From IMG/VR virus record IMGVR_UViG_3300029616_000006: 59,994 nt of DNA. One strand, given 5' to 3'. Below the pieces are notes generated by a model that did no database searches, was not told where the DNA came from, and saw only the letters and a program-made list of their open reading frames with translations. Of this stretch, positions 1 through 59,994 are shown piece by piece; positions within the stretch are counted from its first letter, which is position 1, and every line of letters begins with the position of its first letter. Source of the DNA: a virus. Made by a program: the position numbers and the translations under genes.

Positions 1-83
1 GATATTATCTAGTAGTGCTGGGATAATATCCATTTTTTTTACCGAAATATTGCTTGTAAAATTACATGTTGTCACATGATATC
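1..83. repeat. Terminal redundancy, left copy (identical to 59912..59994)
   Basis: 83/83 nt identical between window start and end; repeat is bounded only by the window edges; implies a 59,911-bp unit genome. Confidence 0.95.
55..80 (+). repeat. 26-bp direct repeat copy 1, TGTAAAATTACATGTTGTCACATGAT
   Basis: Exact 26-mer repeated at 106..131; contains two ACATG cores 10 bp apart. Confidence 0.9.
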
Positions 84-105
84 TCGGCGAAAATGGCGGA
101 TAACA

Positions 106-131
106 TGTAAAATTACATGTTGTCACATGAT
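106..131 (+). repeat. 26-bp direct repeat copy 2
   Basis: Identical to 55..80, 51 bp centre to centre; lies about 40 bp upstream of the -35 of early promoter P1. Confidence 0.9.
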
Positions 132-170
132 GGATTTTAGTAATTTTCTGTAAAAAGTTCTATTTTATGA

Positions 171-199
171 TTGATTTTTCCCATAAAATATACTATAAT
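171..199 (+). promoter_or_regulatory. Early sigma-A/sigma-70-type promoter P1
   Basis: TTGATT (171-176), 17-nt spacer, TATAAT (194-199); promoter, 5'UTR and first codons resemble P2 at 27290-27365. Confidence 0.7.
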
Positions 200-229
200 A
201 ATAATGTAATAAGAAAAGGAGAATTGAAA

Positions 230-616
230 ATGAAAGAAAATATTAAGTGTATAATATGTGGAACAGAAATTAGAGATTATGGTAATAATCCATATCCAAT
301 AACAAACGGCGTGGAGGATAGATGTTGTGAGATATGTAATTGTAATAAAGTAATACCAACAAGAATGTATATAGCAGTGGTAATGAGAAATGATTCTAAT
401 ATAATAGAACAACATATATATAATAAAGACAATGAAGTTAACTTGGCAGAAATGCTATGTGGCATACAAGGATTACTAGATGAAATATATAAGTTTTATT
501 ATAAAGGTAAATGGTATATAAGAGTATATGCCGATAGGGATGGAGATTACATAGAGTACTGGGAAGATATAGAAACCAAAAAACCATATAAGTTAATTAA
601 AAGAGCCTTGATGTAA
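230..616 (+). CDS. Early Cys-rich (zinc-ribbon-like) protein, function unknown
   Basis: ATG 230 preceded by AAAGGAGA SD; CIICG...CCEICNC cysteine pairs; the track start at 167 lies inside the promoter, so the internal ATG is preferred. Confidence 0.7.
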   Translation: MKENIKCIICGTEIRDYGNNPYPITNGVEDRCCEICNCNKVIPTRMYIAVVMRNDSNIIEQHIYNKDNEVNLAEMLCGIQGLLDEIYKFYYKGKWYIRVYADRDGDYIEYWEDIETKKPYKLIKRALM

Positions 617-627
617 GGCTTTTTTTA
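601..627 (+). terminator. Rho-independent terminator
   Basis: Stem AGCCTT (604-609) / AAGGCT (615-620), 5-nt loop, followed by T7. Confidence 0.75.
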
Positions 628-821
628 TTGTATAAAACCGAGGCGTAACGCGTGGAGAAAAGGATATTATAATGATATTAGAAATAAGAATAATAAAATA
701 ATATAATAATAAAGAAGGAAGGAATAAAAGAAGTATATATGTATATTATAGTATAAGTAAGATATAATAGATTGGTTCTAATAGAAGACCATATAGATAA
801 TAGTAAGGAGGAGATTACTAA

Positions 822-2282
822 ATGGTAGATGCTATATATAGTGATATTAAGAATTTCTATATAAGAAAAGGTAAAAATGACCATCCTCCAGTAAATGTAT
901 TAGCAAAGAAGGAAGTAGTAGTTAATTTGAATGAAGTTATTGGTAGAGAATACGAACCCTTCTGGAACTCTCGCGAGCGTTATAGGGTAGTTAAAGGAAG
1001 CCGTGGTAGTAAGAAGAGTAAAGTTACGGCATTATTCTATATAGCAAATATGATGGAATATCCTATGGCTAACCTAGTAGTTATACGTAAAAGATTAAAT
1101 ACCCATAGAACTAGTACTAGAAACGATTTAATATGGGCTATAAATAGGTTAGGCGTTCAGAAGGATTGGAATTATAGTACTTCAGATAGTGGGGAACTAA
1201 CTATTACTAGAATAAGTACTGGACAAAAGATATTCTTCCGTGGATTTGATGACCCATTAAATATTACTTCATTTAGTGTTAGTGTTGGTGTATTATGCTG
1301 GGCTTGGTTTGAGGAAGCTTTCCAAATAGAATCTGAATCAGACTTTGATAAAGTGGATAAATCTATCCGTGGTAAAATGCCAGATGGTAAGGATTTAAGT
1401 GAGTATGGATTATGGAAACAAATAACCTTTACATTTAATGCTTGGTCAGATAAATGGTGGGGTAAGAAAAGATTCTTTGATAAATGTCTTGATGTTAATA
1501 TTACTGAAGATGAATTAGATGAGTATAATGCTGGTAAAAGGAAGAAGATAAATAAATGGGCAGTAAATAAAAAAGAACATATATTTGTAGGTACTACTAT
1601 ATATGCCTGTAATGAGTTCTTAGACCAAGACGATATAGATTTATTTAATTTAACTAGAGTAAATAATCCAATAGCATTCCAAATAGAAGGTCTTGGAAAC
1701 TGGGGTATATCAGAAGGACAGATATTTAGAAATTGGACAGTTATGGATTTCGATTATAAGCAGGTAATAAAACAATCTATCAATATAAATGGTAAGACTA
1801 AATTGAAACTAAGATTTGGATTAGACTTTGGTTATACTAATGATGTTGCGGCGTTAATCGCTTGTATAGTAGATGAAGAGAATATGCGTATTTGGATATT
1901 TGATGAGTTCTATAAAGTAGGGCAAACCAACCTTATGCTAGCAAATATGATACGTTATAAAGGATATAATAAAGAAGTAATCCGATGTGATTCGGCAGAA
2001 CCAAAAAGTATAGATGAATTGAAATACTATGGTATTACTAGAGCTACTTCAGCATTAAAAGGTAAAGATAGTATTAGACAAGGTATAGGTAGATTAAAAG
2101 ATTACAAGATTATAGTCCATCCAAGCTGTGAAAACTGTATAATAGAGTTAAATAACTATGTATGGAAGAAGGATAAGGAAACAGAGAAGTTATTAAATGA
2201 ACCAATAGATGAGTATAACCATTTAATGGATGCATTAAGATATGCTACAGAAGGTATTAGAGTTAGAACATTTAGATTTTAG
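822..2282 (+). CDS. terL: Terminase large subunit
   Basis: 486 aa; Walker-A-like KGSRGSKKSK; acidic nuclease-half motifs; AAGGAGG SD; position ahead of the portal gene. Confidence 0.9.
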   Translation: MVDAIYSDIKNFYIRKGKNDHPPVNVLAKKEVVVNLNEVIGREYEPFWNSRERYRVVKGSRGSKKSKVTALFYIANMMEYPMANLVVIRKRLNTHRTSTRNDLIWAINRLGVQKDWNYSTSDSGELTITRISTGQKIFFRGFDDPLNITSFSVSVGVLCWAWFEEAFQIESESDFDKVDKSIRGKMPDGKDLSEYGLWKQITFTFNAWSDKWWGKKRFFDKCLDVNITEDELDEYNAGKRKKINKWAVNKKEHIFVGTTIYACNEFLDQDDIDLFNLTRVNNPIAFQIEGLGNWGISEGQIFRNWTVMDFDYKQVIKQSININGKTKLKLRFGLDFGYTNDVAALIACIVDEENMRIWIFDEFYKVGQTNLMLANMIRYKGYNKEVIRCDSAEPKSIDELKYYGITRATSALKGKDSIRQGIGRLKDYKIIVHPSCENCIIELNNYVWKKDKETEKLLNEPIDEYNHLMDALRYATEGIRVRTFRF

Positions 2283-2294
2283 GGAGGTGTTTAT

Positions 2295-2552
2295 ATGGAA
2301 AAGGACGTTTTGCTAGGCGAAAAAACAACGTCGGATAAGTATAGGTTTATGGCAGAACTGAGGAATAATACGGAAAAAGTGGTATTGTGCGAGGGAGGAT
2401 ACTTGGAACTATACCAGCAACTTATGTCTTATTTCGATGAAAGTGCCAATATTAGTCGTTTTTATATAGAGAAAAACAACGACATAATAGAAGAAAAGTG
2501 GTTACGTCCTAAGGAACAACCAAAGATATTGAGGAGGAAAAAGGAATGTTAA
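2295..2552 (+). CDS. Hypothetical protein
   Basis: GGGAGG SD, tightly packed in operon; no recognisable motif. Confidence 0.6.
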   Translation: MEKDVLLGEKTTSDKYRFMAELRNNTEKVVLCEGGYLELYQQLMSYFDESANISRFYIEKNNDIIEEKWLRPKEQPKILRRKKEC

Positions 2553-2863
2553 AGAAGAAAATGGATAAAAGGTGCTTAGCAATTATAGAGCATTATGGAC
2601 CAAAACACCAACAAAGGAAATTAGCAGAGGAGAATTATGAATTACAGGATGCTATAACAGAGGTAGAATTAAGAGACCAAGATTATTTGGTAGAGCGGCA
2701 GGAGGAATTACTAATAGATGAAATAGCAGATAATCTAGTATTACTAGCACAGTTTATACAATATTACGATTTGCCTATAGAGAAAATAGACGAGAGGATA
2801 GACTATAAATTAGATAGGCAAGAGGAGAGGATGAGAAATGAGAGCATTTATAAAGGAGAATAA
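2546..2863 (+). CDS. Possible MazG-like all-alpha NTP pyrophosphohydrolase
   Basis: LAEENYELQDAI (EExxE-like) and LIDEIADNL acidic helices typical of small MazG-like proteins; GAGGAGG SD. Confidence 0.4.
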   Translation: MLKKKMDKRCLAIIEHYGPKHQQRKLAEENYELQDAITEVELRDQDYLVERQEELLIDEIADNLVLLAQFIQYYDLPIEKIDERIDYKLDRQEERMRNESIYKGE

Positions 2864-3104
2864 ATGGGATGAGTTTAAAGAATTATGCAGTAAGTATGGT
2901 TTTAGTATTAGTTTAAAGAAACCAAAACAATATTTCCAAAAAGAAGTGGATGTAGATATAATGTTATTAGTAAATAAAAAGACAAGGGAATTACATTTAA
3001 TTACGCCAATGGGAGAAAGTCCATTTATGGAAGTACATAAAGATACTTATAAAGATATTTACGATTTAGGTTATATAGAATATATCGAAGGTAGGTTTGA
3101 CTAA
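2838..3104 (+). CDS. Hypothetical protein
   Basis: AGAGGAGAGG SD; overlaps the neighbouring gene as in coupled operons. Confidence 0.6.
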   Translation: MRAFIKENKWDEFKELCSKYGFSISLKKPKQYFQKEVDVDIMLLVNKKTRELHLITPMGESPFMEVHKDTYKDIYDLGYIEYIEGRFD

Positions 3105-3298
3105 TGAATAGAGAAGAACGGGATAGAGAAAAGGAAATTAAATACTTAATGTATCTGAAATCAGAGCTAATAAAACAAACAAAGAAGGAATTAGCTGAAC
3201 TAAGAGAGGAATTGAATAGTTTAGGTAATAATAGAGGTAACGAAAGGAGGGAAGGATATGAAGAAGGTCCTAAAATGGTTAGAAGAAAGAAAAGATGA
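3104..3298 (+). CDS. Hypothetical coiled-coil/basic protein
   Basis: ATG overlaps the upstream stop (TAATG); charged helical sequence. Confidence 0.5.
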   Translation: MNREERDREKEIKYLMYLKSELIKQTKKELAELREELNSLGNNRGNERREGYEEGPKMVRRKKR

Positions 3299-3590
3299 AA
3301 TAATGTATGGGATTATAGCATTACTTATAGCTCTACTAATAATGGCTATATGCTTTAGTATTCTTTTTATAGGTATTTCTGATGATTTAGTAAAAGAAGT
3401 ACAAATAAGAAATGGAGAAATAGAACAATTAGAATACGAACGCAATTACTATTATGGTTTGTACGATAGTGTAATACAGAGTTATGAAGATGCCATACCT
3501 AAGCAACAGTATATAGATGATATAGAGTATTTAGAATCTGTTATCCTACAATTACGCCAAGCTTGTGGCGAAGAATGCGAAGGTATCTAA
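3258..3590 (+). CDS. Hypothetical membrane-anchored protein
   Basis: AAAGGAGGGAAGG SD; one hydrophobic helix (YGIIALLIALLIMAICFSILFIGI). Confidence 0.6.
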   Translation: MKKVLKWLEERKDEIMYGIIALLIALLIMAICFSILFIGISDDLVKEVQIRNGEIEQLEYERNYYYGLYDSVIQSYEDAIPKQQYIDDIEYLESVILQLRQACGEECEGI

Positions 3591-3598
3591 CATATAAT
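3590..3598 (+). promoter_or_regulatory. ACATATAAT -10-like element upstream of the portal gene
   Basis: Same 9-mer also at 30956 and 59183; no clear -35. Confidence 0.35.
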
Positions 3599-3623
3599 AG
3601 ATAAGGAAAAGGAGGAATAGCAA

Positions 3624-5357
3624 ATGCCGAAAAATGGTGGTAGTTTTGGAAAGAATTCCAAACTAAATAACAATCTCGGTGGAAATCAGATAGTATATTT
3701 AAACCAAGATGAAACACAAGCAGTAAAAGATACTATAGAAACATATAACGTTAGTGCTAATAATATTGAAGTAGATAAATTAGTAAAAACAATATATGAT
3801 GAATGGAATAATAGTAAAGAACGTAAACTAATGCTTGATGGTATTTCATACTATGATAACGAAACTGAGATAAATAAGAAAGTAAGATATGACCATTGTG
3901 GTACTGATGCTAGTGTTAACGATAAGCTATCTAATGCTAAGATGCATAAGAATATTATGCGAAAATTAACAAGGCAGAAGGTCAATACTTTATTAGGTAA
4001 ACCATATAGTATTAAGACTGATGATGATAATTATAAGAAAATACTAGAGGATGAATATTTTACTAAGTATATGTATCGTAAGATATTTAATACTACTAAA
4101 GAAGCTATTAAAGAAGGTATTAACTGGTTAAATGCTTACTATGATGAGAATGGTACATTACAATTTAGAAGAGTACCAGGAAATCAGGTTAGAGTTTTTT
4201 GGGCTGATAGAGAACATACTAAAATAGCTCAATTGATTCATTATTATGAAATAGTTGTATATAAAGGTAGTGAATCTAAAACTTCTACTTATGCCGATTA
4301 TTATAGTCCTAACGGTGTAATTCATTACGTTATGGAAGATAGTGGATTTGTTAGAGATAAGGAGAGACCTGCAGAAGAAGGTAATTTTACTTTAATGGTT
4401 CCGCAAACAGAAGATATAAAGAATGATAAGGGAGAAGTAGTAGAAACTACATATAAACTGGACGAGAATGGAAATATTATATTTGAACCACAACAAATGG
4501 TTTGGGATAGAATTCCGTGGATACCTTTAAAGTATAATGAAGAGGAAACAAGTTTATTGAAATATATAAAAGAATTCCAAGATTATTATGAGAAGGTATT
4601 TAGTGCAGCAGTAGATGTAGTTATAGATATTCCAAATGCTATTAAAGTATTTAAGGGTTATTCTGGTGCCGATTTAGGAGAACTAACTAGAAATATTGCT
4701 AAGTATAGGGCAGTATTAGTAGACCCAGATGGAGATGCAAATACATTAGAAACAGATTTCAATATAGATGTATTTGATAAAGTATTAGATAGAATCCGTA
4801 AAGATGCCTACGAAGATGGTGGCGGAGTAGATATGCAATCCGATAAAACTGGAGATAAAAGTGGTGTTGGATTAAAGTTCTTATATTCAGATTTAGATTT
4901 AGATTTGGAAGAACTAGAACAAGAAATGGATGTATTCTTTGAATGGATGCTATGGTTTATTGATTACGATATTAGAATGAAGTATAATAAAGATTACGAA
5001 GATGTAGAAGTAACATTTAGCTTTAATAAAACTAATATAGTAAATGAATCAGAACTAATCAGTATGATTAACAATTCAAGGGATATGATTCCAGATAGTA
5101 TATTATTACCAAGACATCCATTCGTAGAAGATGTTACAGAGGTAGAGGAAGCTATAGAAGAACAAAGATTAGCTGAAGAAGAAGAAATGCAAAAACAAAT
5201 GGAAAACTATGGAAGTCAAGGATTTGGAAATAATATGCCAACTGCAAGTAAATTACCTAAAGTAACAAGCGTTGGTAAGGGTACAAATACCAAGACCAAT
5301 AGTAAGAAAAAGGATGAGAAGAAAGACCAGAAAGCCAAAAGCAATACCAATAGCTAG
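3624..5357 (+). CDS. Portal protein (SPP1 gp6-like)
   Basis: 577 aa, positioned between TerL and the MuF-like gene; acidic then basic C-terminal tail; AAAGGAGG SD. Confidence 0.8.
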   Translation: MPKNGGSFGKNSKLNNNLGGNQIVYLNQDETQAVKDTIETYNVSANNIEVDKLVKTIYDEWNNSKERKLMLDGISYYDNETEINKKVRYDHCGTDASVNDKLSNAKMHKNIMRKLTRQKVNTLLGKPYSIKTDDDNYKKILEDEYFTKYMYRKIFNTTKEAIKEGINWLNAYYDENGTLQFRRVPGNQVRVFWADREHTKIAQLIHYYEIVVYKGSESKTSTYADYYSPNGVIHYVMEDSGFVRDKERPAEEGNFTLMVPQTEDIKNDKGEVVETTYKLDENGNIIFEPQQMVWDRIPWIPLKYNEEETSLLKYIKEFQDYYEKVFSAAVDVVIDIPNAIKVFKGYSGADLGELTRNIAKYRAVLVDPDGDANTLETDFNIDVFDKVLDRIRKDAYEDGGGVDMQSDKTGDKSGVGLKFLYSDLDLDLEELEQEMDVFFEWMLWFIDYDIRMKYNKDYEDVEVTFSFNKTNIVNESELISMINNSRDMIPDSILLPRHPFVEDVTEVEEAIEEQRLAEEEEMQKQMENYGSQGFGNNMPTASKLPKVTSVGKGTNTKTNSKKKDEKKDQKAKSNTNS

Positions 5358-5368
5358 GAGGTAATCTT

Positions 5369-7192
5369 ATGAATATAGAAGAGATTAAGAAGGCTATTGA
5401 GAGTAATAGCAATTACTGGGAGAAGAGGGCACTAGAAAATAAATTAAGTGCTATTGAGAATGAAGAGGATTATTTAAGAAGAATATCTAGCATATATGAC
5501 CACGCTAATAAACAAATAGATGAAAAGTTAGCTAGAGTATATGCTAGGTATGCCAAAGAGAATAATCTTACTTTAGAAGAAGCATATAAGCAATTGCCAA
5601 AAAAGATGGAGACTGAGTATAAGAAGGATGTAATGGATTATGTAAATAAAGCCAAAGACCCTTCTTATAAACAGTACCTACTAAATCAAAGTATAATGCA
5701 TAAGCATTCTGTATTAGACCAATTAAGAACGGAAATGAGAGATGTTATTTACGATATTGATATGGAGGAAACTGGAGGTAAATTCTTAGAAAAGATATTT
5801 ACTGATAGTAATTACAGGGCTCAATATAGTAATAACGAAGAAGCATTCGCAAAAGTAGATAAGGAAAAGATTCAAAATCTATTAAAAGAGAATTGGTCTG
5901 GTGGCGGTAATTTTAGTGAACTTATATGGAAAGATAGAGAAAAGTTAGTTAAGGCATTGGATGATATAGTTATGAAAGGTCTTGCCACAGGAGATAACTA
6001 TGATAAGATGTCAGATAAATTAGCAAAAAGAATGGATACTAGTAAATCTAATGCTAAAAGGTTAATAATGACGGAATCGGCAAGAATGGAAAATGAAGGA
6101 TTACTATCTTATTATCAAAGAATAGGTGCTAAACAGTTAATCTTTGTTGCTACATTAGATATGAAAACATCGGAAATATGTAGGGCAATGGATGGTACCA
6201 TAATTCCAATAGAGGATGCTAAGATAGGTTTAAATGTACCTCCATTACATCCATATTGCCGAAGTGTTATTAGTCCCCATTATGAAGGTAATGAACCAGG
6301 AGATAGAGTTTATAGGGATGTAGAAACTGGAAAAACAAAGAGTGGAAGATATAGAACCTATAAAGAATATCTAGAAGAAGAGCTTGGAGATAAGGAACAA
6401 GCTGAGGCATTAGCAAGTACCAGAAATGATTTACAGACCTTAATTATGGCTGTAGATAATATAAGCAATAGTGCTAAGTACTATAATGATGGTACTGATA
6501 ATAACCAATATAAAGATGCCGTGTATAAGATACAGGAGGATGAATACAATAACATCCATTCTGTAAATGATAAATATACCGAAGAATATATGGATGAGCA
6601 ATTCGAAAAGGTTAAGGAATTAGTTAATGACAAAGCTAATGAATTAGTGATTAGGGTAAAAGAGGCTTCTATGGAAAATATTCTTAAGGATGGTGAATTC
6701 AAAAATCAATATACTACATTAACTAGTGGTGGAACTTATAATCCAGATTGGAGAAAAGTGGTTGAGAATAACTTATTTAATATACCAATAAATGCCATAT
6801 CTAGAAATAGACCGATATATGGTTATATTAGTAATAAGTTTGTTGAGAATGGCAGTAGAGGCTTTGAGTTACAGAAATATGGAAATATTAAAGTCGTATT
6901 AAAAGATTTCGTAAAAGATAGATGTTACTTTACTATGGGTGATTCTATGAATAATTCTTCTAGAATAATACCTAGTAAATTAAAGGATATACAGAGGTAT
7001 TCTATTAGACCAGAAGAATTAGCATTTAATAAATGGAAGAATCTTGGAGAGTTTAGAGGTTATCCAGAAATCCAAATATTCGGTGGTGTAAAATTAAGTG
7101 ATATTAAATATATTGAGTTACCAAAAGAATTAAAAGGTAGCGAAATTGCCAAATCCATATCGGATAATGGTATTAAGATTAGATATGAATAA
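5369..7192 (+). CDS. Head morphogenesis protein (Mu F / SPP1 gp7-like) with a long C-terminal extension
   Basis: LIMTESARMENEGLL...MKTSEICRAMDG...PPLHPYCRS matches the MuF core; about 270 further residues of unknown fold follow. Confidence 0.8.
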   Translation: MNIEEIKKAIESNSNYWEKRALENKLSAIENEEDYLRRISSIYDHANKQIDEKLARVYARYAKENNLTLEEAYKQLPKKMETEYKKDVMDYVNKAKDPSYKQYLLNQSIMHKHSVLDQLRTEMRDVIYDIDMEETGGKFLEKIFTDSNYRAQYSNNEEAFAKVDKEKIQNLLKENWSGGGNFSELIWKDREKLVKALDDIVMKGLATGDNYDKMSDKLAKRMDTSKSNAKRLIMTESARMENEGLLSYYQRIGAKQLIFVATLDMKTSEICRAMDGTIIPIEDAKIGLNVPPLHPYCRSVISPHYEGNEPGDRVYRDVETGKTKSGRYRTYKEYLEEELGDKEQAEALASTRNDLQTLIMAVDNISNSAKYYNDGTDNNQYKDAVYKIQEDEYNNIHSVNDKYTEEYMDEQFEKVKELVNDKANELVIRVKEASMENILKDGEFKNQYTTLTSGGTYNPDWRKVVENNLFNIPINAISRNRPIYGYISNKFVENGSRGFELQKYGNIKVVLKDFVKDRCYFTMGDSMNNSSRIIPSKLKDIQRYSIRPEELAFNKWKNLGEFRGYPEIQIFGGVKLSDIKYIELPKELKGSEIAKSISDNGIKIRYE

Positions 7193-7196
7193 AATA

Positions 7197-7205
7197 TCAT
7201 ATAAT
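7197..7205 (+). promoter_or_regulatory. TCATATAAT -10-like element upstream of the scaffold/capsid genes
   Basis: Sits in a 99-nt gap ahead of the most highly expressed module. Confidence 0.3.
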
Positions 7206-7243
7206 ATAAATGAATAAATGATTCTATCTTTTATTCGAGGGTC

Positions 7244-7265
7244 GCTTACCTCGGAAAAAAGCGGA
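7244..7265 (+). other. Stem-loop in the scaffold-gene leader
   Basis: TTCGAGG / CCTCGGA 7-bp stem (one G-U), 8-nt loop, no T-run, so not a terminator. Confidence 0.4.
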
Positions 7266-7291
7266 ATAATAAAAGGAGGAGGATTTTATTT

Positions 7292-7939
7292 ATGAAGGAT
7301 AAGTTAGTAAAATTAGGGCTTTCAGATGAATTGGCACAAAAGGTTGTAGATAACTTTGGAGACATTGTTGATGGAGTCTATGTAACCAAGGAAAGATTCA
7401 ATGAAGTTAACAAAGAGAAGAAGAACCTAGAAACCCAATTAGGAGAAAGAGATAAACAATTAGATGATTTGAAAAAGAACAATGAGTCTAATGAAAACCT
7501 AAAGAAAACTATCCAAGATTTGCAAGCGGCTAATAAAACTGCTAAAGAGGAGGCAGATAAAGCATTGGCGGCAGAACGTAAATCTAACGCCATTAAGTTA
7601 GAGTTAATGGGAAAAGTACATAATCCAGACGTAGTAATGAATATGCTAAAGATGGATGACATCATTATGGATGATAATGGTAAAGTTAAGTCAGGATTAA
7701 AAGAGGCATTAAAAACTCTAAAACAAACTGATAGCTATTTATTTATTCCAGAAGGTGGGGATAATGGTAATAACAACCAAGGTAGTGCTAATCCTTATGT
7801 TAAAGGGGCAACACCAAAAGATGGTGAAGGAGCTCCACAAACTAACTTAAGTAAAGCTGAATTATTTGCTAAGAACCTTGCAAAAGGTCATAACGAAGCA
7901 GTTAAAGCAGTTGCAGATAGTACATACTTTGGTGAATAA
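7292..7939 (+). CDS. Scaffolding protein (putative)
   Basis: 215 aa, highly charged coiled-coil, located upstream of the capsid gene. Confidence 0.55.
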   Translation: MKDKLVKLGLSDELAQKVVDNFGDIVDGVYVTKERFNEVNKEKKNLETQLGERDKQLDDLKKNNESNENLKKTIQDLQAANKTAKEEADKALAAERKSNAIKLELMGKVHNPDVVMNMLKMDDIIMDDNGKVKSGLKEALKTLKQTDSYLFIPEGGDNGNNNQGSANPYVKGATPKDGEGAPQTNLSKAELFAKNLAKGHNEAVKAVADSTYFGE

Positions 7940-7960
7940 TAAAGAAGGAGGAAAAGAGCT

Positions 7961-8341
7961 ATGAAAGTTATTCAAACAGAATACGGTACAAGCATTGATA
8001 TCTTATTTAACTTAGCACCATATAATGCAAGACCAATTATGGTTGATGATACTGGTGTTGAGGCAGATGAAACAACTGGCAAGAAAATTGTTAAAGCTGG
8101 TTCTATTCTAGATAAAGATGGAGCTATTGTTAATAATGGAACTGCTAGATATGTTCTATTAAAAGATATCGATGTAACTTATGGACCTGCAGCAGGAGCT
8201 GGAGTATATACAGGTACATTAAATGAAAATAAAATTGAAAAGAATACTGGTGTTACTATTTCTGATGATGCTAAAGAGGCACTTAGAGGAATCTTCTTTA
8301 TGCAAGATACAGATTTAGATTATTTCGCAAAAAAAAACTAG
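7961..8341 (+). CDS. Head decoration-like / minor head protein (putative)
   Basis: 126 aa between the scaffold and lambda-E-like capsid genes; strong SD; ends in an A9 run. Confidence 0.5.
   Translation: MKVIQTEYGTSIDILFNLAPYNARPIMVDDTGVEADETTGKKIVKAGSILDKDGAIVNNGTARYVLLKDIDVTYGPAAGAGVYTGTLNENKIEKNTGVTISDDAKEALRGIFFMQDTDLDYFAKKN
8329..8338 (+). other. Candidate -1 slippery tract (A9 then C) just before the stop codon
   Basis: GCA AAA AAA AAC TAG contains A_AAA_AAA and A_AAA_AAC heptamers; the -1 frame is open from 8287 into ORF 8341..8706. Confidence 0.45.
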
Positions 8342-8706
8342 TGGTTAGTGAAGAGGTTACAATACCTTCTGGGGAAACCCAATTATATGGTAAATCAGTA
8401 AATGATTTAGCAGAAAATCTATTAGTAGATGAAAGTGGTAATGTAACCGGAACATTAAAGAATGTTACTGGATATACTGGATTTAGTAGTGTTGAAGATG
8501 AGCAGAGTGGTCATTACTTTCCATTTACATTAGTGAATACAGGAACTAATATGACATTCAAAAAGAATGGAGCTGTTTCAAAAGACAACATTCCATTCGA
8601 AGCTAATAACGTATTCAGAATCACAAGTAATTCAGATACATTCGAAGTATTAGTTGATGGAGCTAGTGTAATAACATTTAAGTTTACTGACACAGTTCTA
8701 GAATAA
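8341..8706 (+). CDS. Beta-rich (Ig-like-looking) domain ORF, probably expressed as a -1 frameshift extension of 7961..8341
   Basis: GTG start with no SD; overlaps the upstream stop; frame is -1 relative to the upstream gene. Confidence 0.5.
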   Translation: MVSEEVTIPSGETQLYGKSVNDLAENLLVDESGNVTGTLKNVTGYTGFSSVEDEQSGHYFPFTLVNTGTNMTFKKNGAVSKDNIPFEANNVFRITSNSDTFEVLVDGASVITFKFTDTVLE

Positions 8707-8728
8707 TTAGATAAGGGAGGAAAGAAAG

Positions 8729-9790
8729 ATGAATTCAATTATGGATTTAGTTAGTGCTAAAGCATTAACAACATATTGGCAAGAAACAGTAAGTAATCGA
8801 ATTCCTTATCTAGGTGAAGGGTTATTCCCAGCTAAAAAGAAAATGGGATTGGACCTTGCTTGGATTAAAGGTTACAAAGGATTACCTATTGCATTAAAAC
8901 CAAGTCATTTCGATACTAAAGCAACAGTAAGAGATAGAATTGGTGTTAAAAAGATTGAAACTGAAATGCCATTCTTCAGAGAAGCAATGACTATTAAAGA
9001 AAGAGATAGGCAAGAATTATTAAGATTTAGAGAGAATGACCCTCAAAGCTTATATAGTTCTATCATTTCTGAAATCTTTGATGATAGAGCACAATTGATT
9101 GAAGGTGCCTTAATTCAAAGTGAACGTATGAGAATGCAATTACTTACTACTGGTGGAATTAGCATTGTTGCTAATAATGTGGATTATACTTATAACTATG
9201 ATGTGGATGGAGAGTGGAAGAAAAATAATTACTTAGCATTATCTGGTACTTCATTATGGTCAGATACTACTAACAGTACACCATTAGAAGATATTAGAGA
9301 AATGCAACAAAAGATAGTAGATTTAACAGGAGTAAAACCAACAAGAGCAATTATGACTCAAAAAACTTGGAATTACTTACTACAAAATAAATCTATTAAA
9401 ATTGCGTTGAATCCATTAGCACAAGGATTAAACTTAGTAAGAGATGCAGAACTTAAATCTTTACTATTAAGTGAACTTGGTTTAAGTGTTGCTATCTATG
9501 ATAAGAAATTCAAAGCTGAAGATGGAACAACACATAACTTCTATCCAGACGGTTACGTTACATTATTACCTGCTAGTACAGTTGGTAATACATATTATGG
9601 TACTACTCCAGAGGAAGCAGATTTACAATCTATGAACTTTAACGGAGATGTATCAATCGTTGAAACAGGTATTGCCGTTACTACAGTTAATATTCCACAT
9701 CCAGTAAATAAAGAAACAATTGTATCTGAAATCGTTTTACCTTCTTTTGAAAGAATGAACGAAGTTGCTACGATGAAAGTGGCAGCCTAA
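8729..9790 (+). CDS. Major capsid protein (lambda gpE-like family)
   Basis: 353 aa; N-terminus ...NRIPYLGEGLFPAKKK...LAWIKG resembles the capsid-E family; followed by a terminator. Confidence 0.8.
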   Translation: MNSIMDLVSAKALTTYWQETVSNRIPYLGEGLFPAKKKMGLDLAWIKGYKGLPIALKPSHFDTKATVRDRIGVKKIETEMPFFREAMTIKERDRQELLRFRENDPQSLYSSIISEIFDDRAQLIEGALIQSERMRMQLLTTGGISIVANNVDYTYNYDVDGEWKKNNYLALSGTSLWSDTTNSTPLEDIREMQQKIVDLTGVKPTRAIMTQKTWNYLLQNKSIKIALNPLAQGLNLVRDAELKSLLLSELGLSVAIYDKKFKAEDGTTHNFYPDGYVTLLPASTVGNTYYGTTPEEADLQSMNFNGDVSIVETGIAVTTVNIPHPVNKETIVSEIVLPSFERMNEVATMKVAA

Positions 9791-9797
9791 CAGTAAT

Positions 9798-9828
9798 GGA
9801 AGGTTGAAATATACCTTCCTTTATTTTT
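9798..9828 (+). terminator. Rho-independent terminator/attenuator after the capsid gene
   Basis: GGAAGGT / ACCTTCC 7-bp stem, 8-nt loop, TTTATTTTT tail. Confidence 0.7.
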
Positions 9829-9851
9829 AATAAAAGAAAGGAGAATTGATT

Positions 9852-10229
9852 ATGAGATTTGCTTTTCCAGTAAAACACAATGGTGTTTTATATGAAGCAG
9901 GTAAAGAAGTTCCTATTGGTAAAGAACCTAAGGTAGAAAACCAAGTAGAGGATAAAACTGCTTCAGAACTTTCTAAAGAATTAGAAGAAAAGTATGGAAT
10001 TAAAATGGCTCCTCAAAAAGGTAAGAAGGCATTACTAGAAGCTTTATCAGAGGCAGAAGTAAAAGCTGGAGAATTATCTAAAGAGGAAGAAGAGGAAGAG
10101 GAAGACGAAGAATTAGAAGAACCAAAAGATGACGAAGAAACTGGTGAATCTAATGAAGATGAATTAGAAGAAGGTTCTAATCCAGAAGATAATGAAGATG
10201 ATTTATTAAATCAAATCATAAATGAATAA
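9852..10229 (+). CDS. Acidic (poly-Glu/Asp) protein, unknown function
   Basis: ATG 9852 sits 10 nt after AGGAG; C-terminal half is E/D-rich. Confidence 0.6.
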   Translation: MRFAFPVKHNGVLYEAGKEVPIGKEPKVENQVEDKTASELSKELEEKYGIKMAPQKGKKALLEALSEAEVKAGELSKEEEEEEEDEELEEPKDDEETGESNEDELEEGSNPEDNEDDLLNQIINE

Positions 10230-10251
10230 GAATTAGCGAGGAGGTGCTAAT

Positions 10252-10689
10252 ATGGAAGAGGTAAAGAAAATCTTAGATTATAAGTTAAAGAAACTTCTAG
10301 GCGATAAAGCCACATCAGTTACTGATGAAGATAAGGAGTTTATATTAGCACAGGCTAAGAGTAAAATTCAAGCATATTGTCATAGAAGTGATATGCCTAA
10401 GACTATCTATTATATATGGGTAGATATGTCAATTGAAATATTAAAAACAATCGATAGTAAATTATTTGAAAAAGATTCAATGTCCGAAGAAGAGTTAGTG
10501 AAAAGAGTTACGAGTATTAAAGCTGGTGATACTACTATTGCCGTAGGTGCGGGAAATACAGATGATACTATAGACACTGGATATACACCAACAGCCGATG
10601 ATGATGCTATACTTAATAGTTTTACTAAACAGTTAATGGCATTTAGAAAGTTCGCTGGTGGTTGTGGATGTGGTATAGATGGCATTTAA
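10252..10689 (+). CDS. Head-tail connector (gp6-like) protein, putative
   Basis: 145 aa directly after the head genes; GAGGAGG SD; assigned mainly by position. Confidence 0.45.
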   Translation: MEEVKKILDYKLKKLLGDKATSVTDEDKEFILAQAKSKIQAYCHRSDMPKTIYYIWVDMSIEILKTIDSKLFEKDSMSEEELVKRVTSIKAGDTTIAVGAGNTDDTIDTGYTPTADDDAILNSFTKQLMAFRKFAGGCGCGIDGI

Positions 10690-11068
10690 TTTAAGACCAT
10701 TCGGTAAAGTATTAAATACATTTATGTATGGAGATACCTGTACCATCAGTAGAATTAAAAAGGGTGAAGATATATACGGAGCAAGCCAACCACAAGGAAG
10801 GGAAGAAGTATATAAAGATATACCTTGTAAGTTTAGTTTTACTGAAAAGGATAATCCTTCAGATAGTAATGGAACATATATGCCAGTATTAAAACAAGTT
10901 GTAGTATTTACAGATTTAGATTATAATATAATTGCTGGTGATTATATTAGTGGTTATAGAATAGATAATCAGTCTGGGGTAAAACAATTAGTTGAAGGTA
11001 TATGTGGAGAACCAAATAGATTCGATACCCACCAAGAAATTCCAATTCAAATAGATGAGGAAAACTAA
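10679..11068 (+). CDS. Head closure / head-tail adaptor, putative
   Basis: 129 aa; overlaps its neighbours; assigned by position only. Confidence 0.35.
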   Translation: MAFNLRPFGKVLNTFMYGDTCTISRIKKGEDIYGASQPQGREEVYKDIPCKFSFTEKDNPSDSNGTYMPVLKQVVVFTDLDYNIIAGDYISGYRIDNQSGVKQLVEGICGEPNRFDTHQEIPIQIDEEN

Positions 11069-11490
11069 TGGCTTACGGATATTCAATTGATACTAAAGCT
11101 ATAAGTCAATATCAAAGAAATGTCTTGGAGGCATCAAAAAAGCTAAAAGATTTCGAAAGAAGATTCTTAGAAACATTAGCTGGTATGGTTATGGAAAAGG
11201 TAATACCAAGAACGCCAGTAGATACTGGTAGGTTAAGAAGAAGTTGGAAGATTTCTAAGGTAACTGAGAAAGGTGATACCTTAGAAATAACTATATTCAA
11301 TGATGCTAGGGATAATGGTATGGATGAAAGCTATGCCTCATACGTAGAATATGGACATTTTACTAGAGGTAGAGTTAGTTGGGTTGAAGGTGTATGGATG
11401 TTAACAGTTTCTACCGATGAGGTAAAAAACGAGATGTCCAGGGTATGGAACCGACTATTTAATGAATTTGTAAAGGAGGCAGGATTATAG
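11068..11490 (+). CDS. HK97 gp10-like tail-completion protein
   Basis: PVDTGRLRRSWK motif typical of the HK97 gp10 family. Confidence 0.6.
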   Translation: MAYGYSIDTKAISQYQRNVLEASKKLKDFERRFLETLAGMVMEKVIPRTPVDTGRLRRSWKISKVTEKGDTLEITIFNDARDNGMDESYASYVEYGHFTRGRVSWVEGVWMLTVSTDEVKNEMSRVWNRLFNEFVKEAGL

Positions 11491-11491
11491 T

Positions 11492-11986
11492 ATGAACATA
11501 GAAATTACTGAGAATATAATTCGAGGTTCTATAGTATATGCTTTAAAGAATGCTTTTGGAGATTCATATAAATATTACGATGAGGGGATTCCAGAAGGAT
11601 TTGAAAAACCTTCGTTTGGTGTTAGTAGGGTAGATAATACTAGCCGTAAAGGATATACGGGGCATGAATATAAAATAGCTGATGATACATATCGATATGT
11701 TATTAAATATTTTACTAATGAGAAATATAGTAAAGTAAAAGATATAAATGAAAAAATAGATGTGTTAAAGAAAACGTTTCGTTATTTAGATATAGTAAAT
11801 ATTGTAGGGGATAAAGTATATAGTAAACCAAATAGAATAAATGATATTACTATAGAAGAAAGTGATGGAACCTTATTATTTCAAATAAGTTTTCCAATAC
11901 GAACCGTGGAATATTTGAATCTAGATAAAGTAAAGACGAATACGTTGGTAACACATATAATAAATAAAGAAAAGGAGGAAGAGTAA
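11492..11986 (+). CDS. Tail terminator / sheath-proximal protein, putative
   Basis: 164 aa immediately upstream of the sheath gene; assigned by position only. Confidence 0.3.
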   Translation: MNIEITENIIRGSIVYALKNAFGDSYKYYDEGIPEGFEKPSFGVSRVDNTSRKGYTGHEYKIADDTYRYVIKYFTNEKYSKVKDINEKIDVLKKTFRYLDIVNIVGDKVYSKPNRINDITIEESDGTLLFQISFPIRTVEYLNLDKVKTNTLVTHIINKEKEEE

Positions 11987-11987
11987 T

Positions 11988-13349
11988 ATGGCAGGTGGAG
12001 TTTTCCAAAGTCAAAATAAGATTAGACCTGGTGCTTATATAAAATTCCAAGGTGTTCCAGCACAAGATAACATTGTTGGTAGTCGTGGAGTTATGACAAT
12101 GGCAGCATCAATCGGTTGGGGTCCAGAAGATGAACTAATTACTATTACAGTAAATGATTTATATAATAGTAACTTAGAAAAACTTATTGGATGTAATATT
12201 TATAATGCTAAGGCAAAACTAGTAAAAGCTGCACTAGAGAATGCTCATACTTTATTACTATATCGTGGTGATAAAGGTGGAGTTAAAGCTACAGCTACAT
12301 TATCAGTTGGTGAAAGCATTAACTTAACAGTAACAGCCAAATATGCTGGTACAATTGGTAATACTATTAGTGTTGGTGTTAAACAAGCATATAGTGGTGG
12401 ATATCAAGTTAATACTTACTTAGGTAGCACTCAAAAAGATTCACAAATAGTTACCAATATTAGCGAATTAGTAAGTAATGACTTTGTAGATTTCAGTGGT
12501 ACTGGTGCCATTGCAAAAGAGGTAGTTAATACATTACTAACTACAGGAGCAGATGGAACATTTACTACTCAAAACTATACAGAGTATTTAGCATTATTGA
12601 AAACTAAAGAATTTGATACATTAGCAGCATATAAGTTTGATGATGATGCGGAATTATTTAATGGTTCTGATATTAAAGATTTCATTCAAGAAATGAGAGA
12701 AACTAGAGGAATTAAATGTCAAGCAGTTATCAATAACTATGCAGCAGCTAATTACGAAGGTGTTATTAGTACATATAACCAAGGAGTTAAGTATTCTGAT
12801 GGTACTGAATTAAGTGGAGAGGAAATGGTAGTATGGGTTGCTGGTGCTACAGCAGGTGCCGATATTACAGAATCTAATACTTATAAAGTAGTTGCAAATG
12901 CCGTTGAAGTTACTGGTACAGTAATTGAAGATGACATTGAAAACTTAATTCAAACTGGTTACCTAATTATTAGCCAAAGAAGAGATGGTGCAATTGTTAT
13001 TGAAAAAGACATCAATACCTTAGTTAATCTTAGAGATGATGTTACTAAAGCATTCAAAGAAAATAAAGTTATTAGATTATTGGATGCAGTTGCTAATCAC
13101 ATTGCATTAGATTTCGAACAAAATTATATTGGTAAGGTTACTTCAGATAGTACTGGTCTTTCATTATTCAAAGCAAGTATTATTACCTACTTAACAGAGT
13201 TACAAACTAGTGGGGCAATTATAAACTTCAATAGTTCAACAGACGTTTTAGTAGAAGCTGGAGAACAAGAAGATTCATTCTATTCTGAAATCTATATCCA
13301 ACCAACATACAGTGTAGATAAACTATATATGGTTGTCAATGTTAGATAA
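11988..13349 (+). CDS. Contractile tail sheath protein (XkdK-like)
   Basis: 453 aa; MAGGVFQSQNKIRPGAYIKF N-terminus typical of sheath proteins; followed by the tube gene. Confidence 0.8.
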   Translation: MAGGVFQSQNKIRPGAYIKFQGVPAQDNIVGSRGVMTMAASIGWGPEDELITITVNDLYNSNLEKLIGCNIYNAKAKLVKAALENAHTLLLYRGDKGGVKATATLSVGESINLTVTAKYAGTIGNTISVGVKQAYSGGYQVNTYLGSTQKDSQIVTNISELVSNDFVDFSGTGAIAKEVVNTLLTTGADGTFTTQNYTEYLALLKTKEFDTLAAYKFDDDAELFNGSDIKDFIQEMRETRGIKCQAVINNYAAANYEGVISTYNQGVKYSDGTELSGEEMVVWVAGATAGADITESNTYKVVANAVEVTGTVIEDDIENLIQTGYLIISQRRDGAIVIEKDINTLVNLRDDVTKAFKENKVIRLLDAVANHIALDFEQNYIGKVTSDSTGLSLFKASIITYLTELQTSGAIINFNSSTDVLVEAGEQEDSFYSEIYIQPTYSVDKLYMVVNVR

Positions 13350-13373
13350 TAAATAAGAGAGGAGATGTTGTAG

Positions 13374-13841
13374 ATGAAAACATTAAAAGCTAGTGATATT
13401 CCTGCTGGTTCAGAAGCCGTTGCCTATATTGAGGTAGATGGTAAAATTGAGGAATTCTTCTATGCTAAAAGTATTGAAGCAACAGCCGAACTTAATAAAT
13501 CAGAAGTTAAAGTAATGGGTAAAAGAGGAGTACAGAATAAGGCTACAGGATGGACTGGTTCTGGTTCTATGACAATCTATTACGTAACAACTATATTTAG
13601 AAATATGCTATTAAAATACGCAAAGGAAGGTATTCTACCAGCATTTAAGTTGGTAGTTACTAATGAAGATAAAGGTACTACTATTGGTAAACAAACAGTA
13701 TGCCTTTACGATTGCGTAATTGATAGTGTTAATCTAGCTAAGTTCGATGTTGAATCAGATGCATTAGATGAAGATATGGACTTCACATTCAGTGATTTCG
13801 ATATCCTAGACAGTTTTGGTAATCCAGTTTATACAGATTAG
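13374..13841 (+). CDS. Tail tube protein (XkdM-like)
   Basis: 155 aa directly after the sheath gene. Confidence 0.7.
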   Translation: MKTLKASDIPAGSEAVAYIEVDGKIEEFFYAKSIEATAELNKSEVKVMGKRGVQNKATGWTGSGSMTIYYVTTIFRNMLLKYAKEGILPAFKLVVTNEDKGTTIGKQTVCLYDCVIDSVNLAKFDVESDALDEDMDFTFSDFDILDSFGNPVYTD

Positions 13842-13967
13842 TCAAAACAGTAAGCATAACCGAGGCAATTTGGTAAGTTATAGATGGAATCAATATAAAT
13901 TATCGGTTAAGTCTAAACTTACCTTATATGCCGAGAAAACTGGCAAATAAGAGGAGGAGATGATTAT

Positions 13968-14390
13968 ATGTCAGCATTAAAAGATTTCTTATTGGAGAAT
14001 TCAGATGCAATTAGTAAAGATGTAGAAGTTGCTATTAGTCCTAGATTTAAAGACAAAGATGGTAAATTACTAAAGTTTAAAATCCGCCCAATGAATGGAG
14101 AAGAATTTGGTAATTACCAGAAACAATGTACTACAATTAAAATGAATGGTAAGAAAAGAGAAACTTCATTCGATAGCGCTAAGTTTAACAATCTTTGTAT
14201 TATAAATCACTGCGTAGACCCAAACTTTAAAGAAGCAGATTTCTTAAAAGGTCTTGGAGTACAAACACCAGAGCAAGCAGTTGCTAAAGTATTACTAGCA
14301 GGAGAAATAGTAGAACTAGGAAATCAGATTAGTAGAGTTTCTGGATTCGATGTAGATATCAATGATGAAATAGAAGAAGCAAAAAACTAA
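13968..14390 (+). CDS. Tail assembly chaperone (XkdN-like), short form
   Basis: 140 aa upstream of the tape measure gene; ends in the A_AAA_AAC slippery site. Confidence 0.75.
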   Translation: MSALKDFLLENSDAISKDVEVAISPRFKDKDGKLLKFKIRPMNGEEFGNYQKQCTTIKMNGKKRETSFDSAKFNNLCIINHCVDPNFKEADFLKGLGVQTPEQAVAKVLLAGEIVELGNQISRVSGFDVDINDEIEEAKN

Positions 14391-14578
14391 TTGCGGAAGG
14401 TGATGGCGAAACAATGTACGCATACTTCGCTTTCCATAAAATACACATGAGGCCTTCCGAATTCGCCAATTTACCGGTGAAAGAGAAGGCCTTAATTATT
14501 GCCTTTATTGATGAGTATGAAAAAGAAAAGAAAAAAGAAAATGCTAAAATGAGGGCAGCTTCTAGAAAGAAAAAATAA
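13968..14578 (+). CDS. Tail assembly chaperone, long -1 frameshift form, join(13968..14387,14387..14578)
   Basis: The downstream 64-codon frame (...FAFHKIHMRPSEFANLPVKEKALIIAFIDEYEKEKK...) has no SD or start; canonical G/GT-type arrangement. Confidence 0.7.
14381..14387 (+). other. Programmed -1 frameshift heptamer A_AAA_AAC
   Basis: Zero-frame reading is GCA AAA AAC TAA; the -1 frame is open from 14369 to the stop at 14576-14578. Confidence 0.75.
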
Positions 14579-14604
14579 TGCGTACGGAATAGGAGGGTGA
14601 AATT

Positions 14605-17055
14605 ATGGCTACTATCAGTTCAGTATTTAAAATGCAAGACAATGCTACTAAGACATTTAATAGTGTTGCCGGTGCTATGGATAATGTAATAGATAAAGCC
14701 GATATGCTTGCCAATAAGTCCTCCAACTTAGATACTGGGGCATCTACTATTAACCCAGCTCTAAACCAAGCAATATCTAAATATAACGAGTTAATTAGTA
14801 AACAAGATAGAATTAACGAAAAGATAGAAATGATGAGTAGGCAAGAAAAACTATTGGTAAATGATTTGAATAGGGAGAAAGGTGCCTATAATCAGAACGA
14901 AAAAGCTATATTTAGAATTGAAAAGAATTTAATGAATGTTAGAAATTCTAAACAAGATTTGATTAACAAATCAGATAAATTAACCGAAGAAATTCTAAAC
15001 CAAGCAAATGCAGTCAATAAGGTTGCTGATAATACTGATAAAATAAAAGTACCTCAAGATGGTGTTGAAAGTGGTTTTAGTAAATGGCAAACTAATGTAA
15101 TTGCTATTAACCAAGCATTACAATTAACTAAGAGCATTGCTGGTGGTGTTAAAAAGGTATTGGATTATTCAGATTCATTAACATTAACTAAAGCAAGATT
15201 AGATTTAATAAATGATGGTCAAAGAACAACAGCAGAATTGCAAAATGAAATATTCTATGCTGCACAAAGGTCAAGAGGTTCATATGAAGATATGTCTAAG
15301 TCAGTTGCTAAGTTAGGATTACTTGCTGGTGATGCATTTAGCAGCAATGATGAGATGATAGCATTTAGCGAGATGATGACTAAATCCTTCAAAGTTTCTG
15401 GAGCATCACAACAAGAGATTAGTTCAGCAACATACCAATTAACTCAAGCGATGGCAGCAGGTAAGTTACAAGGTGATGAATTCCGAAGCATTATGGAAAA
15501 TGCACCAATGTTAGCAGATGCTATTGCTAAGTATATGGGTAAATCTAAAGGGGAATTGAAAGAATTATCTAGTGAAGGTGTAATTACAGCGGATATAATT
15601 AAAGCAGCATTATTCAATGCCGCAGATGATATCAATGCTAAATACGAAGAAATGCCAAAAACTTTTGGAGATGCTATGACTAATATTAAAAATGTTGCTA
15701 GTAGATATCTCCAACCAGTAGCAGATAAGATAACTGAAATGTTAAATAGTGAGGAATTTAATACCATACTAAATAACATACTAAAGGGAATTCAATGGTT
15801 TGCTGGATTGGTTATGATGGCATTTACTGGAGTTGGGAACGCAATTCAGTTCTTCAAAGATAATATGTGGCTAACCATACCAATTATTACTGCCATTGGT
15901 ATAGTAATGGGAACAAGTTTACTTACATCAATCAATAATGTAACTTGGGGTTTACTAAAACAGGCAGCAGCGTGGTTAGCAGCTAATTGGCAAATAGCTT
16001 TAATTGCCGGAGTGTTATTGATAGTAATTGGAGTTATGGTTGCTATGAAAGCACCGATGGAAGCAATTATAGGAGTAATCTTATTGATAGTTGCAGCACT
16101 GGCTGCTTGGAAAATTGCTCAATGGGCAGCAAATACTGCTATGTATGCTTGTCCGATTGTTTGGATTATAGTTTTAGTTATAGCATTGGTTGCAGCGATT
16201 TATCTATTTATAGATTGGATTGCTAAAGCAACCGGAATAGCAAGCAGTGGTTTAGGAATAATAGCTGGTGGTGTAAATGTAGTTATTCAATTCTTTAAAA
16301 ACTTAGGACTAATGGTAGCAAATATTGCCTTAGCAATAGGAAATGCCATTGGTGCCTTAGCAAGTAATATGATGACGGCATTCGGAAATGCTATTAAGAG
16401 TATTCAAGCTTGGTTCTGGGGATTATTGGAAACAGGAACAAATGTAATTCTAGGTATAGTTGAATTATTAAATAAATTACCATTCGTTGATATAGATACT
16501 AAAGGTCTTACTAGTGCCGCTAAGAAATATGCTAAGAAGAAATCTGAAGCAGAAGATTCAAAAGAAGAGTATAAGAACGTTGCGGATGAGTTTAACAAAG
16601 GTATGAATACCTTTGAAGCATTCGGTGATAACTGGGTAAGTGATGCCTTTAATGATGGTAAAGCATGGGGAGACAATGTTGCCAATAGTATTGGTGAGGC
16701 GGTTGGTTCATTTGACCCAACAAAAGCACTAGGAGGTATATTACCAGATGACCCATCAAGTATGGGACAAGAATTTGATTTTGGTGCCTTAGCAGATAAT
16801 GCTGGTAATATTCCAGTTTCATTAGAACAGGATAAAACTGGAAATAAGGAAGTAGATATTTCAGACGAAGATTTGAAAATGCTAAAAGATATTGCTACAA
16901 GAGATTATATGCTAAACTATAAGCATATAACACCAAACGTAAACATTCAATTCGGAGATGTAAAAGAAACAGCAGACATAAATGCTATCAAAGATGAATT
17001 AGATAAAATGATGCAAGAAGAATTATCCGAATTGTATGTAGTAGAGGAGGCTTAA
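14605..17055 (+). CDS. Tape measure protein
   Basis: 816 aa; coiled-coil N-terminus plus a long hydrophobic central segment; follows the chaperone pair. Confidence 0.85.
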   Translation: MATISSVFKMQDNATKTFNSVAGAMDNVIDKADMLANKSSNLDTGASTINPALNQAISKYNELISKQDRINEKIEMMSRQEKLLVNDLNREKGAYNQNEKAIFRIEKNLMNVRNSKQDLINKSDKLTEEILNQANAVNKVADNTDKIKVPQDGVESGFSKWQTNVIAINQALQLTKSIAGGVKKVLDYSDSLTLTKARLDLINDGQRTTAELQNEIFYAAQRSRGSYEDMSKSVAKLGLLAGDAFSSNDEMIAFSEMMTKSFKVSGASQQEISSATYQLTQAMAAGKLQGDEFRSIMENAPMLADAIAKYMGKSKGELKELSSEGVITADIIKAALFNAADDINAKYEEMPKTFGDAMTNIKNVASRYLQPVADKITEMLNSEEFNTILNNILKGIQWFAGLVMMAFTGVGNAIQFFKDNMWLTIPIITAIGIVMGTSLLTSINNVTWGLLKQAAAWLAANWQIALIAGVLLIVIGVMVAMKAPMEAIIGVILLIVAALAAWKIAQWAANTAMYACPIVWIIVLVIALVAAIYLFIDWIAKATGIASSGLGIIAGGVNVVIQFFKNLGLMVANIALAIGNAIGALASNMMTAFGNAIKSIQAWFWGLLETGTNVILGIVELLNKLPFVDIDTKGLTSAAKKYAKKKSEAEDSKEEYKNVADEFNKGMNTFEAFGDNWVSDAFNDGKAWGDNVANSIGEAVGSFDPTKALGGILPDDPSSMGQEFDFGALADNAGNIPVSLEQDKTGNKEVDISDEDLKMLKDIATRDYMLNYKHITPNVNIQFGDVKETADINAIKDELDKMMQEELSELYVVEEA

Positions 17056-17056
17056 G

Positions 17057-17749
17057 ATGATAAGTTTTTTCGCAAAGTATAACGATAGAATAGTACAATT
17101 ACCGGTCAATCCAGAAGATATTACTATTAGCGGAAGCTCTAGTAATGATACTACTGATACGGTTGGTCAAGGTGAAATTAGTAATATAGGGTTTCCAGGG
17201 TTAAAGGAACTAACTATTAGTTCCTTTTTCCCTAAACGCTATAATGGAGAGTTATATATAAATACTGGTGGACAATTCGAAGAACCAGAATTTTATATAA
17301 AATTCTTTGAAGATATTAAAAAGGATAGAAAACCTTTCAGATTGATTATTACCGACTTAAACATAAATATGTTGGTAAGTATCGAATCATTTAGTAATAC
17401 ATATGCTTATGGTACAGATGATGTAGATTATGAATTAGAGTTAAAAGAATACAAAGAACATAATATTAGAATTCTAAAAGCAACTTCTACAGGATTTGTT
17501 AATGTTGACAGTGTTCAAAAAGTATCATCAGTAACTCCAACTAATACAAATAGTAATAGGTCGGTTGAGAAATCTACACCAAAAACTTATACAGTTGTTA
17601 GTGAGGATAATCTATGGACTATAGCTCAGAGATTACTAGGTGATGGCAGTAGATGGAACGAAATCTACTCATATAATAATAATAAGAGTATCATAGGAGG
17701 AAATCCAAATCTAATTAGACCAGGTCAAGTTCTATCGATACCTAGTTAG
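17057..17749 (+). CDS. LysM-domain tail protein (XkdP-like)
   Basis: C-terminal YTVVSEDNLWTIAQRLLGDGSRWNEIY...IRPGQVLSIP LysM motif. Confidence 0.8.
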   Translation: MISFFAKYNDRIVQLPVNPEDITISGSSSNDTTDTVGQGEISNIGFPGLKELTISSFFPKRYNGELYINTGGQFEEPEFYIKFFEDIKKDRKPFRLIITDLNINMLVSIESFSNTYAYGTDDVDYELELKEYKEHNIRILKATSTGFVNVDSVQKVSSVTPTNTNSNRSVEKSTPKTYTVVSEDNLWTIAQRLLGDGSRWNEIYSYNNNKSIIGGNPNLIRPGQVLSIPS

Positions 17750-17762
17750 GAGGGGAACACTT

Positions 17763-18752
17763 ATGAAGTATGATAGCTTGGAGTTAATAGTACAAAGTTC
17801 GGAAGACGGAACTATATGGGATTTAAGTAATCTAGCAAGTTCAGTTAGTACTAGTAAACCAATTGATAGCTCTACTGGTAAGTGTTCTTTTACTGTAAAT
17901 ACAAGTGTTCATAAAATTAGGATTCCAATGGGTAGTACAGTTAGTTTAACAGTAACCCAAGATGGAAAAAAGAAGGGAAAGTTTTTTGGATATGTATTTA
18001 CTAGTGAACCAAAAGGTAAAGAAGTAAGCATAACTGCTTACGACCAATTAAGATATCTGAAGAATAATGAAACCTATGTACTTACAGGAAGTACAATGGA
18101 AAAGATTATTAAACTAATTGGAAATGATTTTGGATTAAGATTAGGTACGATTGAGGGTAGTGGATATATTTTACCAGAAAGAGTTGAGGATAATAAAGCT
18201 CTTGGAGATATAATTCAAAGGGCAATAGATTTTACCTTACAAGGTACAGGTAAACAGTATATTATTAGAGATGAGTTTGGATACTTATGTTGCAGGGATG
18301 TTTCTAAATTAGTTACTAACTTGGTTGTAGGTGATGTTAGTTTATTAAAAGATTATAGTTATAAAGAAAGTATTGATTCAGATACTTATAATAGTGTTAA
18401 ACTATATAAAGATAACGAAGATACTGGTAAGAGAGAAACTTATATAGTTATGGATAGTAATAACATTAAAAGATGGGGTAAATTACAGAAGTATGAATCA
18501 GTCGATGAAAATATGACGGATGCACAAATAAGAGAGAAGGCTCAGCAATACCTATCTTTATATAACAAAGTACAAAAAACATTAACATTACAATGCGAAG
18601 GAATAATTGATTTGGAGCCAGGTAATGGTATTTATTTAGATATAACCGATATACCTGGAGTAGTATTTAGACAAGCGGCTCTAATAACTAAAATAGATGA
18701 TACGTATGAAGCAGGAATTCATACAATGGATTTGGAGGTGAGGTTCGAATGA
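17763..18752 (+). CDS. Baseplate hub / late-control-D-like protein (XkdQ-like)
   Basis: 329 aa, in the position of xkdQ in the PBSX order. Confidence 0.65.
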   Translation: MKYDSLELIVQSSEDGTIWDLSNLASSVSTSKPIDSSTGKCSFTVNTSVHKIRIPMGSTVSLTVTQDGKKKGKFFGYVFTSEPKGKEVSITAYDQLRYLKNNETYVLTGSTMEKIIKLIGNDFGLRLGTIEGSGYILPERVEDNKALGDIIQRAIDFTLQGTGKQYIIRDEFGYLCCRDVSKLVTNLVVGDVSLLKDYSYKESIDSDTYNSVKLYKDNEDTGKRETYIVMDSNNIKRWGKLQKYESVDENMTDAQIREKAQQYLSLYNKVQKTLTLQCEGIIDLEPGNGIYLDITDIPGVVFRQAALITKIDDTYEAGIHTMDLEVRFE

Positions 18753-19573
18753 GTATGATTAGTACTGTTAATGAAGCTATAAATAGGAAACTAACATCCA
18801 TTAGTTTTACAGATATTATAATTGGGACTGTGATTTCTCTAGAACCTTTACAAATCAGAATAAACAATAGAATCACAATAGGGCTGAGTTTCATTGAACC
18901 TATGAGTCTAGGGATAGATGACAATTCTCCTAGCTCAGCCCTACCACTTACTGTGGGAGAAAAAGTTCAAATGATTAGGTACAGTAACGGACAACGATTC
19001 TATATATTAGGGAAGAGTACCAATGCCAGTACAATTAACTATAATGAGTTACAAAATAAACCAAAGTTAAATACGGCAAATAGTACGTCTCTAGCAGTTA
19101 ATGAGTCGGAGGAACTTAAAGGTATTATATCACTTCATAAAGTGGCTAAAACTGGTAGTTATAATGATTTAGTAGATAAACCAGCACCTTACTGGCCTAT
19201 TGGTTCAATTTACATTTCAGTAGTAAATACTAATCCTTCACAATGGTTTGATGGAGTTTGGGAATCCTTTGGTAGTGGTAGAGTTTTAGTAGGTGTAGAT
19301 GCATCTCAATCCGAATTCAATACGGTTATGAAGACAGGAGGAGAAAAAACCCATAAACTAACCACAAATGAAATGCCAAGTCATTCCCATGATATAACCA
19401 CATTTAGAGGTTCTACTCAATGGGCTTTGGGGTATATATGGGCTAGGGCGGCGACTGATTCCGACCCAAATAATCAAACATGGGTAACTAATACTAATAA
19501 TGCCGGAGGGGACCAACCTCATAATAACTTACAACCATATATAACAGTATATATGTGGAGGAGAGTATCCTAA
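18749..19573 (+). CDS. XkdR-like baseplate spike N-domain fused to a fibre-tip (tail-collar-like) C-domain; paralog 1
   Basis: N-terminus ...GTVISLEPLQIRINN... is XkdR/DUF2577-like; C-terminus has GGEKTHKLTTNEMPSHSH and NLQPYITVYMW motifs. Confidence 0.6.
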   Translation: MSMISTVNEAINRKLTSISFTDIIIGTVISLEPLQIRINNRITIGLSFIEPMSLGIDDNSPSSALPLTVGEKVQMIRYSNGQRFYILGKSTNASTINYNELQNKPKLNTANSTSLAVNESEELKGIISLHKVAKTGSYNDLVDKPAPYWPIGSIYISVVNTNPSQWFDGVWESFGSGRVLVGVDASQSEFNTVMKTGGEKTHKLTTNEMPSHSHDITTFRGSTQWALGYIWARAATDSDPNNQTWVTNTNNAGGDQPHNNLQPYITVYMWRRVS

Positions 19574-19586
19574 TCTATAGAAATAG

Positions 19587-20033
19587 ATGAGGGCAGTTTA
19601 TTTAAAAGATAAAACAGGTAATAGAGTTGTAACTACTCCGTATTATAGAATAGGTGATTTATTTCTAACCACTATAGCAACTAATCCATCTAGTTATCTA
19701 GGTGGTAAGTGGGAATTGTTTGGACCAGGTAGGGTTCTAGTTTGTGTCAATACTTCCGATACAGATTTTAACACAGTTAAGAAAACTGGGGGAAGTAAAA
19801 ATCATAGACATATTGGAACCAGTGCCTTTGCTGTAATATCAGGAAACCGATATGTAGGTATTACAAATACTGATGGATTTATTAATGAGTCTGTTACTCA
19901 ATTTTATGGTGCTCAAGTGGTGGTGAATGGTCAAAGTAGTACCAGTAGTGTTGATAGTGCTAGGTATTATACCAGATATGCCGATAACATACAACCATTT
20001 ATTACTTGTTATATTTGGATAAGAACAGCTTAA
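19587..20033 (+). CDS. Fibre-tip (tail-collar-like) domain protein, paralog 2
   Basis: NPSSYLGGKWELFGPGRVLV...NIQPFITCYIW; no SD upstream. Confidence 0.55.
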   Translation: MRAVYLKDKTGNRVVTTPYYRIGDLFLTTIATNPSSYLGGKWELFGPGRVLVCVNTSDTDFNTVKKTGGSKNHRHIGTSAFAVISGNRYVGITNTDGFINESVTQFYGAQVVVNGQSSTSSVDSARYYTRYADNIQPFITCYIWIRTA

Positions 20034-20051
20034 TTAAAGATACTCAAATAT

Positions 20052-20564
20052 ATGAGTAAAATAGTAATTTTAAAAAATCAAACTTACCTTTCCTCAAAAT
20101 CAATTTATCATAATTTAGAGGGAGGGGGGAGAGTTAGCTTAGAAAATGCTTTAAATCATATATATCCGGTTGGAAGTATTTTCATTACCACAGTTAATCA
20201 AGACCCTTCACCTTATCTTGGAGGTAAGTGGGAAGCATTCGGTGCTGGAAGAGTTTTAGTTGGTTTTGATTCTAGTCAAAAAGAATTTAATACCATACTA
20301 AAAACTGGTGGCAGTAAGGTTCATAGCCATGGTAATGGTAACCTTGCAGCGGCAATAGAAATAACATGGAATGGTCAAAACATTATAAAGATAGGTAATT
20401 ATCAAAATAGACCAATGGCAACCAACATTGCTATGAAAGGATTACCAACTTATTATAATGAAAATACTAATACTGCAACTGGGTGTAGAGTTGAAGGTAG
20501 TACAAGTAATTCTTCTACCCTCCAACCTTATATAGTGGTATATATGTTTAAAAGAATAAGCTAA
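20052..20564 (+). CDS. Fibre-tip (tail-collar-like) domain protein, paralog 3
   Basis: DPSPYLGGKWEAFGAGRVLV...TLQPYIVVYMF; no SD upstream. Confidence 0.55.
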   Translation: MSKIVILKNQTYLSSKSIYHNLEGGGRVSLENALNHIYPVGSIFITTVNQDPSPYLGGKWEAFGAGRVLVGFDSSQKEFNTILKTGGSKVHSHGNGNLAAAIEITWNGQNIIKIGNYQNRPMATNIAMKGLPTYYNENTNTATGCRVEGSTSNSSTLQPYIVVYMFKRIS

Positions 20565-20574
20565 TTCGAATAGA

Positions 20575-20661
20575 ATGGCAAAAAGAGTAAAATTAAAAAA
20601 TGATATGTATTTGGATACTAACCTAATTGGAGGAGGTGTTAAATATGCCTACTCCAATTAA
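20575..20661 (+). pseudogene. 28-codon ORF resembling a paralog N-terminus, out of frame with paralog 4
   Basis: MAKRVKLKNDMYLDTNLIGGG... parallels MSKIVILKNQTYLSS...EGGG of paralog 3; it runs over the SD and start of 20645..21091 in another frame. Confidence 0.3.
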
Positions 20662-21091
20662 ACTAAAACAAGGTACTAATTATTACCAACCATTGTGTTA
20701 CTTTCCTATTGGTTATATATACTTAAGTACTTCTAATGTTAATCCAGGACAATTCTTTGGTGGTACTTGGGAACCTATTAAAGATAGATTCTTGCTATTA
20801 GCAGGAGATACTTATAAAGGCGGTAAAACAGGTGGAGAAGCAGAGCATACATTAACCAAAAATGAGTTACCAAATACTACTTTACAAATAATAGACCCGA
20901 CCTATAGTTGGACGGTATATATTGCCGGTTATAATAGCGGTTCAGCAAATGAATACCCTGGATTAACAGGGTTAAGAAGAACACCAAGTTCTTCTCAAAG
21001 ATTAAGAACAGAAGCATTAGGTAATTCACAGCCGCATAATAACATGCCGCCTTATATAGTTGTTTATGGTTGGGTTAAGGTCAGCAATTAG
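20645..21091 (+). CDS. Fibre-tip (tail-collar-like) domain protein, paralog 4
   Basis: ATG 20645 follows a GGAGGAGGTG SD; NPGQFFGGTWEPIKDRFLL...GGEAEHTLTKNELP...NNMPPYIVVYGW. Confidence 0.65.
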   Translation: MPTPIKLKQGTNYYQPLCYFPIGYIYLSTSNVNPGQFFGGTWEPIKDRFLLLAGDTYKGGKTGGEAEHTLTKNELPNTTLQIIDPTYSWTVYIAGYNSGSANEYPGLTGLRRTPSSSQRLRTEALGNSQPHNNMPPYIVVYGWVKVSN

Positions 21092-21127
21092 AATCATAAA
21101 ATATTTAATGAAGGAGGTAAGAAACAT

Positions 21128-21520
21128 ATGTTACCAGAGTTAAATCTAATAAATCAGTTAGACGAACAGATGCCAAGTTACACATATAATATAAATAGAA
21201 ATACCAATCGTATTTCTGGTTACATAGACGATAAAGATGCCATAATACAGGCTATTTATTTAATACTTCAAACAGAACGTTATGAATCAATGATTTATAA
21301 TTGGTATTATGGAGTAGAATTTGATGGTCTAATTGGTAAAAACAAGGATTATGTTACTAGTGAATTACAAAGAGTTATTAGAGAAGCATTAACTGAAGAT
21401 GATAGAATAACCGAAGTCAGTGATTTCGATATTACTTATACAGACGATAGTGCTTTAGTAGTATTCTTAGTTCAAACAAACATTGGTGACATAACAATAG
21501 AATGGGAGGTGAATATTTAA
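21128..21520 (+). CDS. Baseplate protein (XkdS / gp25-like), putative
   Basis: 130 aa directly upstream of the baseplate-J gene; AAGGAGG SD. Confidence 0.55.
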   Translation: MLPELNLINQLDEQMPSYTYNINRNTNRISGYIDDKDAIIQAIYLILQTERYESMIYNWYYGVEFDGLIGKNKDYVTSELQRVIREALTEDDRITEVSDFDITYTDDSALVVFLVQTNIGDITIEWEVNI

Positions 21521-22584
21521 TGAATGAAATACCTACATATGAACAAATCTTACAAAGATGTCTAGATAGAGTTCCTAATAGTATTGATAAGAGACAAGGT
21601 TCTATTATATATGATGCTATCGCACCATGTTGTGTTGAATTGGCACAAATGTATATAGAATTGGCTGGTGTATATGACCAAGTATTTATTGATTCGGCAG
21701 TTGGAGATTCTTTAGATGCATTAGTTAAACAAAATGGAGTAACCAGAAAAGAAGCAACTAAAGCAATTCGTAAAGGTGAATTCAATATGGTAGTACCAGT
21801 CGGTAGTAGATTTAGTGATGGAACTAATTCTTATATAGTTATTTCTAATATAGAAGGAACTAATGATTCTAGATTACAATGTGAACAAGCTGGTACAGTT
21901 GGTAATAGTTATTATGGTTCTCTAACACCAATTAGTTTTATTACTGGACTAACTAAAGCAGAATTAACTGATATCATTGATTTAGGTGATGATACAGAAA
22001 CAGACGATGCTTTAAGAGAAAGATATATGGAAGTTGTTACAGCTCCTCAGTTTGGTGGTAATGTTTCAGATTATCAAAATAAAGTAAAAGCTCTTACAGG
22101 TGTTGGTGGATGTAAAGTTGTTCCTATATGGAATGGTGGTGGAACAGTTAAGTTAACTATTACTAATAGTCAATATGGAGTTCCAGATGGTTCATTAGTA
22201 AGTGAAGTTCAGCAAGCAGTTGACCCAACACAAGACCAAACAGGAATGGGTATAGCTCCAATAGGTCATATAGTTACTGTTGTTGGTGTTGAAGCATTAA
22301 ATATTTCTATTTCTGGAACATTTACATTACAAGCAGGAACAGGTGCAGCAGATATTCAAGATAGTGTAAATGAAGTTGTTGATAATTATTTCAATTCTTT
22401 AGCGAAAGAATGGGATAAAGAAGAAAATATTATAGTCAGAGTAAGTCAGATTGAAACAAGATTACTTGGTGTGGCAGGGGTATTAGATATTACAAATACT
22501 ACAATAAATGGTGGAACAGCAAATATTTCATTAGATGCCGACCAAATCCCAGTAAGAAATGGGGATGTGGTAATCAATGTCTAA
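21520..22584 (+). CDS. Baseplate J-like protein (XkdT-like)
   Basis: ATG 21520 overlaps the upstream TAA, GGGAGGTG SD; about 355 aa with a baseplate-J-like N-terminus. Confidence 0.75.
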   Translation: MNEIPTYEQILQRCLDRVPNSIDKRQGSIIYDAIAPCCVELAQMYIELAGVYDQVFIDSAVGDSLDALVKQNGVTRKEATKAIRKGEFNMVVPVGSRFSDGTNSYIVISNIEGTNDSRLQCEQAGTVGNSYYGSLTPISFITGLTKAELTDIIDLGDDTETDDALRERYMEVVTAPQFGGNVSDYQNKVKALTGVGGCKVVPIWNGGGTVKLTITNSQYGVPDGSLVSEVQQAVDPTQDQTGMGIAPIGHIVTVVGVEALNISISGTFTLQAGTGAADIQDSVNEVVDNYFNSLAKEWDKEENIIVRVSQIETRLLGVAGVLDITNTTINGGTANISLDADQIPVRNGDVVINV

Positions 22585-23140
22585 TATTCATAAATACTTA
22601 CCAAAAGTATTACAGCCTATATTAGAATTTCAGTTAATTAACCAAGATTTAGATATAGAGCTATCTTTACTGGATAAATACATAACTGATATAAATAAAG
22701 AAACAATTGTTCAAACTGCTACCGACTATGGTATAAGTAAATGGGAAAATGCCTTAGGTATAATACCTGGTGATACAGATTCCCTAGAAGTTAGAAGATT
22801 TAGGGTTAATAATATACTTACAAGTAAACTACCATATACAATTAGATGGTTAAGACAGAAACTTACCGAGATAACAGGTTCAGCAACAGGCTGGACATTG
22901 AACATGAATTACCAAGATTATACAGCTACTATTATTCTATCGGGGTTAGATACAGACCTTATGCTAGAAGTAGAGAAGCAATTAAGAAATGCCATTCCAG
23001 CAAATATTGAATTGGAGATTGGTGGTCCTTCCATTGCTGGTGGTAATATTAAAATTGGTATTGCTATGAATTATGGTACTAAATATAGGATAACCAGTTC
23101 ATACGATGTAAATAGTGAAGGAGGTATAATAAATGTTTAA
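22577..23140 (+). CDS. Baseplate/tail protein (XkdU-like)
   Basis: 187 aa following baseplate J, as in PBSX-like modules. Confidence 0.55.
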   Translation: MSNIHKYLPKVLQPILEFQLINQDLDIELSLLDKYITDINKETIVQTATDYGISKWENALGIIPGDTDSLEVRRFRVNNILTSKLPYTIRWLRQKLTEITGSATGWTLNMNYQDYTATIILSGLDTDLMLEVEKQLRNAIPANIELEIGGPSIAGGNIKIGIAMNYGTKYRITSSYDVNSEGGIINV

Positions 23141-23936
23141 TGGATTACAATTAACTAATAAAGGCTTAGAATTACTTACTAATCTATTAAATGGTCATAA
23201 TATCCAATTCACTCATATTAAGATGGGTGATGGGGAAGCTCCATCGGATATTTTAACAATGACTGATTTAGTTAGCGTTAAACAGACATTGCCAATAGCA
23301 CGTAGTTCTATTATAGATTATAAAACTATGTTAATTGGTGCTAACTTATATGGTGAATCAGTCAAAACAGCATTTTATTGGAAAGAAGTTGGATTATTTG
23401 CCAAGGATTTAGATGGCGATAATGTTGAATACCTATTCAGTTATGATAATGCTGGGGATGAGGCAAGTTATATACCTGCTGGTGGAGCTGTTTCAGAACA
23501 GTTAATAGATTTAAACGTTATAGTTGGAAATGTAGATAATGTAACTATTACTATTGATAAATCATTAGTGTATGCTACACAAGATGATATGGACCAAGCT
23601 ATTACCAATGTAACTAATACCTTAACTACTAAAATAAATACAGATGTTGGTGCAGTTAATACAGCTTTAACAAATCATATCAATAATAAATCTAATCCGC
23701 ATGAAGTTACAAAAGCTCAGATTGGATTAGGAAGTGTGGTTAATTACGGTATTGCTAGTCAACAAGAAGCACAAAATGGTTCAGTAGATAATAAATACAT
23801 GACCCCATTAAAAACAAAACAAGCTATGGAAGCCTATGGAGTTATTAGTGATGGTAATGTAATAATGAAGATTGGTGGCACACAACCATCAGTACAAACA
23901 GGAAAAACAATTATTTGGATTGATACTTCAAGTTAG
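23133..23936 (+). CDS. Tail fibre protein
   Basis: MFNGLQLTNKGLELL...IQFTHIKMGDGE N-terminus typical of fibre proteins that attach to the baseplate. Confidence 0.55.
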   Translation: MFNGLQLTNKGLELLTNLLNGHNIQFTHIKMGDGEAPSDILTMTDLVSVKQTLPIARSSIIDYKTMLIGANLYGESVKTAFYWKEVGLFAKDLDGDNVEYLFSYDNAGDEASYIPAGGAVSEQLIDLNVIVGNVDNVTITIDKSLVYATQDDMDQAITNVTNTLTTKINTDVGAVNTALTNHINNKSNPHEVTKAQIGLGSVVNYGIASQQEAQNGSVDNKYMTPLKTKQAMEAYGVISDGNVIMKIGGTQPSVQTGKTIIWIDTSS

Positions 23937-23948
23937 GAGGTGCATTAG

Positions 23949-25067
23949 ATGGCATGGATAAGTGAAGCCGATTCTAGTAGTTATGTAAACGTTGCTACTA
24001 ATGTTGGTGGTGAAATTAGAAATGTTTCTAGAAATGGTACTACAGTTTCATTTCAATACAGAGCATATATTTATCAAAGTACCTCTACCTGGTCGAATAA
24101 TACTTGGGCTTTATGGGTTGAAGGAGATAGAAATGTAGTTAAAAATAGCGGTACACATTCAAGTCGAGATACTAAATACTATACAGAATGGTATAGCAAA
24201 ACAGTATCACTGGCAACTAATTCAAGTTATACCACAGTTAGTGTTGGTGTTGCTGGTAAGAACTTTGCTGCATCTAGTCCAAATGGATATGTAACTTTAG
24301 AAGTTAATGGGTTACCAACTGCATCAGCACCTAGTTTAAGTGGTTTATCTATTAGTAATGTATCAGATAAATCAGCAAAGGCTTCATTCAATATAAATAA
24401 TACCAACAATGCTAGTGTAACGGATAGTTATATAGATTTAAGTTTATCTAACTGGGGTTCGGTAGTAAAGACTATTAGTTCCAGAAGCGGAACATTTACA
24501 GGATTAGACCCAAACCGAACATATTATGCTAGAGGTAATGCTGCGAATGCCGCAGGAAGAAGTTATACTTCTGTATCAAGTTTTGAAACAACATTCGTTA
24601 ATCCTGGTGCACCTGGTAAACCTAATTTAAGTTATGACCAACCAGAACCAATACCAAGAGCCAAGATAACTGGTAGTTGGAATGCTGGAACAGCAGGTTC
24701 TACAGCAGTTGCTGGGTATAGAGTTAGATTATATAAGAATGGTACTCAAGTAGAAGTGGTAGATACAGATAGTGCCGATACTTCCTACACATTCCCTAAA
24801 ACATTAGAGGAATATGGATTTGAACCAGGAGATGTATTAGCAATAGGTATATATGCTTATAGTAAGGATTGGCAAGGAACCAAGTTCTTTAATGGCGGTG
24901 GTGCTAGTACAGCAATAGTAATGAGTGATAATCTTACTATAGTTTCAGATAAATATATATGGGTAAGTGTAAATGGTCAGTCATTTAATAAACATAAAAT
25001 GTATGTAAGTATAAATGGTGGTAGTTTCCAAGAAGTAAGAAAAGAGAAGTTTAAAGTTATTAAATAA
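23949..25067 (+). CDS. Fibronectin-III-like repeat tail/fibre-associated protein
   Basis: Segments such as GLSISNVSDKSAKASF...RTYYARGNAANAAG and PGAPGKP...YRVRLYKNG look FN3-like. Confidence 0.45.
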   Translation: MAWISEADSSSYVNVATNVGGEIRNVSRNGTTVSFQYRAYIYQSTSTWSNNTWALWVEGDRNVVKNSGTHSSRDTKYYTEWYSKTVSLATNSSYTTVSVGVAGKNFAASSPNGYVTLEVNGLPTASAPSLSGLSISNVSDKSAKASFNINNTNNASVTDSYIDLSLSNWGSVVKTISSRSGTFTGLDPNRTYYARGNAANAAGRSYTSVSSFETTFVNPGAPGKPNLSYDQPEPIPRAKITGSWNAGTAGSTAVAGYRVRLYKNGTQVEVVDTDSADTSYTFPKTLEEYGFEPGDVLAIGIYAYSKDWQGTKFFNGGGASTAIVMSDNLTIVSDKYIWVSVNGQSFNKHKMYVSINGGSFQEVRKEKFKVIK

Positions 25068-25078
25068 GGAGGATAAAA

Positions 25079-25693
25079 ATGGAGTGGTTTACAGCATTTC
25101 TAATGGGTATAACAGCTATCATATCAGCTCTTGGTACTTTAGTGGTTACTGCCTATAAAACTAAAAAACAGATAGATGAGACAATACCTAGGAAAGTAAA
25201 GAGACAATCAGGTATAGATATGGAAATTGTGAATAAGATGGAAGATTTAAAGGAATTACTTGGTGCTGATAGAGTTCAAATATATGATTTCAGTAATGGA
25301 GGTCATTGGGCGAATGGAAGGTCGGCATTAAAAACTAGTTGCACATACGAAGTAGTTAGAGCTGGGGTATATGGGTGTCAAAGTAAATTACAAATGGTTC
25401 CAATAAGTTGTATACCTAGATTTATTCATACACTACTTGATAAGGAGACATTAGAAGTTACTAATTTAGAAGATATTAAAGAACCAATGCCTAGTACCTA
25501 TAATATAAAACATTCTCAAGGAGTTAAGTCATTCTATGATATAATTCTTAATAATAAAGAAGGAGAGCCAATAGGATTTCTAGGTATCCAATATGTTCAT
25601 AAATGTCATAAATCATATAATAATAATGATAGAGAAGAAGTATTAAGACTAAAATTCTTTATCGAAGAAAAACTTGAAAAGATGATTAAGTAA
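25079..25693 (+). CDS. N-terminally membrane-anchored protein with a GAF-like domain
   Basis: TM helix FTAFLMGITAIISALGTLVVTAY; then ADRVQIYDF...GVKSFYDIILNNKEGEPIGFLGIQY, a GAF-like pattern. Confidence 0.45.
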   Translation: MEWFTAFLMGITAIISALGTLVVTAYKTKKQIDETIPRKVKRQSGIDMEIVNKMEDLKELLGADRVQIYDFSNGGHWANGRSALKTSCTYEVVRAGVYGCQSKLQMVPISCIPRFIHTLLDKETLEVTNLEDIKEPMPSTYNIKHSQGVKSFYDIILNNKEGEPIGFLGIQYVHKCHKSYNNNDREEVLRLKFFIEEKLEKMIK

Positions 25694-25708
25694 GAAAGGA
25701 GAATTGCT

Positions 25709-25954
25709 ATGACAATGGAAGTTATTTTCATGGGAGTTACTGCAGTAGTTACAGCTATTTTAGGAATGTTCTTCAAAGATAGCGTAATTCCTTCAAGATT
25801 TATTCCAATTCAAAACCTAGTAATTGGAATAATTTCAGCAGTATTAGCTGTAGTATTTGGTCTATTTGATAATATTGCTTTAGCAATTGCAGTAAGTCTA
25901 TTTACGGCATTCGGTGTAGGTGGACTATACGATTTAGCAAAAACTAAAAAGTAG
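25709..25954 (+). CDS. Holin (putative)
   Basis: 81 aa, two or three hydrophobic helices, basic C-terminus (KTKK), just upstream of the endolysin. Confidence 0.6.
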   Translation: MTMEVIFMGVTAVVTAILGMFFKDSVIPSRFIPIQNLVIGIISAVLAVVFGLFDNIALAIAVSLFTAFGVGGLYDLAKTKK

Positions 25955-25969
25955 AAAGGAGGTATTGTA

Positions 25970-26098
25970 ATGCCTGAAGAATTTAATGATATTGAATTAA
26001 AAGAGCAGCCAGAAGAAGAAATGGGTCCAGAACATGAAGAAGGTTTTGGTATTCCTGGCGATGATGTAGAATTCGAAGAAGAGGAGGTAGAGGAATAA
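25970..26098 (+). CDS. 42-aa highly acidic ORF between holin and endolysin (below the track's size cutoff)
   Basis: AAAGGAGG SD 7 nt upstream; its stop overlaps the endolysin ATG (TAATG). Confidence 0.5.
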   Translation: MPEEFNDIELKEQPEEEMGPEHEEGFGIPGDDVEFEEEEVEE

Positions 26099-27201
26099 TG
26101 GCAGTATTTGGTATTGACATTAGTACTTGGCAAAGAGGTTATCCTTATGATAAAGCCAACTCTGAAGGAGTTAAGTTTGCTATCTTAAGAGCTGGTTATA
26201 GCCAAACTAAAGATAATCAATTTGAAACCCATTATGCAAACGCTAAAAGATTAGGATGGGGAGTTGGTGCATATTGGTATATGTATGCTAAATCAGTTTC
26301 AGCAGCAAAAGCTGAGGCAAGAGCATTCCTAAAAGCAATTGCTGGTAAACAATTTGATTATCCGGTATATTTAGATATAGAAGACCCAAGCATTAGAGGA
26401 CTTGGTAGAAGTACATTAAATGCTATGATTAAAGCCTTTGGAGAAATCATTGAAGCAGCAGGATATTACTTCGGTGTATATACCAATGTAGATTGGTATA
26501 GAAATGTTATTAGTGGTTCAGAATTAAATAAGAAATACGATTGGTGGATTGCTAGTTGGTCTAAAGGTAAACCAAGTGGTATTGATGCTGGATTATGGCA
26601 ATTCGGTGGTAGCACAAATGTTATTAGAAGTCCTAAAATAGCAGGAGTAGTTACAGACCAAGATTATGCCTATAAAGATTATCCATCAATAATTAAAGAG
26701 AAAGGATTAAATGGTTACGGCAGTGGACAAGCTCCAGAACCAACACCAGGTAAATCAATTGATGAATTAGCAAGAGAAGTTATTCAAGGAGTATGGGGTA
26801 ACGGACAGGATAGAAAGAATGCTTTAACTAATGCCGGATATGATTATTCAGCAGTACAGGCTAGAGTAAATGAAATTCTAGGAACTAGTTCAAAACCCGC
26901 TAAAAAATCTAATGAAGAAATTGCTAAAGAAGTTATTGCTGGTAAGTGGGGAAATGGTAATGATAGAAAAACCAAACTTACCAATGCCGGCTATGATTAC
27001 AGTGCTATTCAAGCCATTGTAAACAAAAAACTTGGCTCTAGTAATAATAGTGGTGTGGTGTACCATAAAGTAGTGTATGGAGATACTTTATACGAAATTG
27101 CTATTAAATATGGTACTACCATTGGTGCAATTCAAAAGTTAAATCCGAAGATTACAAATGCTAATAAGATTTATGCTGGAGATACAATTAGAGTTAAATA
27201 A
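26098..27201 (+). CDS. Endolysin: GH25 muramidase + 2 CW_7-like repeats + LysM
   Basis: FGIDISTWQ...DIE GH25 N-terminus; duplicated WGNGxDRKxxLTNAGYDYSAxQ repeats; C-terminal YHKVVYGDTLYEIA...YAGDTIRV LysM. Confidence 0.85.
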   Translation: MAVFGIDISTWQRGYPYDKANSEGVKFAILRAGYSQTKDNQFETHYANAKRLGWGVGAYWYMYAKSVSAAKAEARAFLKAIAGKQFDYPVYLDIEDPSIRGLGRSTLNAMIKAFGEIIEAAGYYFGVYTNVDWYRNVISGSELNKKYDWWIASWSKGKPSGIDAGLWQFGGSTNVIRSPKIAGVVTDQDYAYKDYPSIIKEKGLNGYGSGQAPEPTPGKSIDELAREVIQGVWGNGQDRKNALTNAGYDYSAVQARVNEILGTSSKPAKKSNEEIAKEVIAGKWGNGNDRKTKLTNAGYDYSAIQAIVNKKLGSSNNSGVVYHKVVYGDTLYEIAIKYGTTIGAIQKLNPKITNANKIYAGDTIRVK

Positions 27202-27206
27202 TTACA

Positions 27207-27234
27207 AAAGTACCTTATAATAGGTACTTTTTTT
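27207..27234 (+). terminator. Rho-independent terminator ending the late operon
   Basis: AAAGTACCT / AGGTACTTT 9-bp stem, 6-nt loop, T-run. Confidence 0.8.
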
Positions 27235-27236
27235 AT

Positions 27237-27244
27237 CGTATAAT
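27237..27244 (+). promoter_or_regulatory. CGTATAAT element (copy 1 of 7)
   Basis: Exact 8-mer; the only copy not followed by an SD; lies upstream of P2. Confidence 0.35.
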
Positions 27245-27298
27245 AATAAAAATCCGAGATATTATCCGAAAGTTTTTTCGGAAATTACTATTTATGAC

Positions 27299-27327
27299 TT
27301 GTTTTTCTCATAAAAGTATGCTATAAT
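27299..27327 (+). promoter_or_regulatory. Early sigma-A-type promoter P2 with extended -10
   Basis: TTGTTT, 17-nt spacer, TGcTATAAT; 27281-27327 matches P3 (56444-56490) with one mismatch. Confidence 0.75.
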
Positions 27328-27358
27328 AATAAGTGTAATAAAGGAAGGAGAATTGAAA

Positions 27359-27592
27359 ATGAAAGAAGAATTGGAAAGAAAGATATTAAATAAGGAGGAT
27401 GAAATAAAACTATTAAATATTCAGTTAGATGGTTTTAAACAAAAACTTAAAGGTCTAACATTTAAAGAATACGAAATAGAGGATTACATTATTACTATAG
27501 CAATGGAAATGAAAAAAGTAAAAGATAGAGTACATCAATTACAAGGCGAAGTATATGAGTTAATGCAAATCTTAAAAGTGGATAATAAATAA
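27359..27592 (+). CDS. Early coiled-coil protein, unknown function
   Basis: ATG 27359 after an AAGGAAGGAGA SD; shares its 5'UTR and MKE start with the gene at 230. Confidence 0.65.
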   Translation: MKEELERKILNKEDEIKLLNIQLDGFKQKLKGLTFKEYEIEDYIITIAMEMKKVKDRVHQLQGEVYELMQILKVDNK

Positions 27593-27612
27593 ATTGAAAG
27601 GAGAGGTTATTT

Positions 27613-27807
27613 ATGGCTAAGAAAAGATTAACAAAAGAAGAAAGAAGAATTTTAAAGGAGGATGTGGAAGGTCTTAAATGGCTTTCTGAACATTACCGAA
27701 AAGAAGGTAAACTTGCTAAAGCAGCCGATTGCGAAAAGGAAATGGAAGAAATCAAAGCTAAGTTGAAAGGGGTTGAACCTAATGAGTTTTCAGAAAAAGA
27801 ATCTTAA
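27613..27807 (+). CDS. Hypothetical early protein
   Basis: AAAGGAGAGG SD; 64 aa, charged. Confidence 0.6.
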   Translation: MAKKRLTKEERRILKEDVEGLKWLSEHYRKEGKLAKAADCEKEMEEIKAKLKGVEPNEFSEKES

Positions 27808-28219
27808 TCCAAAAGGATGGAAAGCTAACGATTGTGTAGTAAGAGCATTATCACCAGCACTTGGTTGTAGTTGGCAAGAAACATATTTCCAACTATGTAA
27901 GATTGGTTCAAAGAAATGCAGAATGCCAAACGAGAAACAAGTTTACGAGGCATTACTAAAAGAATATGGCTGGATTAAACAAAAAATGCCAAGACATTCA
28001 GATGGTACTAGATATACAGTTGGTGAACTAATAGAAACATATAAAGGTCCAATGGTTATTAGTATGGCACATCACTTAACATATGCAATAGGTCATACTA
28101 TATACGATACTTGGGATTGCAGTAATAAAGCAGTTGGTAATTACTGGATACAAGAGAATAATGACTTTTGTATTACATTAGATGAAATAAATGATAAAGT
28201 AAGAAAGGTGTTGTTGTAA
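27782..28219 (+). CDS. Possible papain-fold cysteine peptidase-like early protein
   Basis: Candidate Cys (NDCVVRAL), His (MAHHLTYAIGH) and Asp (YDTWD) in papain-like order; ATG 27782 preferred over the track's TTG. Confidence 0.3.
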   Translation: MSFQKKNLNPKGWKANDCVVRALSPALGCSWQETYFQLCKIGSKKCRMPNEKQVYEALLKEYGWIKQKMPRHSDGTRYTVGELIETYKGPMVISMAHHLTYAIGHTIYDTWDCSNKAVGNYWIQENNDFCITLDEINDKVRKVLL

Positions 28220-28220
28220 G

Positions 28221-28448
28221 ATGAATAGAATTGAATTATTTTATAACACAGAAACTAAACCACATTCATTAGAGGTTAGAAACGATATGAAAGGTTATAC
28301 TAATGAGGCTTTATTAGTGGCGTTTGGTAGAAGTGCAGATATGTTATTTGAATTATTAAAGAACGTTGATTATAGTAAGTTAGAAAACTATATAGAGTAT
28401 GGGGTATATGTTAAAAGAAAGAAGGGTGACGAATGGACGAGAGAATAA
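28221..28448 (+). CDS. Hypothetical early protein
   Basis: Packed ORF with an AAGGTG SD. Confidence 0.55.
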   Translation: MNRIELFYNTETKPHSLEVRNDMKGYTNEALLVAFGRSADMLFELLKNVDYSKLENYIEYGVYVKRKKGDEWTRE

Positions 28449-28654
28449 AGAATACCATTAGTTTAGAGTTAACCAGATTTATAGATAAGGATTACGGGTG
28501 TAAGCACTCAGTCCTTACTATAAAGGTTGATAATAATATGGTTCAAAAAACTGGTATTGAAGCGGAAGCACTATTTAGTATGGTTAAAGATTTAGTTGAT
28601 ACCGGTGAAGAATTAAAGTTTGAGGAGGATGAAGATGAAACATTTAACAGTTAG
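28433..28654 (+). CDS. Hypothetical early protein
   Basis: Packed ORF, acidic C-terminus. Confidence 0.55.
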   Translation: MDERIKNTISLELTRFIDKDYGCKHSVLTIKVDNNMVQKTGIEAEALFSMVKDLVDTGEELKFEEDEDETFNS

Positions 28655-28877
28655 AAAAGATATGATGAAGGATATAGTAGTTGATTATAGAGGTTGTGGT
28701 CATAAAGAATACTATGGATGTTTAGTTTGGAGAGATGGTTTACAGTATTGTAGAAGATGTATCCATCAGATATGGGTAAAAGAAAATCCTAACGGATGGA
28801 AACCAGGACCGGATGAAAAGTATTTCCCATTGTATTCAGATGGTAAAGATTATAGATGTTCTGAGGAGGGAGAATAA
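28635..28877 (+). CDS. Cys-rich hypothetical early protein
   Basis: ATG 28635 sits 6 nt after GAGGAGG; CGH...C...C..C cysteines. Confidence 0.55.
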   Translation: MKHLTVRKDMMKDIVVDYRGCGHKEYYGCLVWRDGLQYCRRCIHQIWVKENPNGWKPGPDEKYFPLYSDGKDYRCSEEGE

Positions 28878-29215
28878 TGAACAAAAAAGATATTAAAATA
28901 CCAAAAGCGAGACCATTATTTGGTCCGGGGTCTAAAATGGAAGAAGTAGAGATTCCTAAGGTGGAAATCCCGACAATTGAAATACCTAAAGTTATTGGTA
29001 ATGTAATTGAATCAGAAATAGATGGTTGGAAAAGCCAATATGCTCCAGATGAACCAACAGATAGATTTATTCTAATTAGTCCAAACAATGAAAGATTTGC
29101 CTGTAAATTCTATAATAGAATTACAAATGATTTCGTAGGGTCATCAATGCTATCGATGTATAACTTAAGAGACCATTACGATAGAAATATAATTCCGGAT
29201 GAAGAAGGAATATAG
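28877..29215 (+). CDS. Hypothetical early protein
   Basis: GAGGAGGGAG SD; EIPK-type short repeats (VEIPKVEIPTIEIPKV). Confidence 0.6.
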   Translation: MNKKDIKIPKARPLFGPGSKMEEVEIPKVEIPTIEIPKVIGNVIESEIDGWKSQYAPDEPTDRFILISPNNERFACKFYNRITNDFVGSSMLSMYNLRDHYDRNIIPDEEGI

Positions 29216-29220
29216 AGAAG

Positions 29221-29226
29221 TATAAT
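29221..29226 (+). promoter_or_regulatory. TATAAT-N7-SD element upstream of the SNF2 gene
   Basis: GAAGTATAAT then 7 nt then AGGTGA. Confidence 0.3.
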
Positions 29227-29243
29227 ATATATGAGGTGATGAA

Positions 29244-30953
29244 ATGTTATACGTAAGATATGATAAACCAATAAGTCAGGCAAGGACAGAGTATTCTGCC
29301 TTTGTTTCCTTTAAATGGTGTCAAGAATATGTTGATGGTATTAAAAAACTACCTGTAAGATATTGGCATAAAGATAGAAGGGAATGGGAAATACCCACTA
29401 ATGAAGTTCCATATTTAAAATCAGTTAGCAAGAATATAACTTTATTAAATGAGTTACCTGACAGCAATAAAACTGGAATTACATTAGACGAATCTGAATT
29501 TAAAACTAAACCATATAGTTATCAATTAGATGGTGTTAAGTATGGTATAACACATCCGAGTTGGTTACTAGGCGATGTTCAAGGTCTTGGTAAAACAAAA
29601 CAAATGATTGACCTTGCCGTATGGAAGAAACACCATGAAGGTATAAAACATTGTTTGATTATATGTTGTGTTAATAACTTAAAATATAATTGGTTAAATG
29701 AGATAAAGATACATAGTAACGAAAGTGCCTGTGTATTAGGTGTTAAGAAAAAAGGAAGAGAGCCTTCTATGAAAGATAGAATAGAGCATTTAAAATATGG
29801 GCCGAATGAATTCTTCTGGATAACAAATATAGAATCCTTAAGAACTAAAAAAGATGGTAGGTTTTATAAATCTGAAGTGGTTGATTTATTAAATGATTAC
29901 ATAAGACAAAATGAAATAGGAATGGTAGTTGTAGATGAAATTCATAAATGTAAAAATAGTACCTCAGCACAAGGAAGAGGGTTATTAAAATTAAAGGGAT
30001 GTTCTAAAATTGGTCTGAGTGGTACTTTATTAGTTAACAAACCATTAGATTTATATACTCCATTAGCATTTATAGAAGCCATTAGCAACAATCAATATAC
30101 TTTTAATCAAAGGTACACAACTAGAGATTACTTCGGAAATGTGGTTGGATATAAAAACTTGGAGGAATTACAATTTCTTATGGATTCCAATATGTTAAGA
30201 AGAACTAAAGATTTATTAGATTTACCTCCGAAAATAGAAAAGAATGAGTATATAGAATTAAGTAATGAAGAAAGAAAATTGTATAATGCCATAGAACAAG
30301 GAATCAAAGATGATATTAAAAAAGATGCCAACTTAATTAAAACTCCGGCATCAGTTCTTGCTAAAATAACTAGATTAAGGCAAGCGGCAACTCATACTGG
30401 TTTAATTAGTACCGAAATAATAAAAAGCTCAAAGTTTGAAAGATTGAGCGATATATTAGAAGAGGCAAAAGATAATGGTGAGAAAGTTATAGTATTTACA
30501 ATGTTTCGACAATTAGCTGAAATGGCTATGAAGGAATTTAAAGAATATGACCCCTGTTATATATGGGGACAAATGAATCAAATAGAAATCCAAACACAGG
30601 TAAATAAATTCCAAGAATCACCAGGATTTCAAGTTCTATTCGGTGTTATCCAAGCCGCTGGTACTGGTATAACTCTAAATCAAGCAGGTATCGTAGTATT
30701 TTTAGATTTACCGTGGGATAGAGCAACAATGGAACAAGCAGAGGATAGAGCCCATCGTATTGGTACTAAAGGAACAGTTACTATTATTAGATTGATAGGT
30801 AAAGATACCTATGATGAAAGATTATGGAGAAAGGTTTTTAGTAAAGGTAAAATGTCGGAAGCGTTAATTGATATGAAGGAAGTTGCTAAAGTAAAACCAT
30901 ATATAGATTGTTTATTCGAAGAAGGAGATTACGAAGAAAATAATTTATGGTAA
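29244..30953 (+). CDS. SNF2-family helicase/ATPase
   Basis: GLGKT Walker A, DEIH box, C-terminal QAEDRAHRIG motif VI. Confidence 0.85.
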   Translation: MLYVRYDKPISQARTEYSAFVSFKWCQEYVDGIKKLPVRYWHKDRREWEIPTNEVPYLKSVSKNITLLNELPDSNKTGITLDESEFKTKPYSYQLDGVKYGITHPSWLLGDVQGLGKTKQMIDLAVWKKHHEGIKHCLIICCVNNLKYNWLNEIKIHSNESACVLGVKKKGREPSMKDRIEHLKYGPNEFFWITNIESLRTKKDGRFYKSEVVDLLNDYIRQNEIGMVVVDEIHKCKNSTSAQGRGLLKLKGCSKIGLSGTLLVNKPLDLYTPLAFIEAISNNQYTFNQRYTTRDYFGNVVGYKNLEELQFLMDSNMLRRTKDLLDLPPKIEKNEYIELSNEERKLYNAIEQGIKDDIKKDANLIKTPASVLAKITRLRQAATHTGLISTEIIKSSKFERLSDILEEAKDNGEKVIVFTMFRQLAEMAMKEFKEYDPCYIWGQMNQIEIQTQVNKFQESPGFQVLFGVIQAAGTGITLNQAGIVVFLDLPWDRATMEQAEDRAHRIGTKGTVTIIRLIGKDTYDERLWRKVFSKGKMSEALIDMKEVAKVKPYIDCLFEEGDYEENNLW

Positions 30954-30955
30954 AA

Positions 30956-30964
30956 ACATATAAT
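30956..30964 (+). promoter_or_regulatory. ACATATAAT -10-like element
   Basis: Followed 7 nt later by AAGGAGG. Confidence 0.35.
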
Positions 30965-30986
30965 AATAATAAGGAGGTAGACACAG

Positions 30987-31286
30987 ATGGATAAATTAGT
31001 CGATGTAAATTATATCGCTGACTTATGTGGAGTGAAAAGAGGTTCAATAGTTAGTTACATTAAATACTGTGCCGAAAGTGGTATTGAGATACCAAATCCA
31101 GTTCCTTATCAATCAAGTAAATATGTTTATACTATAGAAGATGCTAAAACCATTGCTGAAATGTTTAGAAATAAAAAACGTGGAGAAATGGCTGAATATA
31201 ATTACAAACATTGTTGGGGTAAGAAGATTAGGGAAAAATATCCGAGAAATTCCAAGCAGAAGTCAGCAGAGACGAGTGAAAAATAG
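30987..31286 (+). CDS. Helix-turn-helix DNA-binding protein (putative)
   Basis: VNYIADLCGVKRGSIVSYIKY HTH-like N-terminus. Confidence 0.45.
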   Translation: MDKLVDVNYIADLCGVKRGSIVSYIKYCAESGIEIPNPVPYQSSKYVYTIEDAKTIAEMFRNKKRGEMAEYNYKHCWGKKIREKYPRNSKQKSAETSEK

Positions 31287-31327
31287 AAAACCGGATAATT
31301 TATACGGGTAACTATAAAAACCGTTTA

Positions 31328-31351
31328 AAACCGATTTATTACGGTTTTTTT
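31328..31351 (+). terminator. Rho-independent terminator
   Basis: AAACCG / CGGTTT stem, 8-nt loop, T7 tail. Confidence 0.65.
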
Positions 31352-31369
31352 ATTTTTGTTTATATATTT

Positions 31370-31377
31370 CGTATAAT
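31370..31377 (+). promoter_or_regulatory. CGTATAAT promoter element (copy 2)
   Basis: TTTCGTATAAT, then 7 nt, then AGGAGG, then ATG 31399. Confidence 0.5.
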
Positions 31378-31398
31378 ATATCTGAGGAGGAGAAAAAT

Positions 31399-31773
31399 AT
31401 GTTTGACAACTTAACTATGGAAGAAGTTGTTGACAGATTAAAAGAAGTAAGGGATTCACAAAAAGCATTAAAAGAGCAAGAGGATGCTTTAAAGAAAAGA
31501 ATTTTAGCTGATGGCAGAGATGAAATTAAATCTGAAAACCATACAATGAAAATTCAAACAAGAACTAAAGAAGTATTTAACGAAGAAGCATTTATAGAAC
31601 AATTTAAGAATGATTCTTCATTCGATGATGCTATTAAAGCTAAAGTATTAGAGAGTAAAATAGTTCTTAACCAAGAAGGTTTAAATGAAGCATGCCAAAA
31701 CAATGAAATCCCATTAGATTACGTTATTCCTTTTAATACTGTCACAGAAACTAAAGTTATTACAGTAAAATAG
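31399..31773 (+). CDS. Hypothetical coiled-coil protein
   Basis: GAGGAGG SD; 124 aa, charged helical. Confidence 0.65.
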   Translation: MFDNLTMEEVVDRLKEVRDSQKALKEQEDALKKRILADGRDEIKSENHTMKIQTRTKEVFNEEAFIEQFKNDSSFDDAIKAKVLESKIVLNQEGLNEACQNNEIPLDYVIPFNTVTETKVITVK

Positions 31774-31793
31774 TCTTTTACGGACTATTTTTT
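31771..31793 (+). terminator. Weak Rho-independent terminator
   Basis: TAGTC / GACTA 5-bp stem followed by T6. Confidence 0.45.
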
Positions 31794-31804
31794 CATGTTC
31801 GTAT

Positions 31805-31812
31805 CGTATAAT
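31805..31812 (+). promoter_or_regulatory. CGTATAAT promoter element (copy 3)
   Basis: CGTATAAT, then 7 nt, then GGAGGAGG. Confidence 0.5.
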
Positions 31813-31834
31813 TTAATTAGGAGGAGGAATATGT

Positions 31835-32971
31835 ATGGATATTGAGAAGATGCAGCAAGAAATAAATATACAGGTAAATGAAGAAATGACAACTTCTAAT
31901 TATAGAGCCTATGATTTCAGATTGGTAAGATACATAGGGTTAGAACCAGCAATTTTACTTACATATCTCTGTGACCAAGATAAATTCATAAATAAAAGAA
32001 ATGTTGGTTCTGAATTCTATAAACAGAAAAAATTCATTGAATTCTTCACTGGATTAACTTCTAAACAACAAACATTAGCAATAAAGAAGTTAAAACAATT
32101 AGAATTGATTGATGTGATAAAAAAAGGAATGCCTGCTAAAAATTATTTCAAAATTGATTACAATAAGGTTAGAGAAATGAAAAAGATAGTTGTAGATGAG
32201 TTTTATGGTGAAATTGAAAAGTACAATTATTACGAACATGAGTTTGATACTGATGAAGAAATACTAGAACAAGCCAATGAAAAATCGGTTAAAAAAGAAC
32301 TTTCCAGTGAACCGGAAACAGGTTCACAAGAGAACCTGAAAGATAGTGACATAAATAATAAAGAGATAAATAATCTAGATACCTATAATAAATTATCTAA
32401 AGATAATTCAATTATAGGAGTACACGCTGAACGCGGTACTCATTTAGCCGATGATAATAATTTAAAAAATAATAATATTAAGAAGAATGAAAGTATGGAA
32501 GAAGTTTTAGAAGAAGTTGGTAAAACGGTCGGACCTGATGGTATTGAAGTTTTTAGTAATCAAGATAGTTTAGTAGAGGTACCAAAAACAGCCGTCGCGT
32601 CGCCGGAGCCAAAAAAGAAAGGTAAAGGTGGATTAGCACCATTATATGATTTAGTAGATGAAAGAATTCCTGGTGATAAATATCCAACAATAAATATTGG
32701 TTGTAAAACATATTTAAAAGCACATATTGGAATTAGAAGATTACCTAGTGTAGAGAAGTGGAGTGGTATGCTAGATTTCTTAATAAATGAAAGTAGTATA
32801 AGTATAAATGGAACTAGTGGTAAAAAGATAGTACCGTCTAAAGCAATAGCAATATTAGAGAAGGCAATAAACGGAAAGGATGGAGTACCATATTTAGATT
32901 TTGATAAAGTTGATGGAGGGTTGATGGAACCAACCGTAGAAACAAACCAAAGAAATAACACAGGGTACTGA
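31835..32971 (+). CDS. Putative replication organiser / winged-helix DNA-binding protein
   Basis: N-terminal 110 aa look wHTH-like; low-complexity linker; position upstream of the loader and helicase. Confidence 0.3.
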   Translation: MDIEKMQQEINIQVNEEMTTSNYRAYDFRLVRYIGLEPAILLTYLCDQDKFINKRNVGSEFYKQKKFIEFFTGLTSKQQTLAIKKLKQLELIDVIKKGMPAKNYFKIDYNKVREMKKIVVDEFYGEIEKYNYYEHEFDTDEEILEQANEKSVKKELSSEPETGSQENLKDSDINNKEINNLDTYNKLSKDNSIIGVHAERGTHLADDNNLKNNNIKKNESMEEVLEEVGKTVGPDGIEVFSNQDSLVEVPKTAVASPEPKKKGKGGLAPLYDLVDERIPGDKYPTINIGCKTYLKAHIGIRRLPSVEKWSGMLDFLINESSISINGTSGKKIVPSKAIAILEKAINGKDGVPYLDFDKVDGGLMEPTVETNQRNNTGY

Positions 32972-32972
32972 T

Positions 32973-33563
32973 ATGAATTTAGAGGAAAGAAATAAAAAGG
33001 TGGAAGAGAATTTAAAATTGGTGTCACATTCACTATCATTATTAAAAGTTCCGTGGAATGAAGATTATTTTCAGCAAGGTGTTTTAGAACTAATTAGATG
33101 TGTGGAGAATTACGATGAAACAAAAGGATATAGGTTTAGTACTTATGCCGTTAAGTGTATTACATTAAAATTAAAAGATTACATAAAAAGAGATTACGTA
33201 ATAAAACCAAAACTAACCGGGGAGAAAGGTGGTAAGGTGTGGGCACCACAAGTAATTAGTTTAAGTAAACCGGTTGTTACAATACCAGGAAACAAAGAAT
33301 TAAGTGTGGAAGATGTTATTGGTATAGAAGAAAGCCATGAGTATTTATATTTGATGATGGATTTACAGAGATTAGTAAAAGATGGTTTATTGAATGCTAG
33401 AGATTTACAATTATTTCTAGATTCAGAGGTTAATGGTTATAATAGAGCTGATTTAAGAAAGAAGTATGAAATCAGTAATACAAGAATTTCGAATATAATA
33501 TCGGAAGTTAGGAATATTATTAAACAAAATCTTTCGTATAATTATTTTGAAGGAGGTAGATAA
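32973..33563 (+). CDS. Sigma-70-family factor (phage-encoded) 1
   Basis: Region-2-like FQQGVLELIRCVENYDETKGYRFSTYAVKCITLKLKDYIKRD; region-4-like RADLRKKYEISNTRISNIISEVRNIIKQ. Confidence 0.7.
   Translation: MNLEERNKKVEENLKLVSHSLSLLKVPWNEDYFQQGVLELIRCVENYDETKGYRFSTYAVKCITLKLKDYIKRDYVIKPKLTGEKGGKVWAPQVISLSKPVVTIPGNKELSVEDVIGIEESHEYLYLMMDLQRLVKDGLLNARDLQLFLDSEVNGYNRADLRKKYEISNTRISNIISEVRNIIKQNLSYNYFEGGR
33535..33542 (+). promoter_or_regulatory. CGTATAAT promoter element (copy 4), inside the 3' end of the sigma gene
   Basis: TTTCGTATAAT, then 7 nt, then AAGGAGG, then GTG 33565. Confidence 0.5.
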
Positions 33564-33564
33564 G

Positions 33565-34251
33565 GTGAAGTGTTTTAAAAACGGTAATGATTGTCCATAC
33601 AGAAACATATGTAGTAATAAAACCTCCGATGGTAATTGTTATAAGTTATGTAGTAAGTTCAATGAAATAGATACACTGTTTTATAATGCTAATATACCAA
33701 GAGCATATTTACAGCCGATGGTATTATATCCAGATGAAATAGATGTACCTGCATTCGATGTATTAAAAGCAATAAAAGATAACATTGTAGATTATGTAAA
33801 TGAATCAGTCTATATAACAATAAGTAGTAAAAATAGAGGTAATGGCAAAACAAGCTGGGCTATAAAGATACTTCAGAATTACTTACATAATATTTGGTAT
33901 GAACCTGGTGGCAGAACTAGAGGATTATATGTAGATGTACCAGAGTATATAAGTGAGTTGAAAGCAGGATTTGATAGTAAAGAAAACGAGGCGAGGTTAT
34001 TTGCCAAGGATATTGATAGAGCAGATTTGGTTATATTTGATAATATAGATGTTCAAAGGTTAAGCGAGTGGGAAAGGTCAGTTTTAACTCAACATATAAG
34101 AAAAAGATTAAATAATGGATTGAGTAATATTTATATAACCAGAGATATTGATACAAATCTAAAGAATACTGTCGGTTATGATTTAGCTTATTACTTATGT
34201 GATAGAAGTTGTGTCTTACCGCTATTAGGAAAAGGAGGTAAGTTGAAATGA
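33565..34251 (+). CDS. AAA ATPase, DnaC/IstB-like helicase loader (putative) with a Cys-rich N-terminus
   Basis: GTG start 8 nt after AGGAGG; Walker A RGNGKTS, Walker B LVIFDNID. Confidence 0.5.
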   Translation: MKCFKNGNDCPYRNICSNKTSDGNCYKLCSKFNEIDTLFYNANIPRAYLQPMVLYPDEIDVPAFDVLKAIKDNIVDYVNESVYITISSKNRGNGKTSWAIKILQNYLHNIWYEPGGRTRGLYVDVPEYISELKAGFDSKENEARLFAKDIDRADLVIFDNIDVQRLSEWERSVLTQHIRKRLNNGLSNIYITRDIDTNLKNTVGYDLAYYLCDRSCVLPLLGKGGKLK

Positions 34252-35525
34252 TAGAAACTCAAGTAATAACTAAAATATTAACTGAAAAGAGTTTGGATGT
34301 ATTATTAGAGGAGAATATAGATTCAACATACTTTGTTTCTTATCCAGAAGAGGCGAAGTTTATTTATAATCATTACAATGAATATAAAACAGTCCCAACT
34401 AAAGAAACATTTATAGGAAAGTTTAATGATTTTGAATTTACTAGTACTAATGAGAATTGGAAGTATTTAGTAACACAATTAAGGGAAGGTTATATGTTTA
34501 ACCAATTAGCATTATTATTCAATAGTAGTGCTAAGGTAATAGAGGATAATGCCTTAAGTGGTTATCAGTTATTAAGAAATAAGATATTTGAATTAGAGAA
34601 TGTCAGACCAATGAGTTCTAACGATATTATTAAGAATGCCGATATAAGATTAAAAACCTTTACCGATAAAATAGATAGTCCAACGAGTAATACTATTAGC
34701 ATTGGATTAAAAGAGATGGATGAAAAGTTAGATGGTTGGAGATGTGGTGAAGAATTAGTTACCATTATGGCTAGAACAAATCAAGGTAAATCTTGGTTAT
34801 TATTAGAGTTTCTAGTGAATGCTTGGAAACAAGGTAAAAGAGTTGGGTTATATAGTGGTGAGATGAGTGCTGAGCAGATAGGATACAGATTTGATGCCTT
34901 ATATAAACACTTCAGTAATTTAAGTTTAATGAGAGCCAATGAGAAGGAAAAGGAGCAGTACGAAGAATATATTAAACAATTAAAAGAGGCAAAGAATTGC
35001 TTTGTTGTTATAACTCCGAGAGATTTAGGTCATTTAGCAAATGTAAATGACATTGATTATATGATTAAGAAGTATAATTTAGATATAGTTGGTATTGACC
35101 AATTTAGTTTGATGGAGGATTTTAGGAGTAGTAGAAATGACCCATTAAGAATCAGACTTGGTAATATAAGTGCAGATTTGTTTAACCTATCCTTAAACTA
35201 TAAAATACCAATTATAGCACTAAGCCAAGCAAACCGAATGGCAAGCAAGAATAATACACCAGAGCTAGAACATATGGCAGAATCAGATGCTATAGCCCAG
35301 AATAGTACTAAAGTTATAACTATGGTTAGAGTGGATAATGAATTAAAGATGTCGGTGGTAAAGAATAGGTACGGACCTGTTGGTGATGAATTCATTTATT
35401 TATGGGATATAGACAAAGGTCAGTTTAACTTTAGTAGATACGGAAGCCATAATGAAACCGAAGATGGTGGTTCTGAAGATAAGAGTATTAGTAGAAGAAT
35501 AAATGAGGATGAAAGCCCATTCTAG
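34248..35525 (+). CDS. Replicative DnaB-like helicase
   Basis: MARTNQGKSW Walker A, IVGIDQFSLM Walker B, IALSQANR; N-terminal DnaB-like domain. Confidence 0.85.
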   Translation: MIETQVITKILTEKSLDVLLEENIDSTYFVSYPEEAKFIYNHYNEYKTVPTKETFIGKFNDFEFTSTNENWKYLVTQLREGYMFNQLALLFNSSAKVIEDNALSGYQLLRNKIFELENVRPMSSNDIIKNADIRLKTFTDKIDSPTSNTISIGLKEMDEKLDGWRCGEELVTIMARTNQGKSWLLLEFLVNAWKQGKRVGLYSGEMSAEQIGYRFDALYKHFSNLSLMRANEKEKEQYEEYIKQLKEAKNCFVVITPRDLGHLANVNDIDYMIKKYNLDIVGIDQFSLMEDFRSSRNDPLRIRLGNISADLFNLSLNYKIPIIALSQANRMASKNNTPELEHMAESDAIAQNSTKVITMVRVDNELKMSVVKNRYGPVGDEFIYLWDIDKGQFNFSRYGSHNETEDGGSEDKSISRRINEDESPF

Positions 35526-35534
35526 GAGGTATAT

Positions 35535-36497
35535 ATGATACGATTAGATAATAAAGTAATAGATGTAGAAGTTGCTAATATATTAAGGGATATCAAACAA
35601 TACCGATTAGAAAGAGATGGGGTTATTATTTTAAAAGATATAAACGAGACAGGTAATAATGTTATGGTTACCTGTCCTTTTCATAAGGATGGAAATGAAA
35701 GAAAACCAAGTTGTGGTGTAAGCACCGTAGAAACTGAATCTACTCCATCAGGAACGGTTCATTGCTTTACTTGTGGTAAAAGAATGGGATTTGAGAAGTT
35801 TATTAGTTACTTATTAGGAGTGGATGATTCTGGTAGTACTGGAAGGAAATGGTTATTAGAACATTATGATGTTAGTTTTACTAGGAAGATTAACATACAA
35901 CTAAAGAGAACACCAAAGGATGTTACACCAACCTATGATTGTATAAGGGAAGAAATGTTATGCCAATATAGATATTTCCATCCATATATGTATAAAAGAG
36001 GATTAACCGATAAGATTATTGAGAAATACGATATCGGTTATGATAGTATAAACGATATGATAACCTTTCCGGTAAGAGATATAAATGGAAATTGTTTGTT
36101 TTTAGCGAAGAGAAGCGTTAAAGGAAAAATGTTTATATTACCAAAAGACAAGGATAAACCGTTATACGGGGTATATGAGTTAGATTACAATAAACAGGAC
36201 CTATATATAGTAGAAAGCTTCTTTAACTGCTTAACATTGGCGAAATGGGGGTATAATGCTATAGCAATGATGGGTACTGGAAGTATTTATCAGTATAAAC
36301 TAATAAATAAGTTACCATTTAGAACCATACATTTATGTTTAGATGGTGATATGGCAGGTATGCACGGTACTATAAGATTAGAGGAGGCAATAGATAAAGG
36401 TAAGTTAGTTTATGTACATGTACTACCGAATGGTAAAGATGTAAATGATTTGACGAAAGAGGAATTCCTGGAATTACCTTGTAAAATAAGGGTTTGA
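35535..36497 (+). CDS. DNA primase (zinc finger + TOPRIM)
   Basis: CPFHKDGNERKPSCGV...CFTCG zinc finger; VESFFNCLTL...CLDGDMAG Toprim. Confidence 0.8.
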   Translation: MIRLDNKVIDVEVANILRDIKQYRLERDGVIILKDINETGNNVMVTCPFHKDGNERKPSCGVSTVETESTPSGTVHCFTCGKRMGFEKFISYLLGVDDSGSTGRKWLLEHYDVSFTRKINIQLKRTPKDVTPTYDCIREEMLCQYRYFHPYMYKRGLTDKIIEKYDIGYDSINDMITFPVRDINGNCLFLAKRSVKGKMFILPKDKDKPLYGVYELDYNKQDLYIVESFFNCLTLAKWGYNAIAMMGTGSIYQYKLINKLPFRTIHLCLDGDMAGMHGTIRLEEAIDKGKLVYVHVLPNGKDVNDLTKEEFLELPCKIRV

Positions 36498-36498
36498 G

Positions 36499-36521
36499 GA
36501 TTTTATGAGAAAAATATTTCA
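36499..36521 (+). repeat. Direct repeat copy 1, GATTTTATGAGA-N4-TATTTCA
   Basis: Repeated at 36543-36563; TTTTATGAGA is the reverse complement of TCTCATAAAA in the spacers of P2 and P3. Confidence 0.6.
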
Positions 36522-36542
36522 AAAACTTCACAAAAAAGGATT

Positions 36543-36563
36543 GATTTTATGAGAGGTATTTCA
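36543..36563 (+). repeat. Direct repeat copy 2, GATTTTATGAGA-N2-TATTTCA
   Basis: Abuts the TATAAT at 36564-36569. Confidence 0.6.
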
Positions 36564-36569
36564 TATAAT
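36564..36569 (+). promoter_or_regulatory. -10 element (TTTCATATAAT) with a ~120-nt leader ahead of the second sigma-like gene
   Basis: One mismatch to the TTTCGTATAAT family; the leader holds an orphan AAGGAGG (36607-36613) with no start codon. Confidence 0.4.
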
Positions 36570-36689
36570 TATATTGAGGATAGGAAAACTAAGATTGGTC
36601 CTAAGGGAAGGAGGATAGTTTACAATTTATTACCGATAAGAGTAGTTCTATTCCAAAAGTAAAAAACTTGAAAGGAAAGGTTAAATATT

Positions 36690-37286
36690 ATGATGAGTGA
36701 AACAAAAAACAGGGGTTTGGAATTGAATGAGGTAGCAATAAACTACCGAAATACAGGGGATGAAAGATACTTCGAGAAGTTATGGGAAGAGGTAAAACCA
36801 TTCGCATATATGAAAGGCAAGAAGTATTATAATACAATAAGTAAGAAGGATATGACAGAACTGGCAATGGTTTGCTTATATGATTGTTGCAGATGTATTA
36901 AGGAAGGGACCAACGTACTTACTTATTACGGTAGAGTTTTGGTTAATAGATACCATGATTTTTATAAGAAACCAAAGACAAGAGGGAATGACATATTAAA
37001 TAATGAAGCACTAAGTTTAGATTACGAATATAACGAAGAAGGAAATACCTCAGCATTTTATAATATGGTATCTAAAACCGAGGATGATTATTTTGATAAA
37101 GAGGATTTCTATAAAGAATGCCAATTAGTTGGAGTAGAAATTACTATATGCGAATTATTAGATTATGGTTATAAACAAACTGAAATACTTAATAAGTTAA
37201 ATATACAGCGTAAAGAATATAAAAGTTTGATAAAAACAATCCAAGATAAAATAGAAAAATACCATGATTTTGGAACTATTTATTAA
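36690..37286 (+). CDS. Sigma-like factor 2 (divergent)
   Basis: YFEKLWEEVKPFAY... N-terminus and C-terminal HTH YGYKQTEILNKLNIQRKEYKSLIKTIQDKI resemble small phage/ECF-like sigmas. Confidence 0.45.
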   Translation: MMSETKNRGLELNEVAINYRNTGDERYFEKLWEEVKPFAYMKGKKYYNTISKKDMTELAMVCLYDCCRCIKEGTNVLTYYGRVLVNRYHDFYKKPKTRGNDILNNEALSLDYEYNEEGNTSAFYNMVSKTEDDYFDKEDFYKECQLVGVEITICELLDYGYKQTEILNKLNIQRKEYKSLIKTIQDKIEKYHDFGTIY

Positions 37287-37301
37287 AATAGTTCCTTTTT
37301 T
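37272..37301 (+). terminator. Rho-independent terminator
   Basis: GGAACTATTT / AAATAGTTCC 10-bp stem, ATTA loop, T6. Confidence 0.8.
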
Positions 37302-37315
37302 ATTTCTAATTTCAG

Positions 37316-37321
37316 TATAAT
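37316..37321 (+). promoter_or_regulatory. -10 element (TTTCAGTATAAT)
   Basis: Immediately downstream of a terminator and upstream of the SSB/polymerase genes. Confidence 0.35.
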
Positions 37322-37355
37322 AAATATAGGAAGCAAAAGAAGGAGGAATGTTATT

Positions 37356-38123
37356 ATGGCAAGATTAAATGCAGAACAGGCAGCATCATTTCCACAAAAT
37401 AGTGGAAGAAATAGTTTCTTAGCACTACAAAATGATGGTGACTCAGCAGTAGTAAGATTTGCTTACAATACTGTTGCTGATTTATGTGGATGCGATTCTA
37501 TCCATGTAATCAAGAACAATGATACAGATAAGTATGTAAATGTTGACTGTTTGAAAACGGATTATAGTAATCCGGATAGTGTATGTCCACTATGTGCAGC
37601 AGGAATTAAAATGCAAAAAACTTACTATTTACAAGTAAGAAATGAAGAAACTGGTGAGATGCAATTATGGCAAAGAAGCGAAAACTTCGTACTTAATACA
37701 TTAGTACCAGTGTTACAGGATTACGAAGATGATGGTACACCAATTACTGGGGTTCCAATTAAGATTGTTCGTCATGGAGCAAAAGGAGATTTGAATACCA
37801 CTTATGCTTTAATTCCGAAACAAGTAGATGGTATGACATTAGACCAATTTCCAGAAGACATTGATGTAAGGGAAGAAGGAATTATTAAAGAATATGATTT
37901 CAATACTTTACAAAACTATGTTAATACTGGTAAATTACCAAATAATAGTAATTCTAATGAACAAAATCCAGCCATTAGACCAAGAGGTAATAATCCAATG
38001 AATATGGGACAACCAGCAAGGGTTGAGGATTACCAACAACCAGATTTAAGAAAAGGTCCATCTAATATGCAAGCACCTGCTAATAGAAATAGACGAACTA
38101 TAAATAATCAAGGCGGATTTTAA
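37356..38123 (+). CDS. T4 gp32-like single-stranded DNA-binding protein
   Basis: SAVVRFAY...H...VDCL...SVCPLCAAG...TYYLQV parallels gp32 AVIRFLP...H...C...CPVC...SYWANI (recalled, not aligned). Confidence 0.55.
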   Translation: MARLNAEQAASFPQNSGRNSFLALQNDGDSAVVRFAYNTVADLCGCDSIHVIKNNDTDKYVNVDCLKTDYSNPDSVCPLCAAGIKMQKTYYLQVRNEETGEMQLWQRSENFVLNTLVPVLQDYEDDGTPITGVPIKIVRHGAKGDLNTTYALIPKQVDGMTLDQFPEDIDVREEGIIKEYDFNTLQNYVNTGKLPNNSNSNEQNPAIRPRGNNPMNMGQPARVEDYQQPDLRKGPSNMQAPANRNRRTINNQGGF

Positions 38124-40411
38124 TGCCGGCACTATTCGATACATTTTCTAGAAGCTCTAAGGAATTAGATAAACAACTTAAAGCAAAGTTAGAAAAGAAA
38201 ACTAAGGCTAAGGGTGGTAAATCTAATAACCTACTATCTAGAATAAATACAATTAGAGATAGAGTTGCGGAAAATCTAGGCGAATATAAAGATGATTATG
38301 AAATTCTTATATCAGATGAAGAAGTAAAAGCATATTTCGATAAAATAATTCAAAATGGGTTATGTGCAATAGATACAGAAACCACTGGATTAAACTTCTT
38401 CCAAGATAAGATAGTTGGTATATGTTTATATACAGAGGGATTAAGAGCTTCCTATATCCCTCTAAATCATATATCAAGTATATATCAAACAAGAATTGAT
38501 AATCAAGCAGACTTAGATTTGGTAAAGAATGAAATGAAAAGGTGCATTGAGAATAATGTTAAGTTTATTTACCATAATGGTAAGTTTGATGTTAATGTTT
38601 TAGAAACATTTTTAGAAACTAAAATGAATTGTCCATATTGGGATACATTAGTTGCTAGTTACTTAATTACTAACGATAAGAACCAAAGAAGTTTAAAAGA
38701 CCAGTATAGCAAGTATTGTAGTCATTTAGAGGATAAGGATAAGATAGATACATTAAGTCATTTCAATGATTTATTTGACGGATTGAGATTTGATTATGTT
38801 CCAATTGAGGTTGGATATATCTATGCGGCAAGAGATGCTTGGATGACTTATAAACTATATGAGCATCAAAAAGAATTCTTCGAAAAACCTGGTAATGAAG
38901 ATTTATATAAATTATTTACTGAAGTTGAAGTACCGTTAATTCAAGTTACAGCAGATATGCAAAGAACTGGTGTAGCAATAGATATGGATTTAGCAAAGAA
39001 GTTAAAAGATGAATATGATGGTAAATTAGAGGTAGTTACCCAACAGGTTAGAGATGAAATAGAGAAATACGAAGATAAGATAATAAAGTATAGAATGGTT
39101 CATTATAATTCAAAATTACAAGAACCAATAAACTTCCAAAGTCCAGAGCAATTAGCAATACTACTATATGATATAATTGGTTGTGTTAATCCAGATAAAG
39201 AGAAACCAAGAGCCGTTGATGAAAAGGCATTAAAGCATATCAATATACCATTAACTAAGGCTATATTAGAGTATAGGTCTATAACTAAATTGCTAAGCAC
39301 CTACATAGATGCTATACCAGCAAAGATAGAACCAAGTGATGGAAGATTACACGCTAGTTTTAATCAAAATGGTGCCGATACCGGTAGGTTTAGTAGTAGT
39401 GACCCAAACCTTCAAAATATACCAAGAGATGGTGGTATAAGATGTATGTTTAAAGCAACAGATGGTTATTATATGGTTGGTGCCGATTATTCGCAACAGG
39501 AACCAAGAGTACTAGCTCATTTATGCCAAGATGAAAATATGATAAATGCCTATAAGAGCGGAAGAGATTTATATAGTACTATGGCTAGTTTAGCATTCCA
39601 TGTACCATACGAACAGTGTAAAGAATTTAATCCAGATGGAACAACTAATCACGAAGGTAAGGAAAGAAGAAGTAGAATTAAGGCTGTTGTATTAGGATTG
39701 ATGTATGGTAGAGGAGATGCCAGTGTTGGTGAACAGTTAGGTATACCAGTAGAAGAGGCAAGGGAGTTATCAAAAGCATTATTCAATGCCTTCCCAAAGA
39801 TGAAGCAATATATTGAGGATACAAAAGCTGCCGTTAAGAAAATAGGTTATACTACAACCTTATGGGGAAGAAGAAGATATTTAGATTATATTACTAAAGA
39901 GAAATATGAATATAAGTATGGAGTAAATAGACCAGTAAACTTTGACCCATTATTTGATAGTGAAGATGGTGGTAGCCAAGAAGTTTCACAAGAAATAAAG
40001 GATTATTATAATAATATTTTAGATAAAGCTAATTATGGTAAAAGGAAACAGATAATTGCCGAAGCAGAAAAAAATGGTATTCTTATAGAGGATAATGGTT
40101 ATTGGATTGCGGAGTCGGAAAGACAAGTAGTTAATAGCATAGTTCAAGGTTCGGCAGCAGATATGACTAAAAGAGCTATGGTGGCTCTGTATAATAATAA
40201 AGAGCTGAATGATTTAGGTTTTAGATTACTAATGTCAGTTCACGATGAAAATATTGGTGAATGTCCAAAAGAAAATGTTAAGAGGGTAACACAATTATTA
40301 AGTGAAGTTATGATAGCAGCAAATAATAAGTGTTGTGTACCAATGAAATGTGATGCGGAGATATCTGAATGTTGGTATGGACCATCAATAAGATTAGATG
40401 AGGAGGAATAA
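38123..40411 (+). CDS. Family A DNA polymerase with a 3'-5' exonuclease domain
   Basis: Exo I AIDTETTGL; motif A DYSQQEPRVLAH; motif B RRSRIKAVVLGLMYG; motif C SVHDEN. Confidence 0.95.
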   Translation: MPALFDTFSRSSKELDKQLKAKLEKKTKAKGGKSNNLLSRINTIRDRVAENLGEYKDDYEILISDEEVKAYFDKIIQNGLCAIDTETTGLNFFQDKIVGICLYTEGLRASYIPLNHISSIYQTRIDNQADLDLVKNEMKRCIENNVKFIYHNGKFDVNVLETFLETKMNCPYWDTLVASYLITNDKNQRSLKDQYSKYCSHLEDKDKIDTLSHFNDLFDGLRFDYVPIEVGYIYAARDAWMTYKLYEHQKEFFEKPGNEDLYKLFTEVEVPLIQVTADMQRTGVAIDMDLAKKLKDEYDGKLEVVTQQVRDEIEKYEDKIIKYRMVHYNSKLQEPINFQSPEQLAILLYDIIGCVNPDKEKPRAVDEKALKHINIPLTKAILEYRSITKLLSTYIDAIPAKIEPSDGRLHASFNQNGADTGRFSSSDPNLQNIPRDGGIRCMFKATDGYYMVGADYSQQEPRVLAHLCQDENMINAYKSGRDLYSTMASLAFHVPYEQCKEFNPDGTTNHEGKERRSRIKAVVLGLMYGRGDASVGEQLGIPVEEARELSKALFNAFPKMKQYIEDTKAAVKKIGYTTTLWGRRRYLDYITKEKYEYKYGVNRPVNFDPLFDSEDGGSQEVSQEIKDYYNNILDKANYGKRKQIIAEAEKNGILIEDNGYWIAESERQVVNSIVQGSAADMTKRAMVALYNNKELNDLGFRLLMSVHDENIGECPKENVKRVTQLLSEVMIAANNKCCVPMKCDAEISECWYGPSIRLDEEE

Positions 40412-40413
40412 AA

Positions 40414-41334
40414 ATGGAGTATTACGTTGTTAAACCGCCATATAAGAACATTGTTAATTATTGTATAGAACATAAGATAGCAATGATGCTTTCTTATTAC
40501 AGTGATAAGAAGAAGGCATACGAAGATTTTCTAAAACCAAGAAAGGAAAGAGTGGAAAAAGGTTTGGAGAATGGAAAGTTATTTATGGATAGTGGTGCCT
40601 TTACTGCTTGGACTCAGGGGGTAGAATTAAATGTTGATGAGTATTGTAAATATATCAATGAATATGGTGAATATGTAGATTACTTCGGACAAGTAGATAC
40701 AATTCCAAAAGTTGGTTGTTCTTTACAAGAAGCAGATTTAGCAGCGAAAAAGACATTAGAAAACTACTTTGAGATGGTTTCTAAAGTAAAATATCCAGAA
40801 AAAGTGGTTTTTACATTTCACGTAGGTGAACCTGAGAAGTATTTAGTAGAGGCATTAGAGTGGGGTTCAAAGAATAAAGATAAGATGAAATTGATAGCTA
40901 TTGGTGGTATGGTTAAGAAAAATTCAAATGAGAAGAATTCAGTTATAACCAGAGTATTCGATGTTATAAGGGAAATATATCCAGATGTTAAAGTTCATTT
41001 ATTTGGATGTACTAGCAAACAATACTTTTTAGATTATCCAGCAACCAGTGGTGATAGTAGTAATTATATAATGTCAGCAACAAAAGGGGGTGTATGGACT
41101 CCTGGTGGTTTATATGGATTTGGTGAGAAACAAGATAAAAACCATTATCTAAGGCAAAGAAGAGATGTGAGGGAGGCAATAGATAAATACCTTGCAGAAA
41201 TAGAAATGCCAGCAGAATTACTAATGGAGCATGCTAAACATAGATTACTTGCTAATATTAAATACATAGAGAAGGAGTTCTATTTAAAGAAGGTAGAGAA
41301 TAAAAATAGGGTTATACCAAGGAGGTTATTCTAA
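40414..41334 (+). CDS. dpdA: DpdA-like DNA (7-deazaguanine) transglycosylase
   Basis: LFMDSGAFTAW and GQVDTIP motifs as recalled for the DpdA/TGT-like family; sits directly upstream of the preQ0 pathway genes. Confidence 0.6.
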   Translation: MEYYVVKPPYKNIVNYCIEHKIAMMLSYYSDKKKAYEDFLKPRKERVEKGLENGKLFMDSGAFTAWTQGVELNVDEYCKYINEYGEYVDYFGQVDTIPKVGCSLQEADLAAKKTLENYFEMVSKVKYPEKVVFTFHVGEPEKYLVEALEWGSKNKDKMKLIAIGGMVKKNSNEKNSVITRVFDVIREIYPDVKVHLFGCTSKQYFLDYPATSGDSSNYIMSATKGGVWTPGGLYGFGEKQDKNHYLRQRRDVREAIDKYLAEIEMPAELLMEHAKHRLLANIKYIEKEFYLKKVENKNRVIPRRLF

Positions 41335-42008
41335 TGTATAAGTTTGATGTTAAACCGGCTGATTATTTATTTAGTGATGAAGAAAGGGCTAGCAGACCAG
41401 ATTGTGCTATTGAAGAATTACATGGTGAGGATAAGGTTTTGAATAGTAAGGTTATAGATGATGCCTTCGAAAGAATCTTAAATGATTTTAAACCAAAACA
41501 TAATAAAGTAATCTTTTCTTTATGTAGTTCTAGTAGACCATATATTACTAGTGTTAAATGGAAATCATTTCACGAACATTTTGGAGATGTTGCAGATTTA
41601 GTTATATGTTCCAACGGTGGAATAATTCCAATTGAATATATGTGTTGTTTCCCATTTATGCAATATGATGCGCACAGAGCAAATGCTGGTACAGACCAAT
41701 TATATAAAGACAAGATGAAAGATAAATTACAAAGGTTCTTGGATAAGTTTGGGGATAATTACGAGGTAATAGTTTATAGCTTTTTACCAAGTTCAAGAAA
41801 TGCTGAAGCGATAAGAGAAATGAATGGGGCAGGTGGTGTACTATTACCAAGCCATGAAGTTTATAGAGATATTATTGATAATGGTTGTCCAGGAGTTAAT
41901 TCTAGAAGATACCCACAATGTGCTAGACAGGCTTTAAAGGAAATGGCAGATGCATTAGGTGTTGAAATAGATTTACCATTTTCAGCAAAACCAAGAAAAT
42001 TGTTCTAA
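41334..42008 (+). CDS. ArcS-like (DUF5591-like) protein, candidate preQ0-modifying enzyme
   Basis: LCSSSRPYITS fits C-x3-[KR]-P-Y-x2-S as recalled for archaeosine synthase; located between dpdA and queC. Confidence 0.4.
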   Translation: MYKFDVKPADYLFSDEERASRPDCAIEELHGEDKVLNSKVIDDAFERILNDFKPKHNKVIFSLCSSSRPYITSVKWKSFHEHFGDVADLVICSNGGIIPIEYMCCFPFMQYDAHRANAGTDQLYKDKMKDKLQRFLDKFGDNYEVIVYSFLPSSRNAEAIREMNGAGGVLLPSHEVYRDIIDNGCPGVNSRRYPQCARQALKEMADALGVEIDLPFSAKPRKLF

Positions 42009-42015
42009 AAAGATA

Positions 42016-42023
42016 CGTATAAT
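42016..42023 (+). promoter_or_regulatory. CGTATAAT promoter element (copy 5) ahead of the que operon
   Basis: CGTATAAT, then 7 nt, then GGAAGGAGGG, then ATG 42048. Confidence 0.5.
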
Positions 42024-42047
42024 ATATCTAGGAAGGAGGGAAGCCGA

Positions 42048-42746
42048 ATGAAAGCATTAGTTCTAAATAGTGGAGGTGTCGATAGTACAACTTGTGTTGG
42101 AATTGCCGTAGATAAATATGGTAGTGAAAATGTTGTTACCGCATCATTATACTATGGTCAAAAGCATGATAAAGAATTAAAGAGTGCCCAAGCAATTGCA
42201 GATTACTATGGTTGTAAGCATATTGAAATGGATATTTCGAATGTCATGGAATTTGCTAAAAATGTATGTACTTTAATGAAAGGCGGAGAAGATATTGAAC
42301 ATGCTTCTTATGCAGAACAGATTAAAGAACATGGCGAAGGTAGGGTTGCAACTTATGTACCTTTTAGAAATGGTTTACTATTAAGTATTGCAGCAGCAAT
42401 TGCTGATAGTATTTTTCCAAATGAAAAGGTTGAAATTCTTTATGGAGCACATGCTGATGATGCTGCTGGTAGAGCCTATGCTGATTGTAGTCCAGAGTTT
42501 GCAGAAGCAATGGATAAAGCAATTAACATTGGTACCTATGGTAATATCTCAGTAAGTAGACCATTGATTAATCTAAACAAAGCCGGAGTGGTTAAAATTG
42601 GTTTAGATTTAAAAGTTCCATATGAATTAACTTGGTCTTGCTATGAAGGTGGGGAGAAGCAATGCGGTGCTTGTGGTACTTGTATTGATAGAAAAGCAGC
42701 CTTTGAAGCAAATGGTGTAGAGGACCCAGTTCCTTATATGGAGTAG
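42048..42746 (+). CDS. queC: 7-cyano-7-deazaguanine synthase
   Basis: LNSGGVDSTTC PP-loop; C-terminal CGACGTC zinc cluster. Confidence 0.9.
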   Translation: MKALVLNSGGVDSTTCVGIAVDKYGSENVVTASLYYGQKHDKELKSAQAIADYYGCKHIEMDISNVMEFAKNVCTLMKGGEDIEHASYAEQIKEHGEGRVATYVPFRNGLLLSIAAAIADSIFPNEKVEILYGAHADDAAGRAYADCSPEFAEAMDKAINIGTYGNISVSRPLINLNKAGVVKIGLDLKVPYELTWSCYEGGEKQCGACGTCIDRKAAFEANGVEDPVPYME

Positions 42747-42754
42747 AAGAACAT

Positions 42755-42795
42755 AGTTGTATGAAAATCCAACCAACTTAAAAAATACTAGGAGG
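42755..42795 (+). promoter_or_regulatory. Candidate preQ1-I-like riboswitch aptamer overlapping the yhhQ SD
   Basis: P1 AGUUG (42755-59) / CAACU (42774-78); U after the P1 5' strand and C before the P1 3' strand; 12-nt A-rich tail; loop CC (42769-70) can pair with the SD GG (42791-92). Confidence 0.35.
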
Positions 42796-42803
42796 AAAGA
42801 AAG

Positions 42804-43454
42804 ATGAAAAAAAGAAGAAATATAAGTGTATTACAATTAGTACTTACTTTACTATTTGTAGTGAGTTTATTGATTAGTAATATTATTACTGCTAAGCAGG
42901 TTTTATTACCTTTCAATATTGTAATGACTGGGGCAGTTTTCATATTTCCAATAACTTATATACTTTCAGATTTATTCTCTGAGGTATATGGTTATAAATG
43001 GAGTAGAATAACTTGCTATCTAGCGTTTGCAGCAAACCTATTTATGGTGTTAGTATTCAGTGCTGTTATAGCAACACCAGCACCTGATTATTGGATGAAT
43101 CAAGAAGCATTCCAAACTGTGCTTGGTAATACACCTAGAGTATTTGCGGCATCATTACTATCATTCTTAATTGGAGATTTTGTTAATGATAGGGTATTTA
43201 AGAAGATGAAAGAGAAGCATCCATATGACCATAAAGGATTCGGATGGAGAGCTATACTATCTAGTCTTTGTGGAGAATTAGTAGATAGTTTAATCTTTTT
43301 ACCAATAGCATTTCTAGGTTCAATGCCTTTAAGTACATTAGCAACTATGACAGCAATGCAGGTGGTAATTAAAACTGGATATGAAGTGGTTATATTACCG
43401 ATTACTAGATTGGTTGTTAAGAAGGTTTCAAAATATGAGAGTAAATATATATAG
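42804..43454 (+). CDS. yhhQ: Queuosine-precursor (preQ0/preQ1) transporter, YhhQ/VUT family
   Basis: Multi-pass membrane protein; IFPITYILSDLFSEVYGYKWSR matches the YhhQ signature. Confidence 0.8.
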   Translation: MKKRRNISVLQLVLTLLFVVSLLISNIITAKQVLLPFNIVMTGAVFIFPITYILSDLFSEVYGYKWSRITCYLAFAANLFMVLVFSAVIATPAPDYWMNQEAFQTVLGNTPRVFAASLLSFLIGDFVNDRVFKKMKEKHPYDHKGFGWRAILSSLCGELVDSLIFLPIAFLGSMPLSTLATMTAMQVVIKTGYEVVILPITRLVVKKVSKYESKYI

Positions 43455-43468
43455 AGGAGGTATTATAA

Positions 43469-43816
43469 ATGTATTACGTAAGTAAAAGAATGGAAATTGC
43501 CGGTGCCCACAATCTTAAGTTAGATTATGAAAGTAAATGCCAGAATTTACATGGGCACAACTGGATTATAACAGTTTATTGTAAGGCAAAAGAGTTAAAT
43601 CATAATGGTATGGTGGAGGATTTTACTTTAATTAAGAAAAAAATCCATGATAAGCTAGACCATAAGTACATCAATGAAGTTCCAGAATTAAGTGGAATTA
43701 ATCCGACTGCTGAGAATATTGCTAAATGGATTTGTGAACAAATACCAACTTGTTATAAGGCGGAAGTTCAAGAATCAGAGGGTAACAAGGCAATTTATAT
43801 TGAGGAGGATTTCTAG
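43469..43816 (+). CDS. queD: 6-carboxy-5,6,7,8-tetrahydropterin synthase
   Basis: CQNLHGHNW, followed by ...HKYINE...PTAENIA. Confidence 0.85.
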   Translation: MYYVSKRMEIAGAHNLKLDYESKCQNLHGHNWIITVYCKAKELNHNGMVEDFTLIKKKIHDKLDHKYINEVPELSGINPTAENIAKWICEQIPTCYKAEVQESEGNKAIYIEEDF

Positions 43817-43817
43817 A

Positions 43818-44540
43818 ATGATTCCAGTTGCTGAGATATTTGGACCAACCATTCAAGGTGAAGGTCCAAATACCGGCATTAAAACATTATTTGTTAGAGT
43901 TGCCGGATGCGATTTTAAATGTAGTTGGTGTGATAGCAAGTTTGCTTGGAAGATTGATAAAGATACTAAAAGATATGAACCAGAGGAATTAGCTAAAGAA
44001 TTGGTTCAAAGATGTAGGGATACTTATACATCACATGTTATATTAACAGGGGGTAATCCTTGTTTATATAGTTTTGGTGAAGTTATAGATATTCTACACA
44101 ATAATAAAATTACCGTCGATGTGGAGACACAAGGAAGTAAGTTTCCAGAATGGATGAGTAAATTAGATTTAGTTGTCATTAGCCCTAAAGCACCATCAAG
44201 TGGTATGGAAGATGTTTATTATAAAATATCTAAGTGGTTAGATAGGGAAGATGTTAATAATAGAATAGCAATAAAGATACCGGTATTTAATAATGATGAT
44301 ATTGAATTCGCCGAGAAGTATTATGAGCTATGTGAGTATTATAAAACCGATTACGGTATGAATATAGATTTGTATATAAACGTTGGAAATACAAATACTT
44401 CTGAATCAGGGGATATATCAAGTAGAGTATTAAATGATTATAAACATTTAATTGAGAGGGTTATGGAGTCCAAGATGAAAAGAGTATTTGTAATGCTACA
44501 ATTACATACATTAGTTTGGGGTAACAAACAAGGAGTATAA
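43818..44540 (+). CDS. queE: 7-carboxy-7-deazaguanine synthase (radical SAM)
   Basis: ATG 43818 sits 9 nt after GAGGAGG; MIPVAEIFGPTIQGEG...CDFKCSWCD; the track's longer start overlaps queD and is rejected. Confidence 0.85.
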   Translation: MIPVAEIFGPTIQGEGPNTGIKTLFVRVAGCDFKCSWCDSKFAWKIDKDTKRYEPEELAKELVQRCRDTYTSHVILTGGNPCLYSFGEVIDILHNNKITVDVETQGSKFPEWMSKLDLVVISPKAPSSGMEDVYYKISKWLDREDVNNRIAIKIPVFNNDDIEFAEKYYELCEYYKTDYGMNIDLYINVGNTNTSESGDISSRVLNDYKHLIERVMESKMKRVFVMLQLHTLVWGNKQGV

Positions 44541-44550
44541 AGGAGGAAAT

Positions 44551-45132
44551 ATGAAAGCTATAGATACAGATAAAATTGAACAAGCTACTAAAATGCTTAT
44601 TGAAGCGTTAGGAGATGACCCAAGTAGACAAGGATTAGTTGAAACACCAAAAAGAGTAGCTAAGTATTGGAAAGAACTTGGTGAGGGAATGATGTATACC
44701 AATGAAGAAATTGGCAATATGTACAAGAAAGAATTTGAAATTGATTCAAGAGATTTAGTTACAATGCCAGGTATAGATGTATTTAGTCATTGCGAGCATC
44801 ATTTAGCATTGATGTATGATATGCAAGTTTCAGTGGCATATTTACCAAAAGATGGTAAAGTATTAGGATTAAGTAAAATTGCTAGAATTGCTGATATGTG
44901 CGCAAAAAGATTACAATTACAGGAAAGAATTGGAATGGATATTGCCGAATGTATTAGCATAGCAACTGGTAGTGAAGATGTATTAGTTGTAATTCAAGGT
45001 AAACATAGTTGTATGACTGCAAGAGGAATTAAGAAGGTAAATGCAGTTACTAAAACAAGTACAGCTAGAGGAAGATTTGAAACTGATAGAGCCTTAGAAG
45101 AAAGAGCTTATATTTTATTAGGATTAAAATAA
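44551..45132 (+). CDS. folE: GTP cyclohydrolase I
   Basis: FSHCEHHLALM and VVIQGKHSCMTARG motifs. Confidence 0.9.
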   Translation: MKAIDTDKIEQATKMLIEALGDDPSRQGLVETPKRVAKYWKELGEGMMYTNEEIGNMYKKEFEIDSRDLVTMPGIDVFSHCEHHLALMYDMQVSVAYLPKDGKVLGLSKIARIADMCAKRLQLQERIGMDIAECISIATGSEDVLVVIQGKHSCMTARGIKKVNAVTKTSTARGRFETDRALEERAYILLGLK

Positions 45133-45143
45133 GGAGGATTACG

Positions 45144-46247
45144 ATGAAAATAAAAACAAGTGTTTTTAGAGATATGCTTAATAAAGCGGTAAAGATTTGT
45201 ACATTCGATAAAATGTTGCCATTAACAAGTTTAATTGAAATTGAATTCGATGAAAAAGGTATTTCAATGAAAACTACAGATAATGTAACAACAATGATTA
45301 TTAGAGAGAATGTTGAAGGCTTAACTCCAGCAAGAGTTGTTGTTGATGCAGCAATTATAACAGCATTAGTAAATAAAATTACAACTGAAGATATTGAGTT
45401 AACAATTTCTAATGCTTCACTTACTATTACTGGTAATGGAGTATATAATTTAGAGATAAGGGTAGATGAGAGTGGGGAAATAGTTAAGTTACCAGCTATT
45501 AACCAGGAGTTAGCAAATCAAGCTACTAAAGATTTTGATTTCCAAGGAATTGCGGAAAGATTAAATATTTGTAGCTCAGCAATAGCAACTGGAGAGGATG
45601 CTAAAGAATTAGGTAACTATTATCTAGGTGAAATGATTACAGCAACTGACCAATTAAAAGTTAGTTCAGTTAGTAATATTGAATCTATGAAGAATGATGA
45701 ATTATTTATTAGAGAGGAATTTGGTAGGCATTTAATTGGTTTAGGGTTTGCTAAGGCTAAGTATATTGTTTCAAACGAAACATTGATTATAGTCGGTGAA
45801 AACTTTGTATTAAGTACTACTATGATGCTAGATGAAAAAGAACAATTCGTTTCTAGAACATTACAAGGTGTTAAACAATTTCTAGCGTTTGTTTATAATA
45901 ATAGAGTAAAAATTAAGAAATCAATAATTATGGACCTACTTGATAGGGTTTCATTATTCGTTTCAGAATATGATGGTAAAACCATCAATTGTACATTCTT
46001 AAAAGATAATATTAAAGTAACTAACCGTAAAGGTACCTGTGATGAGGTAATTCCATACGAAGAAAAAGTATTAGATGATTCATTCGTAGAATTTAGTTCT
46101 TTATTAAATATTGAGTGGCTAAAATCATTATTGTCAGTATTACCAAGTGAAATAATTGAATTCCAATTTGGTAATAATGAGGTTGCAATAAGAATTGTTG
46201 ATGGTGATATTTCTCAAATAATTAGTTTATCAGACGTGGAAGAATAA
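45144..46247 (+). CDS. DNA polymerase sliding clamp (DnaN-like beta clamp)
   Basis: 367 aa; N-terminus FRDMLNKAVKIC...LPLTSLIEIEFDEKGISMKTTD follows the DnaN pattern. Confidence 0.7.
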   Translation: MKIKTSVFRDMLNKAVKICTFDKMLPLTSLIEIEFDEKGISMKTTDNVTTMIIRENVEGLTPARVVVDAAIITALVNKITTEDIELTISNASLTITGNGVYNLEIRVDESGEIVKLPAINQELANQATKDFDFQGIAERLNICSSAIATGEDAKELGNYYLGEMITATDQLKVSSVSNIESMKNDELFIREEFGRHLIGLGFAKAKYIVSNETLIIVGENFVLSTTMMLDEKEQFVSRTLQGVKQFLAFVYNNRVKIKKSIIMDLLDRVSLFVSEYDGKTINCTFLKDNIKVTNRKGTCDEVIPYEEKVLDDSFVEFSSLLNIEWLKSLLSVLPSEIIEFQFGNNEVAIRIVDGDISQIISLSDVEE

Positions 46248-46248
46248 G

Positions 46249-47088
46249 ATGGCGAGAGGATTATTTTCCGTCTCCAATCTTATAAAGGATAAGGAGGCAT
46301 CAAAAAACGTTGCCTCCTTGTTTCTTAAAAGAATTGAAGAGGCGATAGTAAAATTAGAACCAGATTACAAACCATCAATTTATTATAAACCATCAAGTCT
46401 AATTTGTATGAGGCAGATGTATTTTACTAGAAAAGGTGTTGAACCGGAAGATGAAAAGAAAACTGCCGCAGGAATTGGAATTTGTGAAAGCGGAACTGAT
46501 AGACATGAAAGAATACAAAGGGTTTTAGCTAAGATGAAAGAGTTAGGTATGGAGTTTGAATACATAGATGTAGAAACCTATGTTAAGGAACATAACCTAA
46601 CTGATATAGAAATAATTGAAAAGAAAGGAATGGAAACTAAATGCTTTAATAAGCGATATAATATTAGTTTCTTAACAGATGGTATAATTAAATATATACC
46701 AGATAATTCTTATTACATATTTGAGTACAAAACTGAGATATCAAATAAGTTTAGAAATAGGGAGCATGAAGAGATTACTCATAGAACTCAAGCGGCTTGC
46801 TATTCATTAAGTTTTCATATTGATGATACACTATTTGTTTATGAGAATAGAGATGTTTGTGAGAAGAAGGTATTTTTATATCATTCAGATTACAATGAAC
46901 AAAAAACTAAAGTAATTGATAAGATTAAAAAGTGTGAGGAACATTTAGCAAATAATACAGTACCACCAAAACTAACTAATAAAGATATAGACCCAAACTT
47001 TGTCGGAGGTAGAGATAGAGTAAGTGGTCCAAGTGCTAAGATATGTCAGTATTGTAAATATAAAAAGGAGTGTTCGAAATACTTATGA
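46249..47088 (+). CDS. Cas4/RecB-like PD-(D/E)xK exonuclease with a Cys cluster
   Basis: YIFEYKTE core; N-terminal C (LICMRQ) plus C-terminal CQYCKYKKEC, a 4-Cys arrangement. Confidence 0.6.
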   Translation: MARGLFSVSNLIKDKEASKNVASLFLKRIEEAIVKLEPDYKPSIYYKPSSLICMRQMYFTRKGVEPEDEKKTAAGIGICESGTDRHERIQRVLAKMKELGMEFEYIDVETYVKEHNLTDIEIIEKKGMETKCFNKRYNISFLTDGIIKYIPDNSYYIFEYKTEISNKFRNREHEEITHRTQAACYSLSFHIDDTLFVYENRDVCEKKVFLYHSDYNEQKTKVIDKIKKCEEHLANNTVPPKLTNKDIDPNFVGGRDRVSGPSAKICQYCKYKKECSKYL

Positions 47089-47243
47089 GTATAAAAGATT
47101 TTGTTAATTTATTGAGAAAGAATTTAGATAATTACTTACTTGAGAAAGAGGAGAGTAGTTTATCTAGAAGTCAAATATTAGAGGTAATAAGACAAACTAC
47201 TACTGAGGCAATTGATATAGAGGTAGCCAAAGAGGAGGAATAG
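47085..47243 (+). CDS. 52-aa hypothetical protein (below the track's size cutoff)
   Basis: ATGA overlap with the upstream stop; AAAAGGAG SD; fills an otherwise empty 157-nt gap. Confidence 0.5.
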   Translation: MSIKDFVNLLRKNLDNYLLEKEESSLSRSQILEVIRQTTTEAIDIEVAKEEE

Positions 47244-47245
47244 TT

Positions 47246-47608
47246 ATGATAAATAGCAAGAAGAAGGGGGCAGCAGGAGAAAGAGAATTTGCTAACTTTT
47301 GTAAGAATATGGGATTTGATGTAAGAAGAACTGCTCAGTATAATGGCAAGGAGTTAGATTCTAAAGCGGATGTTATTGGTATACCAGGAATGCATATAGA
47401 AGTAAAAAGAGTGGAACAATTGAATATACATAAAGCAATGGACCAAGCTATTAGAGATAGTGAAGGTCATAACGAGATACCAATAGTTGCCCACAGAAAG
47501 AATAATACCAAATGGCTAATAACTATGACAGCGGAAGATTGGTTTAGATTATGGTATGGTATAGAAAAGGAGGTAGACAAAGATGGGAAGTTTACACAAA
47601 AAGATTAG
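47246..47608 (+). CDS. Holliday-junction-resolvase-like PD-(D/E)xK endonuclease
   Basis: KKKGAAGEREF...ADVIGIPGMHIEVKR (D...E-x-K). Confidence 0.5.
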   Translation: MINSKKKGAAGEREFANFCKNMGFDVRRTAQYNGKELDSKADVIGIPGMHIEVKRVEQLNIHKAMDQAIRDSEGHNEIPIVAHRKNNTKWLITMTAEDWFRLWYGIEKEVDKDGKFTQKD

Positions 47609-47825
47609 AGATAATAATGATAAGAAAGTTTTGAAAGAAATGTTTGGAAAAGAACCAAAACATAGATGTCCAGTTTGCCATAGATTTACATTATATAATC
47701 ATAAGGATACAAGATTGAATCCATATAAAGGTTGTGTAATGTGTTATTTAATCGCTGAGACGAGAAAGGAAAGAGCCGAGAATGAAAAAAGAGGAAATTC
47801 TAAACAAAACGATTCAAGAGAATAG
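47583..47825 (+). CDS. Zinc-ribbon hypothetical protein
   Basis: CPVC...C..C pairs; AAGGAGG SD. Confidence 0.55.
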   Translation: MGSLHKKIRDNNDKKVLKEMFGKEPKHRCPVCHRFTLYNHKDTRLNPYKGCVMCYLIAETRKERAENEKRGNSKQNDSRE

Positions 47826-48273
47826 CAAACTTATAGAAGATATAGTATTTGAAATAACTAGACAATATACTAAACCGTTAGATGATATTATGGTTATATG
47901 TAGGCAAATATTTACGAGTGGAGATAAGGTAACTGATGAGGAATTGGAAGATTTACTTACACAGTTACCTTCTGTTTTATATTTCGTAAATGAGGGTCAA
48001 GAGTTTGTCGGATTAAAAGAAGATGTGGCAAAGATGACTAAAACTACCAATTATAATATCGCTAGAGAAAAGGCAACAGGTACGGTTGCAGATAAGAATA
48101 CAACTGCTGAGCTTGCAGTAATGAATGAGGAGATAAATCGTATAATATATCAAAGGTCATATAAGATGATTAGAAGTAAAGTTGAAATGGGTCAGGAGAT
48201 GATTAACAGCTTAAAAAGAGTCTTTGATGCCAGAATGAGTGACCGAGATTTATCGAAAGGAGTTAGAAGATGA
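47782..48273 (+). CDS. Hypothetical protein (possible recombination mediator, by position only)
   Basis: 163 aa helical protein upstream of the RecA-like gene. Confidence 0.55.
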   Translation: MKKEEILNKTIQENSKLIEDIVFEITRQYTKPLDDIMVICRQIFTSGDKVTDEELEDLLTQLPSVLYFVNEGQEFVGLKEDVAKMTKTTNYNIAREKATGTVADKNTTAELAVMNEEINRIIYQRSYKMIRSKVEMGQEMINSLKRVFDARMSDRDLSKGVRR

Positions 48274-48518
48274 CGATAAGTGGTTATAAGGAACTGATTA
48301 CCGGTATGAATGTTCAAAATGAGAATTTCTATGTTATTAGAAACAAGGAGAATTATATGTTCGTAGATGAACGTGGAAATGAAACTATGGATATATTGGA
48401 TGCCGAATGGTATAGAAGTTATAGGGGTGCTAAAAATAATTTACAGAACTTTGATGAACCAGAGTTATTTGATATAATCTTAATTAGTTGTTTAATTAGA
48501 TTAGAGGAGATTATGTAA
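48270..48518 (+). CDS. Hypothetical protein
   Basis: AAAGGAG SD; packed in operon. Confidence 0.55.
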   Translation: MTISGYKELITGMNVQNENFYVIRNKENYMFVDERGNETMDILDAEWYRSYRGAKNNLQNFDEPELFDIILISCLIRLEEIM

Positions 48519-48520
48519 CT

Positions 48521-48757
48521 ATGACGGAAATAGAACATAGTAATAAAATTGCTGAGTTGGAATCCATATACTTAGGTAAATATCTAAGAGATGGTAATGA
48601 ATTTGTAAAGATTAAAGCTGTATTAGTTGATTACAGAGATAATTATCAATATATGAATAGAGTTTCAGATGAGTATGGTAACATACATTTCATTGATGAT
48701 ATAAAGGAGGTATTTACATATGAGCAAACTAGACAATTTGATAAAACAAATCAATAA
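48521..48757 (+). CDS. Hypothetical protein
   Basis: GAGGAG SD; packed in operon. Confidence 0.55.
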   Translation: MTEIEHSNKIAELESIYLGKYLRDGNEFVKIKAVLVDYRDNYQYMNRVSDEYGNIHFIDDIKEVFTYEQTRQFDKTNQ

Positions 48758-49790
48758 GGATTACAAGGAAGAAATAGCTTTTAATGGTAATGATGCAGCA
48801 TTGATGAAGTATGAATTAGTTCCATTTAGTAGTCCAAGAATTAACTATATGATGTATGGTGGATTACCAATGGGGAGAATGATTGAGTTTGCTGGTGCCG
48901 AAAGAAGTGGTAAAACTACTACGGCATTAGATATGGCAAAGAATTGTCAGATTAAGTTTAGAAAAGAATTTGAGGAGAGTAAGGAACCAGATAAGGTATT
49001 GAGAAAAGTATGCTTTGTGGATGCCGAAAATACCTTCGATGTAGAATGGGCTACAAAGCTTGGCGTTAATGTGGAGGACTTAATACTAATCAAGCCTCAA
49101 GAGCAATATGCGGAACAAATATTTGATATTATGAAAGCAGTGGTTGAGACTGGAGAAGTTGGTTTAATAGTATTAGATTCAGTGGCACAATTGGTTAGTA
49201 AACAAGCATCAGAAGGAGATATGGAGCAAAAGACTTATGGTGGTATAGCAATGAGTTTAACAAAGTTCTGTAACATAGTGGTACCATTACTAGGTAAATA
49301 TAATTGTATGTGTATAATGATAAACCAAGTTAGAGAGGATTTAAGTAATCCATATAACCAATTCATTACTCCTGGTGGTAGAGGATTTAAACATAACTGT
49401 AGTGTTAGGTTAATGTTTCAACAAGGAGATTTCTTAGATGTTAATTATAAGAAATTAAATAGAGGTTGTGAAAATCCAGCAGGAAACCTAGTAAATGTCC
49501 GCATAGAAAAGAGTAAAGTATGTAGAAGTGATAGAAGATTAGGTTTCTATACTTTAAACTATTTACAAGGAATAGATTATATAAATGATATGATAGATGT
49601 ACTATTACAAATGGGATATATAATTCAAAATGGTAGTTACTTTACTTTATGTGATATAGAAACTGGTGAGATTCTTATGGATAATGATGGTAAGGAAATG
49701 AAGGTTCAAGGTAAAACTAATCTGTATAAGTTATTTAAAGAAGACCAAGAATTTTATGAGAATTATACAAAAAATATTTCGTATAATTAA
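48720..49790 (+). CDS. RecA/UvsX-like recombinase
   Basis: Walker A GAERSGKTT, Walker B LIVLDSVAQL; about 356 aa. Confidence 0.75.
   Translation: MSKLDNLIKQINKDYKEEIAFNGNDAALMKYELVPFSSPRINYMMYGGLPMGRMIEFAGAERSGKTTTALDMAKNCQIKFRKEFEESKEPDKVLRKVCFVDAENTFDVEWATKLGVNVEDLILIKPQEQYAEQIFDIMKAVVETGEVGLIVLDSVAQLVSKQASEGDMEQKTYGGIAMSLTKFCNIVVPLLGKYNCMCIMINQVREDLSNPYNQFITPGGRGFKHNCSVRLMFQQGDFLDVNYKKLNRGCENPAGNLVNVRIEKSKVCRSDRRLGFYTLNYLQGIDYINDMIDVLLQMGYIIQNGSYFTLCDIETGEILMDNDGKEMKVQGKTNLYKLFKEDQEFYENYTKNISYN
49780..49787 (+). promoter_or_regulatory. CGTATAAT promoter element (copy 6), inside the last codons of the recombinase gene
   Basis: AAAAATATTTCGTATAAT is identical over 18 nt to the copy at 57939-57956. 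Confidence 0.5.
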
Positions 49791-49808
49791 AATGAAAGGA
49801 TGGTGATT

Positions 49809-50144
49809 ATGAAACCTACTAGAAGTTATAGTAAAAAACAGGAAGATAGGGTTGCTAAAGCTCTAGGTGGTAAGGTTAATGCTAATAGTGGTGCAACAGG
49901 GTTCTATAAAGGAGATGTAAGAACCAAGTATTTATTAGTTGAATGTAAGACAGCAACAAAAGAAGTAAAATCAGTTTCCATAAAGAAAGAATGGTTAAAG
50001 AAGTTGAACGAAGAAAGATTTGCTATGGGTAAACAACATTCAGTACTTGCTTTTGATTATGGTGATGGGGAGGATTACTACATAATAGATAGAAAACTAA
50101 TGAATATGTTGTTAGATACATTGGAGGATTATTATGGAGAATAA
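49809..50144 (+). CDS. PD-(D/E)xK nuclease-like protein
   Basis: GDVRTKYLLVECKT (D...E-x-K); start 49809 preferred, 49800 possible. Confidence 0.4.
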   Translation: MKPTRSYSKKQEDRVAKALGGKVNANSGATGFYKGDVRTKYLLVECKTATKEVKSVSIKKEWLKKLNEERFAMGKQHSVLAFDYGDGEDYYIIDRKLMNMLLDTLEDYYGE

Positions 50145-50463
50145 AAGGGATATATGGTTAGAAGATTTATTATTAGAACCAAAACTTAGCGGAACAGAAA
50201 AGATTTGGAGAGATATTTATAGAATCTGTGATGAGTTTTATTTATTGCTAAGATTTCTAAAATATCCATTAACTTCCGAAAGACAGGAATATGTGATTAC
50301 AATCTATGGTTCAGATAAATTAGGTTGGAATAAAGTTTTAGTTGCTGTCAAAGGTATGGAAATAGATAAAGTATTAAAGGAAGTTAAGAAGTTTCTAGAA
50401 AATTATAAAGTAAATCATAAAGAGTATAATTTGAGGAAACCGGGAGGAGGAGAGCTGATATGA
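50134..50463 (+). CDS. Hypothetical protein
   Basis: GGAGG SD; packed in operon. Confidence 0.55.
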   Translation: MENKRDIWLEDLLLEPKLSGTEKIWRDIYRICDEFYLLLRFLKYPLTSERQEYVITIYGSDKLGWNKVLVAVKGMEIDKVLKEVKKFLENYKVNHKEYNLRKPGGGELI

Positions 50464-50984
50464 GAAATAAGTGGTTTGCAAGAAAAAGTGGTTTTATTAA
50501 AGATAGTAATAAGATATCTACAGAAAGTGCCTTACAATTTCTAAAAAAAGATATTATTAAAGATTTTTATAAGTTACCAGAGGTTCAAAAGATTATAATA
50601 AAGGCTATTATTTGGGAATATAAAGTTAATTCTATAAAGCCAGCTTCGGTTCCAGAAAAACTAAAGTTATTTGAAATTACTCCATCTTTGTTAGAGGAAT
50701 TCAAAATGGATTTTGGATACACCGAATTAGAAAGACTAAAAGGTGAGGCTACTCCATCTTATACAAACTGGTTAAGAAGAATTGGTCTTAGTTATGAAAG
50801 TGATAGAAAAATTGTTCAGAGAATTATTAGAGGTATTTATAGTTATACTGGTGGTCAACTAGATTACAGAAACGCCAGAATGAGAAAACAAATATCTTAT
50901 AAACAGCAACATACTAAAGAGAATGAAGATAAAATTAAAAAGCAATCCAGATTGTATAGAGAATTTAATAAACAGGAGGTATAA
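50460..50984 (+). CDS. Hypothetical protein
   Basis: GGGAGGAGGAG SD; 174 aa. Confidence 0.6.
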   Translation: MRNKWFARKSGFIKDSNKISTESALQFLKKDIIKDFYKLPEVQKIIIKAIIWEYKVNSIKPASVPEKLKLFEITPSLLEEFKMDFGYTELERLKGEATPSYTNWLRRIGLSYESDRKIVQRIIRGIYSYTGGQLDYRNARMRKQISYKQQHTKENEDKIKKQSRLYREFNKQEV

Positions 50985-50986
50985 CT

Positions 50987-52063
50987 ATGGCTATACCATT
51001 AGCGAATAAATATAGACCTAAAACTTTCGAAGATGTAAGTGAACAAGGTGCTATAAAAAAGATTATAGAGAATCAGATTAAAAACAATGATTTGAGAAAT
51101 GCTTATTTATTTTGTGGTGGTGCTGGAACGGGAAAAACTACATGTGCTAGAATAATTGCTAATATGATAAATGAAGGAAAAGGAAGTCCAATAGAATTGG
51201 ATGCAGCAAGTAATAATTCAGTTGAGGATGTAAGAAGAATTATTAGTGATAGTAAATATAAATCATTAGATAGTAAGTATAAGATTTATATAATTGATGA
51301 GTGCCATAGTTTATCAAATGCTGCTTGGCAAGCATTCCTAAAACTATTAGAGGAACCACCAAAACTAACAGTGTTTATGTTTTGTACAACAGACCCACAA
51401 AAGATTCCAAATACTATTCTAAGTAGAGTACAAAGATATAATTTTCAAAGAATTAGTAAACAAGGAATTATAAATAGGTTAAAGTATATCATTAGAGAAG
51501 AGAATACGGATATATGTATGGCTGAAGGTGGAAGTAGAGATGCCGTTGCTGATGATGAATGGGCTATAAGAGAAGGAATCCATATTATTACATACGAAGA
51601 AGAAGCATTGGATTATATTGCTAGACAAGCTAGAGGTGGTATGAGAGATGCTATTACTACTATGGATAAATGTTTACAGTATAGTAGGGAACTAACTTTG
51701 AATAATGTGGTTAATGTTTTATCAGCAGGGGTAACACCATATGATTTAAGTAATTTTACTTTATGCCTTTTAGAAAAGGATGTTAAAGGGGCATTAGATT
51801 ATTTGAATCAATTTTATATGAATGGTATTGATATGAACTTATTGGTAACCAATTACTTTGAATTCTTATTAAACCTTCAAAAGTATTTGGTTTTATCTAA
51901 TTCAGATGTATCTACATTGCCTCAAGATATATTATCACAATACAATGTAAACGATTCTAGTGCTATAAGAAATTATTTACAAAAACTATATAATGTAATA
52001 AATGCTTCAAAGATGGATACAAGGGCTTTAATGGAAGCGTGGGTGATGGAAAGATGTACTTAG
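50987..52063 (+). CDS. Clamp-loader ATPase (DnaX gamma/tau-like)
   Basis: KYRPKTFEDV, GGAGTGKTT, IIDECH, TILSRVQRY motifs. Confidence 0.85.
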   Translation: MAIPLANKYRPKTFEDVSEQGAIKKIIENQIKNNDLRNAYLFCGGAGTGKTTCARIIANMINEGKGSPIELDAASNNSVEDVRRIISDSKYKSLDSKYKIYIIDECHSLSNAAWQAFLKLLEEPPKLTVFMFCTTDPQKIPNTILSRVQRYNFQRISKQGIINRLKYIIREENTDICMAEGGSRDAVADDEWAIREGIHIITYEEEALDYIARQARGGMRDAITTMDKCLQYSRELTLNNVVNVLSAGVTPYDLSNFTLCLLEKDVKGALDYLNQFYMNGIDMNLLVTNYFEFLLNLQKYLVLSNSDVSTLPQDILSQYNVNDSSAIRNYLQKLYNVINASKMDTRALMEAWVMERCT

Positions 52064-52839
52064 TTGGTCAAAACCATAATAAGGAACTAATAGATAATGG
52101 TAAGTTAGATAATGCTAACTTTATTATTATTAGAGGTCCAAGAAATTATGGAAAAACCTATCTTGCTATGTACATTGCTAATCATTATAGTATGGATTAT
52201 ATAAACTTGGATTATAAGGTAGATACTATTAGACAATTAGTTAGTTCCAGCAGAAATAACAACAATTGTTTATATCATTTTAGTGATTTTGATAAGTCTT
52301 CACCGGCGGCGAAGGCAGCCTTGCTAAAGATAGCAGAAGAAACTCCGAAGGGGATAAAAATAGTAATTAGTACCTCAGCGGCAAATATATTAGATACTTT
52401 ATTGAGTAGAGGTTATGTAATAAACATGGAACCATATAGTAATGAGGATATCTGTGAGTATGGTAATATGCTGGATTTAGATAATCAGTTAGTTGATAAG
52501 TTAATAAATGGTTTACGATTTCTATCACCAACCATTTTGAAGAAGGCATCGGAAGTTGAAGGGTTGGAAGAAATTGTAGATTTAGCTTATGAAACAATTG
52601 AGTGTATTAACAAAGGATTACAATTAGAAGATGTATCCAGAATCTCCTCCAAGTTTTGGAAAGATGATAAAGAATTGGTATTATTATTCTTAGACATAGT
52701 TGAAGATAATGTTTGTAATTTAGGAAATAAATGGTTTAAGTGTTCCAGTTTAATTGAAACAGCAAAGTTTACAGTTGAAAGATATAGTTTAAGTAATTAT
52801 AGAAATCTAGTTCATAATATGTTAATGGAGATGGTATAA
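52054..52839 (+). CDS. Clamp-loader subunit (delta-prime-like)
   Basis: RGPRNYGKTY P-loop-like, TLLSRGYV SRC-like motif; start uncertain (52039 GTG or 52054 ATG). Confidence 0.5.
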   Translation: MYLVGQNHNKELIDNGKLDNANFIIIRGPRNYGKTYLAMYIANHYSMDYINLDYKVDTIRQLVSSSRNNNNCLYHFSDFDKSSPAAKAALLKIAEETPKGIKIVISTSAANILDTLLSRGYVINMEPYSNEDICEYGNMLDLDNQLVDKLINGLRFLSPTILKKASEVEGLEEIVDLAYETIECINKGLQLEDVSRISSKFWKDDKELVLLFLDIVEDNVCNLGNKWFKCSSLIETAKFTVERYSLSNYRNLVHNMLMEMV

Positions 52840-53777
52840 TGAGGTCGTTAATTGATTTAAAATCGGAATTACTACGTGGAGAATTACATGAGTTATATGT
52901 ATTCACCGGTGAGGAGAATTTAATTAGAAGAATATATTATGAAAAAATCGGTGAAATATACGGTAATTTAACGGTTTTGGATTCTGTTAGTACTTTATAT
53001 ACCGAACTAGGAAAAAAGCCATTATTCCCGAGAAAAACAGCATATATCGTATATAACGATTTGGATTATTTAAAAGAAAAGGAAAAAGTACTGCAAAGAC
53101 TTATAAAACTTGCAAAGAAACACGTCGTAATATTGGTGTATGAAGAGATACCAGAAAAGAGTGTTTTTAGAAGAGTATTTGAAGATTATATTACAGTATT
53201 TAATAAAGTATCAGATGATATTGCAGTCAAATATGTAAATAAAGAAGCAAATGGTAAGTTGATAGATAGATTATTCGCCCAAAGAATAGCGTTTAATTGC
53301 TATAATTCGTATAATAATATTGTAGAGGAAATGAATAAGTATAAATGGTATAAGGAGGATAACAGTGATGATACCATAGATGCTTTAACTTATGCTACAC
53401 TATTTACGGATAGGAAAGTAATACCAACACCAAAAGAATTTGCTAATGCTTTTCTTAAAAGAGATGCTCAGTTATTAGGGAATTACATAAAGGTATTAAA
53501 AGAGGAAAATATACTTGGTTATTTACCTGAATTATATAACACTATAGTAATTGCCTTATACATTAAACTATATGGTAAATGGGATGGTGGAACAAGGGCA
53601 TATAACGGTGGTGAATACTGGGGTAGAATTAAAGAGATTAGAGATTTCCGAATAAGTTATAGCAAAAACGATTTATTAGATATCCGATATGATTTATACC
53701 AATTAGACTTAGATGTAAGGAGAGGTAGAATGAGAGCAGATTTGGCTTGGGATTGGTTAATAGGGGTGATATTATAA
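52839..53777 (+). CDS. Clamp-loader subunit (delta/HolA-like)
   Basis: N-terminus ELHELYVFTGEENLIRR resembles HolA; third gene of the loader set. Confidence 0.45.
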   Translation: MRSLIDLKSELLRGELHELYVFTGEENLIRRIYYEKIGEIYGNLTVLDSVSTLYTELGKKPLFPRKTAYIVYNDLDYLKEKEKVLQRLIKLAKKHVVILVYEEIPEKSVFRRVFEDYITVFNKVSDDIAVKYVNKEANGKLIDRLFAQRIAFNCYNSYNNIVEEMNKYKWYKEDNSDDTIDALTYATLFTDRKVIPTPKEFANAFLKRDAQLLGNYIKVLKEENILGYLPELYNTIVIALYIKLYGKWDGGTRAYNGGEYWGRIKEIRDFRISYSKNDLLDIRYDLYQLDLDVRRGRMRADLAWDWLIGVIL

Positions 53778-53941
53778 TGGAAATTGTAAAGACTTATCAA
53801 TTCAAAAAGGAAGAATGTTGTAAACGCTGTGGAAGAAAATTAAAGAAAAATGATTCTAAGTTATTAGGATATGGTCCAAGTTGTTATAAAAAGGTATTAA
53901 AGGAACAGCTATGTAAAGTTAAAGAAAGGAGGTTATTTTAA
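53777..53941 (+). CDS. Small zinc-finger protein
   Basis: ATG 53777 overlaps the upstream TAA; CCKRCG...CYKK. Confidence 0.5.
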   Translation: MEIVKTYQFKKEECCKRCGRKLKKNDSKLLGYGPSCYKKVLKEQLCKVKERRLF

Positions 53942-54441
53942 TGGAGGAAGAGAAATTACCAGAGGAAGTCAAAAAACATTTAGACAGAAAGCTAACCGAT
54001 ATCCAGGAGAAGTTTTGTCAGTTAGTAGCACATGGTAATGAACCAATGGATGCCATGTTGGAGGTATACCCATCTAGGAAAACTTATGCAACAGGTAATA
54101 AAACTCAGTTACTAAAGAAGTTAATGAATAATCCAAGAATAGTTGCAAGGTTAAAGGAATTGTATTTAGAGATTAGAAATAACCAAGTTCTTGGAGATAT
54201 GTATGATTTTGATAAAGGTGTTCAATTATTAACAGATAACATTGAGATGGCAAAAAAGAATATTGAGCAAGATGGTGGACATTTAAGTTGGAATAACCAT
54301 CGTATAATATTAACATCAGTACAGGAATTAAATAGAATGTACGGATATAACATAGTTGATAGAAATGGTAATACCGGTGGTACCATGAATGTTACTTTTG
54401 TTAAAGTTGATAAAACCGAAGGAGATGTTAAAATTGGTTAG
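53941..54441 (+). CDS. Terminase small subunit-like (Terminase_2-type HTH) protein
   Basis: KLTDIQEKFCQLVAHGNEPMDAMLEVYPSRK...NPRIVARLKELY follows the LTxxQxxF...Y...NPxI pattern of P27-type TerS. Confidence 0.5.
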   Translation: MEEEKLPEEVKKHLDRKLTDIQEKFCQLVAHGNEPMDAMLEVYPSRKTYATGNKTQLLKKLMNNPRIVARLKELYLEIRNNQVLGDMYDFDKGVQLLTDNIEMAKKNIEQDGGHLSWNNHRIILTSVQELNRMYGYNIVDRNGNTGGTMNVTFVKVDKTEGDVKIG

Positions 54442-54739
54442 TCAAAAAAGATTTAAAACTCTAATAGAACAAATATTAGAAGTTAATGAATTAGCTAGGG
54501 ATAATGATTATATATTATACGGAGCTGTAATTAAAAGAATAAAAGGGGAACAGTTTATGAAAGATATTTCATTATATGATTTCCTTAGATTAGCTGCAGT
54601 GGATAAAACAATACCAAGTATAACAACAGCAACCAGATTCAGAAGTGATATTCAAAAAGTAAGGGAAGAATTGAGAGGGGAAACATACGATAGAAGAATG
54701 AAGCATAGTAAAGATTATAAGGAGTTGTTTAGAAAATGA
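54434..54739 (+). CDS. Hypothetical protein
   Basis: TTG 54434 sits 9 nt after GAAGGAG; ATG 54425 abuts the SD; start uncertain. Confidence 0.5.
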   Translation: MVSQKRFKTLIEQILEVNELARDNDYILYGAVIKRIKGEQFMKDISLYDFLRLAAVDKTIPSITTATRFRSDIQKVREELRGETYDRRMKHSKDYKELFRK

Positions 54740-54960
54740 ATGATAAACCAGAAATAATTGTATTATATGTTGATAGAGATAATAACAATGCATTGCACCA
54801 AATACTATTAAATCCATTAGAGTTAAAAAGTTTAGGGGCACAAATAACAGATATATTTGCTAGAAAGGGTTCTGAGGTACTTGTAGGTGATAAAGTTCTT
54901 AGATTGTTTGAGGAGGTGTCCGAAGATGGCAAAGAAGATAGTAGGGGCATTCAAGACTGA
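54736..54960 (+). CDS. Hypothetical protein
   Basis: Packed ORF of 74 aa. Confidence 0.5.
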   Translation: MNDKPEIIVLYVDRDNNNALHQILLNPLELKSLGAQITDIFARKGSEVLVGDKVLRLFEEVSEDGKEDSRGIQD

Positions 54961-55411
54961 TTTTAGTGTGGTAGAGTTTTATACCATAATAGAAGATGTT
55001 AATGAATATACAGTTTTAAAGAAACAAACAACTGATGAGATTTGCCTATGGAATAATAAAACTCATTTATTTGCTAATCTTGGTATAATTAAAGGGGTAG
55101 AAGAAATTGGTGGATGGAAAGAGTTTATTAAGAATGTTGAATGTAATTGGCATTATGATATGGTATTCTTCTGGGCGACAAGTAAGTTTGCTACTGAATA
55201 TGGATTACCAGGGTATGATTTATTAGTTGATTTGTATAAAAGGTTAATTGAAATTAGGCAGTTTGATTATGATTATGCCAAAAATGTAGAAATGTTAGGA
55301 AACTATAGTATAATTGCACAATTCAGATATAGATTCTATATTTGGAAAGTAAGAAGACATCAACAAAAGGTATTGAATAAAATTATAAAGGAGTTTGAGG
55401 TTATATGGTAA
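54926..55411 (+). CDS. Hypothetical protein
   Basis: ATG 54926 follows GAGGAGGTG; the track's longer start has no SD. Confidence 0.55.
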   Translation: MAKKIVGAFKTDFSVVEFYTIIEDVNEYTVLKKQTTDEICLWNNKTHLFANLGIIKGVEEIGGWKEFIKNVECNWHYDMVFFWATSKFATEYGLPGYDLLVDLYKRLIEIRQFDYDYAKNVEMLGNYSIIAQFRYRFYIWKVRRHQQKVLNKIIKEFEVIW

Positions 55412-55767
55412 AATTAAGACAATATAAACTTGGTGATGAAATATGGACAAGACCAGGTGGAAGATGGAAAACACCATTTATCGTAGAAGTAATCTATAAA
55501 GGGTGGATAGTTGCAGTAAACAGAAAGCTAAAGAGTAATCCACAGTTTCTATTTATAAGAACCTATACTAATGAAGTATATAATGGTTCTAGCAGGTTTA
55601 TGAAATACGGTGTTGATAGTAAAACAAGTATAAAGGCATTTATAGATGGAATTATTCGTGGAGAATATAAACTTGAAAAGGATACTTGTACACCAATACA
55701 TATGATGTTGGCGGATACAGAATTCGATATACCAGAAAGAAGGGAGCAAGTTCATTATGGAGAATAG
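55405..55767 (+). CDS. Hypothetical protein
   Basis: AAGGAG SD; 120 aa. Confidence 0.55.
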   Translation: MVKLRQYKLGDEIWTRPGGRWKTPFIVEVIYKGWIVAVNRKLKSNPQFLFIRTYTNEVYNGSSRFMKYGVDSKTSIKAFIDGIIRGEYKLEKDTCTPIHMMLADTEFDIPERREQVHYGE

Positions 55768-56422
55768 ATTAGATGTATTATGGAATGAGTATAAGGAATT
55801 ACTATTAAGTACCAAAAGACAGGGTATAAAAGATTTAGTTGCTTGGTTAGAAGGAACAGATTTTATATATGCACCAGCAAGTACTAGATATCATTCAGCA
55901 CATCAAGGAGGGTTATTAGAACATAGTTTAAATGTATATTATGAACTAATAAGACAACAGGATGTTATTAAGTTATTAAATATACCTCAAGATACTTTAA
56001 TTATTACAGCGTTGTTACACGACATTTGTAAAGTTAATTATTATAAACAAGATGTTAGGAATGTTAAAAAGAATGGAACTTGGGTACAGGAGCCATATTA
56101 TACAGTTGATGATTATTTCCCAGTAGGTCATGGGGAGAAAAGTATTATAGTAGCACAAGAGTTTATTAAGTTAAATGATATTGAAGTTGCTATGATTAGA
56201 GGTCATATGGGAGGATTTGTAGCTGACCCTTACTTTAATGTATCAGCATTGTATAATAAATATCCAGAAGCATTGGTGTTACACATGGCAGATATGAGAG
56301 CAACATATTTAGTAGAATCTCCTGGTTTATTAGAGGATTTTAAAGAAAGATTAGGAGATTACATAATTAAGGATACAACTAACCAAATACGTAAAGATTA
56401 TACAATACCAGAAAGAAAGTAA
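55757..56422 (+). CDS. HD-domain phosphohydrolase (YhaM-like HD)
   Basis: RYHSAHQGGLLEHSLNV, ALLHDICK, GHGEKS motifs. Confidence 0.75.
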   Translation: MENRLDVLWNEYKELLLSTKRQGIKDLVAWLEGTDFIYAPASTRYHSAHQGGLLEHSLNVYYELIRQQDVIKLLNIPQDTLIITALLHDICKVNYYKQDVRNVKKNGTWVQEPYYTVDDYFPVGHGEKSIIVAQEFIKLNDIEVAMIRGHMGGFVADPYFNVSALYNKYPEALVLHMADMRATYLVESPGLLEDFKERLGDYIIKDTTNQIRKDYTIPERK

Positions 56423-56439
56423 ACTTTCTGGTACTTTTT
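56408..56439 (+). terminator. Rho-independent terminator
   Basis: CCAGAAAG / CTTTCTGG 8-bp stem, 8-nt loop, TACTTTTT tail. Confidence 0.75.
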
Positions 56440-56461
56440 GGTAGAAATTACCATTTATGAC

Positions 56462-56490
56462 TTGTTTTTCTCATAAAAGTATGCTATAAT
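56462..56490 (+). promoter_or_regulatory. Early sigma-A-type promoter P3 with extended -10
   Basis: TTGTTT, 17-nt spacer, TGcTATAAT; 38 nt (56453-56490) identical to 27290-27327. Confidence 0.75.
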
Positions 56491-56520
56491 TATATTGTAA
56501 ATAAGAAAGGAGTATATTAT

Positions 56521-56748
56521 ATGGAAAGAGATTTTAAAGATTTACAAGAAGAATTGAGAAAGGAAGTACTAAATTATTTGGTTAAGCAGCACATTGATTT
56601 ATCAAATAACAATCAAATAAATATAGCACTAGAAGATTTCTATTCAGATACTATAGTAGAATATATGGATAAACATGGATTAGAATTAGGATACGAAGTA
56701 TCTATAGCAGATGATAATAATATAAAAGTTGATATATGGCAATGGTAA
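56521..56748 (+). CDS. Hypothetical early acidic protein
   Basis: AAAGGAG SD; first gene after P3. Confidence 0.6.
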   Translation: MERDFKDLQEELRKEVLNYLVKQHIDLSNNNQINIALEDFYSDTIVEYMDKHGLELGYEVSIADDNNIKVDIWQW

Positions 56749-56768
56749 GAAAGGAAAGGTTAAGTTAT

Positions 56769-56960
56769 ATGAAAAAGAAAAGAAGATTAAGAAGTTGGGT
56801 TAAAGTTACATTAGCAGTTATTATAGGTGGAGTAATAATGGGTTTAGTATTAGCTGAAGGATTAAAGGGATTGGATGAAATGTACGAAGAATGCGATAAT
56901 GCTAAAGGTTATACTTGTAGTTATTACGAAGCTAGATTATATAGTATAAGAGGAGAATAA
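56769..56960 (+). CDS. Small membrane protein
   Basis: ATG 56769 follows AAAGGAAAGG; basic N-terminus plus TM helix VTLAVIIGGVIMGLVLA. Confidence 0.5.
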   Translation: MKKKRRLRSWVKVTLAVIIGGVIMGLVLAEGLKGLDEMYEECDNAKGYTCSYYEARLYSIRGE

Positions 56961-56964
56961 GCCT

Positions 56965-57162
56965 ATGGAAATAGAATTAAGAATATTATGTTATAACAAA
57001 AATGGTCATTGTATAAAAAGATATTTTAGAACTGAAAGTAACATCAAAGAATATATAGAAGAAGAAATAAGAGATTATTTAGAAAAAGAAGAGGCTGTAT
57101 ATGAGTATCTAAGAATACAATTTTATAATAATAAATGCATAGCAACGGCATTTAATGGTTAG
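56965..57162 (+). CDS. Hypothetical early protein
   Basis: AGAGGAG SD; 65 aa. Confidence 0.55.
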   Translation: MEIELRILCYNKNGHCIKRYFRTESNIKEYIEEEIRDYLEKEEAVYEYLRIQFYNNKCIATAFNG

Positions 57163-57220
57163 ATTAAAAGAGGGGGGTTGGCTAAGGTTATATTAGTAAT
57201 GAGGAAGGGGTAATAAGTCT

Positions 57221-57538
57221 ATGGGATTTATAAAAGATATTATTCAAGCACATGCCGATAAGAAAAATGATTTTATATCTGAATGGTATTGGAGAGCTAA
57301 GTATAATAAATTAGAAAATGAGTTTCAAGTATTTAAAGAAACTATGCAATGTGATTTATATAAAAAGATTGTAAAGGATTTGACCGAATCATTAGAAATT
57401 AAGCGGTTAAAGAGGACTATAGAAAGATTAAATAATAAATGTAATTTCTTATTAGAGGAGAGAAATAGATTATATGATGAAAATAAAATTCTTAAAAAGA
57501 AAGGTGGAACAAGTGAAGATGGCAAAGATGAAGGATAA
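57221..57538 (+). CDS. Hypothetical coiled-coil early protein
   Basis: GAGGAAGGGG SD. Confidence 0.55.
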   Translation: MGFIKDIIQAHADKKNDFISEWYWRAKYNKLENEFQVFKETMQCDLYKKIVKDLTESLEIKRLKRTIERLNNKCNFLLEERNRLYDENKILKKKGGTSEDGKDEG

Positions 57539-57992
57539 ACTTCTCAATAATCTAATAGATAGTATTGAGGCAATAACAGAGGCAGAAGGACAGATATTTG
57601 ATTATTGCCAACAATTGGAAGAGGTGCAAAGTAAGATTAGAGATATAGAGCATTATTTAGAGAATCATATTATTAGTAGAAGTGGCTCTATTGAGTTAAT
57701 ATCTTTATTGCAAGAATTAAGAATTGAGCGTAGACAAATAAAACAAATGTGGGAATTATGGAATACCTATGGATTAAATAGAGATAAGTTGAAAACAAAA
57801 GAATGGAGAGGTTTTTTAACTAGTGAATTACATAAGAAAGATAAACAGTTACAAACGGAATATAATTATAGAGCATTTACTGAAGAGTATTTAGATGAAT
57901 TAAATGAAGATAAACCGTTACCAAGAGGAAGAAAACCGAAAAATATTTCGTATAATAATATAGAGAAGGAGGAAGAAATAAATGAAGAATAA
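57519..57992 (+). CDS. Hypothetical coiled-coil early protein
   Basis: ATG 57519 follows AAGGTGG; start uncertain (57474-57519). Confidence 0.5.
   Translation: MAKMKDKLLNNLIDSIEAITEAEGQIFDYCQQLEEVQSKIRDIEHYLENHIISRSGSIELISLLQELRIERRQIKQMWELWNTYGLNRDKLKTKEWRGFLTSELHKKDKQLQTEYNYRAFTEEYLDELNEDKPLPRGRKPKNISYNNIEKEEEINEE
57949..57956 (+). promoter_or_regulatory. CGTATAAT promoter element (copy 7), inside the coding sequence
   Basis: AAAAATATTTCGTATAAT, then 7 nt, then AGAAGGAGG, then ATG 57982. Confidence 0.5.
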
Positions 57993-58191
57993 TACTAAAC
58001 CACAAAAGTATAAAAGGCTTCAAGGACAAGAATGGGATTTAGTAAAAGCAAACTTTAAGTTACTATATACTTATAAAAGCGATAAGGGTAACATTAAAGG
58101 AATCTATACCAATGGTGTAGATAAGGTTTCTCATTGGATGGATGAGGAAGAAAAGAAAGCATATCTAAGTAAAGAAAGAAAGGAGAAATAA
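57982..58191 (+). CDS. Hypothetical protein
   Basis: AAGGAGG SD; 69 aa. Confidence 0.55.
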   Translation: MKNNTKPQKYKRLQGQEWDLVKANFKLLYTYKSDKGNIKGIYTNGVDKVSHWMDEEEKKAYLSKERKEK

Positions 58192-58192
58192 T

Positions 58193-58612
58193 ATGTTTGG
58201 AATTGGAGAAATTAAAATTAACGCAAATGGAAAGAGTAAAGAAGAAGTAAAAGAAGAAATTATGAACGAGGTTAAAAAGAAAGTTGATGAAATGTTTGAA
58301 ATCAATGAAAAGATTGTAAATTCTCATAAGAAGGTAGAGAAGAAAGTCGAAGGACCAAAACCTGCTAAGATTTCATTAGTACTAGAGGAAGATAAAGAAA
58401 GAACAGGATTCAATGTAGAAACAAACATAGAGGTAGATGATTTATCTTATGAAGAACTAATGACAATGATTACAATGGGAGTTGCTAATCTATTTAAACA
58501 ATTGTTTGAAGAAGATGCTTTTCAAGGAATGATGGCAATAACACAAATGCTTCCAGTATTGATGGATGAGTATTTCAAAGATGAGGAGGATGAAGAAGAT
58601 GATGGAGAATAA
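58193..58612 (+). CDS. Hypothetical acidic protein
   Basis: AAAGGAGA SD; acidic C-terminus EEDEEDDGE. Confidence 0.55.
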   Translation: MFGIGEIKINANGKSKEEVKEEIMNEVKKKVDEMFEINEKIVNSHKKVEKKVEGPKPAKISLVLEEDKERTGFNVETNIEVDDLSYEELMTMITMGVANLFKQLFEEDAFQGMMAITQMLPVLMDEYFKDEEDEEDDGE

Positions 58613-58886
58613 ATTAAAAGAAGTTCCATTAGAGGAATTGGAATCCGAAGTAATTGAGGAGTTTCCAGATATTCCAGAGGAACAACCAATGCCACAAGAA
58701 CCATCAGTTGAAGAACAAATCAAAATGGCAACAGAAGAATTAGAAAGAAAGAATAATGATTTAACTCAACAAATCTATTATAAAGAACAAGAATGTAGAG
58801 AATTAAGAGCCGCAATGCAGAGTCAAGAAGAGAATTTCAATAGAGTTATTGCTGGTCTATGTATAACAATATTTGGTGGTAGATAA
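58599..58886 (+). CDS. Hypothetical acidic/coiled-coil protein
   Basis: ATG 58599 sits 9 nt after GAGGAGG. Confidence 0.5.
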   Translation: MMENKLKEVPLEELESEVIEEFPDIPEEQPMPQEPSVEEQIKMATEELERKNNDLTQQIYYKEQECRELRAAMQSQEENFNRVIAGLCITIFGGR

Positions 58887-59179
58887 TGCGAAGTAAAATA
58901 TTGTTAATAGAAAAATATAGCTTACCAATTATATTGCTAGTAACTTTAGTAATTGCGGTGTATAGTATATTTATTAGAATTGATAATAATAAACTAACAA
59001 TACAGAATTGCGAGTTAAAAGAGCAAATAAGTAAATTAGAAACAGAATTGGATAATAACAAAGAATTATTATTTGATAGAAATTATGAAATAGCTAGATT
59101 AAGAATGGAAGCGGATGAATGGAAAGAATTATTCTATGCAGAAATAGATTTCCATCCATACGAAGGTCCAGAATGGTAA
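58886..59179 (+). CDS. Membrane-anchored coiled-coil protein
   Basis: TM helix LPIILLVTLVIAVYSIFI followed by a coiled coil. Confidence 0.55.
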   Translation: MRSKILLIEKYSLPIILLVTLVIAVYSIFIRIDNNKLTIQNCELKEQISKLETELDNNKELLFDRNYEIARLRMEADEWKELFYAEIDFHPYEGPEW

Positions 59180-59182
59180 ATA

Positions 59183-59191
59183 ACATATAAT
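59183..59191 (+). promoter_or_regulatory. ACATATAAT -10-like element ahead of the ORF-free region
   Basis: Same 9-mer as at 3590 and 30956; predicted start near 59198. Confidence 0.4.
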
Positions 59192-59197
59192 ATAAAT

Positions 59198-59810
59198 ACA
59201 TTGGTTGTTAGTAGTAATGGCGCTGGATAAACGTATAGTATGCTAACGTAAAAAGGCTAAAGTAATAGGGGTACCATCCTTTCCCAATCAATATCTAAGG
59301 CATCTACCGAACGTAATCATAGCGCTAAAGGATATGGTTCGGAATAATATAGATGTAGGTGACCAAGCGGTGTACCTGGTATAACCAATGCCAAAGCAGC
59401 TGGTAGGTAGTTTACCTAGAATTAAACCGACTCTTGAGCTGGAGGACGATAGGAGAGGCAACAGTTTTGGATAGTTTAGATTAAGAACTAGATGGTCCTA
59501 ACTAGAGACAGGGGTGCTAGTTGGATTCCTATATCCGAAATAGGAGAATTGAATTGGTTTGACTTATGGAAAGACATATATGTTAGTTTGGTGGGGCATT
59601 CTACTAATATTAAAAACGCTCCAATTTATATATCTTCCGGATGCTAGGAGTAAGTAGATACAGAACTAAGTATTAGTAATAAAACTAGTTAGGTTACTAA
59701 TGGGCTAGGGAAAGTGAGTCGCCGAAAGAAGGGGCATCTATGATTACTATAGAAAATAACGTCGACAAGTATATAGTAAGAGTATCAGAGTTCAAATCTC
59801 TGTCGGAAGT
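59198..59810 (+). ncRNA. Candidate large structured ncRNA (~610 nt), class unassigned
   Basis: No ORF of 60 aa or more on either strand and no SD-led small ORF; visibly more G+C; candidate helices 59199-208/59381-390, 59391-97/59464-70, 59496-505/59517-25, 59527-32/59540-45, 59550-57/59621-28, 59672-79/59694-701. Confidence 0.5.
59634..59810 (+). ncRNA. tRNA-like module (acceptor stem + canonical T-arm) around a ~135-nt insert
   Basis: CUUCCGG (59634-40) pairs with UCGGAAG (59803-09); T-arm CAGAG-UUCAAAU-CUCUG (59786-802) has G53-T54-T55-C56-A57-A58...C61; no standard D or anticodon arm. Confidence 0.45.
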
Positions 59811-59910
59811 AAGTAACAAGTTCATTATTTTCAATACTCCTTTCTATAACTTTAAGTAGTTTTCTTATTCATAGAATCCAATTGAAAATAGTGAAAAATA
59901 ACCTTTCTTT

Positions 59911-59951
59911 GGATATTATCTAGTAGTGCTGGGATAATATCCATTTTTTTT
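59911..59951 (+). terminator. Strong Rho-independent terminator (3' part duplicated at 1..40)
   Basis: GGATATTATC / GATAATATCC perfect 10-bp stem, 12-nt loop, then A and T8. Confidence 0.85.
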
Positions 59952-59994
59952 ACCGAAATATTGCTTGTAAAATTACATGTTGTCACATGATATC
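59912..59994. repeat. Terminal redundancy, right copy (identical to 1..83)
   Basis: 83/83 nt identity with the window start. Confidence 0.95.

Follow-up and report, generated by a model that had tools for sequence, protein, structure and literature searches.

A putative modular non-coding RNA operon with a tRNA-like module beside the terminase region of a ~60-kb phage genome

The ORF-free stretch that lies between the last early/middle gene of this phage and its packaging genes is best read, at a probability that we place at roughly 60 %, as an independently transcribed operon of non-coding RNA, which would comprise three autonomous folding units and be the equivalent of a tRNA island. The window (the whole stretch of DNA analysed, 59,994 nt) comprises a whole phage genome in circular assembly. 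Its bases 1-82 are identical to 59913-59994, an 82-nt copy that represents the overlap of the circular assembly, and what a sequence-only reading had taken for the genome end is therefore situated immediately upstream of the terminase genes. After closing the circle, the unit is found directly upstream of an ORF at 167-616 and the large terminase gene (822-2282), whilst its upstream neighbour is the last early/middle gene (58886-59179). The features of the unit, all on the + strand, are as follows.

59182-59191, + strand: promoter-like -10 element AACATATAAT, with no -35 element (motif enrichment; kept in relatives)
59199-59290, + strand: leader module M1, ~92 nt, a three-way junction (covariation)
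M1 helices: P1 59201-04/59284-87; P2 59206-12/59242-48; P2a 59220-22/59232-34; P3 59253-56/59278-81; P3a 59268-69/59274-75
59295-59632, + strand: core RNA, ~340 nt, at least nine helices (covariation)
Core, long 5' hairpin: 59300-06/59350-56, enclosing 59307-12/59337-42
Core, helices: 59357-64/59369-77; 59410-14/59423-27; 59428-33/59442-48
Core, multi-branch central domain: closed by 59391-97/59464-70
Core, three hairpins: 59472-77/59485-90; 59500-05/59517-22; 59527-32/59540-45
Core, further hairpin 59565-68/59575-78 and terminal hairpin 59593-97/59618-22
59561-59582, + strand: hairpin with an invariant loop, part of the core, GACU-UAUG-GAAAGA-CAUA-UAUG (stem covaries)
59634-59809, + strand: tRNA-like cloverleaf module (TLS), 176 nt (covariation)
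TLS, acceptor-like stem of 7 bp: CUUCCGG (59634-40) with UCGGAAG (59803-09)
TLS, D-arm position: a domain of ~95 nt closed by 59639-45/59733-39
TLS, anticodon-arm position: a long arm of 44 nt, 59744-51/59772-79
TLS, T-arm: CAGAG-UUCAAAU-CUCUG, 59786-59802, directly abutting the 3' acceptor strand
59810-59910, + strand: conserved trailer containing a pair of C/U-rich boxes, CUCCUUUCUA (59837-46) and AACCUUUC (59900-07)
59911-59951, + strand: intrinsic terminator, with a stem of 10 bp that can be extended to 14 pairs and then AU8 (sequence, fold, relatives)

The stretch had been singled out as the only long one free of ORFs, and on counting + strand ORFs of at least 60 aa this is indeed the case: the largest gap is 59180-59994 (815 nt), followed by gaps of 214 and 205 nt. 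Across all six frames of 59181-59912 the longest stop-free run is 69 codons, as against a minimum of 75 amongst 590 windows of the same size (732 nt) elsewhere in the genome. Reassigning any single stop codon opens no long frame within 59181-59912, and alternative genetic codes were rejected on this ground. The G+C content, judged by eye to exceed that of the flanks, was computed as 39.4 % for 59201-59740, which is the highest value for any window of 540 nt (mean 31.7 %, sd 2.4). Substitutions are spread evenly over the codon phases in comparisons with L004 (37/36/36), L094 (25/27/24) and L097 (75/77/77). The folding energy of the single sequence is not significant (z = -1.0 for the + strand, -1.9 for the - strand), and the support for RNA folds is comparative. 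At the level of sequence comparison, the stretch is non-coding, its RNA lies on the + strand, and its three folds are independent of one another.

Relatives were gathered as eleven IMG/VR contigs via the large terminase, with more obtained via the 97-aa protein encoded upstream of the region, which has 49 relatives in public assemblies. Wherever a compared relative has the locus uninterrupted by a contig end, 640-1500 nt free of ORFs follow its homologue of this upstream gene, either at once or, in L102 for instance, beyond one small additional ORF. A check on relatives had been proposed, and related phage contigs do carry the same locus, with compensatory base changes. The ~92 nt that follow the promoter (M1) are near-universal amongst them, as are the last ~100 nt with the boxes and the terminator, whilst the middle varies. 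Four contigs (L004, L092, L094 and L104) possess all three parts as in the window, and diverged copies of the core occur in L097, L100, L003, L063, L098 and L102. M1 is fused directly to TLS in L101, which is without the core, and the promoter is fused directly to the core in L103, which is without M1; L006-8 harbour M1 with other cargo. Between M1 and the core, L098 and L102 contain an inserted canonical tRNA-Trp(CCA) scoring 65 bits, together with inserted tRNA-like elements of 30-43 bits that display aberrant D or anticodon regions. Judged from these arrangements, M1, core and TLS are interchangeable and mutually independent cassettes. Pattern scans of IMG/VR, metagenomes and GTDB for the three modules outside this phage group returned only chance matches in coding DNA. 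In one further contig, L009, positions 1-119 match positions 497-616 of the OLE model RF01071 at 57 bits, just before its terminator; this contig ends inside the OLE-like RNA, and in sister phages the corresponding site is occupied by a protein gene. The window has no counterpart of the OLE-like sequence and no match to RF01071, and OLE was discarded as a candidate.

The leader M1 is the smallest of the three folds. Over 17 distinct sequences, 97.4 % pairing is retained at its 20 pairs, compared with 41-52 % when the partners are slid. Six pairs are changed on both sides, one position occurs as C-G, U-A and A-U, and the covariation score was reached by none of 500 shuffles. Because the sets are small and made up of related sequences (8-17 per module), such shuffle counts are not probabilities, although the slid-partner control and the doubly changed pairs are still clear. 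Several of the conserved pairs are of the U-G or G-U type, which is tolerated on the + strand alone, since the opposite strand would have A-C mismatches there; selection therefore acts on the + strand. A covariance model of M1 finds exactly one copy per genome and is restricted to this phage group.

The core retains 94.2 % pairing over 10 sequences and 54 pairs, against 30-41 % with slid partners; 24 pairs are changed on both sides, and none of 500 shuffles reaches its score, a count that is again not a probability. Amongst the helices drawn in the sequence-only reading, 59391-97/59464-70, 59496-505/59517-25 and 59527-32/59540-45 are supported by covariation. A suggested pseudoknot fares less evenly, in that the pairing 59301-12/59337-55 covaries whereas its other arm, 59276-82/59327-33, is not conserved. 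The helix 59672-79/59694-701 exists in the window but falls within an insertion private to its closest relatives. The helices of the core are separated by invariant single-stranded runs, namely UAGGUGA, CGGUGUACCUG, GAAGCAG, AGGACGWUAG and AGAUUUAAGAAC, and these long invariant loops persist amongst phages whose neighbouring gene product is only ~51-62 % identical.

One element of the core, the hairpin at 59561-59582, keeps its GAAAGA loop whilst the stem changes in a compensatory manner, being UAUG/CAUA in the window, GUUG/CAAC in L098 and L102, and GUGGG/CCCAC in L100. An 18-mer of this hairpin is present at 49 IMG/VR loci, ~32 of which belong to an unrelated phage RNA family, here termed L022-type. 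These RNAs are ~600 nt in length, promoter-led and ORF-free, are located downstream of large tRNA arrays, have no Rfam entry and, in the contigs examined, lie upstream of a DUF2828/DUF7788 gene. They were considered as homologues of the core and rejected, as a covariance model of 59462-59583 recovers just the 22-nt hairpin there, with scores of 16-26 bits in L022-type RNAs versus 131 for the window. The idea that DUF2828 is Ro60-like, and hence that these might be Y RNAs, was also dropped: there is no sequence relative in the PDB, no DUF2828 protein in the window, and a search of the literature for DUF2828 as a Ro60-like protein found none.

The third fold, TLS, resembles a tRNA in part. Its 7-bp acceptor-like stem abuts a T-arm with a 5-bp stem and a 7-nt loop, and both stems covary; a 4-bp D arm, a 5-bp anticodon stem with a 7-nt loop and an overall length of ~72-95 nt are not found. 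An anticodon loop and an encoded CCA are missing, nor can a D stem be recognised; ARAGORN makes no call and the Rfam tRNA model is silent even at E<=10. As TLS has C1-G72 and lacks both the CCA and the D stem, its recognition by tRNA enzymes is not assured. Pairing amounts to 96.9 % over eight sequences and 29 pairs, versus 42-48 % with slid partners, with 12 pairs changed on both sides and a score reached by none of 500 shuffles (not a probability). TLS is 95.5 % identical in L001, a contig without the core, whilst the flanks are 90 % identical or unalignable, which we count in support of an exchange of this module between phages. A link to tRNA-like elements, raised before any relatives were consulted, is thus borne out by TLS in the window and by matches to the tRNA model in the locus of the relatives.

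The unit begins with the -10 element AACATATAAT, a motif that had been recognised as recurring, and which indeed also stands before the portal gene and the gene at 30987. The 10-mer AACATATWAT was found nine times against 2.4 expected, and none of 100 shuffles reaches nine; on the + strand it precedes the portal gene (3589) and that at 30987, and the shorter CATATAAT is also situated ahead of genes at 7292, 11988, 17763 and 36690. The predicted start of transcription is ~59198, 2-3 nt ahead of the first M1 helix. At the other end, the trailer boxes are kept whatever the cargo (CUCCUUUCUA in 8 and AACCUUUC in 9 of 9 locus variants). Box CUCCUUUCUA equals the 3' tail of Bacillus-type 16S rRNA, and shows complementarity to AGGAGUA, a conserved element within TLS. 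The closing terminator at 59911-59951, another feature noted beforehand, consists of a 10-bp stem in which GGATATTATC (59911-59920) pairs with GATAATATCC (59933-59942), followed immediately by A and T8. The scan tool missed it owing to a loop limit of 8 nt. Relatives have a hairpin and a U-run at the same site, with stems that differ in sequence yet stay complementary; as such, a G+C-containing hairpin, an immediate U run and a conserved structure all point to an intrinsic terminator. Together with the compensatory changes, the predicted transcript matches the proposal of a promoter-to-terminator unit of elaborately structured non-coding RNA.

The genome around the unit encodes a large terminase, portal, head-morphogenesis and major head proteins, as well as a complete replication set (family A DNA polymerase, DnaB-like helicase, primase, clamp, clamp loader, RecA and SNF2 helicase), and those genes of at least 100 aa that look real are all on the + strand. 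The large terminase is only 43-47 % identical to that of the nearest GenBank phages, of which the named ones infect Bacillus and Streptococcus. Amongst the 29 window proteins scanned (PHROGs or Pfam), none was found to be RNA-binding or RNA-processing.

In the operon interpretation, the phage would be of a virulent type with a ~60-kb genome, infecting a Gram-positive host of low G+C. Transcription would start at ~59198 from a phage promoter of the late-gene class and end at 59951 with the intrinsic terminator, yielding a primary transcript of ~750 nt that contains M1 (92 nt), the core (~340 nt) and a tRNA-shaped module (176 nt) with a 7-bp acceptor stem, a canonical T-arm and what would be hypertrophied D and anticodon arms. 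Across the lineage, a single leader/trailer frame would hold varying cassettes, true tRNAs and anticodon-less tRNA mimics. RNase P, the 3'-end tRNA-processing enzymes and the CCA-adding enzyme would recognise TLS; its acceptor stem and T-arm offer determinants for RNase P and the 3' enzymes, so that these tRNA-processing enzymes would probably cleave the transcript into leader, core and mimic. The separate, stable RNAs would then act in trans late in infection, with the invariant loops of the core (the GGAAAGAC hairpin, AGGACGWUAG and CGGUGUACCUG) binding a partner. Transcription, its timing, the processing and the action in trans are what we infer from these features.

An alternative that we regard as possible, albeit doubtful, is that the locus specifies one large ornate RNA of the GOLLD/ROOL kind, acting as a single and possibly homo-oligomeric molecule, with M1 as the 5' domain, core and TLS as the 3' domain, and a linker that accommodates tRNAs. 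GOLLD has a 3' region that is conserved and a 5' region that is less so, with tRNAs sometimes in the linker, and both GOLLD and ROOL come from phages or prophages and occur near tRNA islands (PMC12286853). The tRNA insertions of the relatives sit exactly between M1 and the core, the overall size of ~610-750 nt is suitable, and within the window's own subgroup a pairing of 8-10 bp is possible between 59199-59206 and 59383-59390, so that M1 and core could there be tied into one molecule. Against this, the pairing is absent from L003, L063, L098 and L102, and L101 and L103 lack the core and M1, respectively, with the rest intact in each. The sequence-only reading had proposed a single RNA of ~610 nt closed by a 10-bp helix between its 5' end and its middle (59199-208/59381-90). 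This helix pairs in one subgroup only and is in competition with helix 59201-04/59284-87 of M1, which is conserved, and the leader, core and tRNA-like module prove to be independent in relatives. The palindrome ACATATATGT is present at 59574-83 as described, but is broken in L097, L003, L063, L098 and L100; as it is not conserved in the family, the dimerisation suggested to proceed through it is unsupported. Finally, the GOLLD and ROOL models of Rfam are unmatched.

A second alternative, which strikes us as unlikely, envisages an undescribed cassette system, wherein a fixed M1 and trailer bracket the cargo, and mimics and core serve to decoy or hijack the tRNA-binding machinery of the host. 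The cargo would comprise the ~340-nt ornate class, families of tRNA mimics, true tRNAs and, in one phage, an OLE-like domain. The targets could be defence nucleases that attack tRNAs, RNase P, the CCA-adding enzyme or the ribosome, for instance; the ribosome is hinted at by the likeness of trailer box CUCCUUUCUA to the 16S rRNA tail. The GAAAGA hairpin, being common to a widespread marine-phage RNA family, would in this scheme dock a common host factor.

It is more improbable still that the unit is a cis-acting leader of the late operon, in which M1 modifies RNA polymerase for read-through in the manner of the phage HK022 put RNA. M1 would be transcribed first, is the most conserved part and is positioned just upstream of the late genes, and the promoter class is that found ahead of late genes. 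A strong, conserved terminator nevertheless intervenes, and the DNA beyond it carries a 25-nt direct repeat in two copies and a separate sigma-70-type promoter of the next gene (TTGATT-17-TATAAT), such that the unit is not a 5' UTR continuous with ORF 167-616. In addition, both the distance and the genes up to the large terminase gene vary freely amongst relatives, L103 is without M1, and no curated antitermination RNA of Rfam resembles the unit.

Still less probable is an explanation without RNA function, by which the stretch would either be made up of tRNA genes in decay or act as an element at the DNA level, for instance a packaging site, replication origin or recombination hotspot. The adjoining terminase genes, the mosaic content with frequent exchange, the degenerate look of some tRNA-like elements and the direct repeats just downstream would all suit such an element. 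Compensatory changes, however, keep more than 94 % pairing at 103 pairs over the three modules, the G-U asymmetry indicates a + strand RNA, and the long invariant loops are kept despite the divergence of the neighbouring gene product. It is hardly credible that small proteins, whether one or several, are encoded here: a 51-aa + strand ORF (59492-59647) and a 45-aa - strand ORF (59697-59834, with a Shine-Dalgarno-like GAAAGGAG upstream) do exist, but the latter shrinks to 16 codons in L094 and 2 codons in L097, the substitutions show no codon periodicity, and genes of 60 aa or longer in this genome are all on the + strand.

With regard to known families, Rfam 15 at the gathering score found nothing in the whole window, including ROOL, GOLLD, OLE, tRNA, tmRNA, RNase P, introns and riboswitches. 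At E<=10, the 995-nt query 59000-59994 gave only two chance-level matches, both to small terminator-like sRNAs, and membership of ROOL or GOLLD, which had been offered as one option, is not upheld. ARAGORN called neither a tRNA nor a tmRNA in the window, and tmRNA, unrecognised by either tool, was set aside. Group I and group II introns, RNase P RNA and riboswitches were ruled out with no match to a curated covariance model. Resemblances to group I intron elements, the P4 region of RNase P, the 11-nt tetraloop receptor, a T-box sequence and the region of 23S rRNA that binds L11 were without Rfam support. BLASTN of the region against 50,697 GenBank phages produced no match. Since Rfam, ARAGORN, GenBank and the scans found none, M1, core and TLS are new families by sequence and fold. 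The other option, that of a new class, thus proved the correct one, with no curated family matched. Whilst the class is new, the kind is already known, namely phage RNAs associated with tRNA islands: as with ROOL and GOLLD, which are encoded by phages or prophages near tRNA genes, the locus holds matches to the tRNA model in relatives, the window itself having no canonical tRNA.

GOLLD and ROOL are themselves amongst the best-known RNAs without a function, and the present locus adds an example unrelated to either. Its natural variants amount to deletion and insertion mutants, and show that leader, core and tRNA mimic fold and persist alone. Two questions are in this way rendered testable: whether such RNAs are single machines or processed arrays, and whether their link to tRNAs reflects processing or mimicry. 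The locus also contributes three covariation-supported folds that are absent from Rfam, along with a short hairpin common to a much larger, unannotated phage RNA family.

The unit resembles GOLLD in being phage-borne, large, multi-helical, non-coding and associated with tRNA islands, and in combining a conserved domain with a variable region able to hold tRNAs. Expression of GOLLD goes up during phage-induced lysis (PMC12286853), and the promoter predicted for the window's unit is of the late-gene type. It differs from GOLLD in that there is no Rfam match and in that its parts are smaller (92 + 340 + 176 nt) and occur separately. ROOL, at ~600 nt overall, has no associated protein gene (PMC12286853). 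The likeness here extends to overall size, phage origin, the neighbourhood of tRNA islands and the lack of an associated protein gene; again there is no Rfam match, and the unit of the window is modular whereas ROOL is a single fold.

Some phage tRNA islands, such as the tRNA operon of T4 (species 1 and 2 RNAs), also encode stable non-tRNA RNAs, and the unit would resemble these in having one promoter for a string of tRNA-shaped or other small structured RNAs that are matured by the tRNA-processing enzymes of the host. In contrast to islands of the T4 type, the window is without a decoding tRNA, its core is far larger, and a conserved leader and trailer frame the array. With the YrlA Y RNAs of bacteria and phages and with tmRNA's tRNA-like domain, TLS has in common an acceptor-like stem, a canonical T-arm and non-tRNA extensions. 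With a 7-bp acceptor stem, YrlA is cleaved by RNase P and has CCA added (PMC4201824). Unlike in YrlA, the acceptor stem of TLS is formed by its 5' and 3' ends, and a Ro60/TROVE gene was not found amongst the 29 window proteins scanned. In MALAT1-mascRNA and the tRNA-miRNA units of murid herpesvirus 68, a tRNA-like element allows tRNA-processing enzymes to define RNA ends. The arrangement of the window is similar to these in that other non-coding RNAs lie immediately upstream, or on either side, of a tRNA-shaped element; those systems are eukaryotic or from a eukaryotic virus, however, and processing in the phage unit is an expectation from its sequence. Lastly, 10,006 candidate structured RNAs (csRNAs) have been described for IMG/VR viruses, some of them tRNA-like and some located upstream of a putative large terminase gene (PMC10690425); compared by description only, they share with the RNAs of the window the same source of data and the same kind of evidence.

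In the window, the motif CATATAAT recurs shortly 5′ of genes, among them the one for the portal and further late genes, and mostly lacks an accompanying −35 element; this repetition ahead of genes suggests a phage-specific promoter class.

Window 3591, 7198, 11954, 17670, 30957, 36562 and 59184: CATATAAT motif

An 82-nt overlap of the two contig ends (positions 1–82 are the same as 59913–59994) marks the assembly as circular. The stretch separating the RNA terminator from the late promoter holds a direct repeat in two copies, possibly a site for regulator binding or one related to packaging.

Window 56–80 (= 59967–59991): direct repeat GTAAAATTACATGTTGTCACATGAT, first copy
Window 107–131: direct repeat GTAAAATTACATGTTGTCACATGAT, second copy

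The trailer of the RNA harbours two conserved C/U-rich boxes, the first of which is identical to the anti-Shine–Dalgarno region that forms the 3′ tail of 16S rRNA of the Bacillus type. This box is also complementary to AGGAGUA at 59646–59652, within the tRNA-like module.

Window 59837–59846: first C/U-rich box, CUCCUUUCUA
Window 59900–59907: second C/U-rich box

Among loci L020–L066 are carriers of a phage RNA of approximately 600 nt, whose family is large and unannotated and has no counterpart in Rfam 15. Its members carry a TTGACA/TATAAT promoter at the head, contain no ORF and sit immediately downstream of big tRNA arrays, with a gene of ~470 aa encoding DUF2828 and DUF7788 (vWA-like) domains located 3′ of the RNA in the contigs examined. 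The sole element common to this family and the window RNA is the hairpin GACUUAUG-GAAAGA-CAUAUAUG.

L022, about 5190–5720, − strand: ~600-nt RNA
L024, L031 and L034: further examples of the ~600-nt RNA

The DUF2828 gene, elsewhere a single ORF of ~470 aa, is present downstream of the RNA in L022 and L025 as two ORFs (163 and 356 aa) separated by about 770 nt, an arrangement that may reflect an intron or an inserted element. The copy of the hairpin 18-mer in L062, a viral contig, is a chance occurrence; the same contig contains a permuted tmRNA family match at 1344–1570 (59.7 bits).

Relatives possess arrays of tRNAs and tRNA-like elements, spanning up to 1500 nt and containing one canonical tRNA-Trp(CCA) alongside several non-canonical tRNA-like families. 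The latter include minihelices of ~55 nt (acceptor stem plus T-arm), an element with a long extended anticodon arm and a terminal ACCA, and matches to the tRNA model whose D loop carries a 19-nt insertion.

L102, 2690–4200: tRNA/tRNA-like array
L098, 2480–3460: tRNA/tRNA-like array
L063, 8430–8540: tRNA/tRNA-like array

A phage of the same group as the window (L009), whose large terminase is 74 % identical, harbours an OLE-like sequence with a terminator directly 3′ of it.

L009 1–119 (= L084 13095–13213), − strand, IMGVR_UViG_3300045988_050254: OLE-like match

The contig end falls inside this sequence, and in sister phages L122–L125 a 133-aa gene occupies its place. No literature report of OLE in phages was found; in the OLE RNA model, the L009 sequence matches positions 497–616, at the 3′ end, with 57 bits and an E-value of about 1e-13.
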